Shown here: positions 1-64,000 of the stretch, piece after piece
How positions within the stretch are numbered: the stretch's first letter is position 1
How the letters are laid out: each line of letters starts with the position of its first letter
Assembly (NCBI GenBank): GCA_964593865.1
Contig: CAZQKE010000135.1
Span: 9,849-73,848 of the forward strand
Direction of reading: 5' to 3'
Source of the DNA: an uncultured Anaerolineaceae bacterium
GTDB lineage: Bacteria > Chloroflexota > Anaerolineae > JAAYZQ01
Length of the DNA stretch: 64,000 nt
Program-made: the position numbers and the translations under genes
The notes under the pieces: model-generated
Seen by the model: the letters and a program-made list of their open reading frames with translations, nothing else
What the model was told of the DNA's origin: nothing
The model's database searches: none

Positions 1-108
1 CTGGTCCCCCTCTACACCGGCTCCCTGGGTGGGCCGGGCAGCGGGGCTGAGACCTATGTACAACTGATCCGCTACGACGTGACGGCCATCGTAGACGCGT
101 TGCGCTGA
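1..108 (+). CDS. 3' end (partial) of a metal ABC-transporter substrate-binding protein (ZnuA/TroA-like)
   Basis: Frame 1 reads LVPLYTGSLGGPGSGAETYVQLIRYDVTAIVDALR* (TGA 106-108), resembling the LYTxSL...TY...RY C-terminus of cluster A-I binding proteins; not in ORF track because truncated. Confidence 0.6.
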   Translation: MVPLYTGSLGGPGSGAETYVQLIRYDVTAIVDALR

Positions 109-267
109 AAATCGGAACCGCCGGGCACGCCATCGCGGTTGAAACCACCTAAAGAAGTGGTAGGACTGCTTACGGATCTGGGAAAAAGGTTGGGTAGTAA
201 TTAGGAAATACCGCCTCTGCGGACCGGGTGTCTTGGGCACCGATGCTTTCGGACAAGGAGTGTCGAG

Positions 268-909
268 ATGCCTCCCTGGCTTGAACTTGTGCTCACTCCT
301 ATTTCCCTCTATGCCGTCCTGTTTTTCCTGATCTGGATTTTTGCCCGAGACAAACTGTCTCGCCGAGCGTGCGTTCTAGGATGGACGGCTGTAGCCATAG
401 GGGTCGCCGGTTTTCTATGGTCTTTGTGGTATGAGAGCCTGCTTCCGTACATCCGCGCCGGACGCTGGACGGCGGTATTGCTCACCATGCTGCAATTTTC
501 TGCGATGCTTTCAGGAGTGGCCTTGATGGTCTACGGAACCGTTCGCTTCCTCCGCTCATGGCTAAAGTTTCTGATGTGGAGGGATTCCTCACCGTTTTCG
601 GGCTTCTTGAGGTATCTCAGGGGCGATCATCCGGCCTTGGAACGTGTTCGGAGGGGGATAACATACCGACAGCGTTTTGGGATGGCTGCAAAGATCATAA
701 TCGACATGCTCACCATATCGGGCCTGGGATGGGTGCTCGTCGGACTCGGGATCACAATTGCCGGTGGTCAGGTTCTTGAACCCGATCCGAGCATTGCCCC
801 CGACGCGCAACTTGTTGTGCTTGCGCTCATCCTGATCCTGGGAGGCGGGGTACAAGAGTGGGCGGCAAGGCGGAGGGGGCAGTATACGTGGCAAGAAAAG
901 GGAAGGTAG
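268..909 (+). CDS. Hypothetical polytopic membrane protein (about 5-6 TM)
   Basis: 213 aa ORF with AAGGAG SD about 6 nt before ATG; several hydrophobic stretches; no recognisable family motif. Confidence 0.6.
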   Translation: MPPWLELVLTPISLYAVLFFLIWIFARDKLSRRACVLGWTAVAIGVAGFLWSLWYESLLPYIRAGRWTAVLLTMLQFSAMLSGVALMVYGTVRFLRSWLKFLMWRDSSPFSGFLRYLRGDHPALERVRRGITYRQRFGMAAKIIIDMLTISGLGWVLVGLGITIAGGQVLEPDPSIAPDAQLVVLALILILGGGVQEWAARRRGQYTWQEKGR

Positions 910-1034
910 ATGGCGGTGAGACGGCCCAACCATGGCTGCGACGGACGGCGGCTTTGCCGCTCCCAGACCGCGTGCTCACTTCTTGGGGGAAGATCGAAGT
1001 TCGCATCGGACCGTACCCTGCGCCGGGCAATGGC

Positions 1035-1106
1035 GCAAGTTTGGAAACTTGACCGGGCCGGGCGCATTCGTGCATTCGCGCCCTATTCGGGACGGCCCAC
1101 GGTCGG
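1035..1106 (+). repeat. Dispersed ~75 bp REP-like repeat, copy 1
   Basis: gcaagtttggaaacttg-accgggccgggcgcattcgtgcattcgcgccctattcgggacggcccacggtcgg aligns with 4313-4389 and partly with 43825-43861. Confidence 0.8.
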
Positions 1107-1194
1107 GTGACCTACAGCAGTTTAAGAGACGAACAAGAAGAGCCGGAATAGGCTCACAGCATCATTCGCCCACCCCAGAAATTCCGAACCCGAT

Positions 1195-1223
1195 TTGACA
1201 AAGCTCTGCTTTTGTGTTAGACT
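1195..1223 (+). promoter_or_regulatory. Sigma70-type promoter for the argGH leader
   Basis: TTGACA (1195-1200), 17 bp, TG-extended TAGACT (1218-1223). Confidence 0.75.
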
Positions 1224-1233
1224 ACCGTTCGCT

Positions 1234-1314
1234 ATGGACGGGCACAAAAGCAACGTGTTGACGACCACAATCGAGCGACGACCCAGCAAGGAGCCGGAGC
1301 ATCCATCTGGATAG
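1234..1314 (+). CDS. Putative argGH leader peptide (26 aa, tandem CGA-CGA Arg codons)
   Basis: ATG 1234 to TAG 1312-1314: [26 protein letters not shown]; Arg codons at 1276-1281; overlaps the antiterminator arm. No SD, near-leaderless. Confidence 0.45.
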
Positions 1315-1345
1315 GCCCCTACAGGCGTTGCACCCTGAAAATCAC

Positions 1346-1377
1346 GCCGGCCTCCAGATGGAGGTCGGCTCTTTTTT
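1346..1377 (+). terminator. Intrinsic terminator/attenuator hairpin in the argG leader
   Basis: 10 bp stem GCCGGCCTCC/GGAGGTCGGC (one G-U), AGAT loop, then TCTTTTTT; a second perfect 10 bp hairpin at 1377-1400 is followed by TTGCTTTTTT. Confidence 0.8.
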
Positions 1378-1433
1378 GCGCGATGGGTATCCATCGCGCA
1401 TTGCTTTTTTCAAACAAAAAGGGAGGGAGCGAA

Positions 1434-2690
1434 ATGAAAAAAGTCAACAAAGTGGTGCTGGCCTACTCCGGCGGGCTGGATACGTCGGTCATCCTGCCCT
1501 GGCTCCAGGAAAACTATGGCTGCGAGGTGATCACCTTTACCGCCAACCTAGGGCAAGGCGATGAAGAACTGGACGGCCTGGAAGAAAAGGCCCTCTCCTG
1601 CGGGGCCAGCAAAGCCTACATTATGGACCTGCGCGAGGAATTCCTGACCGAGTACGCCTTTCCCACCATGCAAGCCGGGGCCATCTACGAACGGCTGTAC
1701 CTGCTGGGCACATCTTTCGCCCGGCCTATCACGGCCAAGTATCTGGTCCAGGTCGCCGAGCAGGAAGGGGCCGACGCCGTGGCCCACGGTTGCACCGGCA
1801 AAGGCAACGACCAGGTGCGCTTTGAGATCTCGGTCAAGGCCCTGAACCCTACCCTGAGCGTGATCGCCCCCTGGCGCGAGTGGGACATCCGCTCCCGTGA
1901 GGATGCCCTGGCCTACGCCCAGGCCCACGACATCCCCCTTTCGGCCACCAAATCCCTCTACAGCCGCGACCGCAACATCTGGCACATGAGCCACGAAGGC
2001 CACATTCTGGAAGACCCCTGGAACGAACCGCAGGAAGAAATGTTCTACATGACCGTCGCCCCGGAGGCCGCCCCCGATGAACCCCACTACCTGACCCTGG
2101 AGTTCGAGCAGGGGATGCCGGTTGCCCTGGACGGCCAACGGCTGGGGCCGGTGGAACTGCTCACCGCCCTCAACGAAATCGGCGGCGCCCACGGCGTGGG
2201 CCGCGTCGACCTGGTGGAAAACCGGTTGGTGGGCATGAAATCGCGGGGGGTGTACGAGACCCCCGGCGGGACCATCCTCTACACCGCCCACCAGGGCCTG
2301 GAGCAGATCTGCCTGGACCGGGAGACGCTGCACTACAAAGACGTGGTGGCCCAGCGCTACGCCGAGCTGATCTACTACGGCCAGTGGTTCACGCCGCTGC
2401 GCGAGGCGCTGGCTGCCTTTGTGGCCAAGACCCAGGAACCGGTAACGGGCACGGTGCGCCTCAAACTCTACAAAGGCAACTGCTCCGTAGTCGGTCGCAA
2501 ATCGCCCTATAGCCTCTACCGCGAAGAGTTTGCCACCTTTGGTCAGGACGATGTGTACGACCAGAGCGACGCCCAGGGCTTTATCAACCTCTTTGGGCTG
2601 CCCCTCAAGGTCCGGGCGCTGGTAATGCAGGAGAACGGCGGTGCTGCCGGGTTGGAAGGGCCGGACTATGGGCAGTTCAAGCAAGATTGA
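1434..2690 (+). CDS. argG: Argininosuccinate synthase
   Basis: [44 protein letters not shown] motifs; start moved to ATG 1434 behind a GGGAGG SD. Confidence 0.98.
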
Positions 2691-2705
2691 GCGCCGGAGG
2701 GGAAC

Positions 2706-4091
2706 ATGCTGTGGGGTGGACGGTTTACGGGCGAGATGGACGCGCTGATGTGGCGGTTCAACGCCTCTCTAGAATTTGACCGACGGCTGTACCGAGCCGA
2801 CATCAAGGGCAGTATCGCCTACGCCGCGGCGTTGGCCGAAGCGGGCGTCATCGGCGAGGAGGAACGAGCAGCCCTAGTCCAAGGGTTGGAAGCGGTGCTG
2901 GCCGAGTTCGAAGAGGGGACCTTTACCTTCCGGCCGGAGGATGAGGACATCCACACCGCCGTAGAGCGGCGGCTGGGCGAGCTGATCGGGCCGGTGGCGG
3001 GCAAACTGCACACCGGTCGCTCCCGCAACGACCAGGCGGCTACCGACCTGCGCCTGTACCTGTTGGACGAGATGGAGGCTCTGGACGCGGACCTGGTCGC
3101 CCTGCAACAGGCCATTGTGGACCAGGCCGAAGCCCACCTGGACGCCATCATGCCCGGCTACACCCACCTGCAACAGGCCCAGCCGGTGCTCTTTGCCCAT
3201 TGGCTCCTCTCCTTCTTTTGGAAGTTTCAGCGGGATCGGGAGCGGCTGGCCGACGCCGCCCGACGCACGCGGGTTTGCCCCCTGGGGGCCGGGGCGCTGG
3301 CAGGCAACCCCTTTCCCCTCGACCGCCGGGCGCTGGCCGCCGCCCTGGGGTTCGAAGCCGCCGCGCCCAACAGCATGGACGCCGTCGCCGACCGGGACCA
3401 CGTCGTTGAGTTCCTGGCTTGGGCGGCCCTGGTGCAGGTCCACCTCAGCAACTTGGCCGAAGACCTCATCCTCTGGTCCAGCCATGAGTTCGCCTTTGTC
3501 CGCGTGGACGATGCTTATGCCACCGGCTCAAGCCTGATGCCCCAAAAGCGCAACCCCGACGCCCTGGAACTGATGCGCGGCAAAGGGGGACGGCTGATCG
3601 GCCACCTGACCGGCCTGCTGACCACCCTCAAAGGGCTGCCTTCTACTTATGACAAGGACCTGCAAGAGGACAAGGAGCCGTTGTTCGACGCCCTGGACAC
3701 CCTCAAGTTGGAGCTACCCATCGCCGCCGGTCTCATCCGCACTCTGCACGTGGACCGAGAGCGAATGGCCGCCGCCCTGGACGATGCCCTGCTGGCCACC
3801 GATCTGGCCGACTATTTGGTGCGCCGGGGGGTTCCCTTCCGCCAGAGCCACCACCTGGTCGGTCAGGTGGTGCGCCGAGCCGAGGCGTTGGGCCTCCCTC
3901 TGCGAGACCTGCCTTTGGATGAATACCAGGCCATCCACCCGGCCTTTGCCGAGGACCTATACGCCCTATTTGATTTCCGGCGGTCGGTTGCGGCTCGGTC
4001 GGTCGTCGGGGGCACAGCCCCTGCTGCCGTCCGGGAGCAAATTGCCCAGGCGCGGGCGCACCTGGCCCGTCCTACTGTTCCAGCAGCGTGA
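2706..4091 (+). CDS. argH: Argininosuccinate lyase
   Basis: LWGGRF N-terminus, LHTGRSRNDQ, GSSLMPQKRNPD signature. Confidence 0.98.
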   Translation: MLWGGRFTGEMDALMWRFNASLEFDRRLYRADIKGSIAYAAALAEAGVIGEEERAALVQGLEAVLAEFEEGTFTFRPEDEDIHTAVERRLGELIGPVAGKLHTGRSRNDQAATDLRLYLLDEMEALDADLVALQQAIVDQAEAHLDAIMPGYTHLQQAQPVLFAHWLLSFFWKFQRDRERLADAARRTRVCPLGAGALAGNPFPLDRRALAAALGFEAAAPNSMDAVADRDHVVEFLAWAALVQVHLSNLAEDLILWSSHEFAFVRVDDAYATGSSLMPQKRNPDALELMRGKGGRLIGHLTGLLTTLKGLPSTYDKDLQEDKEPLFDALDTLKLELPIAAGLIRTLHVDRERMAAALDDALLATDLADYLVRRGVPFRQSHHLVGQVVRRAEALGLPLRDLPLDEYQAIHPAFAEDLYALFDFRRSVAARSVVGGTAPAAVREQIAQARAHLARPTVPAA

Positions 4092-4221
4092 GAAAGCCGC
4101 AGGGAGGGACACAGGCCGTAGCTTGGCACCGGGCGACGGCGGCTACTACTGCAGTAGCGACTCAAGTCGCTCCTTGCGGGCCTGCGGCCAGGCGTCCGCC
4201 TGCGCGGACGCGGCCTGCTTT

Positions 4222-4389
4222 GTAGCGCAAGCCTCCGGCTTGCGCAAAAGACCCTCCCGCAGGTTGACAACCCGCGGGAGGGTAGAGGCGGCTTCAACCG
4301 CGGTTTTCTTTGCAAGTTGGAAACTTGCGCCACCGGGTCGGGCGCATTCGCGCATTCGTGCCCCATTCGCGGACGGCCCAGGCGGTCGG
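4222..4389 (+). repeat. Composite REP/REPIN-like palindrome cluster, including copy 2 of the ~75 bp repeat (4313-4389)
   Basis: GTAG+CGCAAGCC-TCC-GGCTTGCG (4222-4244); central hairpin ACCCTCCCGC...GCGGGAGGGT (4251-4283); inverted GTGG+CGCAAGTT-TCC-AACTTGC on minus strand (4334-4313). Confidence 0.75.
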
Positions 4390-4418
4390 CCAACGGCGCA
4401 CAGATCAAAGGAGGAAAA

Positions 4419-5306
4419 ATGCGAAAGCTTCTATTAGGTGCTCACGAATCCATTGCCGGGGGAGTGGAAAAGGCCCTGGCCCGCGGGAAGCAAGTCGGCT
4501 GCGACACGATCCAGATCTTTGTCAAATCACCCAACCGCTGGGTTTCCAAGCCGCTGGCGGAAAGGAACATCCTGGCCTTCAAAGAAGCGGTGGCAGAGAC
4601 CGGCATCTGGCCGGTATTTGCCCATGCCCTCTATCTCATCAACCTGGCGACACCCGATGATACCCTATGGCACAAATCCCTGGATGCCCTGACCGACGAC
4701 CTGGAACGATGCGAGATGCTAGGGCTGCCGGGGTTGGTCATCCATCCCGGCTCGCACCGCGGGGCAGGGGAAGCGATGGGGTTGGCCCGCATCTCTGCCG
4801 CGTTGGACAAAGTGCACGCCCGCCTTCCCGGTTACAACGTCCAGATCTGGTTGGAGATCACCGCCGGGCAAGGCGACCATTTAGGCTACACCTTTGAGCA
4901 GTTACGCGCCATGATCGACGGCGTGCGGGAACCGGAACGACTGGGGGTCTGTTTTGACACGGCCCACGCTTTTGCCGCAGGGTATGAACTGCGCGATAGG
5001 GAAGGGTATGAGGCCACTTGGGCCGCCTTCGACAAGGTGCTGGGGTTGGACCGGCTGCGGGCCATCCATCTCAACGACTCAAAAAAAGGTTTGGGCAGCC
5101 GCATAGACCGCCACGAACACATCGGCAAGGGGATGCTGGGGCTGGAGCCGTTCCGCTTCCTGGTCAACGACCCACGCTTCCGCGGCCTGCCCATGACGCT
5201 GGAAACGGACAAGGGGCCGGACCTGGCCGAGGACAAGGAAAATTTAGCCGTCCTCCGCTCCCTGGTCAAGAACGTCGGCCTCTCGCCGGAAACCCATCCT
5301 GCCTAG
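4419..5306 (+). CDS. nfo: Endonuclease IV (deoxyribonuclease IV, AP endonuclease family 2)
   Basis: LGAHESIAGG, HALYLINL, IHPGSH, LEITAGQG, CFDTAHAFAAGY, HLNDSK, DRHEHIG; start ATG 4419 after AAGGAGG. Confidence 0.96.
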   Translation: MRKLLLGAHESIAGGVEKALARGKQVGCDTIQIFVKSPNRWVSKPLAERNILAFKEAVAETGIWPVFAHALYLINLATPDDTLWHKSLDALTDDLERCEMLGLPGLVIHPGSHRGAGEAMGLARISAALDKVHARLPGYNVQIWLEITAGQGDHLGYTFEQLRAMIDGVREPERLGVCFDTAHAFAAGYELRDREGYEATWAAFDKVLGLDRLRAIHLNDSKKGLGSRIDRHEHIGKGMLGLEPFRFLVNDPRFRGLPMTLETDKGPDLAEDKENLAVLRSLVKNVGLSPETHPA

Positions 5307-7859
5307 CTAATCTTCCGAGCCGCTGCTTTCAAAAGCGGGCAAAGTGATGGCCTCCTCGCCGATGAGGACCTCCCAGCGGGGCAGCCAGGCCAGGGCGAAT
5401 GTCTCTATGTGCACGTCGGCGCGGCGAGGGCGGACCTCAATCTCCTCCACGTCGTCGATCCATTCGGCCCACCGATCGGCCAGTTCCGCCAACGCCTGCT
5501 CCTTTTCCTCCTCCACCTCTTTGATCTCGGCCTTTAGGTCGGCAATGGTCTCTTCCGACTCCTTGATGTCGGCCAGGGCCTGGCGGGTCAGGCGCCGTTT
5601 GGTGCTGACGCGGGAAAGACGGCTGGACAGGCTTTTCCGGGAAAAGATGCTCAGCACCGACTCAACACCGGTCAGCAGTTCCTCTTGCTTGCGGGCTTCA
5701 TACTCCACCTTGTCCTGCTCCAGCTCCCGCTCCTCTCGGTCAAGGCGGTCTTGCAAACGATCCAATTTCCGATCATATTTTTCTTTGATCTTCTTGGCAT
5801 CGGCCTTGTGGGCCTTTTCCGCCGCCTTGCGACAACGCCGCCGAAACGCCTCCGCCGTTTCACCAAAGCGGGAATAGAGCTTCAGGTGGGGGTTGTAGAG
5901 CAACGTCATCACCGAGTTGTAGTAGAGATAGTCTTCAAACTCTTTTTCCAGGGAGCGCAGGCTGCGGGCGGAGCTTAGCTCCGAGGGCAGGTCGGCAAAA
6001 TAGGCTTCCTTTTCCGCCCGGCGAAGCAGGTCGCGGGGTTTGAGTTGCACCTCCGCCGCCGACCAGTCCAGGTCGCCGATCTCCTCCCCTTCCACCGGCA
6101 GGAGATAGGCCACGTCGCGGCGGTGGGTTTGGCGGCTTTTGGTATGGGGGAAGCGCAACTCGGCCAGTCCCACCAGGGCCGGGCTGTAGACCAGGTAGCC
6201 GGGCGTTTCCTTCCGCGAGCGCAGCGACCAACCCCGCCGGCGGGCCATATGGCTCAACGCCTCCTGCAAGGGAATGCGGACCGGCAAAAAGACCTGCTTG
6301 ACCGCCGAAGGCAGTTGGGGGGGCGATTTGCGGTAGGGGACCTCCGGCTCCGGTGGGGGCGTCGGTTTGGGGGCGACGGCGGCCACCGTAGCGGCGGCGG
6401 ATTCTGCCTCCCCGGCCTCTGTCGTGGCAGGGGCAGGCGGCATCGGCTGCTGTTTCATCAACTTTTGCACCTGGGGCCGGGTCAGGGGGCCGCGCAGGTA
6501 GCTCATGGCCCAGCGGGTGTGAAAGACCACCGGCTCCTTTTCGTGGACGTTGTGCAGCAGGAACACCCGCGATTGCACCGCCGAGATCATCTTGTCCAGC
6601 GTGCGGCGGCTCAGCCCCCCTTCGCCCACCTGCACCCCCTCCAGACCGTCCAGCAGGCGTTGTTTGTCCCGGTCGGCCTGCATCCGCCCGATAAACCAGG
6701 TCCCGGCATTGGAGAGGGCCTTGTAGTCCAGGTCCACCGGGTTTTGGGTGGCCAGGATCAGGCCCAGGCCAAAGGCCCGCGCCTGTTTGAGCAAGGTCAA
6801 CAGCGGCTTTTTGGTGGGCGGGTTGGCGGGGTGAGGCGGCAGGTAGCCGAATACCTCGTCCATGTAGAGCAGCGCCCGCAGGCTGGTCGTGCCGCTCTGG
6901 GTCCGCATCCAGCTGACCACTTGCTCCAGCAGCAGGGTGACAAAGAACTGTTTTTCCGCTTCCGAAAGGTGGGCGATGTAGAGGATGCTGACCTGGGGCT
7001 TGCCCGATGGGCCGTGGAGCAACCCATCAATGTCCAGGGGTTGGCCCTGGATCCAATCGGCAAAAGAGGGCGAGGCCATCAGGCCGTTGAGCAGCATGGC
7101 CAGCTCCATACGGTCCTTTTCCGGGAAGAAGGTATCCACGGGGAAAACCCCCATCTGGCTGAAAGGGGGCTTTTGGACGCGCAAGATCAGTTGGGCCAGG
7201 TCCAGGTCCTCCCCTTGCCGCCAGGCGTTTTCAAAGATGTTGGACAGGAGGATATGTTCGCGGCTGCGCACCGGATCGGCCTCAACGCCGATGAGGGCCA
7301 ACAAGGCGGAGACGACGCTTTCAATTTTGTCGCGGATCAGTTCGCCATCGGTCTCCCAGGAGAGGGGTGGGGCCTTGAGGGTGTGCAGGATACTGAGCTG
7401 CCACCCTGCGCTGCTGCCCGGCGTATAGATGGCAAAGTCGGCGGCTTCTTTGAGGCGACGGATGCGCTCCGGCCCTTGTCCGGTGCGGGCCAGGCCGTTG
7501 CGCCACAGTTCGGCCATCTTGGCCGCATAGGCATCCAGGTCCATTTCCTTGCGGCGGGCGTCATCGGGATTGACCCAGGGGGCGAAATCGGCGGGGCGTA
7601 GGTCGGGAAAGGTGAGGAGCAGGTTGGTCATATCGCCTTTGGGGTCAATCACCAAAGAAGGGACGCCATCCAGGGCCGCTTCCTCCAAGAGGATGATGCC
7701 CAGGCCGGTCTTGCCGCTGCCGGTCATCCCCAAGCAGACGGCATGGGTGGTCAGGTCGCGGGCGTCGTAATAGATCGGTTCATCAAGGATTTCCCCGGCG
7801 GCCAGGTCATACCGCTGGCCCAGGTAGAAGCTGGCAGATCGCTCCCGGATGGGGTCCAT
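5307..7859 (-). CDS. HerA/FtsK-family (DUF87-like) ATPase with C-terminal coiled coil
   Basis: Walker A GMTGSGKT, Walker B LYMDE, KQARAFGLGLILATQNP motif; charged heptad-rich C-terminus. Confidence 0.85.
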   Translation of the reverse strand: MDPIRERSASFYLGQRYDLAAGEILDEPIYYDARDLTTHAVCLGMTGSGKTGLGIILLEEAALDGVPSLVIDPKGDMTNLLLTFPDLRPADFAPWVNPDDARRKEMDLDAYAAKMAELWRNGLARTGQGPERIRRLKEAADFAIYTPGSSAGWQLSILHTLKAPPLSWETDGELIRDKIESVVSALLALIGVEADPVRSREHILLSNIFENAWRQGEDLDLAQLILRVQKPPFSQMGVFPVDTFFPEKDRMELAMLLNGLMASPSFADWIQGQPLDIDGLLHGPSGKPQVSILYIAHLSEAEKQFFVTLLLEQVVSWMRTQSGTTSLRALLYMDEVFGYLPPHPANPPTKKPLLTLLKQARAFGLGLILATQNPVDLDYKALSNAGTWFIGRMQADRDKQRLLDGLEGVQVGEGGLSRRTLDKMISAVQSRVFLLHNVHEKEPVVFHTRWAMSYLRGPLTRPQVQKLMKQQPMPPAPATTEAGEAESAAATVAAVAPKPTPPPEPEVPYRKSPPQLPSAVKQVFLPVRIPLQEALSHMARRRGWSLRSRKETPGYLVYSPALVGLAELRFPHTKSRQTHRRDVAYLLPVEGEEIGDLDWSAAEVQLKPRDLLRRAEKEAYFADLPSELSSARSLRSLEKEFEDYLYYNSVMTLLYNPHLKLYSRFGETAEAFRRRCRKAAEKAHKADAKKIKEKYDRKLDRLQDRLDREERELEQDKVEYEARKQEELLTGVESVLSIFSRKSLSSRLSRVSTKRRLTRQALADIKESEETIADLKAEIKEVEEEKEQALAELADRWAEWIDDVEEIEVRPRRADVHIETFALAWLPRWEVLIGEEAITLPAFESSGSED

Positions 7860-7877
7860 GGTCTTTCCTCCCCTCTA

Positions 7878-7911
7878 AGCAAAAGGGGTGACACCGGGCG
7901 GCGTCACCCCT
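7878..7911 (-). terminator. Terminator-like hairpin in the 5' leader of the HerA-like gene
   Basis: Minus strand AGGGGTGAC-N10-GTCACCCCT then TTTGCTT, about 20 nt upstream of the start codon. Confidence 0.5.
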
Positions 7912-8012
7912 ATCTGTCGGTTCAGGACGACACTACGACCGGTTGCAAAGCCCCCCTACTTTGACAACCACGCCGTCCTGCCCGTACAGACCACAGGAAT
8001 ATCACGCCGATT

Positions 8013-8040
8013 ATTATACTCAATTCGCTCCGTCTGTCAA
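8013..8040 (-). promoter_or_regulatory. Sigma70 promoter for the HerA-like gene
   Basis: Minus strand TTGACA (8040-8035), 16 bp, TATAAT (8018-8013). Confidence 0.75.
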
Positions 8041-8082
8041 ACCGGGAGAGGCAAAATGTCAGAGTCAGACCGCGTTACAGCC

Positions 8083-8111
8083 TTGACAGACCGCCCCCTC
8101 CTGAGTAAACT
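8083..8111 (+). promoter_or_regulatory. Sigma70 promoter for suhB
   Basis: TTGACA (8083-8088), 17 bp, TAAACT (8106-8111). Confidence 0.65.
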
Positions 8112-8144
8112 GACACAAGTCCATGCATGAACCGAGGGAACGCG

Positions 8145-9014
8145 ATGACCGATACGTTGCATTTCGCCCTGGAAACGGCCCGCCGGGCCGGTGCATTGCT
8201 GCGGGATTTTGGGCAGCGCCAAGCGGTAGGTCACAAGAGTTCGGAGATTGACATTGTGACCGCGGCCGATTTGGCTTCGGAACGCCTGATCGTGGAGGCC
8301 ATCCGCAACCGCTTTCCCGATCACCACATCCTTTCCGAAGAGGGGTTGGGGGATCTGCACGATGTGGCCGCCGAAATCCCCCACCTGTGGTTGGTGGATC
8401 CTTTGGACGGGACGGTCAATTACGCCCATGGCTTTCCCGTGTGGGGGGTAACGCTGGCCCTGGCCGAACGAGGCCGCGTGGTGATGGGCGTGACCTACGA
8501 TCCGCTGCGGGAGCAGATCTTTTGGGCAGAACAAGGGCAAGGGGCTTGGTGCAACGGCGAAAGGCTCCATGTTTCAAAGGTAGAGAGGCTTCAGGATGCC
8601 CTGCTGGCCACCGGCTTTGCCTACAAGCGGGCCAGTTTGGGCGCAGCCTCCACGGAGGAAGAGCCGGGCAACAACCTGGCCGAGTTCGGCGTGGTCATGC
8701 CCCGCGTGCAGGGCATTCGCCGCGCCGGGGCAGCAGCCCTGGATCTGGCCTATCTCGCCGCCGGCTGGTTGGATGCCTATTGGGAGATGCACCTACAACC
8801 GTGGGACTGGGCTGCCGGGACGCTGCTCATCCGGGAAGCAGGGGGCACGGTCTCCGATATGCGCGGCGAACCCTGGTCACCGGGAACCAATAGCCTGGTA
8901 GCCAGCAACGGCTTGCTCCACAACGCCCTGCTCTCCCTCCTGCACCAAGCGGACGGCAACCATGCCCAACCCCATGTAGAGCCAGAAGACGGCGACCGAG
9001 TGGGGGAAATTTAG
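8145..9014 (+). CDS. suhB: Inositol monophosphatase family protein
   Basis: DIVTAAD, WLVDPLDGTVNYAHG, RRAGAAALDLAY, WDWAAG motifs; start likely ATG 8145 (SD GAGGG). Confidence 0.93.
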   Translation: MTDTLHFALETARRAGALLRDFGQRQAVGHKSSEIDIVTAADLASERLIVEAIRNRFPDHHILSEEGLGDLHDVAAEIPHLWLVDPLDGTVNYAHGFPVWGVTLALAERGRVVMGVTYDPLREQIFWAEQGQGAWCNGERLHVSKVERLQDALLATGFAYKRASLGAASTEEEPGNNLAEFGVVMPRVQGIRRAGAAALDLAYLAAGWLDAYWEMHLQPWDWAAGTLLIREAGGTVSDMRGEPWSPGTNSLVASNGLLHNALLSLLHQADGNHAQPHVEPEDGDRVGEI

Positions 9015-10364
9015 GTTGAAGAAATAGTGATCAAGCATCCCCGCGGCCAGGATGCCCAATAGAGCGGCGGCCAATCCTAACAGGATCGATTCCAGCCCTT
9101 CCTGCCCGCCGACCAAAGGCCATGCCACCCACACCTGGCGGAAGAAGAGCAGGATGATCAGCAAAAAGGCCCCCAGGCCGATGAGGCCCATCTCCTCGGC
9201 GATCAAGAGATACACACTGGAGACGCCGATGTACAGGCTGCCCTCCGGCGCGCTGACGAAACCAACGCCGATCCAGGGGTGGCGACCGATCAGGATCAGG
9301 GCATCTTTGTATTCGCCCAGGCGCATCAGTGTCGCCAAGTCCTGAAATCGCAGACCTTCTATCAGGTGCTGCACATAGTCTTGGGCCTGGGGCAGCAACA
9401 TTAGCAGGGCCGCTCCCAGAAGCATGGCCGGGATCAGTTTGCGGTATTTGACCACGGCCAACACCCCCAGCCCCACGACCAATCCCCCCATGGACCCCCG
9501 CGAGTAGGTGAGGTACAGACACAGGGCATCCACCAAGACCATGCCCAACAGGAGCCAACGAGGAAGGATGGGCCGGCGGGCAAAAGAATGGGCAGCGGTC
9601 AAGGTTGTGATGAGGATCAACAGCCCACCCAACACGTTAGGATCGGTGGAGGTAGAGATGGCCCGCAAGGCCAAGTCCGGGTTGTCCTCCACATAGCGCA
9701 AAACACCGGGGCCGGTGGGATACCCCACCCTTCCCAGGGCGGAAAGGAGACGGATGCTCCACGCAGGGGGGAGAAAGTAAAGGACTACGCCGATCAAAGC
9801 CGCACCAAACCCGGCCAGGATGATGACCAGGATCAAGATGCGCAGCTGCTCCCGGTCGCGGACGCAGTTGACGACGACGAAAAAGAGACCGATGCTCAGC
9901 AGGATCTCAACAAAGTGGCGCAGGACGTACCGATCCAGGTAAGCATGGCCCAACCCGGCGATGAAGGATGCACAAGCCAGCAGTATGAACACCACAATCG
10001 GTAACCCCAAGGGGGTGGCGATAAAAGAGCCGGTTTTGCCGGTGGCAATCCGCATCAGCCAGACAAAGTAGACGGCCAGGAGGGCAATGTCCAGAAAGGT
10101 AGGGGTGAAACCGATCTTGAAGGGCAACGCGCCAAAGGGCAGGAGACAGATAAGGCCGATAACGGCCACCAACCCCCAGCGGACATCGCGCAACATCAGC
10201 AGCCCGCCGATGAGTGCGACCGCCCCAACGACCGCCAAGAGGGGAGACAGGACCGCCACATAGGCCCCGATGACCAGACCTGCGGCGATACAAAAAGCAA
10301 CGACCGCTGCCAGGGCAAAGCGGCGGTCGCTCGTGACAAAAATGCGGAGCAAGCCCTCTACCAT
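8877..10364 (-). CDS. O-antigen ligase/Wzy-like membrane protein
   Basis: About 12 TM; DPNVLGG, TYSRGS, PWIGVGF motifs typical of WaaL/Wzy_C family; overlaps the suhB 3' end. Confidence 0.85.
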   Translation of the reverse strand: MVEGLLRIFVTSDRRFALAAVVAFCIAAGLVIGAYVAVLSPLLAVVGAVALIGGLLMLRDVRWGLVAVIGLICLLPFGALPFKIGFTPTFLDIALLAVYFVWLMRIATGKTGSFIATPLGLPIVVFILLACASFIAGLGHAYLDRYVLRHFVEILLSIGLFFVVVNCVRDREQLRILILVIILAGFGAALIGVVLYFLPPAWSIRLLSALGRVGYPTGPGVLRYVEDNPDLALRAISTSTDPNVLGGLLILITTLTAAHSFARRPILPRWLLLGMVLVDALCLYLTYSRGSMGGLVVGLGVLAVVKYRKLIPAMLLGAALLMLLPQAQDYVQHLIEGLRFQDLATLMRLGEYKDALILIGRHPWIGVGFVSAPEGSLYIGVSSVYLLIAEEMGLIGLGAFLLIILLFFRQVWVAWPLVGGQEGLESILLGLAAALLGILAAGMLDHYFFNLNFPHSVAVFWLYMGLGMVAVRLVQEGEQGVVEQAVAGYQAIGSR

Positions 10365-10415
10365 AAGGTCAGTTGCGCTCTTTCAGCGTGGAATCGGCAC
10401 CGTTCAACACAACGA

Positions 10416-10512
10416 CGGGAGTGGATGGGAGTCGAACCCACCAGGGCTGCCTCTGCGGCACCCCTCAAACGGTTTTGAAGACCGCGGAGCCCACCGGGAC
10501 TCAACCACCCCC
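10416..10512 (-). tRNA. selC: tRNA-Sec (anticodon UCA)
   Basis: Minus strand: 8 bp acceptor GGGGGTGG/CCACTCCC, 6 bp D-stem GAGTCC/GGGCTC with 4 nt loop, anticodon loop CTTCAAA, long variable arm, 5 bp T-stem with TTCGACT; discriminator G, no encoded CCA. Confidence 0.96.
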
Positions 10513-10523
10513 ACGCCCCTCTT

Positions 10524-10552
10524 AGCATACTCGCTTTTGCACGATTCGTCAA
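10524..10552 (-). promoter_or_regulatory. Promoter of tRNA-Sec
   Basis: Minus strand TTGACG (10552-10547), 17 bp, TATGCT (10529-10524). Confidence 0.75.
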
Positions 10553-10666
10553 ATCTTTGCAGGCTTGGGGGCGCATTCCAAGTTGTGGGCGATACATTGC
10601 ATAAGCACCCAACGGCAAAGGGAGGGTTCGCCGTGCCGCCTGGAAAAGCCCAAAGAGGCGGCGTCG

Positions 10667-11458
10667 CTAGCGGGTGCGCCGCCGCCACTCTTTCTTGATC
10701 GAAAGGGCTTTTAGCTCCTCGGGGGTTTCAACATCCATAAAATCACGGAGCAAGCGGGTGAATTTGGCGGTTTGGTCCAGCATGGGGAAGTGTTGCGCGC
10801 CCGGCAGCACGATGGCACGGGCAGCATAGTGATTCCGCTCCAACTCTTGCGCTTGGGCGGGGGAGATGACATGATCTTTGGCCCCATAAACCGTCAACAA
10901 CGGAGCGTCTACGGCATCCAGCACATCCCACAAGTCCAGGCGGGCTACCGCCTGGATGCTCAGCGCAACGGCGTTCTTGGCCGCTTTGCCGACCCCCATC
11001 TCCACTTCGCGGTAAGGTTTTTGCCGATGCCAGAAGAGGCGGGCCAGGGCTTCATTGGGACCGGCGGTCAGGAGTTTGCGGTTGATGGCATTGGCGGTCA
11101 GGGGCAAACACACGGCCATTACCTTTGAGACGCGGGCCGGTTGACGGGCTGCCAGGATGGTCGCAATGGCCGCACCCAGGGTATGCCCCACCAACGGCGC
11201 CCGAAAGATGCCCAACTCATCCATAAAGGCCACAACCAGATCCACGTAGGCGTCTATGTCATAGATCTCTTTGCTCTTGTCCGAATCGCCAAAGCCCCAC
11301 AGGTCCAGGGCATAGGTGCGAAAATCGGAGGATAGCTCATCCATCACCGGAACCCAATATCGCCAAGAGCCGAGCCAGCCGTGGATCAGGACGATGGGTT
11401 TACCCCGGCCAAAGGTTTCGTAATGGATCAGGCTACCGTCAATGAGAACGCCGCTCAT
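10667..11458 (-). CDS. Alpha/beta-fold hydrolase with Thr at the nucleophile position
   Basis: LIHGWLGS, DLWGFGDS, GHTLGA elbow, GAKDHVI, HFPMLD; paralog of 31037-31819. Confidence 0.88.
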   Translation of the reverse strand: MSGVLIDGSLIHYETFGRGKPIVLIHGWLGSWRYWVPVMDELSSDFRTYALDLWGFGDSDKSKEIYDIDAYVDLVVAFMDELGIFRAPLVGHTLGAAIATILAARQPARVSKVMAVCLPLTANAINRKLLTAGPNEALARLFWHRQKPYREVEMGVGKAAKNAVALSIQAVARLDLWDVLDAVDAPLLTVYGAKDHVISPAQAQELERNHYAARAIVLPGAQHFPMLDQTAKFTRLLRDFMDVETPEELKALSIKKEWRRRTR

Positions 11459-11471
11459 ACGCAGGAACCCG

Positions 11472-11864
11472 CTATTTCAGCTTCCCCAGACGGGTGAGGA
11501 TAGAAGCCACCCGCTTCTGCAGCACATCGGGGGCAAAGGGTTTGAGGATATACTCCTCCGCCCCCAACTCCAATCCATGTTTGATCTCGGTTTCTTGGCC
11601 GCGGGCCGACAGGAACACAACCGGGATGTCTTTGGTAGATTCCAGGGATTTGAGTTTTCGGCAGGCTTCGTAGCCGTTGAGTTTCGGCATCCGCACATCC
11701 AGCATGATCAGATCCGGCTGTTCCACAGGGGCCTTTTCCACAGCCTCCGCGCCGTTGGCCGCTTGGACGACTTGATAGCCCATGAATTCCAAGCTGAAAG
11801 CGATCAGGTTGCGGATGTCTTGTTCATCTTCTGCAACAAGGATTTTGATCTTTTCTTGAGCCAT
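11472..11864 (-). CDS. Single-domain response regulator (REC)
   Basis: AEDE, phospho-Asp in LDVRMP, LSARG, YILKPF. Confidence 0.93.
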   Translation of the reverse strand: MAQEKIKILVAEDEQDIRNLIAFSLEFMGYQVVQAANGAEAVEKAPVEQPDLIMLDVRMPKLNGYEACRKLKSLESTKDIPVVFLSARGQETEIKHGLELGAEEYILKPFAPDVLQKRVASILTRLGKLK

Positions 11865-11879
11865 CACCTACTCCCAATC

Positions 11880-12311
11880 TCAGCGCATCCATTTGCGGAC
11901 GACAACGGTCGTCCCTTTCCCCACCTGCGACCGGATTTCAAATTCATCCATCAGGCGTTTGGTTCCCGCCAAGCCTACGCCCCGCTCCCGCCGGATCGGC
12001 GCGTTAGGGTCCATAATTCGCTCCAAATCGGGGATGCCCGGCCCTTGATCTTCACACCGGATTTCAATCCCCACCCGGCCCCTTTGCTGCAACCGGCTCA
12101 GCATGATCCGCCCATGGCGGGCATAGAGCAAGGCATTACGGGCCAGCTCCGAGATGGCGGTGGCGATCCGCGCCTGGTCAATGATGCCAAAGCCCAACTC
12201 TTTGGCCAGATTCCGCCCTTCGATCCGCGCCGCGACGATGTCCAAATCGCTGTGCAGCGGAATACACCTGTTATCCGAGTCGGTTTTCCCCACCGGCAAG
12301 TTGGTGCTCAA
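11880..12311 (-). CDS. rsbT: RsbT-like anti-sigma regulatory Ser/Thr kinase
   Basis: DIVAARIEGRNLAKELGF, ATAISELARN, DQGPGI, GVGLAGTKRLMDEFEIRS..GKGTTV; start uncertain (TTG 12311 after GAGGGG). Confidence 0.85.
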   Translation of the reverse strand: MSTNLPVGKTDSDNRCIPLHSDLDIVAARIEGRNLAKELGFGIIDQARIATAISELARNALLYARHGRIMLSRLQQRGRVGIEIRCEDQGPGIPDLERIMDPNAPIRRERGVGLAGTKRLMDEFEIRSQVGKGTTVVVRKWMR

Positions 12312-13971
12312 CTTTCCCCTCGAAACCCGGCGCAGCGACCATTTCTTCAATCGTGCTCAAAAGATGCGCCTGGGCTTTTACCATTTCTTGCAGATCGGTG
12401 TTGACCAGCTGGAGATCGGCCACCAACTGGGCGTTTTCAATGGCCAGGGCCGCTTCCTGGGCAAACAGTTCAATGATCCGCAATGCTTCGGCGGTAGGCA
12501 GACGGCGATCCTCCGGCTCCCCCAGGGCCACGACACCGATCATCTGCTCCTTGCGACCCAACAAGGGCACATACAACCGGTCCAGCGGATGCCAAGTTTC
12601 GGCATCCGGCGGCTCCTCCGGTTCCTCCATGCCGGGCCAGGGCGCAAAGGCACGCACTTGGGCATCCCGCCAGGGCAGGTAATAGCAACCGCCGATACGG
12701 AAGCGGGCCATTTCCTCGCCAAAGCAGACGTTTCCTTCTCGGCAAGGAAGCCAGGCGGTGTGCAACAAAGGTTCTTCCTCCGGCGTGTACCCCGCATGGG
12801 CCAGATCCGTGACGTTCATCTCCCGATCCCACAAAAAGACGGCCACCCGGCCCCATCCCAGGGAACGGAGACCTTTGGCGATCTGCTGCAACCGCGAAGG
12901 GACATCATCTGCCCGCTGAACGTCCGCGATGACCCGGTGCAGATGCACCAATTTGTCCCGCTCGGCGGCGATCTCTTGTTGGGCCTTGCGCAGCCCGGCG
13001 ACCAGGGCAGCGTTCTGCAACCCCACACCGGCCTGGTTGGCAATGGCCGAAAGCAAACGGAGTTGACGCGATGTGAAGGCATAGGGTTCGTAGCTTTGGG
13101 AGCTGATCACGCCCAGGACCCGGTCGGCAAGTTTGATCGGCACGCCGATCCACGATTGGGTAGGCTCGCCCATCACAACCGGCGCAATCGGCAGGGAATC
13201 GCGTTCCCGCTCCAGATGGCGGATCAGGAGCGGTTCACCGCTGCGGATGACGTAATCGGCCAGGCCCTCGGTCTCGCTCAGGGGCATGGTGAACGGTTCG
13301 ATCCACTTGCCTTGATCGTACATCAAACGGAAATCCAGTTCCCGACGCTGTGGGTCGTAGAGGGCCACAAAGAAAGCCGATGTGTCCATGATCCGACCGG
13401 CCTGTTCATAGATGACCTGCAAAATCCGGTCCACATCCAAGCTGGTGGCCAGCTCTGCGCCGATGTTGTAGAGCGACTCCATCTCCTCTGCCCGGCACAG
13501 GGCCTGCTCCAAAAGCCACGCCCGCTGCACAAGAGGTGCAACCCGGTCTGCAAGGGAGACCAAGCGGCGCAGATGGTCCCGATCAAAGACACCGGGTCGG
13601 CGCGCCGTGGCATAGATCACGCCGATAGCCTGTCCACCGACCATCAACGGCGCACCGGCTACCGCCCGGATCGGATCGGTGCGCCCGCTGATGTGCAACC
13701 GACGCGGGTCTTGATCGGCATCTGCAATAAGGGTCGGACGGCCCTCCCGCACGATCCAGGCGTTGATGCCCTGCTCCAGGGTCAGGTCCAGGCCCAGGAA
13801 CCATTCGGCGCCCTCGCCGCTGACGGCCCGGCATTGCAGGGTACGCCCCCGCGCCGTGACCAGGTTGATGATGCACATGTCATAGGGCAGTATCTCCCGG
13901 ACCTGCGCCAGGATGTCGTCCAGGATTTCATCTAGGTTGTCACTCCGCCCGATCATGACGTTCTGTGTCAC
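12271..13971 (-). CDS. Multi-GAF sensor protein with no output domain
   Basis: Three GAF-like repeats ending in QRAWLL / QNAALV / ENAQLV helices; short coiled tail; no HisKA, STAS or PP2C domain seen. Confidence 0.8.
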   Translation of the reverse strand: MTQNVMIGRSDNLDEILDDILAQVREILPYDMCIINLVTARGRTLQCRAVSGEGAEWFLGLDLTLEQGINAWIVREGRPTLIADADQDPRRLHISGRTDPIRAVAGAPLMVGGQAIGVIYATARRPGVFDRDHLRRLVSLADRVAPLVQRAWLLEQALCRAEEMESLYNIGAELATSLDVDRILQVIYEQAGRIMDTSAFFVALYDPQRRELDFRLMYDQGKWIEPFTMPLSETEGLADYVIRSGEPLLIRHLERERDSLPIAPVVMGEPTQSWIGVPIKLADRVLGVISSQSYEPYAFTSRQLRLLSAIANQAGVGLQNAALVAGLRKAQQEIAAERDKLVHLHRVIADVQRADDVPSRLQQIAKGLRSLGWGRVAVFLWDREMNVTDLAHAGYTPEEEPLLHTAWLPCREGNVCFGEEMARFRIGGCYYLPWRDAQVRAFAPWPGMEEPEEPPDAETWHPLDRLYVPLLGRKEQMIGVVALGEPEDRRLPTAEALRIIELFAQEAALAIENAQLVADLQLVNTDLQEMVKAQAHLLSTIEEMVAAPGFEGKVEHQLAGGENRLG

Positions 13972-13978
13972 CGGAACC

Positions 13979-16153
13979 TCAATCTGCAACCGGCAGGGTG
14001 AAGCTAAAAACGCTTCCCTTGCCCGGTTCGCTCTCCACCCAGATTTTGCCCCCGTGGAGCTCCACCAGGGACTTGGCGATGGATAGACTCAACCCCCGTC
14101 CACTGTGGTGCTGGACCACGGGGTGCTCCGCCCGGAAGAAGCGATCAAAGACATGGGGCAAGTCCTCCGGGGCAATGCCGATACCGGTATCGGCGACCGA
14201 GACGGTAATCCATTTGTTCCGATCATCTCGGCGGCGGTGGCGGCTGCCGAGCCTGGCCTCGACGGTCACACGGCCTTTAGGCAAGGTATAAAGGTAAGCG
14301 TTCATCAACAGGCTGTTCAGCACCTGGCTCAGTCGTGCCCGGTCGGCATAGACCAACGGCAACCGCGAGGATACCTTGACGTTCAGGCGCATCCCTTTGT
14401 CTTTGAACCGTTCTTTGTAGGAAGCGGTCACCTGGGTCACGACCTCTTTGAGGGAGATCGGCTCCAGCTCAAGCTGGGTCTCGCCCGTTTCCAAACGGGC
14501 GATGTCCAGCATATCCTCCATCAACTCAATGAGATAGTCGGTGCTCTCCTCAATTTTGGCGACGCTATCCAAGGCGCCGGGTTCCAACGGCCCCATCGCC
14601 CCGGAAAGGAGCATACTGCTATACCCTTTGATGGCCGTCAGAGGCGAGCGCAACTCTTGGGCCACGGATTGAACAAAGCGGCTTTGGGCCAGGTGCATCT
14701 CCTGGGCTTCCCGGTAGAGGCGGGCGTTCTCCAAAGCGATGGCCAAGGGCCGGGCTACGTTGTTCAACCGTTCCACATCCTCCTGGGTGAAAGGGCCGTC
14801 CAGCTTATTCAGCAGCTCCATCACGCCGGTACAGCGATCATGGACCATAAGGGGCACGCACAGGATGGAGCGGGTGACAAAGCCGGTCTGGGCATCTACT
14901 TCGTTGAAGAATTGGTCGTCTTGGTAGGCATTGTTGACCACCGCCGGTTGATGGGAGATGGCAACCTGACCGGCGATCCCTTGCCCCAGTTTGAGCCGCA
15001 CCCCCCGCAGCGACTCCTCTTCCCCCATCCAGCTGGTGACGAATTCCAACTCCTGGGCTTCTTCATCCAACAGCATCAGCGAACCGGCTTCAACGCGGAA
15101 CATTTCGCCGATCTTGGCCGTCACCGTGTCAAAGATTTCGTTCTGGTCCAGGGTAGAAGTCACGGTCTGGGTGATTTCGTACAGATCGGTCACCTCTTTG
15201 ATCCGCTGGGCCAAAGCCTCATCGGTGGCGCGATAGGCGCGGGCGTTTTCAATGGCAATGGCAGCGTAATCGGCCAATGCCTGGATCATGGCCTCATCGT
15301 TGGTCCCAAAGGGACGACCGGGCGTCCGGTTTGCTACGGCCAGGATACCGATGGACTGGCCTTTATACAGCAAGGGAACGGCCAGCAAGGCCGAGACGGC
15401 ATATCCCCCTCGGACGAGAATCGGGCGCGCGCCCCGTTCCGCCGCCAAGCGGAGCGGCTTGTTGCCGCGTAAGGCTTGGCCGACGATGCTCTCCCCGGCA
15501 TCGAGCACCTGCACCAACGACCGGCGTTCCCCCAACCCCTGGGCGGTCTGCAGGTGCAGGGTATCGCCCTGGCCCTCTTCCCGCAACCACAACATTCCCT
15601 CTTCGGCGCGGGTGATGAACAAAGCACCTTCTACTACGCGGTCAAGGACCTTGTCCAGGTGCAACTGGGCGGTCACCGATTTGCTGATGCCGAGGAGGAC
15701 GTTTAGTTCCCGGAGGCGTTGTTCCAGGTCCCGACGGGTCTGTTCCAATTGGCGGGTCAGCCGCTCTTTGTCCCGTTCCAGGCGCACCTGGGCCAGTACC
15801 CGGTCAATGGTCGCGGTGGCAACCTCGGTGTCAAAGGGTTTGATCAAATAGTCCCTGGCCCCCAGGCGGAAGGCTTCGGCGGCGATGGATTCGGAGCCGT
15901 GGGCGGTCATCACGATCACCGGCACATCTTGGCCTCGCTCGTGCAGGTCCCGCAGGATGTCCAGCCCATCCATATCGGGCAGCTGCAGGTCCAAGAGGAT
16001 CAAGTCCGGTTCTCGTTCGGCGATGAGGCGCATGGCCTGACGCCCGTAAGCGGTGTCCAGGGTCCGATAGCCGTACAGGGGCAACACCTCACGGCTCAGG
16101 AATTCGCGGAGCTGGTCGCTATCTTCAATTATCAGTATCAGCTCATTGCTCAC
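13979..16153 (-). CDS. REC-GAF-GAF-HisKA-HATPase hybrid kinase-like protein with H-box His replaced by Gln
   Basis: N-terminal REC (EDS, LLDLQLP, KPF); H-box reads VAQELRSP; DTGIGI, FDRFFR, GRGLSL ATP-box motifs; start GTG 16153. Confidence 0.88.
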
Positions 16154-18695
16154 GGGACATCTCCGCAACGGGCAGGGTGAAGCCAAAGGTGCTTCCCCGG
16201 CCTACCTGACTTTCTACCCACAGATCGCCGCCATGCAGTTCTACCAAAGACTTGGTAATCGCCAATCCCAGGCCAGTCCCCGGCTGTTCGCGTACCACGG
16301 GGTCCTCCGCTCGGTAGAAACGATCAAAGATGTGCTCCAAATCGTCGGGGTGAATGCCGATGCCGGTATCGCAGACGGTGATCTCCACCATGCCGTTTCT
16401 GCGCTCCGCCGCCACGGTGATCCGGCCCCCGGCGGGGGTGTAACGACAGGCATTGGTCAGCAGGTTGGTCAGAATCTGCTCCACCCGTTGGCGGTCGCCC
16501 AAGACGGTGACATCTTGGAGCGCGATCTTGACGCGCAGTCCCTTTTCCTCAATCATGGAGGTCAGGGAAGCAACAACCCCCGACACCGTATCCTGCAAGG
16601 GGAGGGGACGGGGCCGGAGGGTCAGCCGCCCGCTCTCAATACGTGCTATATCGGAGAGATCGGCCACCAGGCGCATCAGCCGCTGGGTGTTGCGGTGGAC
16701 GATTTGGAGGTAGCGTTGCCGTTGCTCTTGAGGGACATCTTTCCCCTCTCCCAACAACAATTCTGTGTACCCCCCGATGGCGGTCATCGGTGTACTCAGT
16801 TCATGGTACACGGCAGAGATGAAATCCCGCAGTTCCTTGGTGCGCTCCCGAACCTTCTTCTCCAATTCCCGGCTAAAGGCATGGACCTGTTCGTACAAAC
16901 GGGCGTTGGTGATGGCAATGGCAGCCTGGTTTGCCAGGGTGCGCAAGAGGTCCAGCTCCCGCCGCCGGTACAGATCACCGGAGAGTTTCCCCCCCACCAG
17001 GTAAAGGCCCACCAAGTTCCCACCGCTCAACAGGGGCAGAACGGCCTGGATGCCCGCCTCCTGCCAGGACGGTGGGACCTCTACCCCTTTCTCATCGGCA
17101 CGAGGCAGGTACTCACCCTCCGAGCCATCCAACAAGAGGGTTCTTTCCGAATCAAGGAGGGTGGCAACAAGGGGGCTGTCGACCGGAATGGAAAGGGAGG
17201 AAGCGGTTACCATCCCGTTACCCTCTTGATCCTCCGAGACGGTCAGGGGCACAAGATTCGCTTCCTCTTCATCGGGGATCAGCAACCAAGCACCTTTGAT
17301 GAGCAGTTGCTCCGGCACTTCACGGGTCAGCAAACGGGCAATGTCCGAGAAACGAATGCTGGTGCTGAGCCGATGGCTCCAACGGATCAAGGCGTCCTGA
17401 AAGTCCAGTTGCTGCCGAAAGAAGAGGCGGTCCACGGCGGTCTGCAAATAGGCACGCAGCGGATTGACCAGCAGGCCGATCAAAAGGGCCGAGATAAAAA
17501 CGACAAGGGTGTAGTTCCCGCTCCCGGCGGTGATGCCCAAAGCATTCGAGAGGAACGTGATAAGCAGCAGGTAGAGGGCGGCCAGCACGGCCGTCAGCAC
17601 ACCGTAAACCATGCTGCGGTTCACCACCAGGTCCACGTCCAAGAGACGGTAGCGCAACACGGCAAAGGCGAAGGAAAGGGGCAAGGTCAGTGTCCCCAAC
17701 AACAACAGGTCCGAAAGGGTGGGCATGTAGAGGTGCAACAAGGTCAGGACGATGTCCACCACGCTGGAGGCGATGGCAACGCCCAAGCCCCACATCACCC
17801 ACTGGAGCTGCCGCCGCACTACCGAATCCGCGGTGGTAGCATACACATACCCCATGCTCCCCAGGACAAAGGCAGCCGCCAAGACCAGGTATGCGAAAGC
17901 CACGTTGGAGAAGGTCTCAAAACGGGGCGCAAACCAGATGCCGGTCCCGGCCAACAACGACCGGGTATACGCCTGGATCGTCAGGGCCATCAGCACCAAG
18001 CTGGGGATGTAGAGCAGGAGCCACCACCAGGTTCCGGGCCGCAGCCGTTCCTTGGGGAAGAGCAGGGCAAAGTGGATGACCAAAGCAGGAGCCAGGGTCA
18101 AAGCCACGATCTGAACGTAGACCAGAAGGGGGGCATTTTTATCCAACAAAGCAAAATAGAGGCCCAAAGCCAGGGAGGCGATAAAGAAAAGACGGGCAGG
18201 CCGATCCCCAAACCGCTGCAACGCTACAACCATGCCCAGCAGGATAAAGACGAAGGCGATCAGGTTGCGGATGACAAAGCGCAGATCCAGACTCTTGGTG
18301 GTGATGAAAACGGGGATCTCTACAATCCGATCGCCCCGTTGCACCGTGACGACGGCCCAGCTATCCGCTTCCAGCCGGTTTTGCACCGACCGGTACTCCA
18401 TGAGGGTGGAGACGGGCCGACCGTCAACCTCAAGGATACGATCCCCCACCTGAAAACCGATTTCCGCACCGCCCGCCCGGAGGGCAGTCACAACCAGGTC
18501 CTCGTTCACCATGACGACGGCCCGGCCCAGTTCGGACTTTGTGCCTTCCGGTGGCTGGATCGAGTGCCAATGGACATCAAAGTAAATGCCGACCGCCTGG
18601 ATGCCGAAGGCCAAGACCGTCAACACGATGACAAAGGCCCGGTACGGCCACGCCAAATCGGTTGTCCGTCTCACCTTCACCACAGACGCACTCAT
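16143..18695 (-). CDS. Membrane histidine kinase with PDZ domain, multi-TM region and GAF
   Basis: N-terminal TM, PDZ-like [13 protein letters not shown], about 7-8 TM, GAF (ITNARLY), YHELSTP H-box, [21 protein letters not shown]. Confidence 0.9.
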
Positions 18696-21600
18696 TCAGA
18701 AGGCCCTTCCGCAATCGCCTTTTTGATCTCGGCCACCAGTTCTTGGACGGAGAGCGGCTTGACCAGGTACTGGCTGGCTCCCATTCCCAGCACCCGTACC
18801 TTATCCCGCTCCTTATCCACCGGACTGGCGGTGATGACGATGATGGGGATTGCCCGCGTATCTTCGTTCTCCTTGAGCCGCCGGATTACTTCATAGCCGT
18901 CCATACCCGGCATCTTGAGATCAAGCAGGATCAGGTCCGGCGGCGATTCCCGGACCATGTCCAATGCTTCCTGTCCGCCGGCAGCCGTCTGCACCCGGTA
19001 GCCTTGATGGGAAAGGGCTTGTTCCAAAAAGCCCCGGATGTCCGGATCGTCATCTACGACCAGCAAGGTCCGTTGCTCATCCTGCTCGCCGGGGGCCAGG
19101 GCCGTGCGGATGCTCTGCAGAAGCTTCTCTTCATCAAAGGGCTTGACCACGTAATCCACCGCCCCCAAAGCATAGCCCCTTTCCGAATCTGTCAACACAG
19201 AGACGATGATCACGGGGATCGGCGCAGTCACGGGGCTATCTTTGAGCCGCTCCAAGACGACAAAGCCGTCCAGGTCGGGGAGCATGATGTCCAGGGTGAT
19301 GAGGTGGGGCTGCTCCTCCCGCGCCAACCAGAGGGCGTCCTCACCGCTACCGGCGAGCAAGACCTGATACCCTTCTGCTTCCAACTGACGACGGAGCAAC
19401 AGGGCCAGGTCGTGATCGTCCTCCACGACCAGGATCTTTTGGCGACGGCCCACGACGAGGGATTCTTCGGTCAGCAGGTCCGGCTCTATTTCGGGAACCT
19501 CGGTCGTTACCAGGGGCAGGGTGAAGCTGAAGGTTGAGCCAACGCCCAGCTCGCTCTCCACCCAGATCTGGCCGCCCAGCATTTCGACGAACATCTTGAC
19601 GATGGACAGACCCAAGCCCGTGCCCCCCGCTTCCTCAACGACCGGATCGTCCACCCGATAGAAGCGGTCAAAGATGCGATCCAAGTCGTCTTCGCCGATG
19701 CCGATGCCGGTATCGCTCACGTTCACCTGCAAGAAGCCATCGTTGGGCTGGACGGTAATCGTCACTTTGCCGCCCGGCAAGGTGTACTGCCACGCATTGC
19801 TCACCAGGTTGGTGAGGATCTGGGTGACACGGGCAGCATCACCCCGCACTTGGGGCAGCTCATCGGGAGGCTCCCAGATGAGTTCCAGGTTCTTTTCCCG
19901 ATACTGTTCCCGGAAGGAAAGGACAACGTTGTTGATGATCTCTACCAGGTCCAGGGCCTCGATGGTCAAGCGGATGCGGCCTGTTTCAATGCGGGAAATG
20001 TCCAGAATGTCGTTGACCAGGGCCGTCAAGCGGTCGGCGTTGGTTTTGATGATCTGCAAAAAGTTGCGCTGGGTATCGGTCAGGCCACCGGCCATGCCCA
20101 GGAAGAGGAGGTCGGTATAGCCCTTGATGGAGGTCATGGGCGTCCGCAGTTCGTGGGAGACGGTGGAGATGAATTCGTTTTTCAGCCGTTCTACTTCGGC
20201 CTCACGGCTGATGTCGCGCAGGGCGGCAACCAAGCCCGGCACATCACCGACGGTTGTGATCAGCGGCGCGATGTTGACGGCCAGCACCCGTTTTTCCGCT
20301 TCCAAACGGACGGTGACGGGTTGCAAGGAGGTCGGTTCGCGCTGTGCCCGCTCCAGGTAACGCCGTAGTTCGGAATAGAGACCTCTGGCCAGTTCTCGCT
20401 GGGCCGTCGTTTCGCCCAAGCCCAACATGTGACGGAAATGTTCCCCTTCAATGGCAATTGCCGAAACACCCAGCAGCTCCTCGGCAGCAGGGTTGATGAG
20501 CAAGACCTTGCCGTTATGGTCCAAAACCAACACGCCGTCGGCAATGGATTCCAGGATGGCCCGGTTCTTGGCCGCTTCCTCCTGTTGGGATTGCAGCATG
20601 GAGCCGAGTTGATCGGCCTGTTCGGTGATGTAGGCGTAGAGATCCGAGTTGTTGACGGCGACGGCGATCTGGGCGGCGGCGGCGATGACCAGTTGTAGGT
20701 GATCTTCGGTAAAGTGGCCGACTTCGGGATGCCCCAGCGTCAGTACGCCCATGATGTCGCCCCCACCCAGGGAAAGGGGAGCCGCCACCACCGAGCGGAT
20801 AGGCAACGGACGATCCTCCACTTGGAGCCAGCGGGGGTCTTTGGTGACGTCGGGGATGAGGACCGGTTTCCGGTTCTCCAGCACCCAACCGGCCAGCCCC
20901 ACACCCCGTTTGAAGAAGGTGCGGGTTCCCCGGCGGGCTTGTTCCTCTTCCGGCCCCAAGACGGCCCGCAGGGTAAGGTAGCCGGTTTCTTGGTCCAGCA
21001 ACATGATGGTTCCGTGCCGGACATCCATGGCATCGGCAAAGAGGTGCAGGGCGTGGTCCAGCACCCGTTCCAGGTCCAGGGTGGCCCCCAGCTCGCTGGT
21101 GATACGGTAGAGGGTTTCGGCCCGGTCGCGCTCCAGGGTCAGCTGCTGAAGGGCTTCTTCCAGATCGCGGGTGCGTTCCTCAACACGGGCCTCCAGTTCG
21201 TTGCTAAAGTCCACCAACTGTTGGTAAAGCTGGGCGTTGCGCATGGCCACCGCCACCTGGGCCGCAATGGTCGTCAAGATGGACAGGTCCTCCGGGCTGT
21301 AGAGGTTCTCCCGGTCGTAGCTTTGGACGGCCATGACACCCAAGACCTGATCGGCGGCGATGATGGGAACGCCCATCCACGATTTGGCCTGCTCGCCCAC
21401 CCGCTCAATGCCGTGCTCTCGGTGGAATTCTGCGCTTTCTTCGGTAGTGCGGAAGAGGAGCGGACGACGGTTGCGAATGATGTAGCCGGTCAGCCCCTGG
21501 TAAATGCTGTAACGGGCCTGTGGTTCCGGCTCGCCGTGTTCGCGGGAAAAGGCCAACGTCCATTCTTCATCGCCCTCCTCATAGGTGGCGATGAAAAAGT

Positions 21601-24600
21601 TGGTTGTATCAAAGAGTCGCCCCACCTGCTGGTAGACGGTGTGCAACAGAGCATCCAGGTCCAAGGCGGAGCTGATGGCTTGGGCCATCTCGTTCAGGAC
21701 CGAGAGTTCGGCGATGCGCCGTTCGCGGTCGCCGAAGAGGCGGGCGTTTTGCAGGGCAATGGCCGCCTGTCCGGCAATGGTGCTCAGCAGGCGTAGGTGG
21801 CCCTCGTCATAGGCCGCTTCCCGCGTGTAGCTTTGGACGACGATGCCGCCGATGACCTGGTTTTCAATCTTCATGGGCACGCCCAACCACGAAAGGGCCG
21901 GTGTGCCGGAAGGGGTCAAGCCGTGTTCCTTATGGAAGGCATCGGTCCCGTGGGAAATGAGGATCGGTTCCCCCGTCTTGAGGAGGTAGCCCGTGAGGCC
22001 CTCGTCCGGACGGAGTGTGACAGGGGGTTGCCGTTGGCCACGTTCCACATAAAAGTCAACGCGGATCACATCCGCTTCTCGGTCATAGAGGGCAATGAAA
22101 AAGTTGTGCGTATCCAGCAATTTGCTAACGTGGGTGTAGATCAGTTCGGCCAGCGTCTCCTCATCCAACGCGCCGCTGAGGGCTTGACCGATCTCGTTGA
22201 CCGTAACCAGCTCCGCCACCTGGCGGCGGGTTTCTTGGAAGAGACGGGCGTTTTCCAGGGCCACGGCCAGCTGATCGGCGGCCATTTCCAGGGCGGCGGC
22301 ATCTTCCTCACTAAAGGCCCAGGCTTCTTCGGCCTCGGCGTGCAGCACACCGAGCACTTGGTCCCCAACCTTGATGGGGGCCGAGATGCTGGACGGAGCA
22401 GACCAATCGCCCATGTGGACGAACCGTTCATCGGCAAAGGCATCGTTTGCCACCACCGTCTCGCCGCTGGCGGCGGCAGAGCCGAGCAACCCCTGGCCGA
22501 TCTTCTGGCGGTAATCGGAGGGGAGGACGGACCAGAAGGCATCATTGGCAGCAGCAACGTACAGTTCTTGCCTTCTCTCATCCACCAAAAAGACGGCTAC
22601 ACGGGAATAGCCCAGGTTCCGGTGCAGGTCACGAACGGTGGTTTCCAACAGTTCTTGTGGTTCCAATTGGGCCGTAGCCCGCCGTCCGATCTCGTTCAGC
22701 AGGGAAAGGCGCACGGCTGCCCGCTGGGTGCTATCAAAGAGACGGGCGTTTTCCAGGGCTACGGCGGCTTGGTCGGCCAGGGTCGAAAGGAGGACCTGGT
22801 CGGTCTGGGTCAACGCGTATTTTTCCGAATGACCGGCCAACAGGACGCCCAGCAGCTTCTGCCCAACGGCAATGGGAGCCAGGAGCAAGGAACCGGCCAT
22901 CTCGGGGGCAAGGGGCAAGGGTGTAAATTCCGTCCGCTCCGTATCCGGGATCAGCAAGGATTTGCCACCGGCGGCCACCCGCCCCACGGCCCCTTCACCG
23001 GGGGCGTAGTGCCGGTCGGCGATCTGCTCTAGGTCCAGCCCATAGGCGACGACCGCCCCAAGTCGGTCATCGGGAGGCAACGGTTGGAAGATGACACTGA
23101 TATTGCAATGGAGGAGCAACTGCACCCCTCTGACCACCGTATCGAGTACCTTTTCCGGCTCAAGGGTGCGGTTCAGCCGACGCCCGATCTCGTTGATCAA
23201 GGCCAAATTGTCGGCCCGTCGCCGGGCATCGTGGTAGAGATTGGCGTTTTCAATGGCAACGGCGGCCTGATTGCCAAAGATGGCCAAGAGGTCCAAGACC
23301 TGGCGGGAAGGCCGCTTCCCATCCGCCGGATCGTCTACCGAGATCAAGCCGATCAGGCGTCCGCCCGATCCGCGCAGGGGGACCAAAAGCATGTCGTTGG
23401 GATGCCATTGGCCTTCCTTCCACTCGTCGGTGGGCGGCATAGCTACAACGGTATGCAGGTCGGCCCCCCAATCGTCCCGCCGGTCAAAGGGGAAGAAATA
23501 GCAAGGTCCCAGGCGGTACTCCTCGCGGAACAGGCGTTCATACCGCTCCACCGGCTGGCGAACGCGGGCCAGCTCCTCAAACTTGTGGAGGGGCAGACCT
23601 GCCGCGGCGACGCGGCGCAAGACCGCCCCCTTGCCGGTCCAGCCTTCGGCAACGCTGATGAGCACGACGTTGAACCCTGCCGTTTCCTGGATGGCATAGG
23701 CCACCTCTTCCAAGGCATCCTCCAGAGGCAGGTCGCTGCGCAGCTTCTGGCTGATGGTCAGCAGACGGTTCATCTGCTCCGTGCGGCGACGCAAGGCGTT
23801 GTTGCTCCGCACCTGCTCCTCAAAGCGCAGGGCGTTGCCGATGGCGATGGCAGCCTGTTCTGCCAGGGATTGAACGAAGGTCAGGCTTTGGTGGTCAAAG
23901 GCATAGGCTTCGGTATGGCGCAGCTGGATGATGCCCACTACATCGTGTTGGTAGGAGATGGGCACGGCCAGGGCGGAGAGGGTCCCTTCCTTGACGCAGA
24001 TAGGATACGATTCCCGGTCGGCATCCTCAATCAGGCGGGGCGTGCCACTGTTCAGCACCTGATAGGTGAGGCTTTCTTCGTCCGGGTGACGGAGCATCTC
24101 GCGGATGGTTTTTAGCTCCTCATCCGAATACCCACTGGCAACCCGCAATTCCAGTTGTCCCGTTTCCAGGTTCGTTAGCATCACGTTGCCGTGGGTCGCC
24201 CCCGTGGTCTGGATGGCAGCATCCAGAACCGAGTGGAGGATGGAATCCAGGCTCAAGGTGGAGTTCAGCTCCTGGGTGACGCGCTGCAAGGCGGTCAGTT
24301 CATCCAGGCGGGCCTGCAAGCTCTCGTCGGTCCGCTCATACAGGCGGGCGTTCTCCACAACGACCCCGGCCTGCCAAGCGATGGCATTCGCCAGCTGCAG
24401 CTCTTCTTTGCTGAACCTGCGCTCTTCCTGCGTCCAAAGCAAGTAGACGCCGCCGATGACTCGGTCGTGGGCGACCATCGGCGCAAAGAGGGTTGTCTTG
24501 CTGGGGAAGGCCGCCGCCGTATCGGGGTCTATACGGGGATCATGGAGCGGGTCGTTGCTGTACACCGCCTGGCGGGCCTGCCACGCTTCCTCAATGAAGG

Positions 24601-26911
24601 GATGACCGACGATGGGAATCCGGAATTCATGGTAGAGGGTTTGCTTATCATCGGGGATACGATAACCGGCCACGGCGTACATGTGCGTGCCCTGATCATT
24701 GGCCAAGTATACACCGGCCATATCCGCCCCCAGGGCACGGCACATCTCACGGGCTACGTTGCGCACCGTCTCCGTCAAATCCAGGGTGGAACCGATGGTC
24801 TCGCTTACCCGCAGGAGCAGTTGGGTGTGCTCGAACCGCCGCTGGGTTTCCTCATAGAGACGGGCGTTCTGAATGGCGATGGCCGCTTGGTCGGCTATGA
24901 TGCGCAGGGCCTCCACCTGCTCGGCAGAATAGGCGTTCACCCGGTCGCTGATCATCTCCAATGTGCCGATGAAAGAATCGGATGTTTGCAGGGGAAGGCC
25001 CACATAGGAACGCAAGGGAGCTTCTTCCGTGGAGATCTTGGGTCGGATCTCGGCAGTAGCTATATCGGGGATGATCAGCTCCCGGCGGTGACGGGCGATC
25101 CAGCCGCTGAAGCCTTCATCCAGCCGATAGAAACCACCGGTCTGGGAAGTGTAGGGCATATCGCCCGCACTGGCATAGGTGACGACCAACTGCTGTTCTT
25201 CATCCCAAAGACAGATTTCGGCAATATAGTATCCCACCAGGTCCCGAACGCGGGCCAAGATGAGGTCCAACGTTTGTTGCAGGTCCAGGTTGGCGACGAT
25301 CTCCCGCCCGATCTCGCCGATGGTCGAAAGCATCTGCACCCGCTGCCGCTGCTCCTGGAAGAGACGGGCGTTCTCTATGGCAATGCCGGCGTGGTCGGCC
25401 AAGTGTTCAATAAAGCGCAGGTCATCCTCGGTAAAGGCATCCGGTTCCGTGCTTTCCAGGTTCAGGACACCGATGACACGCCCTTCGCGCATGATGGGCA
25501 CGGCCAACTCGGAACGGGTCGTGCTCAGCATATCCACATAATCGGGATCCTGTTGCACATCGGGAACCAGTGCCGCTTCGCCGGTGCGGACGACACGCCC
25601 GATCACGCCCCGGTCCACCGACCACTTCTCGCGGACCAGGTCTTCGGCATTGTCGGGGCGCAGACCATGCCAGAACAGACGATCCAGAGATCGTCTATCC
25701 GATGAAAGGATACCGACAAAGCCGCTGCTGGCGTTGCAGGCTTCCACCGCCCGCCGGAGCACCAAACCGATGATCCGGTCCATATCCAGGGTCGCGCCCA
25801 ATTCATGATCTATTTCCTCAACCACCGCCAGCTCTTGCAGGCGCCTCTGGAGAGCCTCATCGGTGCTTTCGTAGAGACGGGCGTTCTCCAACGCCGTAGC
25901 CGCATGGACCGCAAAGGTGGAAAGCAGTTCTTGGTCTACGCCATCAAAGGGGGTATCATCCTTTTTGTTGATCACCTCCAGGACGCCGATGGGGCGGCCT
26001 CGGCTGATAAGGGGGACGCACAGGATAGAACGTGTCTGGAAGCCGGTGGCGATGTCAGGGGCGGTATACCACTTGGGATCGGAGCGGACATCGGGAACCA
26101 GGCGGCTTTCGCCGCTTCTGAACACTTCTCCGGCGATGCCCTCGCCGGGTGGGATCTTTTGTCCGAGGAGCTGCTCGGCATTGGGGCCGCGGACGACACG
26201 GAAGACCAAAGGTGCCTTTTCCGGATCGGCAGCCCTTTCATCGACCAGAAGCAAGGAACCGGCCTCGGCATTGAGCAACTCCACCGCTTTGTCCATGACC
26301 TGGTCAAGAACGATGTCCAGGTCCAATGTGGAGCTGATCGCCTGGCCTATTTCGTAGATCGTGGTCAGCTGCTGCAGGCGCAGGGCCAAGTCCTCACGGA
26401 TGCGGAGCTGACGCTTATCCATGGCAACGGCGTAGCCCACAATCAGGGTCAACGCCAAATAGACGATCAAACTTCCTGCGATGTAGGGAGAAAACGCTCC
26501 CCCACGTCCCAACCACGAATCCAAAAAGGGGAAGGTAAACAGGAGCCAAACAAACAGGTTGAGCACCAAAGCCGGCCACAGGCCGAGACGGGCAGCCAGG
26601 ATGGCAGCCAAGCCCACCCCAAAAAGGCGGATCTGGTTGCCTGCATCACCCGCCAGGTAGAGGGTCAAACCTACCAGGGCAATGTCGGCAACGCACAAGG
26701 CCAAACCGTGGTATTTCGGTTCGACAAAGCGCGGCACGCCCAGGTAAACGGCTGCGTGGACGAGCAAGATCGCTAAAATGCTCACAGCCACGGTGACGTT
26801 CCCGGAGAGCAAGGATGTCACCAAGAGGAACAGCCACCCCAGGCGCAGCATCCACAACAAGATGCTCTCTATGCGGTTGCCGGCTTCAATCGCGTTTCCG
26901 ATATTGCTCAT
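18692..26911 (-). CDS. Giant hybrid histidine kinase: TM region, about 11 GAF, PAS, HisKA, HATPase, 2 REC (~2740 aa)
   Basis: Eleven GAF-type repeats each closing in (E/Q/R/G/N)NAxL/RF-like helices, ILESIADGV PAS, VSHELRTP, NLVSNAWQY, GTGLGL, two REC domains; start ATG 26911 or TTG 26935. Confidence 0.93.
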   Translation of the reverse strand: MSNIGNAIEAGNRIESILLWMLRLGWLFLLVTSLLSGNVTVAVSILAILLVHAAVYLGVPRFVEPKYHGLALCVADIALVGLTLYLAGDAGNQIRLFGVGLAAILAARLGLWPALVLNLFVWLLFTFPFLDSWLGRGGAFSPYIAGSLIVYLALTLIVGYAVAMDKRQLRIREDLALRLQQLTTIYEIGQAISSTLDLDIVLDQVMDKAVELLNAEAGSLLLVDERAADPEKAPLVFRVVRGPNAEQLLGQKIPPGEGIAGEVFRSGESRLVPDVRSDPKWYTAPDIATGFQTRSILCVPLISRGRPIGVLEVINKKDDTPFDGVDQELLSTFAVHAATALENARLYESTDEALQRRLQELAVVEEIDHELGATLDMDRIIGLVLRRAVEACNASSGFVGILSSDRRSLDRLFWHGLRPDNAEDLVREKWSVDRGVIGRVVRTGEAALVPDVQQDPDYVDMLSTTRSELAVPIMREGRVIGVLNLESTEPDAFTEDDLRFIEHLADHAGIAIENARLFQEQRQRVQMLSTIGEIGREIVANLDLQQTLDLILARVRDLVGYYIAEICLWDEEQQLVVTYASAGDMPYTSQTGGFYRLDEGFSGWIARHRRELIIPDIATAEIRPKISTEEAPLRSYVGLPLQTSDSFIGTLEMISDRVNAYSAEQVEALRIIADQAAIAIQNARLYEETQRRFEHTQLLLRVSETIGSTLDLTETVRNVAREMCRALGADMAGVYLANDQGTHMYAVAGYRIPDDKQTLYHEFRIPIVGHPFIEEAWQARQAVYSNDPLHDPRIDPDTAAAFPSKTTLFAPMVAHDRVIGGVYLLWTQEERRFSKEELQLANAIAWQAGVVVENARLYERTDESLQARLDELTALQRVTQELNSTLSLDSILHSVLDAAIQTTGATHGNVMLTNLETGQLELRVASGYSDEELKTIREMLRHPDEESLTYQVLNSGTPRLIEDADRESYPICVKEGTLSALAVPISYQHDVVGIIQLRHTEAYAFDHQSLTFVQSLAEQAAIAIGNALRFEEQVRSNNALRRRTEQMNRLLTISQKLRSDLPLEDALEEVAYAIQETAGFNVVLISVAEGWTGKGAVLRRVAAAGLPLHKFEELARVRQPVERYERLFREEYRLGPCYFFPFDRRDDWGADLHTVVAMPPTDEWKEGQWHPNDMLLVPLRGSGGRLIGLISVDDPADGKRPSRQVLDLLAIFGNQAAVAIENANLYHDARRRADNLALINEIGRRLNRTLEPEKVLDTVVRGVQLLLHCNISVIFQPLPPDDRLGAVVAYGLDLEQIADRHYAPGEGAVGRVAAGGKSLLIPDTERTEFTPLPLAPEMAGSLLLAPIAVGQKLLGVLLAGHSEKYALTQTDQVLLSTLADQAAVALENARLFDSTQRAAVRLSLLNEIGRRATAQLEPQELLETTVRDLHRNLGYSRVAVFLVDERRQELYVAAANDAFWSVLPSDYRQKIGQGLLGSAAASGETVVANDAFADERFVHMGDWSAPSSISAPIKVGDQVLGVLHAEAEEAWAFSEEDAAALEMAADQLAVALENARLFQETRRQVAELVTVNEIGQALSGALDEETLAELIYTHVSKLLDTHNFFIALYDREADVIRVDFYVERGQRQPPVTLRPDEGLTGYLLKTGEPILISHGTDAFHKEHGLTPSGTPALSWLGVPMKIENQVIGGIVVQSYTREAAYDEGHLRLLSTIAGQAAIALQNARLFGDRERRIAELSVLNEMAQAISSALDLDALLHTVYQQVGRLFDTTNFFIATYEEGDEEWTLAFSREHGEPEPQARYSIYQGLTGYIIRNRRPLLFRTTEESAEFHREHGIERVGEQAKSWMGVPIIAADQVLGVMAVQSYDRENLYSPEDLSILTTIAAQVAVAMRNAQLYQQLVDFSNELEARVEERTRDLEEALQQLTLERDRAETLYRITSELGATLDLERVLDHALHLFADAMDVRHGTIMLLDQETGYLTLRAVLGPEEEQARRGTRTFFKRGVGLAGWVLENRKPVLIPDVTKDPRWLQVEDRPLPIRSVVAAPLSLGGGDIMGVLTLGHPEVGHFTEDHLQLVIAAAAQIAVAVNNSDLYAYITEQADQLGSMLQSQQEEAAKNRAILESIADGVLVLDHNGKVLLINPAAEELLGVSAIAIEGEHFRHMLGLGETTAQRELARGLYSELRRYLERAQREPTSLQPVTVRLEAEKRVLAVNIAPLITTVGDVPGLVAALRDISREAEVERLKNEFISTVSHELRTPMTSIKGYTDLLFLGMAGGLTDTQRNFLQIIKTNADRLTALVNDILDISRIETGRIRLTIEALDLVEIINNVVLSFREQYREKNLELIWEPPDELPQVRGDAARVTQILTNLVSNAWQYTLPGGKVTITVQPNDGFLQVNVSDTGIGIGEDDLDRIFDRFYRVDDPVVEEAGGTGLGLSIVKMFVEMLGGQIWVESELGVGSTFSFTLPLVTTEVPEIEPDLLTEESLVVGRRQKILVVEDDHDLALLLRRQLEAEGYQVLLAGSGEDALWLAREEQPHLITLDIMLPDLDGFVVLERLKDSPVTAPIPVIIVSVLTDSERGYALGAVDYVVKPFDEEKLLQSIRTALAPGEQDEQRTLLVVDDDPDIRGFLEQALSHQGYRVQTAAGGQEALDMVRESPPDLILLDLKMPGMDGYEVIRRLKENEDTRAIPIIVITASPVDKERDKVRVLGMGASQYLVKPLSVQELVAEIKKAIAEGPSE

Positions 26912-26959
26912 GAACACTACCCCCGGTTTTCCCAAAGGTCAACCGGTGGAGAGGGTTGT

Positions 26960-27856
26960 CTACAGGCCCTGCTGCGCGCGACGGCGGGCCTCCGCGGCGA
27001 CTTCGGTGATCTCGCGGATGTCGGAGAAGGGAGCGGTATCGTGCTGAATGAGGCCCACGGCCAGGGTCATCAGGGGTGCCCGCTGGGTTGTGCCGTCAGG
27101 GCCGACGACCTCAATGTAACCCCGTTCCCGGTCGCGGAAGTTGTAGAAGGTGGCGACCTCTTCACGGAAGCGTTGTTCCAACCGCTCCTTCATCTGCGGC
27201 GCGACATCGGGCGTGGTGATGATCAGGAAATCGTCACCGCCGATATGGCCGATGAAATCGTCGCCGGAGCCGAGTTCATCCACCACTTCGGTCAGCAGCA
27301 TGGCCGTAAAGCGCAGGACGTCGTCCCCCGCCACAAAGCCGTAGACATCGTTAAAGTCGTTGATGTGATTGATGCCGATATAGAGCACGGCCCAATCGTC
27401 GCGCCGCATGATCTGGCGCAGCTGATCTTCGATCAGCTTACTGCTGGGCAACCCCGTCACCGGACTGGTCAGGTTCAACCAGCCGGCCCTCCGCAACGCC
27501 CCCTGGACACGCAGCAGGAGAAGCTGCAGGTCAAAGGGTTTGGTGATATAGTCATCTGCGCCCAGTTCCAAACCGGCGATCTGGTCACTCCGCTCATCCT
27601 TCTGGGTAAGAAAGATGATGGGAATGTGGCTGGTGCGCAGGTTGGAGCGCAGACGACGGCAGACCTCGTAGCCGTTGATGTCCGGCAACATGATGTCCAG
27701 GATCACCAGGTTGGGTAGCTTACGACGACAGATCTCCAACGCCTCCTGACCTCGGGGGGCCACGATAGTTTCATAGCCCTGAGAATCAAAGTAGATGCGG
27801 AGCATGTTGGAGATGTCAAAGTCGTCTTCAACAATTAGCAGACGTCCTTTGCTCAT
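26960..27856 (-). CDS. Response regulator with (probably degenerate) GGDEF domain
   Basis: REC (EDD, ILDIMLP, KPF) plus FNDVYGFVAGDDVL and GHIGGDDF; start ATG 27856 after GGAGGT. Confidence 0.88.
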   Translation of the reverse strand: MSKGRLLIVEDDFDISNMLRIYFDSQGYETIVAPRGQEALEICRRKLPNLVILDIMLPDINGYEVCRRLRSNLRTSHIPIIFLTQKDERSDQIAGLELGADDYITKPFDLQLLLLRVQGALRRAGWLNLTSPVTGLPSSKLIEDQLRQIMRRDDWAVLYIGINHINDFNDVYGFVAGDDVLRFTAMLLTEVVDELGSGDDFIGHIGGDDFLIITTPDVAPQMKERLEQRFREEVATFYNFRDRERGYIEVVGPDGTTQRAPLMTLAVGLIQHDTAPFSDIREITEVAAEARRRAQQGL

Positions 27857-27957
27857 CCTGTTTACCTCCCTCACGTAGCGCCAGAACCTTTGCGCTATCT
27901 ATCTCTGCGGTTCATCCCCCGAACCGCCAAGATGCCAAATAGAATCTCCCTCGGCGG

Positions 27958-29040
27958 TCACCCGCCCGAACCGCCGAGACGCGCATTCCGGCGAATCCGC
28001 TCTATTTCCTCGTCGGTTACGGCCCGCTCAAAGCTGCGGAACCCGGCCAGTCGAAAGCCATGTTTGGCCGCCAATCGGGCGATCTCGTCCACCCGTTCCA
28101 GGGAGACCTCTTTGCCGATGGTATAGCTCTCATAACGGCCTTCCAGGGCCAGGACCATGGTCTCGGACATGCAGGCATAGGCTTTGCCCGGCGGAAAGCC
28201 AAAATCAAAGCCAAAATCCACATCACCGGGCACGCTCACCATCCCCCCCTCAATGACCAGGACATCATTTCGCCGCTCCACGACACGGCGGGAGACGTTA
28301 CGCGGACGGGCCACGTCGCAGACGACCGCACCGCTCTTGAGATGCTCCGGTTCCAAAAAAGGGGTGACGGCACTGGTGACGGTCAGCACGATGTCGGCTT
28401 GCCGCACCGCATCTAGCTCGGTCTGCGTTGTGGCCGTGGCCCCTTCCGCTTCAACCAACGGCTTGATCTCTTCCAAGCGACGCGGGTCGCGCCCGATAAG
28501 TATCACGTGGGGGACGCTCCGGGCGATCAGCCGGGCACACGCCTGCCCCACCGAGCCGTAGGCCCCGACCACGGCAACGGTACACTGCGCCGGATCCCGG
28601 TCCAACCGTCTGGCCCCTTCTAACGCCGCCTCTACGGCAATGGCTACGGTGTAACTATTGCCCGTCGTCACCGGGATCGAGAGGCGACGGGAAATGGTGA
28701 TCCCGGCATCCCCCACAACGGAGGTGAACGCCCCCAACCCCAGGATCTTGGCCCCCAGCTTTTCGGCCAGCCGCCCGGTTTGCACGATTTTGCGGTAGGC
28801 CGTTGCCGTCCGCACTTGGAGCATCCGCCGCGGCGTTAGAGGGCAAGCCAGCAGCCAGCCTTCAATCTCTTTGCCCGTCGCCTCCGAGCGGACGCCGACG
28901 ACATGGGAAAGATACACCGGAGGAAAGAACCGGGAGCCAAAGTCAATGATGGCTGGCGGCAGTTTGCCCAGCAACGGGTATTTGCGGGCTACATCCTTTT
29001 GTGGTTCAATGGGATGGATGATGAACGCAAAATTGTCCAT
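27958..29040 (-). CDS. Long-chain acyl-ACP reductase (AAR)-like NAD(P)-dependent oxidoreductase
   Basis: FAFIIHP, LGLGAFTS, TTGNSYT, Rossmann VVGAYGSVG, DVARPRNV, IEGG, AYACMSET (Cys equivalent to the AAR catalytic Cys). Confidence 0.75.
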   Translation of the reverse strand: MDNFAFIIHPIEPQKDVARKYPLLGKLPPAIIDFGSRFFPPVYLSHVVGVRSEATGKEIEGWLLACPLTPRRMLQVRTATAYRKIVQTGRLAEKLGAKILGLGAFTSVVGDAGITISRRLSIPVTTGNSYTVAIAVEAALEGARRLDRDPAQCTVAVVGAYGSVGQACARLIARSVPHVILIGRDPRRLEEIKPLVEAEGATATTQTELDAVRQADIVLTVTSAVTPFLEPEHLKSGAVVCDVARPRNVSRRVVERRNDVLVIEGGMVSVPGDVDFGFDFGFPPGKAYACMSETMVLALEGRYESYTIGKEVSLERVDEIARLAAKHGFRLAGFRSFERAVTDEEIERIRRNARLGGSGG

Positions 29041-29092
29041 AGCCAGACGATTCCCCGCCGGCCTCCGCCTGCTATCCCTCCATCTATCATTC

Positions 29093-30337
29093 TCAACGAG
29101 GGTACAGCTGAGGGTGCAGGTCAGAATCGGGCCACTTTAGGTGATCGCTTTCCTCATAAGAGACGTTGTGTGTAATCACCGACCGCTCGTTGGTACGGAC
29201 CAACACTACGTCCGATTCTATCATCCGGGCCGGATAGATGGTCAAATCCGCGCCGATGCGGCAATGATGGCCCACACAGCCACCCAACACCGTCATCCCC
29301 ACATCTTCCAACTGTCCCCGGTGGAAGGTGCGCAGCGGTTTGGGCAACAGGTTAAAGTCGGTAAAGGTCGTCCCTGCTCCGATGAAGGAATCACGCCCGA
29401 CCACGCAGAATTGCAGGCAGGCGTTCTGGGCCACCATCGTATCTTCCATCAAGGTAGTCATAAACAAAGAGGTGCGGAAGGGAAGGTAACACCGGTCACC
29501 GACAACGCTGATCAGCAGTTCGTTGCCGTGCAGGATGCTCACATTGTTGCCGATGATGCAGTTGGAGATCACGACCCCCGCACCGATATAGACGTTATCG
29601 CCGATGATGGTCGGCCCCTGGATGACCGCCGTGGGATCAATTTGGGTATTCCGCCCCACCTTGACCATCGCCGAATTGGAAAGAAACTGCTTTCGTTCCA
29701 GCAAGGAGCGCCAGAGGATCTTGAGCACCGTGCTGGGCTTGTTCAAGCTCCGCTCCATGCGTGCGCCCTCGGCCAGAACGCCGAACAGGCAATTGGCGAT
29801 AAAGATGTGCACCCAATTCTCTACCGAAAGAAAAGCCCGCAAAGGGATTTGGAAAACCAGGTCTCCCTTTTCCGACGACATGTGGGTCGGCACACGGTAG
29901 GAGCCAAACTCATACGCACCGCAATCGATCACCAGGGGGCGGGTGAGCTCCTCCAACCCACGGGGGTAGTACCACATGTTGGCTACATAGACATCACCTT
30001 CCCGCCGGATGCCGCTTTGCAAAGGCAAGGCGTGGGTAGTAATCACCTCATCGTCCAGGGAAAAGGCCACGCGGCAGGCTTTGCCCAAAGAGCGGGCCTT
30101 GGATAAAAAGGTCTCGATGAAGGCTTGATCAAAAAAGAGATTGTCCCGGTAGACTAGGGTTTCTTCATAACTATCGGGAATCTGCTCGAAAAAATCGGTT
30201 TCTATCTCGGAATCGCAATAAGGCTCCAGAATATCTTTTTGATGCAGCCACAGAGGCTTGTTCAACACCCGCAATTCACGCGCAGGCTCGTTGAAAGGTG
30301 GGATTTTGCGTTTGTCGCGGATGATCACTTTCCTCAT
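29093..30337 (-). CDS. Left-handed beta-helix (hexapeptide repeat) protein with a nucleotidyltransferase-like N-terminal remnant
   Basis: VGRNTQIDPTAVIQGPTIIGDNVYIGAGVVISNCIIG repeats; N-terminal LNKPLWLHQ. Confidence 0.8.
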   Translation of the reverse strand: MRKVIIRDKRKIPPFNEPARELRVLNKPLWLHQKDILEPYCDSEIETDFFEQIPDSYEETLVYRDNLFFDQAFIETFLSKARSLGKACRVAFSLDDEVITTHALPLQSGIRREGDVYVANMWYYPRGLEELTRPLVIDCGAYEFGSYRVPTHMSSEKGDLVFQIPLRAFLSVENWVHIFIANCLFGVLAEGARMERSLNKPSTVLKILWRSLLERKQFLSNSAMVKVGRNTQIDPTAVIQGPTIIGDNVYIGAGVVISNCIIGNNVSILHGNELLISVVGDRCYLPFRTSLFMTTLMEDTMVAQNACLQFCVVGRDSFIGAGTTFTDFNLLPKPLRTFHRGQLEDVGMTVLGGCVGHHCRIGADLTIYPARMIESDVVLVRTNERSVITHNVSYEESDHLKWPDSDLHPQLYPR

Positions 30338-30349
30338 GCGATCCCTCGT

Positions 30350-31012
30350 TCAATCCAACGGTCGCTTTTCGATCAAGTATGTGCAGGTTGGATCGCCTTT
30401 GGCAATGCACAGGATCTCTTCCACGCGGACGTTTTTGCCCCCCGTGACCCAGTGCAAACCCTCCTGGAGCAGCCCCAAACCGGCATGGCAGATAGGTACA
30501 TCCGAGTGTCGCCCCCAACAAACAGGGCAGCGATCAATGTGGTAGAGAAAGTGATCAATATCCTCCTCCACCCGGACGATCTGATCGCTGGTCTTGTTGA
30601 AGGTTTCGGCCATGGCGTTGATGCCGACTTTGAGCTTCATGCTCAGAGGCAAAAGGCGGAAGGCCAGATCGGCCACGCCCAGCACCGCGCCGAATTCACG
30701 GATGCCGTAATAGAACCCAGCCCGTCCGGCCCGGATGGCCAGACCGCGCCCCCCTCGCGGCCCGTACATATCGTCCAGGGCCTGGTTCAGGGCAGCCATC
30801 TCCTCAAAACTCCAGCCCAGGTCCAGGTTGTTAGGCGGATAGTTGTTGATGCGGTGGCGCAATTTGGCCAAGTTCAGAACGGCGTTGACGCCGTTCTTGC
30901 CCATCACATCCTCCAGGGCGATCAGCATCATCCGCCCCATTTTGTTGGGCCAATAATATTGCACCTTTTCTTCTTCTTCCTTGTGTTCGTGGCTGTGTTC
31001 ATTATCGGTCAT
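30350..31012 (-). CDS. V4R (4-vinyl reductase) domain protein
   Basis: CPVCWGR, ICH..LGLLQEGL, VEEILCIAKGDPTC Cys pattern. Confidence 0.88.
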   Translation of the reverse strand: MTDNEHSHEHKEEEEKVQYYWPNKMGRMMLIALEDVMGKNGVNAVLNLAKLRHRINNYPPNNLDLGWSFEEMAALNQALDDMYGPRGGRGLAIRAGRAGFYYGIREFGAVLGVADLAFRLLPLSMKLKVGINAMAETFNKTSDQIVRVEEDIDHFLYHIDRCPVCWGRHSDVPICHAGLGLLQEGLHWVTGGKNVRVEEILCIAKGDPTCTYLIEKRPLD

Positions 31013-31036
31013 CGAGTACCCCTCACAAAACGATCC

Positions 31037-31819
31037 CTAACCGGCCAGAAAATCGAGCAAAATGGCGTGGAATCGGTCGGGTTCATCCAGCATGGGGAAA
31101 TGGCGCGAATGTTCCAGGATTTCTATGCGGGAACGGGCCACACGGCGAAACAGCTCGGCCTGTTTGGGGTCCACGATCTTGTCGCCCTTCCCATAGACGC
31201 CCAGCGTCGGCATCCGCAGCGTGCCCAACCGGGGGGTGAGATCGGTACGGTGCAAGGAGTGGATGCTCCACAAGAACGATTCCAGCGTCATCTTGGATAG
31301 GTCTCGCATGAGCAGATCGTACCACTCACTCCAGTTGGCTGCGATCCAGGGGGCAAAGATTTTGATGCCCAGCCGCAACAGGGCGGGCGAGTTCCAAACC
31401 AGGAAGGCGATCCATGGATAGCCGGCCAGCTTGAGGAAAAAGTTCAGCGACCGGCCGTCCACCGGCGAGCCGACGACGGCAACTTTTTCCACCCGCTGGG
31501 GCCGGTCCAGGGCCAGATTGAGGGCAACCGTTCCCCCCATTGAATGGCCGATCACCGGCGCGTGCTGGATGCCCATGCGCTCCATGAATTGGTCAACGAG
31601 GGCAACAAAGTCCGCAATTTCGTAGCTTTCGCGGCGTTTATCCGATTCGCCAAACCCCCAAAAGTCCAAAGCATAGGCCCGGTGTCTGGGGGCCAGGGCT
31701 TCCATCGTGCCCAACCAACAACCCCACGACCCCAGCCAGCCATGCAACAGAACAACCGGTTTTCCTCGGCCATACACTTCATAGTGTACGACCCCCTGAC
31801 TGGTGACGATTGAACTCAA
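31037..31819 (-). CDS. Alpha/beta-fold hydrolase (canonical Ser)
   Basis: LLHGWLGS, DFWGFGES, GHSMGG nucleophile elbow, GKGDKIV, HFPMLDE. Confidence 0.92.
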   Translation of the reverse strand: MSSIVTSQGVVHYEVYGRGKPVVLLHGWLGSWGCWLGTMEALAPRHRAYALDFWGFGESDKRRESYEIADFVALVDQFMERMGIQHAPVIGHSMGGTVALNLALDRPQRVEKVAVVGSPVDGRSLNFFLKLAGYPWIAFLVWNSPALLRLGIKIFAPWIAANWSEWYDLLMRDLSKMTLESFLWSIHSLHRTDLTPRLGTLRMPTLGVYGKGDKIVDPKQAELFRRVARSRIEILEHSRHFPMLDEPDRFHAILLDFLAG

Positions 31820-31828
31820 TCTTTTCTC

Positions 31829-32200
31829 CTAGATGAGGCGGCTAAAGTCTTCGGCAGCCCGCCGCATATCCAAAAAGACCAAACCGAGCTTGGCATTCTG
31901 GCGGGCCAGAACGGTCAAGACCGCATCCTCCCCCACCGCCGACAGGATCACATAGCCGTTCGCGCCGCGAATGTAAACCTGATCAAGGACACCACGCCCC
32001 AGCTCACTGGCGATCCGCTCGCCCAGGCTGAGCATGGCCGCGCTCATCGCCGAGACCCGGTCCTCTTCCACATCGGGCGGCAGGGCGGAAGCGATGATCA
32101 GGCCATCCACGCTGACAACAGCCGAAGCCTCAATGTCCGGTGTATTGACCTGCAAGTCTTTGAGACGGGCGATCATTTGCTCTGTGCGCGATTGTGCCAT
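31829..32200 (-). CDS. Roadblock/LC7 domain protein (MglB/CvnB-like)
   Basis: SAVVSVDGLIIAS, AMSAAMLSLGE, VYIRGANGYV, AKLGLVF pattern; 123 aa. Confidence 0.92.
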   Translation of the reverse strand: MAQSRTEQMIARLKDLQVNTPDIEASAVVSVDGLIIASALPPDVEEDRVSAMSAAMLSLGERIASELGRGVLDQVYIRGANGYVILSAVGEDAVLTVLARQNAKLGLVFLDMRRAAEDFSRLI

Positions 32201-32260
32201 TTTTCCAATCCTTTCTTACAAAAGATGTGTATCGGTCAACTCGGTGTTGCCCAGACGAAT

Positions 32261-32800
32261 CTACTCCTCTTCGGGAGGCGTCTTTTCCAAAATGGTGTAC
32301 AATAACTCCAACAATACGTTTTTGACGCTCTCCTTATCGGTAGCCACGCAGGGCAAAATTTTGACATCAGGGCTGACCTTGAGGGCGATCCGCAGGTCTT
32401 CGGGCGGCCAAGCATCCTCCAAGTCCTGCTTGTTGGCCGCTACCACATAGGGTGTATCCGCATAATGGCGGAAGACATCCAAGATGCGGCGGGCTTCGCG
32501 AAAGGTCTCAGGACGTACACTATCCACCAGCACGATGAACCCCAACATGCCTTCGGACAGGATCTCCCACATAAAGTCAAACCGCTTCTGACCGGGAGTC
32601 CCGAACAGATAGAGCACCAGGTCATCATCCACCGTGATCCGCCCAAAGTCCATCGCCACGGTGGTTTCCTTCTTCACCCGCGAGGTCGCATCGGTGATCT
32701 TGCGTTCCGTGGAGACCACATCAATCTCACTGACGCTCTGGATGAAGGCGGTTTTGCCTGCGCTGAAAGGTCCGGTGACAACCATCTTCACTGTTTGCAT
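32261..32800 (-). CDS. MglA/CvnD-family small GTPase
   Basis: G1 GPFSAGKT, TTVAMDFG, G3 LFGTPGQKRF, G4 NKQD, CVA G5; start ATG 32800 (or GTG 32812). Confidence 0.93.
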   Translation of the reverse strand: MQTVKMVVTGPFSAGKTAFIQSVSEIDVVSTERKITDATSRVKKETTVAMDFGRITVDDDLVLYLFGTPGQKRFDFMWEILSEGMLGFIVLVDSVRPETFREARRILDVFRHYADTPYVVAANKQDLEDAWPPEDLRIALKVSPDVKILPCVATDKESVKNVLLELLYTILEKTPPEEE

Positions 32801-32865
32801 CTTTGCGCACACCTTGTCCTTAACTAGTCATGCTCTCTTCCACGCGGGCCGGTGATTGAAGCCGA

Positions 32866-33684
32866 TCACAGCCGTTTGATGCGAGCAATCAGTTTATGGA
32901 TGACAGATCGCTTGACGGCGGGCGGGCGGGAGACAACCTCAGCCGTGGGCGGGCGGCGCGGTGGTGCGCCTTCCGGCTCCACCATTTCAACCAGCCCGGC
33001 CTGCAACAGGCCGTAGATGATCTTGCGGATCTGGAAATCGTCCATACCGATCCGCTGGGCGATCTGCCTGATTGTATTGCGGGGGTTGATATAGGAAATC
33101 ACCCGCCATTCGTCCACGCTGAGATTGATGTTGCGCAGCTGAGCCTGGGGCCGGTCGGTAAACTTGAGGGCCATATCCAGGTCCGGCAACTCATCCTGGA
33201 GCCGCTCCCATTCCTTGACCCGGCGGCTGCCCTCCAAGATGATATTTTCCAGATCAATCGAGACGGTGATGACGCCGCCGGGGGGTAGCTGGTTCGGTTC
33301 AAAGTGGAACAACCCCTCCGTCCACGTGAACAAACCGTAGACGGTGTCCAAAATATCGTTGCGGACGCTGTTGATAATGTCCTCGTGGGTGACATACCCG
33401 GCGTTGATCAACAACATGCCCAGTTCTTTATCGGGCTTGTTCCCCGATTTGGTGCGGATGATCTTGGCCTGCTCTGCCGTGAGTTTGCCGTTGCGCGCCA
33501 GGATGCTGGCAAGGTGTTCATCCCGGTTGCTGTTGGTAGCGTATACCAGTTTCCCTTCCCGAAAATATAGAGCGGTCACGCCGGATTGCACCTGAATCGT
33601 CAACGCACCGGTTTTGCGAGCCAGATGGATCAGATTCAAGAGCTGCGTCGTGCTAAAGTCTCTGAGGTTTCCTTTCAGTGCCAT
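32866..33684 (-). CDS. DUF4388/PATAN-domain protein with C-terminal winged-helix
   Basis: MALKGNLRDFS..QLLNLI...KTGAL, LFTWTEGLFHF, ENIILEG; C-terminal EWRVIS..TIRQIA..GMDDFQIRKIIYGLLQAGLVE. Confidence 0.87.
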   Translation of the reverse strand: MALKGNLRDFSTTQLLNLIHLARKTGALTIQVQSGVTALYFREGKLVYATNSNRDEHLASILARNGKLTAEQAKIIRTKSGNKPDKELGMLLINAGYVTHEDIINSVRNDILDTVYGLFTWTEGLFHFEPNQLPPGGVITVSIDLENIILEGSRRVKEWERLQDELPDLDMALKFTDRPQAQLRNINLSVDEWRVISYINPRNTIRQIAQRIGMDDFQIRKIIYGLLQAGLVEMVEPEGAPPRRPPTAEVVSRPPAVKRSVIHKLIARIKRL

Positions 33685-33759
33685 CGCGATCTATCCTTTG
33701 GCAAGTTGTTGGCCCGGACCGGCTCCGAATCGGCTGCCGAGCTTCCAGCACTTGCGCCC

Positions 33760-33788
33760 ATTATACCCTGTCTCCGGGTATTAGTCAA
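33760..33788 (-). promoter_or_regulatory. Promoter of the signalling super-operon
   Basis: Minus strand TTGACT (33788-33783), 17 bp, TATAAT (33765-33760). Confidence 0.8.
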
Positions 33789-33937
33789 CTAGCCCATGAG
33801 CATTATCAACACCGGGCAGCAACAACGCATGAACTCGCCGCCGGGATCCCAGGCTAAACCGGATAGAGACACCCAAAAACTGCCTATAATCGGAAAAGGT
33901 CGCACCGTCGCCGAGGGCGGATCGATCACCACCTAAC

Positions 33938-33967
33938 TTGTGAAAAGGCGCGCTACTGTGATATAAT
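33938..33967 (+). promoter_or_regulatory. Promoter for the DUF3048 gene
   Basis: TTGTGA (33938-33943), 18 bp, TG-extended TATAAT (33962-33967). Confidence 0.6.
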
Positions 33968-34009
33968 GGACACAAGTTGGGGTAGATCGTTCCCGGAGGT
34001 TAGAATCTA

Positions 34010-35269
34010 ATGCGCAATCAACAGAGAACCTGGCAGACGATTGTAATCGCAGTGGTTCTGTTTGCCGTCGCGCTGTATGCGACCGCTTGCTTGCCCTCCG
34101 GCCCCTCCGATGTCACACCAACACCGACCAAGACGCCCAAACCCCCTCTGACCGAGATCGCCGTGCTGCCGACCGCAACACCCACCCCCACTCTGACACC
34201 TACGCCTTCCCCCACCCTCGCACCGACCGACACGCCTACCGCCACACCCGAACCGACCGAAACGCCGCCTCCCACCGTCGCCGCCTGGCCTACCCTGGCC
34301 CCCAACGTTTGCCCTCTGACCGGCCAGGAAGTCAAAGACCCGGCCTTGTTGGAACGCCGTCCCCTGGCCATCAAAATCCAGAACGCCCCCATCTCCCGGC
34401 CCCAGTACGGCTTCCCCCAAGCGGACATCGTCTACGAGCACCTCTCGGAAGCCGGCATCACCCGTTTCACCGCCATCTACCTTTGCAAACCGGTGGAAAA
34501 GATCGGCTCCGTCCGCAGTGCGCGCTTCATTGACCTGGAGATCCCGGCTATGTACAAAAGCCTCATGGCCTTTTCCGGGACCAGCGCGGGCCTCTACCCC
34601 AAATTCCTCAACGCCGATTTTTACGACCGGGAATTCTGCTACGGTTGGGGGCTGCATTCCGAAGCCTTCTACCGGGATACCGAATTGCGCCGGAAAGGCA
34701 TACCCATTGAGCACACCCTGTTCGCCAGCGCAAGCAAGATCTGGGCCATTGCCGACGAACTGGGAATCAACCAGCGGCAGGAGCTGAAAGGACTGAACTT
34801 TGGCGTAGAAGTGCCCGAAGGCGGTCAACCGGCTACCCACATCAACATCCCCTACCCCCACCGCGATATGGTGGTGGACTATCGCTACGACCCGCAACAG
34901 GGCGTATACCTGCGCTGGCAAGGCGGAGACCCCTTCTTGGACGCAGCCACCGGCAAACAGATCACCGTGACCAACGTCGTCGTCCTGTACGCAACCCACG
35001 TGGACACCGACATCTACGAAGACGAACCCCGCCGCAACCACCCTTCGGTCCAGATTCAGCTTTGGGGCACAGGGCCGGCGGTCATCTTCCGCGACGGGCA
35101 GGCCTTTGAAGGGCTATGGGCCAGGCCCCGCCGGGAGGACATGGTCGTTTTCCGCGACCCTACCGGCCAGATTCCGATCCCCCTCAAGCCCGGCAATACC
35201 TGGATGCAACTGGTCCCCTTGCCGGGGCACCGCTGGAGCTTTGAGGTCTCTTGGGATGCCGAGGAGTAG
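34010..35269 (+). CDS. DUF3048-family lipoprotein with Pro/Thr linker
   Basis: Lipobox-like ALYATAC, TPTP linker, RPLAIKIQN..RPQYG..ADIVYE...GITRF, GSVRSAR. Confidence 0.85.
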   Translation: MRNQQRTWQTIVIAVVLFAVALYATACLPSGPSDVTPTPTKTPKPPLTEIAVLPTATPTPTLTPTPSPTLAPTDTPTATPEPTETPPPTVAAWPTLAPNVCPLTGQEVKDPALLERRPLAIKIQNAPISRPQYGFPQADIVYEHLSEAGITRFTAIYLCKPVEKIGSVRSARFIDLEIPAMYKSLMAFSGTSAGLYPKFLNADFYDREFCYGWGLHSEAFYRDTELRRKGIPIEHTLFASASKIWAIADELGINQRQELKGLNFGVEVPEGGQPATHINIPYPHRDMVVDYRYDPQQGVYLRWQGGDPFLDAATGKQITVTNVVVLYATHVDTDIYEDEPRRNHPSVQIQLWGTGPAVIFRDGQAFEGLWARPRREDMVVFRDPTGQIPIPLKPGNTWMQLVPLPGHRWSFEVSWDAEE

Positions 35270-35275
35270 CATACG

Positions 35276-35692
35276 ATGGTGATCAACCGCCGTATCCGAT
35301 TTCACACCCAGGGCAACGGCCACGTCCTAGACATCACCGATCAGGTCGGTGAGGAAGTGGCCCGTTCCGGCTTGCAAAACGGCATCGTGACCATCTTTTC
35401 CCCCAGCTCCACCAGCGCACTGACAACCCTGGAATACGAATCGGGAGCCGTTTACGACCTGCAACACCTCTTCGACCGCATGATCCCTCCCGACGCCGAC
35501 TATCGCCACAACCTGCGCTGGGGGGACGGCAACGGCCACTCTCACCTGCGCAGCGCACTGCTGGGGACATCGCTCACCGTGCCTTTTGTCGAAGGGCGGC
35601 TGACCCTGGGCACTTGGCAGCAGATTATCTTTGTGGACTTTGACAACCGCCCGCGTTCTCGTTCCGTGGTGCTTCAAATCATCGGCGAATAG
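35276..35692 (+). CDS. yjbQ: YjbQ/UPF0047 family protein
   Basis: DITDQV, STSALTTLE, YRHN...DGNGHSHLRSALLG, LGTWQQI..VDFD.RPRSR. Confidence 0.92.
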   Translation: MVINRRIRFHTQGNGHVLDITDQVGEEVARSGLQNGIVTIFSPSSTSALTTLEYESGAVYDLQHLFDRMIPPDADYRHNLRWGDGNGHSHLRSALLGTSLTVPFVEGRLTLGTWQQIIFVDFDNRPRSRSVVLQIIGE

Positions 35693-35792
35693 CCGATGCA
35701 ATTTGTTAAGGTACGGCGGGAACGGCAAAGCCGCCCCTGTCATTATAGCACAGGCCCAGGGCCGCGAGCAATAGGCTGCGGGGATGAATAAA

Positions 35793-35897
35793 ACCCGACA
35801 AAGAGGACCTTCGGGGCGTAGTCCTTCCAGGTCCTCACCGGTAGCGCAAGCCCCCGGCCTGTACAAATCGCGCCCCCTGGCGGGCGGCCTGCGATTT
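35793..35897 (+). repeat. Hairpin-rich intergenic region with a degenerate REP-like unit
   Basis: GAGGACCT/AGGTCCTC and AAATCGC/GCGATTT stems; GTAGCGCAAGCCCCCGGCC resembles the 4222 unit. Confidence 0.45.
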
Positions 35898-35907
35898 CCG
35901 AGGAGAC

Positions 35908-36519
35908 ATGACCGACAGGCAACCGTTGTGGGATTGGCTACACGGACGGGCCAGACTCCGGCCCGACCTGTTGCCCCACTCCCCACCCTGGGTGCGAGCA
36001 CACTTTGATCACGCTTGGGCGCCCATGCAAGCTTTGGCACATCAGCTGCGCCCGCTCCCTGCTTCCGTGTGGGCCTGGCTGCTCGGCCAAAACGGCGGCT
36101 TTGTCCTCATCACAACCGGAGCATCCCGGTACGTTCCCGGCCCGGCCACCATCCGGCGGAAAACCGTCCAAAACGTAGCCTACATCTCCGTAGAAGACTT
36201 GGCCCGGCAGAACGAACAACCCCTCCACGTCATCGGACACCTGCTTGACCACTATCTGGGCTGCGGCGGCGCTCCCGACGGCCTTTGGCTTTCCGGCGGA
36301 GGGGGAACAACCGACCGCTGGCGGGAGGCAGGCCGCCGCCTGGAGAAACTCTTCGCCCTGGGCTACGGCCTGGACACCACGGCCCAGGCCAACGTACAGG
36401 ATTACTTTGCCCAGTCCCTGGCCTTCTACTGCCGGGACCGCCGACGCCTGAACACAGCCGATCCGCAGATCACCAAATGGTTCCGCAGCACCCTGTGGAA
36501 CCCTGCCTTTTGGAAATGA
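35908..36519 (+). CDS. Degenerate zincin (MtfA/ATLF-like) hypothetical protein
   Basis: HVIGHLLD in place of HExxH..D and NVQDYFAQSLAFY in place of N..E(Y/F)FAE; C-terminal L...DPQI..WF. Confidence 0.6.
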   Translation: MTDRQPLWDWLHGRARLRPDLLPHSPPWVRAHFDHAWAPMQALAHQLRPLPASVWAWLLGQNGGFVLITTGASRYVPGPATIRRKTVQNVAYISVEDLARQNEQPLHVIGHLLDHYLGCGGAPDGLWLSGGGGTTDRWREAGRRLEKLFALGYGLDTTAQANVQDYFAQSLAFYCRDRRRLNTADPQITKWFRSTLWNPAFWK

Positions 36520-36535
36520 CCGGAAGAGGAAAGGA

Positions 36536-37642
36536 ATGATTACATCACGTATTGAAGCTCTCCGCCGCCTGCAGAAGGCCAACGGCATCGCCTGCGTCGT
36601 TTTGATGCCCGGCGCAAACCTGCGCTATTTCACCGGCCTGGAAAAGCACCTCTCCGAACGGCCCCTGCTGGCCTTCCTCCCCGCCGATGGGGAACCGGTC
36701 CTCCTCCTGCCCGAACTGGAGGCTCCCGCCGCCCGTTCCCTGCTGGGCCGGGAGATCCGCCTGTTCACCTACCGAGATGAAGAAGGCCACGAGCACGCCT
36801 TCTACCGGGTCGCCGAAGCCCTGAACCTGGCAGGCCAACCCCTCGGCATTGAGTACCTGACCATGCGCGTCTTGGAGCTACGCCGCCTTGAGCAAGCCTT
36901 CCCGGATTGCCCCATCATGGCCGTTGAACCCTGGCTGCCGCCCCTGCGCATGAGCAAGGACGAAACCGAATTGGCCCACATGCGCCGCGCCGTCCGGATC
37001 GCCCAGGAGGCAATGCAGCGGCTGCTGGACGAAAAAGCGATCCGTCCGGGCCGCACCGAACTTGAAATCGCCGCCGATCTCAAAGTCGCCCTCCTTCGCG
37101 CCGGAAACCAGGGGGATGCCTTCGCCCCCATCGTCGTGGCGGGACCCAACTCGGCCCAACCCCATGCCACGCCGTCGGACCGACCGCTGGCCGAAGGCGA
37201 TCTGGTCATCATTGACTGGGGAGCGGTATACGCCGGCTACCGCTCCGACATCACCCGCACCTTCATCCTGGGGCAACCTACGGAGGAAATGCAACGCATC
37301 TACCGCACCGTGCGGACGGCCAACAAAGCCGCCCGCCTGACCATCCGGCCCGACAGAACCGCCCAAGACATAGACCGAGCTGCACGCCAGATCATCACCC
37401 AAGCCGGATACGGCGACTATTTCATCCACCGCACCGGTCACGGCCTGGGCCTGGAAACCCACGAACCGCCGTACATCGTCGAAGGCAACCTGGACATCCT
37501 CAAACCGGGCATGACCTTCACCGTAGAACCGGGGATCTATGTACCGGGGCTGGGCGGCGTGCGCATTGAAGACGACGTAGTCGTGACAGAGGACGGCGTG
37601 GAAACGCTAACCACCCTGCCACGAGAACTGATCGCGTTGTAA
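36536..37642 (+). CDS. Xaa-Pro dipeptidase/aminopeptidase (M24B)
   Basis: PHATPS, IIDWG, YRSDITRT, HRTGHGLGLETHE, TVEPGIY, GVRIEDDV. Confidence 0.95.
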   Translation: MITSRIEALRRLQKANGIACVVLMPGANLRYFTGLEKHLSERPLLAFLPADGEPVLLLPELEAPAARSLLGREIRLFTYRDEEGHEHAFYRVAEALNLAGQPLGIEYLTMRVLELRRLEQAFPDCPIMAVEPWLPPLRMSKDETELAHMRRAVRIAQEAMQRLLDEKAIRPGRTELEIAADLKVALLRAGNQGDAFAPIVVAGPNSAQPHATPSDRPLAEGDLVIIDWGAVYAGYRSDITRTFILGQPTEEMQRIYRTVRTANKAARLTIRPDRTAQDIDRAARQIITQAGYGDYFIHRTGHGLGLETHEPPYIVEGNLDILKPGMTFTVEPGIYVPGLGGVRIEDDVVVTEDGVETLTTLPRELIAL

Positions 37643-37646
37643 TCGT

Positions 37647-39356
37647 ATGAAAAACGCAACCTCCCCCCCCACCGAGGTCCCATTTGACCGCAAACGCTAC
37701 CGGCGCGTCGTCCGTTACTTTGCCGGAGTCCTGGCCCACTTTATCTGGTGGGAGCTGATCCTGCGCCGTCTCCTGGGCCGCCGCTTCGTGGAACGATCCT
37801 TTGAACGGCGGTGGCAGCGCATCGCCCACGACTTTCGCATCATGGCGGTAGAATTGGGAGGGGTGCTGATCAAACTGGGCCAGTTCCTCAGCATCCGCGT
37901 AGACATGCTCCCTCAAGCGGTCACGGCGGAACTGGCAGGGCTGCAAGATGAAGTCCCCCCGGAGCGTCTGGAAGACATCCAGGCGGTCGTCGAGGCCGAA
38001 TACGGGCAACCGTTGGACAAAGTATTTTCCTGGTTCAGTCCCCGGCCGGAGGCAGCCGCCTCCCTGGCCCAGGTTCACCGCGCCCGGCTCCTCACCGGCG
38101 ACGAAGTCGTCGTCAAGATCCAGCGGCCCAACATAGAAACCATCGTCGAGACCGACCTACGGGCCATCCAGACCCTGACCCGCTGGCTCAAACGTTATGA
38201 ACCGATCCGCCGCCGCGCCGACCTGGACCGACTTTTTGAGGAATTCAGCCGCACCACCCGCGCCGAGCTGGATTTTGAGGCCGAAGCGAGCAACGCCGAA
38301 CGGTTCGCCCTCAACTTTGCCGACGACGGCCGTGTGCGCATCCCCCGCATCTACACCCAGGCATCAACGCGCCGCGTGCTGATCATGCAAAACGTAGCCA
38401 GCATCAAAATCGACGACCTGGCCGCCCTGGATGCAGCGGGCATCAACCGCTCCGAAGTGGCCCACTGCCTGTTGGACATCTACCTCCAACAGGTGTTTGA
38501 AGACAACTTTGTCCATGCCGACCCCCACCCCGGCAACCTGTTCGTCCAACCCCTGCCCCCCCTGGTCTCCGATCTGGGCTTGGTCCCCCCCACCCAGGGG
38601 ACGCCCTTCCGCATCGCCTTTGTGGATTTCGGCATGGTCGCAACGGTCCCGGAACGGGTGCTGCCCCACTTTCGGGATTATTTGATCGGCTTTGTCCAAC
38701 GGGATACGGACCGCATGGTGCGGGCCTACCAAGGGGCAGGAGTGCTGTTGCCCGGCGCAGACCTGGATCGCCTGGCCCAGATGGAAGCCGATCTGCTGGA
38801 TCGCTACGCGGGCCTGACCCTGCGGGAGGTACAGCAGCTGGCCATGAGCGAATGGCGAGAACTGGCCCGCGAGTACCGCGACATCCTCTACGAAATGCCC
38901 TTCCAGCTACCTGCAGAACTCCTGTTCGTGGGACGGGCCATCGCCATTCTCATCGGGATCGCCACCTCCCTGGATCCCGATTTTGACCCCTGGGCGGCCA
39001 TAGAACCCTATGCCCGCCAGCTGGCCGCCGCCGAGATCAAACGCGACTGGCGCGCCTGGCTGGGAGAAGCGGAATCCTTCGTCCGCCTGCTCTTTTCCCT
39101 CCCCGTCCAGGCCGACCGCTTCTTCCGGGAGGCCAACCGAGGTCATCTGACGGTACAAACCCGCTGGTCGGCCGAGGACCAACGGGCGGTGCGGGGGGTA
39201 GAAACGGCCGTCAACCGCCTGACAGGGGCCATCATCTTTGCCGCCCTGCTCCTGGCAGCGGTAGCCCTGCACATCACCCAGGGGGGAAGTTGGCTCGGCT
39301 ACACCCTCTTCGCCCTGGCCGCCCTTTCCCTATTGGCGACCCTGATCCCCCGCTGA
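37647..39356 (+). CDS. ABC1/UbiB (AarF) family atypical kinase
   Basis: LGGVLIKLGQFLS, AASLAQVH, VVVKIQRP, ELDFEAEA, HADPHPGN, VDFGMV; two C-terminal TM. Confidence 0.95.
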   Translation: MKNATSPPTEVPFDRKRYRRVVRYFAGVLAHFIWWELILRRLLGRRFVERSFERRWQRIAHDFRIMAVELGGVLIKLGQFLSIRVDMLPQAVTAELAGLQDEVPPERLEDIQAVVEAEYGQPLDKVFSWFSPRPEAAASLAQVHRARLLTGDEVVVKIQRPNIETIVETDLRAIQTLTRWLKRYEPIRRRADLDRLFEEFSRTTRAELDFEAEASNAERFALNFADDGRVRIPRIYTQASTRRVLIMQNVASIKIDDLAALDAAGINRSEVAHCLLDIYLQQVFEDNFVHADPHPGNLFVQPLPPLVSDLGLVPPTQGTPFRIAFVDFGMVATVPERVLPHFRDYLIGFVQRDTDRMVRAYQGAGVLLPGADLDRLAQMEADLLDRYAGLTLREVQQLAMSEWRELAREYRDILYEMPFQLPAELLFVGRAIAILIGIATSLDPDFDPWAAIEPYARQLAAAEIKRDWRAWLGEAESFVRLLFSLPVQADRFFREANRGHLTVQTRWSAEDQRAVRGVETAVNRLTGAIIFAALLLAAVALHITQGGSWLGYTLFALAALSLLATLIPR

Positions 39357-39361
39357 GACCC

Positions 39362-39850
39362 TTATTCCTCCGTCAGCTTACGCAGCCAGTAACGAGCATC
39401 CCGGTCCAGGGGATTGACCTGGATGGCCCGTCGGAAGGCGGCGACGGCCAGATCGGTGTCACCTCTGTCTACAAAGATGAGGCCCAGGTTGTAATGGACG
39501 TTGGGTGCAGCCGGGTTCAATTCCAGGGCCTTTTCAAAGGCACCGATGGCCTGCATCTGCTGTTCGGCGGTGGCGAGAACCGGGTTGCCCAGGTAGGCCG
39601 CCCCCAAATTGATCCAGACCATGACGTTATCCGGTTCGGCATCACGGGCCGCTTCCAGCAAGGGGATGGCCTCCTTGTGCCGCCCGGCCATGATATACGC
39701 ACCGCCCAGGTTGATGAGGGTAGGGACATCCTCCGGGGCGAGACGGTACGCCCGCTCCAGGTGCGGGATCGCTTCTTGAGCCTTGCCCGCTTCCAACAGG
39801 GCAGCCCCCCGGTTGAGCAGTTGCCGCAGATCTTCCCGTTCTTCTGTCAC
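39362..39850 (-). CDS. TPR-repeat protein
   Basis: Repeats such as AIPHLERAYRLAP, NLGGAY, FEKALELNP..HYNLG. Confidence 0.88.
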   Translation of the reverse strand: MTEEREDLRQLLNRGAALLEAGKAQEAIPHLERAYRLAPEDVPTLINLGGAYIMAGRHKEAIPLLEAARDAEPDNVMVWINLGAAYLGNPVLATAEQQMQAIGAFEKALELNPAAPNVHYNLGLIFVDRGDTDLAVAAFRRAIQVNPLDRDARYWLRKLTEE

Positions 39851-39859
39851 TCGTCGGTC

Positions 39860-41503
39860 CTACCTTTCCATCTCTTTCCAGCGGCGGGCGACGCGGGGCA
39901 GGATCGGCACGACCTGCTTTTTGCGAGACATGACGCCGCCTATCATCACCGAATGGGGCGAGGCCAAACGCTGGCCCAACGCCTCGGCCACCATCTCCTC
40001 CAAGCCGACGATGAGGATCTCGGTCTGACTGTGCACAATGTCTACGACCATGAACAGCAAAGATACGTATCCCTTTTCGGCGCGGAGGGCCTGCATCTCG
40101 GCCAAAAGATCGTCGCGGATCTCGTCCACGCGGCGTTTGTGGACCGTTTCCATATAGCCCACGGCAAAGGGCACACCCTCAATGCGAAACTCTTTGAAAT
40201 CGGTGGTCAAAATCTGGCGGGGCGAGCGACCCGAAAGGTCCGAAGCGACGGCGAAAATTTCCTGGCCGAACTCCTCCACATCCACCTGGGCAATGGCCGC
40301 CAGCTCGCGGGCCACCCGCTCGTCGCGGGGGGTGCTGGTGGGCGAGCGGAAGAGAACCGTGTCGGTGATCAAGCCGCCCAGCAGGATACCGGCGATGGGC
40401 GGCGGGATGGGGATACCCGCTTCGTCAAACAGCCCGGCGATGATGGTACTGGTTGAGCCGACGATCTCGTTGCGGAAGAGGATGGGCGCCGCGCTCTGAA
40501 TGTCGGCAATGCGATGGTGGTCCACGATGCCCAACAGCTCCGCCTCATCCAACCCCTCCACCGTCTGGCTGCGCTCGTTGTGGTCCACCAGGTAGACGCC
40601 GTGGCGCACCGGGTTGATCAAGTCGCTGCGGGAGATGATGCCCACCACCCGCCCATCCCCATCCACCACCGGCAGGGTGCGCCGACGGCGTAGCTTATAG
40701 CGCAAGGAATCCAGCGAATCGTCCGGGTGGGCGGTCAGCACATCGCGGCGCATGAAATAGGAAATGGGCGTGCTCAGGTTCAGCAGACGGACCGTGGCAA
40801 AGGTGTGATGGGGAGAAGAGATGAGGGTCACATTGTGCTGCCGGGCCAGCTCCATGATCTCCTCGGAAACGGGCAGCCCGCCGGTAATGACCAATGCTCC
40901 CACCTTGCCCTCAATGGCCACCCGCTGGGCGTCCTCTCGGTCACCCATCACCATCAGAATATCCGGCTCCACCCGCCGCCGGACGTTTTCCAGGCTCATG
41001 GCCGCCACCAGGGCCTTGTCGCGGAGGCGACGGCCCCGCGCCTCTACCAGCAGCTCCCCGCCCAGCGTCTCGATGATGTTGCGGATGTCCAGGGGGATGT
41101 GATCCATCTTGTCCCGGTCCAGACCGTCGAGGAGAATGCGGGCAAAATCGCCCACGGTGACCAACCCCGCCAAGCGGCCCTCGTCATCCAAAACGGGCAT
41201 GGCCCGGATGCCGTGCTCCCGCAACCGCCGCCCCACACGATAGGCCGACTCATCGGCCTGCCCCGCGATCAACTCGGCGGTCATTACATCGCGGGCATGG
41301 GGCCGGACATCCTCCACCAAGACGGGCAAAGGCACGCCGAAGCGATCCAAAATGTAGCGAGTCTCGCGCCAGACTTCGCCCTGGCGGGCGGCGACGACGT
41401 TTTGGACCCCCTGCAGGCGCAGCAGCTCGGCATAGGCTACGGCGGAGACAATGGAATCGGTATCGGGGTTTTTGTGGCCGATGACAAAGATCTTTCTAGG
41501 CAT
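39860..41503 (-). CDS. ppaC: Mn-dependent family II inorganic pyrophosphatase with CBS-DRTGG insert
   Basis: GHKNPDTDS, two CBS domains plus DRTGG (GDRED), LVDHNE, VDHHRI, GSTSTI, DHHA2 tail SRKKQVVP; start ATG 41503. Confidence 0.95.
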   Translation of the reverse strand: MPRKIFVIGHKNPDTDSIVSAVAYAELLRLQGVQNVVAARQGEVWRETRYILDRFGVPLPVLVEDVRPHARDVMTAELIAGQADESAYRVGRRLREHGIRAMPVLDDEGRLAGLVTVGDFARILLDGLDRDKMDHIPLDIRNIIETLGGELLVEARGRRLRDKALVAAMSLENVRRRVEPDILMVMGDREDAQRVAIEGKVGALVITGGLPVSEEIMELARQHNVTLISSPHHTFATVRLLNLSTPISYFMRRDVLTAHPDDSLDSLRYKLRRRRTLPVVDGDGRVVGIISRSDLINPVRHGVYLVDHNERSQTVEGLDEAELLGIVDHHRIADIQSAAPILFRNEIVGSTSTIIAGLFDEAGIPIPPPIAGILLGGLITDTVLFRSPTSTPRDERVARELAAIAQVDVEEFGQEIFAVASDLSGRSPRQILTTDFKEFRIEGVPFAVGYMETVHKRRVDEIRDDLLAEMQALRAEKGYVSLLFMVVDIVHSQTEILIVGLEEMVAEALGQRLASPHSVMIGGVMSRKKQVVPILPRVARRWKEMER

Positions 41504-41822
41504 CGTCCTTGTCAGAAGCGTGCAGCCGGTAACTCGCCAAGTCGGCGGCGAAATACTCGACGGCATAAAAGACGGGCAGCCCCATCGGCTCGCACACCTC
41601 CCGGACCGTCGCCTCTACCAAGCTCCGGACCTGTTCGGATGGCAGATCGGCGATGGCCTCCCGCCACAGCAGAAACGTGCCGTACACACCGTCGGACGTG
41701 TAATGCAGATCCAGTTTGCCGATGCTCAAGGGGTCGTAGTTGGCGTCGGTCCGATCCAGGTCAAACAGAGCATACTGCTCGGAGGAAAGGGTCCGCACCA
41801 GCCTACGCAGCTTGAGGTTCAT
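41496..41822 (-). CDS. Hypothetical protein (108 aa)
   Basis: Overlaps both neighbours by a few nt (operonic coupling); globular-looking composition. Confidence 0.65.
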   Translation of the reverse strand: MNLKLRRLVRTLSSEQYALFDLDRTDANYDPLSIGKLDLHYTSDGVYGTFLLWREAIADLPSEQVRSLVEATVREVCEPMGLPVFYAVEYFAADLASYRLHASDKDDA

Positions 41823-42823
41823 TCAGGCCAACCTTCCCCTCCGGCAGCCCAGGCCGGAAGATCGTCCTCCGGAATTCCCTCCACTTCATAGAGCACAAAG
41901 TTGGTTTCGCCACCGGAAAGGGCCAGCTCGGCCAACGCCTCGTCAATGGCAATCTGCAGGTCTTCATCGGCATCTTCCAGGGCATCAAGGAGGACCTGTT
42001 TGGCCTCGGCCCCACCGATCTGCCCCAAGGCCCAAACGGCAACATCGCACACCTGCCGGTCGGGGTCGTTGATGAGACGGGCCAGGAGGGGGACCGCTTC
42101 ACGGAGCATCATCTCGCCGCTGGCCAAAGCCGCCTCGTAGCGCATGGCAGGCGAATGGCTCTCCAGCTCGGTCAGGAGGATAGAAGCCCAACGGGGATCG
42201 CAGCTGCGCCCCATGCCCAACACCGCGCTGCGCCGCATCGCTTCATCCTCATCGTAATAGGCCAGCTCAATGGCCTCCAACACCGGCGGCGTCGCCGCAT
42301 AGGACGCCGACTCAATGGCCCGACGGCGCACATCAACGCTTTCCCCCGCCCGATGGATGGTCGCCAGCAACTCGGCCACGATCCGTTGTTGGATGGAAGC
42401 ATCCAGCTTCTCCAACTCCCCGGCCAGGACAAAACGGCCCAGACTGGCGGCCACCGCTTCCCGCACGCGGGGAGAAGGATCGGCCCGGAGCATAGACAGC
42501 AGGGGAGCAATGAGATGCACCTGCTCGTTCTCCCACAGGCCGTCCACCGAGGCGGCCCGCACCCCCTCATCGGGGTCACCCATGCTCTGGATGAAAATGG
42601 CGTCAAAATTGACCTGGAAGCTGGCCTCGGCCAGCTCCACCAGGGCGGTGATCAGGCGGCGACGCTGGAAAGCAGGGCGCGTCTCCCAATCGGCCCAAAA
42701 GGCATCCAACTTTGACCCGCTGAGATCGGAAAGCTCGTACAGGTGCGCAACCGGCACCGCACCGGTTCCGGCATAGATCTTGGCTAAAATCTCCTGAAAA
42801 CTACTCAACTTCTTACCCCTCAC
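41819..42823 (-). CDS. HEAT-repeat protein
   Basis: DPDEGVRAASVDGL, DPSPRVREAVAASLG, DPDRQVCDVAVWALGQIG repeats. Confidence 0.9.
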   Translation of the reverse strand: MRGKKLSSFQEILAKIYAGTGAVPVAHLYELSDLSGSKLDAFWADWETRPAFQRRRLITALVELAEASFQVNFDAIFIQSMGDPDEGVRAASVDGLWENEQVHLIAPLLSMLRADPSPRVREAVAASLGRFVLAGELEKLDASIQQRIVAELLATIHRAGESVDVRRRAIESASYAATPPVLEAIELAYYDEDEAMRRSAVLGMGRSCDPRWASILLTELESHSPAMRYEAALASGEMMLREAVPLLARLINDPDRQVCDVAVWALGQIGGAEAKQVLLDALEDADEDLQIAIDEALAELALSGGETNFVLYEVEGIPEDDLPAWAAGGEGWPE

Positions 42824-42848
42824 CGATCACCCCATATCTTCTGTCCTC

Positions 42849-42877
42849 ATTTTAGCACAGAGCGACCGATTTGCCAA
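42849..42877 (-). promoter_or_regulatory. Promoter of the HEAT-hyp-ppaC-TPR operon
   Basis: Minus strand TTGGCA (42877-42872), 17 bp, TG-extended TAAAAT (42854-42849). Confidence 0.65.
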
Positions 42878-42946
42878 TTGGGCACAGCAGATGCGACAGG
42901 GCGTAATGCGCGCCTCTTTCTCGCTGCCGGGATCCCGGCGGGCAGG

Positions 42947-42975
42947 TTGCGTTTCCCCTCCGGATCGGGTATAAT
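42947..42975 (+). promoter_or_regulatory. Promoter for the 43076 gene
   Basis: TTGCGT (42947-42952), 17 bp, TATAAT (42970-42975). Confidence 0.65.
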
Positions 42976-43075
42976 CTCCCCGGAGGCATCATCCCCGCCG
43001 GGCCGAGTTCCGGCGGACCGTTTCGGGTGCGGAGTTTGGCTCCGCCGAACCGGCTTGAACTCTGGAGGTTATGTC

Positions 43076-43672
43076 ATGTTCCGACCACGCCGACCGTTTC
43101 GCCGCCGACCGCCGTTGCCGCCGCTGGTGCGGCCCCGCCGACGCCTGCCGCCCCGCCGCCGTCGCGTCTCGCCCATCGTCGCCGAGGTAGAACGCTTGAT
43201 GCAGGCAGGCGAATTTGACAAAGCAGCCGAACGTTTCTACACCCTGGCCCAAGAAGCCGAAAAGCGCGGGCGTAGCGGGGGCGCAGGGGAGCTGTACCTG
43301 CGGGCAGCACGCTGCTACCTGGAGGCAGGAAATGTGGACCGGGCAGATGACTGCGCCGAGCAGGCCATCCATCTCCTGATCAAAGCACGGCGCGTCAGGC
43401 GAGTGCGCCAGGTGCTGCCCAAAGTGCTGCGCGCGCTGGAACGCAACGGCCGCCACGATGACGCCGAACGCCTGCGGGCCGAGGTAGAGACCGCCTTCCG
43501 AGGACGACAAATGATGTTCCCACCGGCGCAGGAACAGGCAGCCGCCCGGCTCCCGACCAAGTGCCCCGCCTGCGGCGCACCCCTCCGGCCCGACGAAGTA
43601 TCCTGGACCGGTCCGACTACGGCAGAATGCCCCTACTGCGGCAGCATCGTCCGGGCCGAAGAAGACGTCTAG
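43076..43672 (+). CDS. Hypothetical protein: Arg/Pro-rich N-terminus, TPR-like helices, C-terminal zinc ribbon
   Basis: GGAGG SD at 43064-43068; MFRPRRPFRRR..., YLRAARCY helical repeats, CPACG...CPYCG. Confidence 0.75.
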   Translation: MFRPRRPFRRRPPLPPLVRPRRRLPPRRRRVSPIVAEVERLMQAGEFDKAAERFYTLAQEAEKRGRSGGAGELYLRAARCYLEAGNVDRADDCAEQAIHLLIKARRVRRVRQVLPKVLRALERNGRHDDAERLRAEVETAFRGRQMMFPPAQEQAAARLPTKCPACGAPLRPDEVSWTGPTTAECPYCGSIVRAEEDV

Positions 43673-43800
43673 GAGCACGCCTGCCCGAAAAGAACGCCGA
43701 GGCGCGGTGAAACCTGTATCCTATCCGCACCTCGGCGTCGCCGCAAAAGTTTACCGATCCCCGGCACATCGGAGCAAAAATCGGTGTTTTCGGGCTGCCC

Positions 43801-43861
43801 GCGAATGCGCACAAATACACGAAACGGACCGGGCGCACCCGCGCCCAATTCGCGGACGGCC
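43801..43861 (+). repeat. Partial third copy of the dispersed repeat
   Basis: ccgggcgcacccgcgcccaattcgcggacggcc matches the 1055-1098 and 4337-4378 cores; gcgaatgcgc is the exact reverse complement of 4342-4351. Confidence 0.55.
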
Positions 43862-43885
43862 TGCGATTCTGAGGGAAGAGGGCGA

Positions 43886-44401
43886 TCAAGCAGGTGGAGT
43901 GGTCGAGAAAGCGGTGCACACACCGCTGAGCAGCAAAACGATCACCCCCAAAACGATGTTGACGATCAGCAATACCGCCTTGAGCTTCTCCTGCTGCTGG
44001 CGCTTCGCCTGGTCCTGTCCCCCTTGCTGTGGCGCACCGGACCGACGGCCCAGAACCAAGCTGCGGGTCAGGGCAATGGCGATCATGGCGAGCACCAGAA
44101 TATGTTTGATGGACAGGGCAGCAGAGTAGGTGTTGGCGAAGCTAAACAACCCCTGGAACGCAGGCGAACGATTGGACATGAGCAAGCCGCTCAGCACCAA
44201 ACCGACGATACTCACATAGACCAGCACGCTCAGCCGCTTTTGGATGGTATCCATCAGTTGCTTGGTCTGTGGCCCCATCCCCAGCACTTTCTTGGCCGAG
44301 GGCATAACGGTAACCCCCAGGGTGATCAAGCCTCCTACCCACACGACGGTAAACAGGTTGTGCATGAAGGTCATCAGGGCAAACACGATTTGCTTGGGCA
44401 T
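43886..44401 (-). CDS. CopD/DUF4149-like 4-TM membrane protein
   Basis: HNLFTVVWVGG, LVLSGLL, LSIKHILV pattern. Confidence 0.75.
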   Translation of the reverse strand: MPKQIVFALMTFMHNLFTVVWVGGLITLGVTVMPSAKKVLGMGPQTKQLMDTIQKRLSVLVYVSIVGLVLSGLLMSNRSPAFQGLFSFANTYSAALSIKHILVLAMIAIALTRSLVLGRRSGAPQQGGQDQAKRQQQEKLKAVLLIVNIVLGVIVLLLSGVCTAFSTTPPA

Positions 44402-44435
44402 CTTTCCTCCTCCAAATGTTTTTTTACGCGTCTTC

Positions 44436-44867
44436 TCACGGCCCGGATGCCTGGGCCTCGGCGGCGCGAATGGCCCGTTCCAACAAGGTCAGAAGGGTTT
44501 CCACTTCCTCGGCAGTCAGCCCGGCGAGGATCCGACTCATCTTTTCCCGGCGGAAAGCGTGTGCCTGCTCCTGCAAAACCCGCCCCCGCGGCGTCAGAAA
44601 GAGACGAACGGCACGACCATCGTGGGGGTCCGGGCGGCGTTCCAGCAAACCGGCCCCTTCCAAACGACGCACCCCCACACTGGCAGTAGGTGCAGTCACG
44701 CCCAACCCATCGGCGATCTCCTGAATGCCACAACCGGGTGAGGCGGCCACCCAATCGAGCAGGGCAAGCTGAGGCATCGTCACCCCGCTGTCCTCCAGAG
44801 GATTTTGATCCAGCGCCAGCTGGCGCAATCGCCCGAACAAAGCCAACAGCCGCTCTTCGGCGGTCAC
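44436..44867 (-). CDS. MarR-family transcriptional regulator
   Basis: VTMPQL..L, IADGLGVTAPTASVGVRRLEGAGLLERRPDPHDGRAVRLFLT..G. Confidence 0.93.
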   Translation of the reverse strand: MTAEERLLALFGRLRQLALDQNPLEDSGVTMPQLALLDWVAASPGCGIQEIADGLGVTAPTASVGVRRLEGAGLLERRPDPHDGRAVRLFLTPRGRVLQEQAHAFRREKMSRILAGLTAEEVETLLTLLERAIRAAEAQASGP

Positions 44868-44883
44868 ATCTTTCCCCCGAAAA

Positions 44884-44929
44884 TTTAGTTAGACAAACAA
44901 AGTATATCACAAAGCCCAAACGCTGTCAA
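44884..44929 (-). promoter_or_regulatory. marR promoter with a possible autoregulatory operator
   Basis: Minus strand TTGACA (44929-44924), 17 bp, TATACT (44906-44901); imperfect AT-rich palindrome TTAGTTAGACAAACAAA just downstream of -10. Confidence 0.7.
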
Positions 44930-45137
44930 CAACACGCCGACCGGGCGAGTGCCAAGATTTCACACCGCGAAGGTGAAGCACGCCGAGGAACGGCCGACTC
45001 TCCGGCGCAGCGTCGCAGCAGCAGGGATCGCCCTTTTCAAATCCCCCCAACAATGGTATAATGCCCTTGCTCCCACGCCGGGCCACAACCCGGCACAGGG
45101 GCGCGGCGGGCGCGGAGCATCGCCCGCACCGCACAAC

Positions 45138-46193
45138 ATGGCGCAAGCCTCCCGGCCTGCGCCCTGCGAGGGTAGATTGCGAGGAGATCAAGGGCAAAGG
45201 AACCCAACAGCACCCCCGGAGGAGCAGATCGCCGTCCTCATGAAGCGGGGAAAAGCCGCCGTCCGCGCCGGACAACGCACCCGTGCCCGGCGGCTCTTTG
45301 CTGCCATCCTGGAGCTGGACCCAACCCATGCCGAGGCATGGCGGGAACGGGCTGCCGTCTTGGACGACCCCCAAGAAGCCCTGGCCCACCTGGCCCAAGC
45401 CCTGACCCTCAATCCCCACGATGAACAGGCACGTCGGCTCCTGCGTTCCATCCGGCGACAGGTGGCGCAAGCATCCCCCCCGGCCTCCGTCGGGCATTCT
45501 CCCCCCGGCCCCCGACTGCCGGTTCCCCGCCCTCTAACCCCTATCTCCCCTTCCACCAACCGACGATCTCTGCCCGGCGTGTGGGCCGCCCTGGCCGGTG
45601 TGCTGCTTATCCTCGCCCTGGCCCTCCTCCTGTGGAGCGATGCGCCCCGTACCGTCGTCGCCGCCCTTTTGCCCACCCCCACCCCGACGCCGACCTTCAC
45701 CCCCACTCCCACGCCGACTTTCACCCCCACTCCCACGCCGACCTTCACCCCCACACCCACCCGTACACCGACACCCACACCCACCCTAACGCCGACGCCC
45801 ACACCCACCCCGACCCCCGTCCCCGCCGATCAAAGCGCATCGGGCAAATGGATAGAGGTAGACCTTTCGGAGCAACGCCTTTACGCCCACGAAGGCCGGA
45901 AAACGGTATTCAGCACCCTCGTTTCCACCGGAACCCGCTGGTACCCGACCGTCACCGGTCGCTTCAAAATCTACCGCAAGTACCGCTCAACCAGGATGCG
46001 CGGGCCGGGATACGATCTGCCCAACGTACCCTGGACCATGTACTTTTACCGTGGCTACGCCATCCATGGGACCTACTGGCACAACAACTTTGGAAGGCCC
46101 ATGAGCCACGGATGCGTCAACATGCGTACCCATGAGGCCAAATGGCTCTACAACTGGGCACCCCTGGGAACCCTCGTCGTCATCCACCATTAG
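45138..46193 (+). CDS. Membrane-anchored L,D-transpeptidase (YkuD) with N-terminal TPR and Pro/Thr linker
   Basis: [39 protein letters not shown]; one TM; start uncertain (45138 or 45240); TG-TATAAT at 45057-45062. Confidence 0.9.
45687..45758 (+). repeat. 3 x 24 bp coding tandem repeat (TPTFTPTP)
   Basis: ACGCCGAC(C/T)TTCACCCCCAC(T/A)CCC units at 45687, 45711 and 45735. Confidence 0.85.
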
Positions 46194-46244
46194 CCGATAC
46201 CGCCCTCCGGAAACGCATACCTTCGCGGGTCGGGGAGGATTCGT

Positions 46245-46273
46245 TTGCCACCCTCACCCTTTTCGGGTATAAT
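46245..46273 (+). promoter_or_regulatory. Promoter for the small ORF-tgt-uppP operon
   Basis: TTGCCA (46245-46250), 17 bp, TATAAT (46268-46273). Confidence 0.75.
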
Positions 46274-46294
46274 AGCCTGCGAAAGGGGAATGTA

Positions 46295-46465
46295 ATGGAA
46301 CAAGTGGCTGTCCATCATAGAATGCTGCGACCGTCGAGGCCCTCGGCTCTGCCGGAGCGCAGCAGGGTTCGGGTGTGGACCGAAGCGAACACACCGACGG
46401 CACGTGCCCCGGCACACATTTCGGATCTAAGCATCGCCCAACCATTCGGGCAGCACGAGCGGTGA
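46295..46465 (+). CDS. Small AF2212/DUF104-like antitoxin-family ORF (56 aa, possibly decaying)
   Basis: SD AAAGGGG; [30 protein letters not shown] resembles A(V/I)YENGVL(R/K)P..P..LPEG..V.V. Confidence 0.45.
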
Positions 46466-46479
46466 CCGGCGGCGGATCT

Positions 46480-47592
46480 ATGCAATTCATCCTCTTCCAT
46501 ACCGACGCCGCGGGGCAGGCCCGTTTGGGGCGCATCATCACCCCCCATGGCGAAATCGCCACACCTGCCTTTGCCCCCGTGGGAACCCAAGCCACCGTCA
46601 AAGCCCTGGACCCCCGCGACCTGCACGAGCTCGGCGCAGAATTGATCCTGAGCAACACCTACCACCTCTACCTGCGGCCTGGCGCCGACGTGGTGGAGGA
46701 GATGGGCGGGTTGCACCGTTTCATGGGGTGGGATGGCCCCATCCTGACCGATTCGGGCGGCTTTCAGGTGTTCAGCCTGGCCGAACGACGCAAGGTCGGC
46801 GACGAGGGCGTTGAGTTCCGCTCCCATATTGACGGCTCTCGCCACTTTTTCACCCCGGAGATGGTTATCCGCGTCCAGGAGCAGTTGGGAGCCGACATCA
46901 TCATGGTCCTGGACGAATGCGCCGTGCCCGACGACCGAGCCTACAACGAGCAGGCATTGGCCCGCACCCACGCCTGGGCGGAGCGTTGCCGCGCCGCCCA
47001 GAGCCGCGACGACCAGGCGTTGTTCGGCATCGTCCAAGGAGGCATCTTTCCCGACCTGCGCCGTCGGAGTGCAAAGTTTCTGGTGGACCTTGACTTCCCC
47101 GGCTATGCCATCGGCGGGCTGAGCGTGGGAGAAAGCAAGGAGCAGATGTACGCTACGCTTGACGTCACCGTACCGCTGCTGCCCGCCGACAAGCCCCGTT
47201 ACCTGATGGGCGTCGGCGCACCGGAAGACCTGCTGGAAGGGGTGGCACGGGGTGTGGACCTGTTTGACTGCGTCCTACCCACCCGCCTGGCCCGCAACGC
47301 CGCACTGCTCACCCACACCGGACGGATCAATATCCGCAACGCCCGCTTTGAACGGGACCCCGCCCCCATTGAGGAGGGTTGCAGCTGCTACACCTGTCGC
47401 CACTTCTCACGGGCCTATCTGCGCCATCTGTTCAAAGCAGGGGAGATCCTGGCCGCACGCCTGGCGACCATCCACAACGTCCACTTTTTGCTGCAGCTGA
47501 TGCGCGACATCCGCGCCGCCATCGCCGCCGACCGCTTCTCCGCTTTCAAAAAAGCCTTCCTGGCCGACTATTTTCATTCCTCCCAACGATGA
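46480..47592 (+). CDS. tgt: tRNA-guanine transglycosylase
   Basis: [58 protein letters not shown] zinc site; start ATG 46480. Confidence 0.97.
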
Positions 47593-47599
47593 GGTGCCC

Positions 47600-48409
47600 A
47601 TGAATATCGTTCAAGCCGTCATCCTCGGCCTTTTGCAAGGGGCCACCGAGTTCATCCCCGTTTCCAGTTCCGGCCATCTGGTCCTGGTTCCCTGGCTGCT
47701 GGGCTGGGACGAGCCGGGCCTGGTGTTTGACACGGTTGTCCACTGGGGCACGCTGGTTGCCGTGGTCGCCTACTTCCGGCACGATTGGCCGACCCTCATC
47801 GGCGCGTGGCTACGGGGATCGGTCCGCCGGGAGTGGGATGACCCCGACGCCCGGCTAATGTGGCTGCTTATCGTGGGTAGCCTGCCGGCGGCGATCATCG
47901 GCTTTTTGCTGGAGGATTTTTTTGAATCGCTATTCGGCCGGCCGCTCTGGGTGAGCGTCTTTTTGCTGGTCACGGCGGCACTGCTGGCCCTCAGTGAGCG
48001 GTTAGGCCACCGGACACGGGCGATGGAGGACCTGAACCGGACCGACGCGGTCATCATCGGGCTGGGGCAAGCAGCGGCCATCGCGCCGGGTATCTCCCGC
48101 TCCGGTTCGACCCTGGCCGCCGGATTGCTCCGCGGCCTGGAGCGGGCGGCAGCAGCCCGGTTCAGCTTCTTGCTGAGCACGCCCATCATCTTGGGCGCGG
48201 GCCTCTTCAAAATGCTGGACCTCTTGGACACCCCCGACCCACTGGCCCAAGCCCCCATGCTGTTGGCGGGCTTTCTGGCAGCGGCGGTCGGCGGTTACCT
48301 CTGCATCCGTTTCCTGTTGCGCTATTTGCAGCGGGGAAGACTGTACCCCTTTGCCCTCTACTGCGCCGCCTTCGGTTCCTTCTGTCTGCTCGTAGCGATA
48401 GCGCGTTGA
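47600..48409 (+). CDS. uppP: Undecaprenyl-diphosphate phosphatase
   Basis: QGATEFIPVSSSGHL, PGISRSGST, AARFSFLLS. Confidence 0.96.
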   Translation: MNIVQAVILGLLQGATEFIPVSSSGHLVLVPWLLGWDEPGLVFDTVVHWGTLVAVVAYFRHDWPTLIGAWLRGSVRREWDDPDARLMWLLIVGSLPAAIIGFLLEDFFESLFGRPLWVSVFLLVTAALLALSERLGHRTRAMEDLNRTDAVIIGLGQAAAIAPGISRSGSTLAAGLLRGLERAAAARFSFLLSTPIILGAGLFKMLDLLDTPDPLAQAPMLLAGFLAAAVGGYLCIRFLLRYLQRGRLYPFALYCAAFGSFCLLVAIAR

Positions 48410-48915
48410 GCAACCATCACAACTACCGCCCCCTAGGACCGATCCAACACAGACTTCAGGTCGTCATAGGTCTGCAGCCAGGTCTGCGGCACAACGCGCA
48501 TATCACCGATGACGGGCATAAAATTGGTATCACCTATCCAGCGGGGCACGGCGTGAAGGTGCACATGCTCCTCAATCCCGGCCCCCGCCGCTTGGCCCAA
48601 ATTGGCCCCGATGTTGAACCCCTGGGGATGCATGACCTCCCGCAATGCGGCCAGCCCCCGCTGGAGCATCAACATCATCTCCGTCAGCGTCGGCGCATCC
48701 AAATCCTCCAGGCTCGGCACATGCACGTAGGGCACAACCATAAAATGGCCGTTGTTGTACGGAAAGCGATTGAGGATGAGGAACACCCGCTCCCCCCGTA
48801 AAAGAACCAGGTTCTCCCGGTCCTGATCGCTGGCCGCAGCATGACAAAACACGCAACCTTCCACTTTGGGCGCGGTCAAGTACTCCAACCGCCAAGGCGA
48901 CCACAGGTGCTTCAT
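48406..48915 (-). CDS. HIT-family hydrolase (Ap4A hydrolase-like)
   Basis: LWSPWR, GCVFC, LNRFPYNNGH, GFNIGANLG.AAGAG..HVHLHAVPRW. Confidence 0.93.
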
Positions 48916-48949
48916 CGCTTCTCTCCCGATCAGTTTTTATGTCTTCTCA

Positions 48950-48978
48950 ATTATAGCACAAGCACCCACCCAGGTCAA
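48950..48978 (-). promoter_or_regulatory. Promoter for the HIT gene
   Basis: Minus strand TTGACC (48978-48973), 17 bp, TG-extended TATAAT (48955-48950). Confidence 0.75.
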
Positions 48979-49047
48979 CGCCCGGCGCGCCAACCCAGAG
49001 CAGGTGCATCACCGTTCCCACTGCCGGTCCCGATGGCATGTGCCCCC

Positions 49048-50190
49048 TCAACGCCGTTCGTGTCCTGCGGCGCGGTAGACCGCCAGCAACCGCCGTGCTG
49101 CATCCTCCCAGCGGAACTTGGCCGCCTGCTCCCGCCCGGCGGCAATCAGACGCGCCCGCAACTCCGCATCGCCCAAAATCCGCTCCAACGCCTCAGCTAC
49201 GGCCTCGGCATCGGCAGCATCCACCAGCAGCCCCGCCTCCCCCACCACCTCCGGCAGAGATGAGTTGTCGGCGGCGACGACGGGTGTACCGCAAGCCATC
49301 GCCTCCAGCACGGGCAGGCCGAACCCTTCGTACCACGAAGGGAACGCAAAAACCCGGGCCAGGGTGTAAAGGGCCGGCAGGTCGGCATCGTCCACAAAGC
49401 CGGGGAAATGCACCCGGCCCACCAGATCGGGCTGCTCGGCCAGGGCCAGGGTGTCCTCAAACATCCAGCCCCGCCCCCCGGCGATGACCAGATGCAGGTC
49501 GGCTGCGGGTAGCCGACGAAATGCTTCCATGAGGGTTGCAAAGTTCTTGCGCGGCTGGAGCGTGCCCAGCCCCAAAACAAACCGTTCCGGTAGGGCATAG
49601 CGCGCGCGGACGCGGGCCAACTCCCGGCCATCTTCCACAGGGCGAAAGCGGCCCTCCACTCCCGGATAGAGAACACTCACCCGCTCCGGTTCAACGGACA
49701 AGAGGGCAATGAGATCGCGGCGGGTGCTTTGCGAATCGGCCAGAATGTGTCGCGCCCGTTTCACGGCGCGGGAGACGGCCCCCTCCAGGTAGGCGCGAAA
49801 GCCGGGGACAAAGAATTGGGGAAAGCGCAAGAAGGAAAGATCGTGGACGGTCAACACCGCCGGAGCACGGCCCGTCGGCGGCAACACAAAATCGGGCGAA
49901 TGAAAGAGATCCAGCGGCCCGGTGACAACCTGGACCGGGACCGGCAACCGCAACCGCTGCCAAAAGATGTGCATCCAGCGGTCCGAAAAGGGCAAGGAAC
50001 GGAGCCGGAAATTCTCCGGCCACGGCCCTAAACCGTCGTCGCCCCGCCCGGCGGTAAACAGGGTATAGCGATTTTCCCGGTCCAACGCCGCCAGGGCACG
50101 GATCAGGTTGCGGGTGTAACGGCCGATACCGCCCCCTTGCCGCACCGCCGCCGTGTAATCAATCCCGATCCTCAAAACGCGCTCCTCCAC
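49048..50190 (-). CDS. GT4 glycosyltransferase
   Basis: [37 protein letters not shown]. Confidence 0.95.
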
Positions 50191-50196
50191 AACCCC

Positions 50197-50754
50197 CTAT
50201 TCAATCCCGCGATAGGTCCAGATACGGTTGACGCCGAAATTCCAAAACAGGACAACGCCGATGGCAAAGGCTTTGGCCAGGTTGTAGCTCAACCGCTCGC
50301 CGACGAAATGTTGGAAAACGAACCGGTCCATGATGACCAAGATCACCGTGTTGATGATCAACCCCAACACGTTGACGGTGGCAAACTGGGCCAACTGGCT
50401 ACCGATCGGTCGCTCCCGCGATTCGGGAAAGGTCCACAAACGATTCCAGGTGAAATTACTCAGAACCGCCGTACTGAACGAGATGATATTGGCCGCCACA
50501 AGCTGCACCTGATGCGGCGGCCAAGCCACCCCCCAGCCGACGCCCAAACCCAGCCCTTCAAAGACCACTTTCATCACGTTCAGCACAACGAAATCCACCA
50601 CCGCGCCGATGGCGCCGACGATGGCAAATTTGACGAACCGTTCCAGCTCTTTGGGATTGGACAGAAGCTTGGTCCAAAGAGGCCCCAACAGCGGCAGGTT
50701 CCCGATCCAACCCGACCAACGACTCTTTTCTATGACTGCGACGATGCGAAACAA
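50197..50754 (-). CDS. GtrA-family membrane protein
   Basis: RFVKFAIVGAIGAVVDF, SNFTWNRLWTF, FWNFGVNRIWTY. Confidence 0.9.
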   Translation of the reverse strand: MFRIVAVIEKSRWSGWIGNLPLLGPLWTKLLSNPKELERFVKFAIVGAIGAVVDFVVLNVMKVVFEGLGLGVGWGVAWPPHQVQLVAANIISFSTAVLSNFTWNRLWTFPESRERPIGSQLAQFATVNVLGLIINTVILVIMDRFVFQHFVGERLSYNLAKAFAIGVVLFWNFGVNRIWTYRGIE

Positions 50755-50798
50755 ATCTTTGACCTCCTCATTTGTCCGCCGCTACGGCTGCGGCCCGG

Positions 50799-52265
50799 CT
50801 AGGGCAATCTGCGAGGCAGCATTCCCAGCAGGATCGCCAAATGCAAGTACATGCTATGGACATACAGATTGTCAAAGATGCTGTGGACACTCAGGTGAAC
50901 CAGCACTCCCAGCACACCCAGGGCAAGCCCCCACTCCCAACCAGACGCCCGCCTTGCTGCCCGCCAGGCCAATAGCAAGGCCGCCCCCCACAAAAGAAGA
51001 TAGGCCCCCAGCCCCAGCAGGCCCGCTTCGGCGGCGACGTTGAGGTAATAGTTGTGGGCGTGGCCCAGGGCGTGCGGCCACAAGGGGAGGGCATAGTCGC
51101 CGTAGACCGCCTCATAGTTGCCGATGCCCACCCCCAACCAGGGATGATCGGTCCACATGGCCAGGGCCGATTGCCAATGGGCCATCCGTTCCAGAACGGC
51201 GAAATTGGCGTCGGTCACTTCTACGCCGCGCACGTCGGCCAGGCCCAGGTAGGGCGTAAAATCGCCGAACCGTTGGACGATGGCCGGTGGGATCAGGGAG
51301 ATGCCCCCCGCAAACAACAGATAGGCCGCCAACAAGACCAGCACCGCAATCAGGACCGCCCCCCGCCCGCTGCGGACCACCACGGCCAGAAGCATCACGC
51401 CGACCGCCGCCGCCAAGCCCAGCCATGCCCCCCGCGACCAGGACATGACCAGGGCCAAGAGCATCGGCCCGCCGCAGCCCACCGCCCACAGCAGCCAGCC
51501 CCACACCCCGACCTCGTGTGCTCCCCGAGTCTTCGCGGCGGAATCCCGGCGACGCCCGGCAGCGAGCTGCACCACCGACGCCACAAGGAAGCCCAGGGCC
51601 AGGGGCAAAGTCAGCCCCAGATACCCGGCGTAGGGGTTGGGTTGCTCAAAGGTGCCGTAAGCCCGCATGAAACGGCCAAAGAGGACAAACTCCTCCGGGC
51701 CGACCTGAAAGAGGAACTGGTAGATGCCGTGCAGGGCGGCCAACGCCCCCGTCCCCAGCATGACGAACACCACCGCCCGCCGCAGGCGTCCGGTGGTGGT
51801 CAGGTTGAAGGCCATGACGTAGAGGGCCAGCGTTTCGCTCCATTTGATGATCTCTTTGAGGCTGGCCCGCAGGGAGACGGCCCCCAACGACGACAGCAGG
51901 ATGACGCCCCAAAAGAACAGCAGGGGCAGCGTCAGCGGCGGCCAGGCGATGCGCACCTTGCGGCGGGCAACCATGCCCATCAGCCAGGCGGCCAGCACCA
52001 GGGCCACCAGCACCTCCGTCACGCCGACGTTCATCCCGCCGACCCGCACCTGACGCACCGCGCCAAAGGGAACGGCAGGCACGAGGAGCAGCAGGCCGAC
52101 CTGGGGGCGGATCAATGTGGCAACCAAGACAATGCCCCCCAAGACCAGCAGCACAGCCCAGGTCAGGGGCAGAAGGGCAACGGCAAGCCCTACCAACAGG
52201 ATTGCCGGACCGACGACCCAGTTCGCGGAAAGGAAACGCGGCGGGAAAGGAAACGAATCCGTCAT
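50799..52265 (-). CDS. O-antigen ligase-family protein
   Basis: RAYGTFEQPNPY, SWSRGAW, ER.AHW, PWLGVGIGN, HAHN..L..AAE.G..G. Confidence 0.92.
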   Translation of the reverse strand: MTDSFPFPPRFLSANWVVGPAILLVGLAVALLPLTWAVLLVLGGIVLVATLIRPQVGLLLLVPAVPFGAVRQVRVGGMNVGVTEVLVALVLAAWLMGMVARRKVRIAWPPLTLPLLFFWGVILLSSLGAVSLRASLKEIIKWSETLALYVMAFNLTTTGRLRRAVVFVMLGTGALAALHGIYQFLFQVGPEEFVLFGRFMRAYGTFEQPNPYAGYLGLTLPLALGFLVASVVQLAAGRRRDSAAKTRGAHEVGVWGWLLWAVGCGGPMLLALVMSWSRGAWLGLAAAVGVMLLAVVVRSGRGAVLIAVLVLLAAYLLFAGGISLIPPAIVQRFGDFTPYLGLADVRGVEVTDANFAVLERMAHWQSALAMWTDHPWLGVGIGNYEAVYGDYALPLWPHALGHAHNYYLNVAAEAGLLGLGAYLLLWGAALLLAWRAARRASGWEWGLALGVLGVLVHLSVHSIFDNLYVHSMYLHLAILLGMLPRRLP

Positions 52266-52281
52266 CGGAAACAGACCATTG

Positions 52282-53226
52282 TCAGAAAAGCTGCTCCCGG
52301 AACCATTCTACCGTCCGGCTTAATCCTTCTTCCAGAGAGACCCGGGGTTCCCAGCCCAGTACCTTCCGCGCCTTGCTGATATCCGGCTGGCGGACCATGG
52401 GGTCGTCCTGGGTGCGTTCATCACGGGGCCGGACGAACACGATCTCTGATTTGCTACCGGTCACTTCCAGCACCTTGTGGGCAAACTCCAAGATCGTCAT
52501 TTCGCGGGGGTTGCCCAGATTTACCGGATAGACCTCGCTGGACCACAAAAGGCGCACCATGCCCTCCACCAAGTCGGAGACGTAGCAGAAGCTACGCGTC
52601 CGCGAACCGTCATCGTATACCGTCAACGGCTCGCCCAAAAGGGCCTGGCGGATGAAATTAGGCACCACCCGTCCGTCATCCAACCTCATGCGCGGGCCGT
52701 AGGTATTGAAAATGCGCACGATGCGCGTCTCCACGCCGTGGTAACGATGATAAGCCATGGTCAACGCTTCGGCAAACCGCTTGGATTCGTCATAGACGCC
52801 CCGTGGCCCCACCGGATTGACGTTGCCCCAATAGTCCTCCGGCTGGGGATGTACTTTGGGATCGCCGTACACTTCTGACGTTGAGGCCAGCAAAAAGCGT
52901 GCACCCTTTTCCTTCGCCAGCCCCAGGGCCTTGTGCGTACCCAACGCCCCCACTTTGAGGGTTTGGATGGGGAAATTCAAATAATCCACCGGGCTGGGTA
53001 GGGAAGCCAAATGCAACACCGCATCCAGCGGCCCGGCGATGAAAATGTATTCGGTCACATCGTACCGGATGAAATGAAACCTCTCATGCCCGGCCAAGTG
53101 GGCAATGTTGTCGGTCGAGCCGGTGCTGAGGTTATCCATCGCGATCACTTCGTGGCCTTGCTCCAACAGATAATCGCAAAGATGGGAACCGATAAACCCC
53201 GCCCCTCCGGTAATCAAAATACGCAT
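52282..53226 (-). CDS. UDP-glucuronate decarboxylase-like SDR (UXS family)
   Basis: [50 protein letters not shown]. Confidence 0.93.
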
Positions 53227-53265
53227 TGCTCCTCCTCACACGTGTCGCCAATATTCTCCGCTTTG

Positions 53266-53294
53266 ATTGTAAGGGGAAACCCCCTTGCTGTCAA
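53266..53294 (-). promoter_or_regulatory. Promoter of the UXS-ligase-GtrA-GT4 operon, with inverted repeat in the spacer
   Basis: Minus strand TTGACA (53294-53289), 17 bp, TACAAT (53271-53266); AAGGGG-AAAC-CCCCTT at 53271-53286. Confidence 0.75.
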
Positions 53295-53469
53295 TTTCAC
53301 CGGGGCAACGCGAATCCACCGGCAATCGGCCCTCCGGGATGACGACCTGCTCCGCACCGCAAAGGCAGCGTTCACCGAGAACGGCCGACCGCGCACCGTT
53401 CCCCTGCGCTCCCCGGCATCGCCGCATGGGATCGGTGCCGGGAACGACAAATCTTACTTTGCCGGATCC

Positions 53470-53498
53470 TTGACAAGCCCCTTGTTCCATGCTACTAT
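53470..53498 (+). promoter_or_regulatory. Promoter for the 53518 membrane protein
   Basis: TTGACA (53470-53475), 17 bp, TG-extended TACTAT (53493-53498); GGAGGTG SD downstream. Confidence 0.75.
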
Positions 53499-53517
53499 CC
53501 CCCGCCGGGAGGTGAAC

Positions 53518-54888
53518 ATGCAGAGACTAGCAAAACTCGTGGACCGTTTCTTCGGCTCTCTGCCGGGTCTGCTCCTCGTCGTCGTAGCTTGGGATGCCTT
53601 TATCATCGCCAGCTTGTCCATGTTCTCCGGCCCGGTCCGGGGGCTGGGTCTGGCCGACCTGCTGGGTATAGACTTGAGCGACGCCAACCGCGTGGGCCGC
53701 ATCATCATGCTCTACCACTCCCTGGCCATCCCCTTTATCGCCGCCCTGGTCTATCTGGTCCTTGACCGGCTCCCCTTTGGCTCCTCGCCGGAGGAGGAAA
53801 GGCGCATCCGCCGCTCCATCACCGCGCCGGTCACCATCGGCTACATGCTGACCAGCATCGGCGGCATGACCTTTGCTTACGCAGGGCGCAATTGGGTGAT
53901 GCACGGCCTATTCCTGATCGGACTCTCGCTGGTGTTCTACGCCGGGGCGCTGCTGACCGTGGCCCTTTGGCCCTCGCGCCGTTGGGCCACCGATCCGGCC
54001 CAGGAATCGCACCTGGCCGACGTCCCCCTGGAGCGGGTAGCCTTTTTCCTCACCGCCCTTTTTACCCTCATCTCTGCGGCCATCGGCGGCGCGGCAGGGG
54101 CCTTTTTCGGCAACGGCTTTGTGGCCTTTTTGGCCGAAGACATCGTCCGGCACGATGTCCACACCCTGTTTGAGCTGATGATCATCGCCCACCTGCACAT
54201 TATGTTGACTCTAATTGACGTGATGATCCTGCTCCTCGTCATCCGCACCTACCGCGTCCGGGGCCTCGTCCACAAAATCGTCGTACCGTTGACCATCCTC
54301 GGCACAATTGTCATCAGCTGGGCCACCTGGTCGGTCATGTTCTGGGAAGGGGCGCACAAGGTCATCAACATCGGGTCATCCCTCCTGCTGCCGGGGGCGA
54401 TCATGGTGGCGATCTGGGGCTGGGCCAAGATGGCCCGCGAGGGCGGTTCCTGGCGGGCCATTCTGCGCGATCCGGTGCGCTTTGGCATCTTTTTTGAGCT
54501 GATTTTCGTCAACGTCGTCGTCACCGTGCCGGGGGTCTATACCGCCATCAACCTGGAAACCTTCCGCCAGGAAGCCTATCTGGCCGTGGAGCGCACCATC
54601 TTGGTCGGCCACTGGCACGTGCTGGCCACCCTGTCGGCGGTCATCGTCCTGTTCCTCATTGCCGACCGCCTGGGAACGCGGGGCCGGCTGCGCCAGGTCA
54701 TCGGCTGGGGGATGCTGGTCGGTTCCTCGCTGGCCTTTGTCTTTGTCAACCTCTACATGTTCCGCCTGCCCGGCCAGGAGAAAGCCTGGACGGAGCCGTT
54801 CTTTGAACTGGGGATCGCCCTGAGCCTGCTGGCCCTGGGCATTTTCGTCGTGGCCCTTTTGCTGGGCAAAGGCAGCAAAGAACCTTGA
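53518..54888 (+). CDS. 12-TM His-rich membrane protein with heme-copper-oxidase subunit I-like layout
   Basis: Real start ATG 53518 (the ORF-track N-extension is antisense to UXS); His in TM2 (YHS), TM6 (AHLH), TM10 (GHWH). Confidence 0.75.
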   Translation: MQRLAKLVDRFFGSLPGLLLVVVAWDAFIIASLSMFSGPVRGLGLADLLGIDLSDANRVGRIIMLYHSLAIPFIAALVYLVLDRLPFGSSPEEERRIRRSITAPVTIGYMLTSIGGMTFAYAGRNWVMHGLFLIGLSLVFYAGALLTVALWPSRRWATDPAQESHLADVPLERVAFFLTALFTLISAAIGGAAGAFFGNGFVAFLAEDIVRHDVHTLFELMIIAHLHIMLTLIDVMILLLVIRTYRVRGLVHKIVVPLTILGTIVISWATWSVMFWEGAHKVINIGSSLLLPGAIMVAIWGWAKMAREGGSWRAILRDPVRFGIFFELIFVNVVVTVPGVYTAINLETFRQEAYLAVERTILVGHWHVLATLSAVIVLFLIADRLGTRGRLRQVIGWGMLVGSSLAFVFVNLYMFRLPGQEKAWTEPFFELGIALSLLALGIFVVALLLGKGSKEP

Positions 54889-54895
54889 GAAGAGT

Positions 54896-55146
54896 CGCGG
54901 ATCGGCAGAGCCGCGGATCAACGGAAATTCGCGGATTTCGGTGCACGATGCCGTGTAGTCTGAGGCGAAGGGGCGCGGGTTTCGCTGCAACCTGCGTCTT
55001 GCCACAACCCGTGGTTCCGATCCCACCCGCGTCTTCCCACAAATCCCCGGTTCAACCTTGCCTATATTATGGCAACTTTCGCAGGCGAAATCCGCGTCCT
55101 TCCACAATCCGTGGTTCCAATCCCATCCGCGTCTTTGGTTTCAACC
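54896..55146. repeat. Intergenic block of heptamer repeats and a duplicated ~55-65 bp unit
   Basis: CGCGGAT at 54896, 54912, 54930; inverted ATCCG(C/T)G at 55090, 55107, 55125; 54992-55057 resembles 55092-55146. Confidence 0.7.
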
Positions 55147-55159
55147 GTTTGAGAGAACC

Positions 55160-57526
55160 ATGAAACAGTATTTCCCGGTGTTCGGCGCGTTGGCGGTCAT
55201 CACCCTGGCTTTGGGCCTGGCCCTGCACCCCCTGGCCGTGGACGACGCCTTCATCACCTACCGCTACGCCTATAACCTGGCGCACGGGCAGGGCTTTGTC
55301 TACAACCCCGGTCGCCCGGTGCTGAGCACCACCGCCCCTCTGTGGGCCTTGATCCTGGCGGCGGGGGCATGGTTGGGCGCGGACCTGCCCGCCCTGGCCA
55401 ACGCCCTCTCGGCGGTCGCCGTGGGCATGGCCGCCCTGTGCCTCTTTGCCCTGGGCCGCCGCGAAGGGACCCCCCGGCCGGGCGCATTGGCCGCCCTGTT
55501 CTACGCCCTCCATCCCCTCCTGTGGCTGACGCTGGGCCTGGAAACGGCGGCTTTCCTGGCCCTGGCCCTGGCCGCCGTCCTGGCCTACCGGAGCGGGCGG
55601 CTCTACCTGACCGCCGTGCTGCTGGCCCTGGCGACCCTCACCCGCGCCGACGGCCTGGTCCTGGCCGCCGTCCTGGTCGTTGATTTCTGCCGTGCGAACC
55701 TGCAACGTGCGCCCCTGCGGTTGAACCCCCAAGGCCCCAAGCGGGGGTTGGGCGCGGCGGCCCTCTATCTCGCCGTGATGCTGCCCTTGCTGGCCTGGCT
55801 GACCCGGCAGTTCGGCTCCCCTCTGCCCGCGACCCTCGCCGCCAAACGCGCCCAGGCCGCATTGGGCATCACCGGCTTTTACGCCCACACCACCTACCTG
55901 CAAGGGTTGGGCGTCCTGGGCCGCGCCCGCCTGGCCCAAACGCCCCTCTACTTCCTCATCCCGCCGACGCTGCTCCTGGGCCTGGTGGCCCTCCTGCGAC
56001 GCGGCGCAGCGGGGGCGAAGGGGCGCACAGCCTCCCCCGGCCGCACCTCTGCGGGAGGGTACGGCTGGGTATGGCTCCTCCTCGCTTGGGGGGCGGCCCA
56101 CCTGGTCGGCTATGCCATCCTCGGCGTGACGCCCTACTACTGGTACTATGCGCCGCTGCTGCCGGGGATCGTAGGGCTGTTGGCGGTGGGCGTGGGGACG
56201 TTGGGAACGGGAACCTGGGAGACGGGGAAAGCGGGGAGTTGGGTGCGAGTGGCCTGGACCGGGTTGTTGGTCGCCACCTTCCTCCGGTCCGATGGGATGA
56301 TGGTGCGGGCGTTGACGGGGCCGGTCCCGCCGCCGGAGGAGCCGCTCAGCAAGGCGTTGCCGGAGGCCAAAGGGGATATTTACGAGCGGGCGGGCCGCTG
56401 GCTGCGCGAGAACACGCCCGCCGGGGCATTGGTCGGCGTGACCGAGGTGGGCATCCTGGGCTACTACAGCCAACGGCCCATGGTGGATTTCCTGGGGCTG
56501 CTGGAACCGGATGTGGCCGAGGCGTTGGCGCGGGGGGACCTGGTCTGGGCATTGCTCCACTACCAGCCCGACTATCTGGTCCTGACCGCCCTTTCCCCCC
56601 TCTATGCCTATGACCTGCGGGCCGACCCCTGGTTCCAGGCGGCCTATGCCCCGGTCCAAACTTTTGACGACCCGCGCTTTTGGGGATCGCCCCTGACGGT
56701 CTACCGACGGCAAGGGGAGCGCATCCCGCTGCCGGAAGGGGAAGGGGGGGAACTGCCCGACGAGGCGATCCCCCTGGAGGCCGAATTCGGCGACCAGATC
56801 CGCCTGCTGGGGGCCGTGACCGGTGCGGAAACGGCCCAACCGGGCGACATCCTGCCCCTGACCCTCTATTGGCAGGCGGAGGGGCCGGTAGAAGGCGATT
56901 ACACCGTCTTTGTCCACCTGCTGGGCCGGTACGAACGGGTGATCGCCCAGCGCGACGCCCCGCCGGGCCTGGGCGCCCGCCCGACGAGCGGTTGGACGCC
57001 GGGCCGGTTGGTGGTGGACCCCTACCTGCTGACCTTGCCCCCGGCGGTCTACACCCCCGACGAGGCGGTCTGGGAAGTGGGCCTCTACGACGCGGAGACC
57101 GGCCAACGCCTACCCCTGGCCGACGGCAGCGACCGCGTGCGCTTTGGTGCAGTGACGATCCGACCCTCCGCCGAGCCGCTGCACCTGGACTTTGGTCCCG
57201 TGGCCCTAACCGGCTACGACGTGGACCGCCTGCTCCTGGCGCCCGGCGAGACGCTCCGTGTGACGCTGGATTGGGAGGGGACGGGACCGGCGGCGGTGGC
57301 CGTGCAGTTGGTGAGCGAGGAAGGGAAGGTCGTCGTCCGCGCCGAAAGCGATTCGCCCCGGCGGACCTTTGCGCTGCAACTGCTCTCCGGCGATCCCCCC
57401 GGCGCGTATGACCTGGAGGTGCAGGTCACCGACCCGGCCACGGGGGCGACGTTACCCCTTTTGGGGGCCGACGGCCAACCCCAGGGCGACCGGGCGCGGC
57501 TGACCAAGATTCGGTTGCTCCCCTAA
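55160..57526 (+). CDS. GT-C-fold membrane glycosyltransferase with C-terminal beta-sandwich domains
   Basis: VDDAFITYRYA..L..G.G..YN, LGLET, TRADG, YYWY..P; extracellular LTLYW...YTVFVHLL repeats; start ATG 55160. Confidence 0.85.
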   Translation: MKQYFPVFGALAVITLALGLALHPLAVDDAFITYRYAYNLAHGQGFVYNPGRPVLSTTAPLWALILAAGAWLGADLPALANALSAVAVGMAALCLFALGRREGTPRPGALAALFYALHPLLWLTLGLETAAFLALALAAVLAYRSGRLYLTAVLLALATLTRADGLVLAAVLVVDFCRANLQRAPLRLNPQGPKRGLGAAALYLAVMLPLLAWLTRQFGSPLPATLAAKRAQAALGITGFYAHTTYLQGLGVLGRARLAQTPLYFLIPPTLLLGLVALLRRGAAGAKGRTASPGRTSAGGYGWVWLLLAWGAAHLVGYAILGVTPYYWYYAPLLPGIVGLLAVGVGTLGTGTWETGKAGSWVRVAWTGLLVATFLRSDGMMVRALTGPVPPPEEPLSKALPEAKGDIYERAGRWLRENTPAGALVGVTEVGILGYYSQRPMVDFLGLLEPDVAEALARGDLVWALLHYQPDYLVLTALSPLYAYDLRADPWFQAAYAPVQTFDDPRFWGSPLTVYRRQGERIPLPEGEGGELPDEAIPLEAEFGDQIRLLGAVTGAETAQPGDILPLTLYWQAEGPVEGDYTVFVHLLGRYERVIAQRDAPPGLGARPTSGWTPGRLVVDPYLLTLPPAVYTPDEAVWEVGLYDAETGQRLPLADGSDRVRFGAVTIRPSAEPLHLDFGPVALTGYDVDRLLLAPGETLRVTLDWEGTGPAAVAVQLVSEEGKVVVRAESDSPRRTFALQLLSGDPPGAYDLEVQVTDPATGATLPLLGADGQPQGDRARLTKIRLLP

Positions 57527-57530
57527 CCGC

Positions 57531-58577
57531 TCACACCAGCTCCACACCCGGCTCACCGGCCAACACCTCCCCCACCTCCCAAAAGGGTTGATCAAGGGCA
57601 GCACAGCGGGCGGCAAACCGCTCCATCTCCGATGCAGGAATGGCCGCCAGGATACCGCCGTTGGTTTGGGGATCGTGGCAGAGCATGACAAACTCATCGG
57701 AAAGGGCCGGATCCACCGTTACCCACCGGCCGAAGTACTTTTCGTTGGCCGCTGCACCGCCGGGGAAAAGCCATTGCTCCGCATAGATCCGCGCCGCCTC
57801 CTGGATCGGGATGCGCTCCGCATAAAAGCGCAAGCGCACCCGACCGGCACGGGCCATCTCTACGGCGTGGCCCAACAACCCAAACCCGGTAACATCCGTC
57901 ACCCCACGACCGGAGGTGGCATGGACGGCGGCCACGGCATCACGGTTGAGGCGCAACATCCAGCGGGTCGCTTCCTCCAACGCTTCCGGCGAGCCTTGAT
58001 CGGCGCGGCAAGCGGTAGTAATGACGCCGGAACCGAGGGGCTTGGTCAGCACCAAACGTTCGCCGGGACGTGCCCCCCCTTTGAGCAGCAACGTGGAGGT
58101 TGTAACGGTCCCCAGCACGACCAAGCCGTATTTCGGCTCTTTATCGTCCATTGTGTGCCCACCGGCAACCAGCACCCCGGCCTCACGCGCTTTATCCCGC
58201 CCGCCACGCAGGATGTCGCTGGCAATGTGGGAAGGCATATCGGCAGGGAAGGAAGAAAGGTTCAGGGCAAGGAAGGGCGTCCCGCCCATCGCATACACAT
58301 CGCTGATTGAGTTGGCCGCGGCTATCGCGCCGTACGTGTAGCCATCATCCACCACCGGCGCAAAAAAGTCGGTGGTGACGACCAACATGGTATCATCGTT
58401 CAAGCGATAAACCACAGCATCATCCGGCTCATCCAGGCCGACGATAATGCGTTTATCGGCATGTACCTCTTTGAGCAAAGGGCGCAGCACCTGCGCCAGG
58501 GCCTCTGGGGCCAGTTTGCCTGCTCAACCCGCACAAGAGGCGATCTTGGTCAGGCGGGTGAAATCCCGTTTGGCCAT
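57531..58577 (-). CDS. selD: Selenide, water dikinase (selenophosphate synthetase), Sec-containing form (UGA at codon 18)
   Basis: AAGGAGG SD; MAKRDFTRLTKIASCAG-U-AGKL in frame with the ORF-track fragment; DDAVVY, TTDFF, AANSISDVYAMGG, GGHT, LTKPLG.G, TDVTGFGLLGH, DPQT.GG. Confidence 0.95.
58481..58526 (-). promoter_or_regulatory. Candidate bacterial SECIS of selD
   Basis: After UGA (58526-58524): perfect stem GGCGCAG/CUGCGCC with GUG loop, 33 nt from UGA. Confidence 0.65.
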
Positions 58578-58608
58578 CGCCGATCCTCCTTTCCGGTTCG
58601 GTCGTGGT

Positions 58609-58644
58609 AAATACAAAACCGCCGTCGGCCCACGCCGACGGCGG
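58609..58644 (-). terminator. Strong intrinsic terminator in the selD leader
   Basis: 11 bp perfect stem CCGCCGTCGGC/GCCGACGGCGG, GTGG loop, then TTTTGTATTT, about 30 nt before the selD start. Confidence 0.85.
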
Positions 58645-58666
58645 CAGGAGGACGCGCCCCAGAGCC

Positions 58667-58774
58667 TTAGGGAGCGGTTCCGTCACCGTTCTTTGGCGTG
58701 CGCCGACCGGTTCGCGGGCGCAACCCGGCGCCCCCGACCTCACCTCAAGTCTGACAACAATGCATCGCAAACAT
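58667..58774 (-). CDS. Putative Sec-containing leader peptide (35 aa) of selD
   Basis: GGAGGGGAGAGG then ATG 58774; MFAMHCCQT-U(TGA 58747-58745)-GEVGGAGLRPRTGRRTPKNGDGTAP-TAA; SECIS-like hairpin 58716-58733. Confidence 0.6.
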
Positions 58775-58813
58775 ACGAACCTCTCCCCTCCATGCCTCTC
58801 ACGAGCAGGCCCC

Positions 58814-58842
58814 AGTATACCAAAAGCGGAACGGTAGGGCAA
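58814..58842 (-). promoter_or_regulatory. Promoter of the selD leader
   Basis: Minus strand TTGCCC (58842-58837), 17 bp, TG-extended TATACT (58819-58814). Confidence 0.7.
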
Positions 58843-58864
58843 GTCCAAACAGGCGAAAGGCCAT

Positions 58865-58893
58865 TTGCCTTCTGGCGCAAAAAGGGCTATAAT
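58865..58893 (+). promoter_or_regulatory. Promoter of the LCP gene (divergent from selD)
   Basis: TTGCCT (58865-58870), 17 bp, TATAAT (58888-58893). Confidence 0.7.
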
Positions 58894-58946
58894 AACCTTG
58901 TAGATTCAGACCTGCCTCCACCAGGCAGGGATCGAAAGAGCAGTAT

Positions 58947-60473
58947 GTGAACAGGAATCGCAGATCAACCAATGAGAAACCACCCCAGGACCGTTTGACG
59001 CCGGCCCTTATCGGTGTTGCCTTGATCCTGGCATGTATCGTCACCGCCCTGGGAATCGGCCTCTTGCGGGCCGAGGACGGACCGACAGACGACTTGGCCG
59101 CTCTGGCCACCGACCCGGCGCGGGCCATCGTCATCCCCACCGTCCCTACCCTGCCGGTGACGCCCACACCCCCACCCATCACCCCGCCACCTTGCACACC
59201 TCCGGCCGACTGGCAGACCCACACGGTCCAAGAAGGAGACACCCTCTTTGCCCTGGCCCAGACCTACGACTCCGACATAGAATCTCTGCAAAGGGCTAAC
59301 TGCCTAGACAACGACATCATCCGCGTCGGCCAGGAACTGTTCGTCCCCGATCCTACCTACCGTCCTCCCCCGGCAGGGGCAACCGGCTCCGGCCCGACCT
59401 ATACCACATCGGCCAACCGCTACCTCAACATCGCCCTGCTGGGTTCCGACAAGAGGCCGAATAGCCCAACCTGGAGGACAGACACTATCATCGTCGTCTC
59501 CCTGGACATGGACCGCAACCTGGTCCGCCTGCTTTCCATCCCCCGCGACCTATGGGTGAACATCCCCGGCCACGGGCCGGACCGGATCAACACCGCCGAC
59601 CTGTGGGGCGAGATGGATCACAAGGGAGGCGGACCGGAGCTGGTCAAGCAAACCATCTACCAAAATCTGGGGATTCCCATCCACTACTGGGTCCGCGTAG
59701 ATTTTGACGGCTTCAAGCGGATCATTGATGCAGTCGGTGGCGTAGATGTAGATGTGGAATGCCCTCTGCCCGACATCGGCCTGGAAACGGGGGTCCAACA
59801 CATGGACGGCGAGATGGCATTGTGGTACGCCCGCTCGCGCATGACGACCAACGATTTTGACCGAAGCCGTCGCCAGCGCAAGCTCCTGATGGCCCTTTGG
59901 GAGCAAGCCCTCAACCCCGGCATCATCCCCCAAATCCCCACCCTGCTGGCGACGATGAACGATGCCGTCCAAACCGACCTACCGCCCGATCAGATCATCG
60001 CCTTGGCCATGCTGGGGCTGAAACTCCGGCCCAACCAAATCTTTAGCCAATCCATCGGCCCGTGGCAGGTCCAAAACTGGACGACACCGGGCGGCGCGGA
60101 GGTCCTGTTACCCCTCCACGACAAGATCAAAGAGCTGCTAGATAGCTTCTACGGACCGATAGATCTGGATTTCCTGGAGAGGGTGAGTCGGACGACGGTC
60201 GCCGTCCAAAACGGGACCTCGCGTCCGGAGGCAGGGCAACTGGCGATCAGCAACCTCCACTGGGCAGGCTTCCAAGTCCACGATGCCGGCCCGGCCCCCA
60301 CCCCCACGGCCCTTTCCCAGGTCATCGTCTACAACGCCGAACAGGACATCGCCGAATTGGTCGCCATTTCTCTGGACTTGATGCCTTCCTCTTTGTCATA
60401 CCGGCCCGATCCCAACGGCGAAACCGACATCTTGGTCGTGCTGGGCGAAGACTACGATCCCTGCCGCCGCTGA
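58947..60473 (+). CDS. LCP (LytR-CpsA-Psr) protein with LysM and LytR_C domains
   Basis: One TM; LysM HTVQEGDTLFALA..Y...N.L..D.I.VGQ.L; NIALLGSD, RTDTI, LSIPRD, R.R....DF.R.RRQ; C-terminal VQNGT..LytR_C. Confidence 0.93.
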   Translation: MNRNRRSTNEKPPQDRLTPALIGVALILACIVTALGIGLLRAEDGPTDDLAALATDPARAIVIPTVPTLPVTPTPPPITPPPCTPPADWQTHTVQEGDTLFALAQTYDSDIESLQRANCLDNDIIRVGQELFVPDPTYRPPPAGATGSGPTYTTSANRYLNIALLGSDKRPNSPTWRTDTIIVVSLDMDRNLVRLLSIPRDLWVNIPGHGPDRINTADLWGEMDHKGGGPELVKQTIYQNLGIPIHYWVRVDFDGFKRIIDAVGGVDVDVECPLPDIGLETGVQHMDGEMALWYARSRMTTNDFDRSRRQRKLLMALWEQALNPGIIPQIPTLLATMNDAVQTDLPPDQIIALAMLGLKLRPNQIFSQSIGPWQVQNWTTPGGAEVLLPLHDKIKELLDSFYGPIDLDFLERVSRTTVAVQNGTSRPEAGQLAISNLHWAGFQVHDAGPAPTPTALSQVIVYNAEQDIAELVAISLDLMPSSLSYRPDPNGETDILVVLGEDYDPCRR

Positions 60474-60577
60474 CGCACCTGCGTCGGAGCCACAGGCCGT
60501 CCGGCGTGGAGCGCGAACACGGCAGGGGCGACTGCCGCTCAACTCCACAGATTACGCTCCGCTCCCACCCGGACCGT

Positions 60578-62647
60578 TTACGGCGATCCCTTCTCACGCA
60601 ACATCAGGCGCGAAACGGCAGCAATCGTCTCCCGATTGAGGGCAGCAGCTTCCCGGCAAAGAGAAAAAGCCCTGGAGATCGCCTGAGCGACTCTCCTTTG
60701 CTCTTCAATGGGCGGAATAGGGACCAAAACCTGGGCCAGCAATTCGGTCGAGATGGCCGGAATAGCATGACCGGTCATCAACCGCCGCACCTGGCGCAGA
60801 AAAGGATCGGTCCGCATATACGCCAGCAGGAAAAGCGGCTCCACACCCCGAACATTCCGAATCACGGCAAAGCCGTTAGAACAGATCGCGCCTTCCTCCT
60901 CCTCGGTGATGAAAGCAACGGCATGTTTCGCCGTGCCCGTGCTCGCTCCAGAAATCGCGGTAATGATGTCCCCACGGCGCAACCGATAGCTCGCCCGCGA
61001 TGGAGCATCATACGCCCGGAACTTTTGCTGAGAAACAACCTGCATCGTTCTGGCATCTACGTCTGAGATGGCAATATAGCGGATCTCTCGGTCCGGCTCG
61101 GTGCGAAAGTCGTCTTTGCGGGTAAGGATGTCGGCGATCTCGCCCAGAGGCTTGGCTCCATTGGCCCGGAGATCGGTAAGCAGTTGCAAATCATCAGGGC
61201 TATAGTGTTCAACATCTAGACGAGAGTTGAGATATTCCTGGGCAACGGTGAATACCTGCGCTGAATCGGCAACTGTGCCCTCCTTCACATAACGACGATA
61301 TGCTTCGGCAATCTTGCCAATGTCCTCATCGAGGACCGGCCCAGACGGCCCCCGGAGGAGGTTGCCTTTCTCATCCCGCCTGTAAACCGGGCGACCCTTG
61401 ACATCGTAACCGATCTTCTCGATCCGGGCCATAAACACAGGTCGTGCCGGATCAGCCGGGGGCAACTTTTGCAAAAACAGGAGAGAGGTTTTGATCCCCG
61501 TGCCGTAAGGCACGAATGCCTCCTGGGGGATCGAGACAACGGCCTGCACCACGGCTTGGTCCCGCAGCCAAGCCCGCAGGTAACCACTGGAAGCGTTCTG
61601 CAACAGGCCATCGGGCAACACAATGGCCAAGCGACCTCCCGGCTTTAGTAGACGCAAACACTTTTCCACAAAAAGGATCTCAGGCGATTGACGAGGAAGG
61701 AGAACAGGGGAAACCCGCCACGCACCAGAAGGAGATTTCTTCCATTTGTGGGCCAGCTCATAGGACCGAAGAATCCGTTGGTCGTGGATCTTCCCCCTGC
61801 TACCAAAAGGAGGATTAGTCAGTACAATATCAAATGTGCCATCCAGGTGATCAATGTCGGAGAGTGAATTGGCACAAAGGATTTCCCGTCCGGTCCCCCC
61901 CTCTAGGGCTAATCGCACGCTGGCAGATAAAGCTACATCGGGGTTGAATTCTACCCCCCGGATGCAATCCCGGATATACCGTTCCCGACGCCGAGGATCC
62001 ATATTCTGGAATGCGATAGCCTGGATCAGGAATCCGCCACTGCCACAAGCCGGGTCGATGATCCGTTCGGTTGGTTGGGGAGCCACCATCTCTACGGCCA
62101 ACCGGACCAGAGGATGGGGAGTAAAGAACTCACCTCGGTCTCCGCGCTGGTGGCGGTAGACAAATGCCTGAAACGCCTCACCCTTAATATCGCCGGGAGT
62201 GCGGCTCAAGTCCACATACTGCAACCGACCGACCACATAGGCCAGCGTTGGCAGTTGGAGCCGCAACGCAGCTTCGGCAAACATACCCTTGTATTCATCA
62301 CAAACCATCGCAAACAAATGCCGAATGCGCTTCTCAAAAAGGGTGGGACGCCCGGCAAAGACGGACCGATACTCAGACGCCGTGATACCAAAACGCAAGC
62401 CCTTTGCTCGATTCACCCGCTCATCATACAATTTCATGGTCAACAATTTGACCATTTCGTGGAAAATCTGTTCTTTCAGCAAACCTTCATTTGCATAGAT
62501 GTAGTTATGACAATCGTCGAAAATGGCTGCCAGGTTGCGCGCCGGTCGCAATTCATCGGGACGCGGCAGATGATCGGGGAGCAAATGGCGTTCGGTAAAC
62601 AGAGGAAGCTGCTTTTGTAATTCTCTATCCGCCTTGATCAAGTCCAT
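60578..62647 (-). CDS. N6-adenine DNA methyltransferase (type I M-like, gamma class) fused to one S-type target-recognition domain
   Basis: GEFFTP, IIDPACGSGGFL, TNPPFG; C-terminal TRD (RGDII, CSNGFAV, GHAIPAI, VLVPIPPIEEQRR); start likely ATG 62647. Confidence 0.92.
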   Translation of the reverse strand: MDLIKADRELQKQLPLFTERHLLPDHLPRPDELRPARNLAAIFDDCHNYIYANEGLLKEQIFHEMVKLLTMKLYDERVNRAKGLRFGITASEYRSVFAGRPTLFEKRIRHLFAMVCDEYKGMFAEAALRLQLPTLAYVVGRLQYVDLSRTPGDIKGEAFQAFVYRHQRGDRGEFFTPHPLVRLAVEMVAPQPTERIIDPACGSGGFLIQAIAFQNMDPRRRERYIRDCIRGVEFNPDVALSASVRLALEGGTGREILCANSLSDIDHLDGTFDIVLTNPPFGSRGKIHDQRILRSYELAHKWKKSPSGAWRVSPVLLPRQSPEILFVEKCLRLLKPGGRLAIVLPDGLLQNASSGYLRAWLRDQAVVQAVVSIPQEAFVPYGTGIKTSLLFLQKLPPADPARPVFMARIEKIGYDVKGRPVYRRDEKGNLLRGPSGPVLDEDIGKIAEAYRRYVKEGTVADSAQVFTVAQEYLNSRLDVEHYSPDDLQLLTDLRANGAKPLGEIADILTRKDDFRTEPDREIRYIAISDVDARTMQVVSQQKFRAYDAPSRASYRLRRGDIITAISGASTGTAKHAVAFITEEEEGAICSNGFAVIRNVRGVEPLFLLAYMRTDPFLRQVRRLMTGHAIPAISTELLAQVLVPIPPIEEQRRVAQAISRAFSLCREAAALNRETIAAVSRLMLREKGSP

Positions 62648-63608
62648 AGCTAAGCGTATACCGCCTATCGACCTGCATATCTCGCTCGTCCACGCAATCT
62701 TCCGCTTTGAGCGTGGCATAAACATCCAGAAACTCCTCGGCCCATTCGTCGCTCAGGCTCAAGATTGGCCGACCCGTCTCATCCGTGAACACAAACCCGA
62801 TGACATAATTTTGCTGGAGATGGTTTGGATCGCTCCCTGACGATTCGAGGTGACGGGGATTGGCAAACAGGAATTTATGTTCAGGATAGCGCAGTACAAT
62901 ATCTACCGCTACAATGTTGAACTCATCCTTGCGGGGAGTAGCCTGCGTCCGCTCACTGCTGCCGGAGATGCCGGCTACAAAATGGGTCTCCAGAACTTTG
63001 ACCTTGGTCATCACATAACGCAAGCGTTCATCAATCAACGCTCCGATCTGCTCCCGACTGTAACCCCGCAAAGCAGAAACGGCTCTGGATTTAGGCGTTT
63101 CGCGACGGGGTGGATTATGAAGGTAGGATTGCACTTCCTCATACTCGTACAAGGGCTGCCGATATTCATCGAGAAATTTGGGCAAATTTCCGCCAATCCA
63201 GGCCATGATCTGCGGTTCAACATCATGTGCCGGATCGAGCCAAAAAATCTTGTCTGCATGGGCAACGAGAAACCGCCTGAGGTTCCCAAGGTTGTAGAGC
63301 TTATGCCATTTCTCCGAATTGGATTTGATACCCTTTGACTCCAAAACAAACCAGTACGGTGTCCCTTTTTTGCGGAAATAAAAGTCTCCGTGGTGCCTGG
63401 GATGTTTTCGCCCTTCCCACTTCTCCCTGATCCTCCTAACCTCAAAGCCCATGCCCTCCAATTCCTTTTTAAGCAACAGCTCGGAAACCGATCCCAATAC
63501 ATAGCCCTGAGCATTGGGGCTGAGCTGCAACGCTTCCAAGAAAATTTCTACGCTAGTCTTGAATACCCGGCGCACAAACTGCGCCAAGCGGTCAAACACA
63601 TCCGTCAT
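62625..63608 (-). CDS. Putative PD-(D/E)xK restriction endonuclease
   Basis: GSVSELLL..., HGDFYF...VLESKG catalytic pattern; coupled to the MTase by a 23 nt overlap; A/T-richer than the flanks. Confidence 0.7.
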   Translation of the reverse strand: MTDVFDRLAQFVRRVFKTSVEIFLEALQLSPNAQGYVLGSVSELLLKKELEGMGFEVRRIREKWEGRKHPRHHGDFYFRKKGTPYWFVLESKGIKSNSEKWHKLYNLGNLRRFLVAHADKIFWLDPAHDVEPQIMAWIGGNLPKFLDEYRQPLYEYEEVQSYLHNPPRRETPKSRAVSALRGYSREQIGALIDERLRYVMTKVKVLETHFVAGISGSSERTQATPRKDEFNIVAVDIVLRYPEHKFLFANPRHLESSGSDPNHLQQNYVIGFVFTDETGRPILSLSDEWAEEFLDVYATLKAEDCVDERDMQVDRRYTLSYGLDQGG

Positions 63609-63747
63609 GTTCTGCCTTCACTTAGATGCGAGAATGCGGAAAGAAATCGTGTAAAAGCAATCGTCTCTCCGGTCTCTGCGGCACGGAACCTCATCCCGGC
63701 AAATAGATCGCGTCTATCTTGAACACCCGGACACCTAGAGAAGTTGC

Positions 63748-64000
63748 TCAGCCGACAATGCGGCTGATAAGGGGCGGAGGGGTGACCGGCTCTTCGCTCC
63801 ACGCATAGGCGGCCAGCAAGCGATGCCGTGCTTCGTCCAGCTGTGCTTGATCGTTGGCATGGATGGTGAACAAGGGTTGCCCTTTTTCCACCCGGTCGCC
63901 GATCTTGGCCTGGAGGACGATGCCCACGCCGTGATCCACCGGTTCGCCCTTTTTGCTCCTCCCCCCACCGAGAAGCATGGAAGTCAACCCCACCTCACGG
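63748..64000 (-). CDS. pdp: Pyrimidine-nucleoside/thymidine phosphorylase, C-terminal part (runs off window)
   Basis: LLGGGRSKKGEPVDHGVGIVLQAKIGDRVEKGQPLFTIHA is the typical PYNP C-terminal domain. Confidence 0.92.
   Translation of the reverse strand, partial: REVGLTSMLLGGGRSKKGEPVDHGVGIVLQAKIGDRVEKGQPLFTIHANDQAQLDEARHRLLAAYAWSEEPVTPPPLISRIVG

Follow-up and report, generated by a model that had tools for sequence, protein, structure and literature searches.

Regulation of selenium metabolism in bacteria is poorly understood. In the leader of the tryptophanase operon, tnaC, free tryptophan acts together with the nascent peptide to block RF2 at a genuine stop codon, and termination of transcription depends on Rho. 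T-boxes bind uncharged tRNA directly, without translation. For selenocysteine (Sec), a SECIS-like element in the 5'-UTR of E. coli selAB was reportedly described by Thanbichler and Böck. As summarised in PMC13449736, this element is untranslated, contains no UGA, lies 3 nt from the Shine-Dalgarno (SD) box of selA, and represses translation initiation. Described regulation of selenium genes in bacteria comprises this translational operator and a predicted regulator, LysR_Se (PMC5322559). In the SECIS of E. coli, the upper stem-loop spans nucleotides 15-31 and starts 11 nt after the UGA; U17 is bulged, and the loop contains G23 and U24 (PMC8659212).

Here we describe the region upstream of the selD gene in a stretch of 64,000 nucleotides from an uncultured Anaerolineaceae bacterium (hereafter, the window), and its relatives. 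Very probably, this leader is the first cis-acting sensor of selenium status to be described in bacteria. The sensing event would be the reading of a stop codon as Sec; coupled to an antiterminator and a terminator, it would control a whole regulon for selenium acquisition (yedE, yedF, csd, selD and the gene of the Se/S carrier) in one clade of Anaerolineae. The authors of the preliminary description, made from the window sequence, knew of no transcription attenuator with a UGA in its leader. Our search agrees with this: no description of a UGA/SECIS leader attenuator was found in the open-access literature, including the comparative genomics of selenium genes (PMC5322559).

The selD leader and its relatives

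All elements of the leader are on the minus strand. A candidate sigma-70-type promoter, TTGCCC-17 nt-TATACT with TG before the -10 hexamer, is located at 58842-58814. Only two promoter-like sites were observed within 3.5 kb, this one and a site belonging to the divergent LysM/LytR gene. Relatives such as L051, L003 and L004, whose sequences were read by eye, have similar promoters at an equal distance upstream. A purine-rich SD region GGAGGGGAGAGG (58791-58780) lies 5 nt upstream of the ATG (position 58774) of a short upstream open reading frame, the uORF (58774-58667). It encodes MFAMHCCQT-U-GEVGGAGLRPRTGRRTPKNGDGTAP, that is, nine codons, UGA, 25 codons, and the stop codon TAA (58669-58667). 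The in-frame UGA, codon 10 of the uORF (58747-58745), is the proposed sensing codon. The preceding codons 5-9 (58762-58748) constitute region 1, which pairs with region 2b in relatives.

The UGA is followed by a SECIS-like hairpin (58739-58709) with the apical loop CGGGUU. Its lower stem is formed by GGUCG (58739-58735) and CGAACC (58714-58709), and its upper stem by GGGCGC (58733-58728) and GCGCCC (58721-58716). The 5' strand of the candidate antiterminator, CACGCC-AAAGA-ACGGUG (58700-58684), consists of regions 2a and 2b. It is complementary to CGCCGU-C-GGCGUG (58643-58631), with 12 base pairs including one G-U; this target covers the upper end of the 5' arm of the terminator together with the terminator loop. 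Region 2b may also form a local hairpin, H2, with the final codons of the uORF (58693-58670), ending at the uORF stop. The intrinsic terminator (58645-58609) has a 12-bp G+C-rich stem, a GUGG loop and a U-tract; the stem occupies 58645-58618 and is followed by UUUUGUAUUU. Immediately upstream of the terminator there is an anti-SD-like motif UCCUCCU (58652-58646). CCUCC occupies this position in most leaders of the family, and no pairing partner for the motif could be established. The selD gene, encoding selenide, water dikinase, occupies 57531-58577, with the start codon ATG at 58577 and the SD box at 58590-58585. No promoter-like site was found between the terminator and selD.

The preliminary description had listed the promoter, the SD-led uORF with the UGA at codon 10, the SECIS-like hairpin, the 25 further codons, the antiterminator, the terminator and selD, and each of them was found at the minus-strand position given there. 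This arrangement is real and not due to chance. Folding of the window leader alone yields z = -1.28, a value that is uninformative for RNA this rich in G+C. The Rfam scan of positions 57000-60000 at E <= 10 produced nothing relevant, the sole match being a noise-level miRNA elsewhere.

The organism decodes Sec, since the window contains a tRNA-Sec gene (10416-10512, minus strand, predicted by ARAGORN, anticodon tca) and selD carries a UGA of its own. The product of selD matches TIGR00476 with 317 bits (the cut-off is 125), and the gene encodes a selenoprotein with an in-frame Sec UGA at codon 18 (58526-58524). Neither selA nor selB was found beside the tRNA-Sec gene or in the examined part of the window.

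Related leaders were collected in several ways. One genome per species was scanned with SelD as the anchor, which yielded 23 loci, all but two of them labelled as MAGs of Anaerolineae or other Chloroflexota, and the same leader was recognised by eye at five of these loci. A metagenome collection was then scanned with a 37-nt DNA pattern restricted to the UGA and the hairpin; the expected number of its occurrences in shuffles of the window is 0.00. There were 27 exact matches, and 26 of them have the whole architecture, sharing the SD box, the in-frame start codon, the frame after the UGA, the antiterminator and the terminator, that is, the parts outside the pattern. The remaining match is within an unrelated gene. 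The contigs of the closest SelD homologues, including L051/L052 with 87% SelD identity, also have the leader. Finally, a covariance model was built on the 111-nt leader core. It finds exactly one copy in the window (58664-58774) and no second one; a weak match at 11895-11915 coincides with the end of a coding region and was discarded as a chance hit. The model adds divergent copies upstream of yedE (L005, L007, L011, L013), and second copies of the leader at two loci, L035 and L037. In total, this produced 34 distinct leader sequences from Anaerolineae MAGs and metagenomes (alignment A4), many of them closely related to one another.

All downstream genes that could be read belong to selenium operons: selD, yedE, yedF, and genes of a class-V aminotransferase and of the Se/S carrier. 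The leader directly precedes selD in the window and at L001/L053, L003/L058, L004, L008, L040, L051 and L060. At most loci the first downstream gene encodes the selenium transporter YedE (TIGR04112, 477 bits). The other first gene encodes a class-V aminotransferase of the cysteine desulfurase or selenocysteine lyase type. The operons combine yedE, yedF/TusA, Aminotran_5, the Se/S carrier (DUF3343), long YedF (TIGR03527) and selD in varying order. In L035 and L037, the leader is followed by an inserted nucleotidyltransferase cassette and then by the second leader copy, which in L035 directly precedes the aminotransferase gene; the L037 contig stops before the gene that follows its second copy. 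Thus the leader occurs upstream of operons for uptake and activation of selenium and not of selD alone, which fits a sensor of selenium status.

The covariance model found no leader at L014, L015, L021 and L022. At L014, a divergent LysR_Sec_metab-like regulator is present instead (226 bits, below the 250-bit cut-off). The selD loci of the Bellilinea type (L063-L065) have neither such a regulator nor, according to the covariance model, the leader. For the yedE-yedF-selD loci of the clade with 52-56% SelD identity (L017-L020, L023), the 3-kb flank ends within the operon. A divergent, A+U-richer form of the sensor was observed at L059. It lacks the terminator platform, and the leader ends in an anti-SD-like UCCUCCUAA. 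The SD-uORF-'CGA ACC UGA'-hairpin sensor may be modular.

Conserved elements of the leader

According to the preliminary description, a genuine attenuator should have a conserved uORF with the UGA, a conserved SECIS-like hairpin and a covarying antiterminator, whereas loss of the UGA or of the pairings, or a separate promoter between the terminator and selD, would argue against it. All three expected features are present in the family. The UGA-containing uORF occurs in all 34 unique leaders, six pairs of the hairpin have compensatory changes, and four of the seven pairs between region 2a and the terminator (2a:3b) are changed on both sides, tracking the terminator 5' arm. Neither the UGA nor the pairings have been lost, and the interval between the terminator and selD contains no promoter-like site.

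The UGA is present in 34 of 34 leaders, an invariance that, like that of the hairpin, is somewhat circular because the pattern and the model used for collecting contain both; ten leaders, found solely via the model or SelD, are less affected. The base following the UGA varies (G in 28 leaders, U in four, A in two). Of the 31 complete leaders, 30 have an SD-like motif before an ATG or GTG in frame with the UGA. The position of this start codon varies, being 7, 9 or 10 codons upstream of the UGA. Downstream of the UGA, the frame is open in all 34 leaders up to a stop codon at a conserved position, 25 codons away in most cases and 27 in L025. Stop codons interrupt the +1 frame in 18 and the +2 frame in 12 of the 34 leaders. 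A 24-nt insertion in seven leaders preserves the frame.

The encoded peptide is not conserved. The window peptide has HCCQTU where relatives have HHRRTU, and CQTU occurs in the window only. Residues encoded across the hairpin vary together with compensatory base changes, e.g. GAGWRP, GTGWCP and DAGWRP. Since the peptide is unconserved and its residues track RNA pairing, selection apparently targets the RNA as well as the fact that it is translated. Hence it appears that the decoding event, and not the peptide product, has been selected.

These data bear on one alternative reading, in which the uORF is an independent gene of a small selenoprotein (35 amino acids, CxxU) with its own terminator, and selD is transcribed from elsewhere. 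Small selenoproteins with CxxU motifs exist, and the window peptide does contain C-Q-T-U, as had been pointed out in the preliminary description. However, the motif, although present in the window, is absent in the relatives (HHRRTU) and so is incidental. Further, the amino acid changes listed above (GAGWRP, GTGWCP, DAGWRP) follow the RNA pairing, the antiterminator covaries with the terminator, no promoter-like site separates the terminator from selD, and the leader heads selenium operons wherever these could be read. We consider a selenoprotein gene extremely improbable, and this reading was rejected, as neither the peptide nor its redox motif is conserved.

The upper stem of the hairpin starts in all 34 leaders with a paired G at nucleotide 15, counted from the U of the UGA, that is, 11 nt after the UGA. 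G23 in the apical loop is present in 34 of 34 leaders and U24 in 27, and the loop reads GGUU in 27; the window hairpin has G23, G24 and U25 in its 6-nt loop. Over the 34 leaders, 93.9% of the stem cells are paired, with the six compensatory pairs noted above, and RNAalifold predicts the hairpin unguided. The bulged U17 of E. coli is absent: nucleotide 17 is a paired G in 33 of 34 leaders, and a single unpaired G is found on the 3' side. From this set of sequences we infer that the hairpin is a SECIS that would recruit SelB and direct Sec insertion at the leader UGA.

Another possibility is that the leader is a SelB-binding riboregulator that operates without decoding. SelB, with or without Sec-tRNA(Sec), would bind the nascent hairpin and shift the balance between the pairing of region 1 with 2b, the antiterminator and the terminator, and the uORF with its UGA would be incidental. 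Indeed, the hairpin with its SelB recognition features is conserved, and the E. coli selAB 5'-UTR (PMC13449736) provides a precedent of SelB acting on a SECIS-like leader element. However, the UGA is invariant and located at the exact decoding distance from the hairpin. Moreover, it is in frame with an SD-led start codon, the downstream frame and stop codon are conserved, and the insertion is in frame. A protein-binding site needs no UGA spacing, frame or stop codon, and thus we regard a decoding-free riboregulator as very unlikely.

The G+C-rich repeats of the leader (GGCGG/CCGCC) permit many alternative pairings, and therefore only helices supported by covariation deserve trust. In the terminator, 98.1% of the cells are paired and there are five compensatory pairs in the 34 leaders. 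The antiterminator comprises 14 pairs family-wide, with 93.7% of cells paired and four compensatory pairs located in columns that also belong to the 5' arm of the terminator. Region 2a pairs with the upper part of the terminator 5' arm and the loop (2a:3b, 95.0% paired, four of seven pairs compensatory); one of these pairs is A-U in 19 leaders and G-C in eight. Region 2b pairs with the lower part of the terminator 5' arm (2b:3a, 92.4% paired). The observed fraction of paired cells, number of cells changed on both sides and covariation score of the antiterminator were not reached by any shuffle. When the partner strand is slid by one or two columns, the pairing collapses to about 26-33%. The columns of the terminator 5' arm thus covary with two partners, which is the signature of mutually exclusive structures. 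In the window, the antiterminator duplex has -18.7 kcal/mol, a value reached by nine of 200 shuffles.

The preliminary description had considered two states, the antiterminator and the terminator. Both structures are retained in our model; what the two-state scheme misses is two further pairings found in most family members. Firstly, in most relatives codons 5-8 of the uORF (CAUCACCGCC or CACCACCGCC) can pair with region 2b, forming an anti-antiterminator. The energy of this region 1:2b duplex is from -18 to -28 kcal/mol in all relatives, with mean z -2.1 against shuffles, which is similar to the strength of the antiterminator. In this duplex 88.6% of cells are paired, and the register shifts by 3 nt between subfamilies. 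Region 1 occupies positions -15 to -4 relative to the UGA, that is, it falls inside the footprint of a ribosome with the UGA in its A site. In the window the pairing is degenerate, with -7.2 kcal/mol, no better than shuffles, and thus the simpler two-state model may hold for the window copy. Secondly, H2 is the consensus hairpin in the RNAalifold prediction. Its strands are 2b and the final codons of the uORF, and the stop codon contributes its U and G. The H2 columns 105/112 are U-A in 16 leaders and C-G in 16, and 94.8% of cells are paired on alignment A2. In the window H2 is weak (4+2 bp). Region 2a might also pair with the stretch that follows the uORF stop (2a:2'), but this candidate helix, only 72% paired, was not retained.

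Proposed mechanism and direction of the switch

The comparative data support the interpretation of the leader as a candidate selenium-sensing attenuator. Probably, it is a ribosome-mediated (leader-peptide) transcription attenuator in which the Sec UGA is the regulatory codon and scarcity of Sec leads to read-through into selD. The mechanism may be as follows. Transcription would start at the promoter (58842-58814), and a ribosome would load on the uORF and arrive at the UGA in codon 10, where the hairpin would recruit SelB with Sec-tRNA(Sec). If Sec-tRNA(Sec) is plentiful, the UGA would be decoded and the ribosome would read 25 more codons, through 2a and 2b, to the stop codon just beyond. 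On or just past 2a and 2b, it would keep this strand away from the terminator 5' arm; the terminator would then form, and selD, or the yedE-yedF-csd-selD operons of relatives, would not be transcribed. If Sec-tRNA(Sec) is scarce, the ribosome would wait or terminate at the UGA, upstream of both antiterminator strands. Before synthesis of the 3' arm of the terminator, 2a and 2b would then capture its 5' arm and loop, and RNA polymerase would read through. In most relatives, a ribosome at the UGA would also cover region 1 (codons 5-8), which competes for 2b. An untranslated leader would be expected to terminate in most relatives, as in trp, because free region 1 captures 2b. The net effect would be negative feedback of the Sec-decoding capacity on uptake and activation of selenium.

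Thus the direction that we favour is that limitation for selenium turns the genes on. Several considerations point to it. A ribosome at the UGA would sit upstream of both antiterminator strands and, in most leaders, would mask the competing region 1. The two strands flank a ribosome at the uORF stop, and so, on steric grounds, a ribosome that has read through should block their pairing. The target genes supply selenium for Sec-tRNA(Sec), as is the case for the targets of amino acid attenuators. Finally, in the window transcript folded without the terminator 3' arm, the pairing between region 2 and the 5' arm is 0.38 in the absence of a ribosome, rises to 0.51 when one is placed at the UGA, and drops to 0.00 when it is placed at the stop codon. 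Across the family, equilibrium folding with ribosome masks, both of full-length leaders and of leaders without the terminator 3' arm, gave no consistent difference between a ribosome at the UGA and at the stop.

Two considerations run counter to the favoured direction. While the ribosome stays at the UGA, H2 would compete with the antiterminator. Quick release by RF2 at the UGA would free region 1, and leaders with region 1 would then terminate under selenium limitation too.

The same sensor might also operate with the opposite sign, so that read-through of the UGA induces the selenium genes in positive feedback. Without Sec, the ribosome would be released at the UGA, and region 1 or H2 would sequester 2b, leading to the terminator; with Sec, the ribosome would melt H2 and sit on its 3' strand, leaving 2a and the 5' part of 2b free for the antiterminator. 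This is consistent with the status of H2 as an unbiased consensus hairpin that has the U-A/C-G exchange (16 versus 16) and the uORF stop in its 3' strand. In seven leaders (L002, L035, L037, L040, L044, L045, L027), the terminator probability falls with a ribosome at the stop. Further, selD is itself a selenoprotein gene, and hence its mRNA is useless without Sec; and the divergent L059 leader ends in the anti-SD-like UCCUCCUAA. However, the antiterminator would have to form around the ribosome, its strands being on either side of the stop codon, and a ribosome positioned there partly covers 2b. Region 1 would then be free and would compete for 2b with similar energy, and in the window the antiterminator pairing disappears once a ribosome is placed at the stop. 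Besides, where uptake of a toxic element is concerned, end-product repression is more usual than positive feedback. On balance we consider this sign, the main alternative, rather unlikely and prefer read-through into the selenium genes under selenium limitation.

Comparison with known regulatory systems

If the proposed mechanism is correct, cells gauge their Sec-decoding capacity directly on the ribosome and feed it back on selenium uptake and activation. Attenuation by leader peptides would then extend to a recoded stop codon, and a SECIS could have a purely regulatory role. Such a leader would be a compact genetic part responding to selenium or Sec-tRNA. Its transcriptional read-out would also make it a natural system in which to study how SelB and RF2 compete at a UGA.

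The leader hairpin resembles bacterial SECIS elements, such as that of E. coli fdhF, in its position immediately downstream of an in-frame UGA, the start of the upper stem-loop at nucleotide 15, and G23, usually followed by U24, in the apical loop. Unlike the fdhF element, it has no bulged U17 and lies inside a leader of 35 codons whose peptide is not conserved.

The E. coli selAB element is similar in being a SECIS-type leader hairpin that exerts feedback on the Sec pathway and reports the state of SelB and Sec-tRNA(Sec). However, the hairpin described here follows an in-frame UGA within a uORF, is about 120 nt (more than 100) away from the SD box of selD, and is separated from it by a terminator. 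The targets also differ, being selD, yedE and csd and not selAB. Thus the leader is not an operator of the E. coli selAB type.

As in tnaC of the tryptophanase operon, the state of the ribosome at a leader UGA would decide whether transcription enters the operon. The two differ in that we propose recoding of the UGA in the present leader, whose terminator, opposed by an RNA antiterminator, is of the intrinsic type. Similarly, T-box riboswitches report charging or availability of one tRNA by attenuation upstream of genes supplying the respective amino acid. The leader has neither T-box features nor an Rfam match, and would read the tRNA via the ribosome.

The leader is also similar to the leader-peptide attenuators of the trp, his, leu, thr and pheA operons of enterobacteria. 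The similarity includes a short ORF close to the promoter that contains the regulatory codons; mutually exclusive pairings among four segments, namely 1:2 (in most relatives), 2:3 (the antiterminator) and 3:4 (the intrinsic terminator); the location of region 1 under the ribosome waiting at the regulatory codon; and control of genes that supply the sensed aminoacyl-tRNA. In contrast to these attenuators, the regulatory codon is a single stop codon proposed to be recoded as Sec, requiring a SECIS within the leader and SelB, and failure at this codon can be termination mediated by RF2 and not a simple stall. The leader ORF runs for 25 codons beyond the sensing codon, and there is an extra hairpin, H2. 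The copy in the window has lost the 1:2 pairing and retains the other structural features of trp-type attenuators.

Selenocysteine decoding and gene neighbourhood in the window

The selD gene of the window, located downstream of the candidate selenocysteine (Sec) attenuator (the leader), is itself a selenoprotein gene. Its codon 18 is UGA (58524-58526, minus strand) in the context SCAG-U-AGK, and a candidate SECIS, GGCGCAG-GUG-CUGCGCC, with the loop at nucleotides 37-39 from the UGA, was observed at about 58481-58497 on the same strand. Sec decoding would thus be needed for the target as well as for the regulator. The tRNA-Sec gene (anticodon tca, 10416-10512, minus strand) is isolated: it is flanked by genes encoding an O-antigen-ligase-like protein and an alpha/beta hydrolase, and among the neighbouring genes checked neither selA nor selB adjoins it.

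The leader promoter shares its intergenic region with a divergent promoter-like site TTGCCT-17-TATAAT (58865-58893, plus strand) upstream of a gene combining LysM, LytR_cpsA_psr and LytR_C (58947-60470, plus strand). On the other side, 3' of selD, the segment 55058-57526 contains two long, overlapping candidate ORFs of 822 aa (plus strand) and 679 aa (minus strand); neither has a match in Pfam.

Variation within and around the leader

A UCCUCCU or CCUCC motif is situated just upstream of the terminator, at 58646-58652 on the minus strand of the window and in the same place in most relatives. It is complementary to the Shine-Dalgarno boxes of both the leader uORF and selD (AGGAGG, 58590-58585), and one leader subfamily has a small variable hairpin in which it serves as the 5' arm. 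The motif could provide an additional translational layer, or it could extend the antiterminator.

In related loci L024, L030, L036, L037 (both leader copies), L038 and L039, regions 2a and 2b, the two halves of the antiterminator 5' strand, are separated by an in-frame 24-nt insertion, e.g. AGGCUUCGACCAGGCUCAGCCCAG, which lengthens the uORF by eight codons after the UGA and holds a duplicated CCAG apart from the G-run.

Two loci, L035 (780-1704) and L037 (631-1918), contain two leader copies, one on each side of an inserted nucleotidyltransferase gene (Polbeta/NTP_transf_2). A second small ORF comes after this gene in L037. The second leader copy precedes an aminotransferase gene in L035; the L037 contig stops ahead of the gene at this position. 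The insert has the look of a toxin-antitoxin-like cassette whose arrival in the operon was accompanied by a leader duplication.

In L002 (2645-2896), and also in L054-L056, the leader is separated from selD by an 83-codon remnant of the selenium transporter gene yedE. It corresponds to the N-terminal 77 residues and is 80% identical to full-length YedE. This remnant suggests that most of yedE, together with yedF, was deleted, placing selD directly under leader control.

Loci with a divergent leader or without one

A leader analogue richer in A+U, represented by a single sequence, was found upstream of yedE in L059 (1303-1535); the covariance model search did not pick it up. Here the Shine-Dalgarno box and ATG are followed by seven codons, CGA ACC TGA, the hairpin CCUGCA-CGGGA-UGCAGG, and 32 further codons ending in the anti-SD-like UCC UCC UAA. 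This region has no obvious intrinsic terminator. Upstream of the yedE Shine-Dalgarno box, two mutually exclusive pairings can be drawn, GAUAACGUCG with CGACGUUAUC versus GUUAUCAGG with CCUGAUAAC. To judge from this one example, the same sensor may be coupled to another expression platform.

The leader is absent from the selD gene of L014, a locus from a related Anaerolineae MAG (SelD 70% identical). Upstream of this selD stands a LysR-family gene in divergent orientation (L014:158-1099, minus strand of the locus); it matches the selenium-metabolism-associated LysR family best, at 226 bits, slightly short of the cut-off of 250 bits. The arrangement looks like a different regulatory solution.
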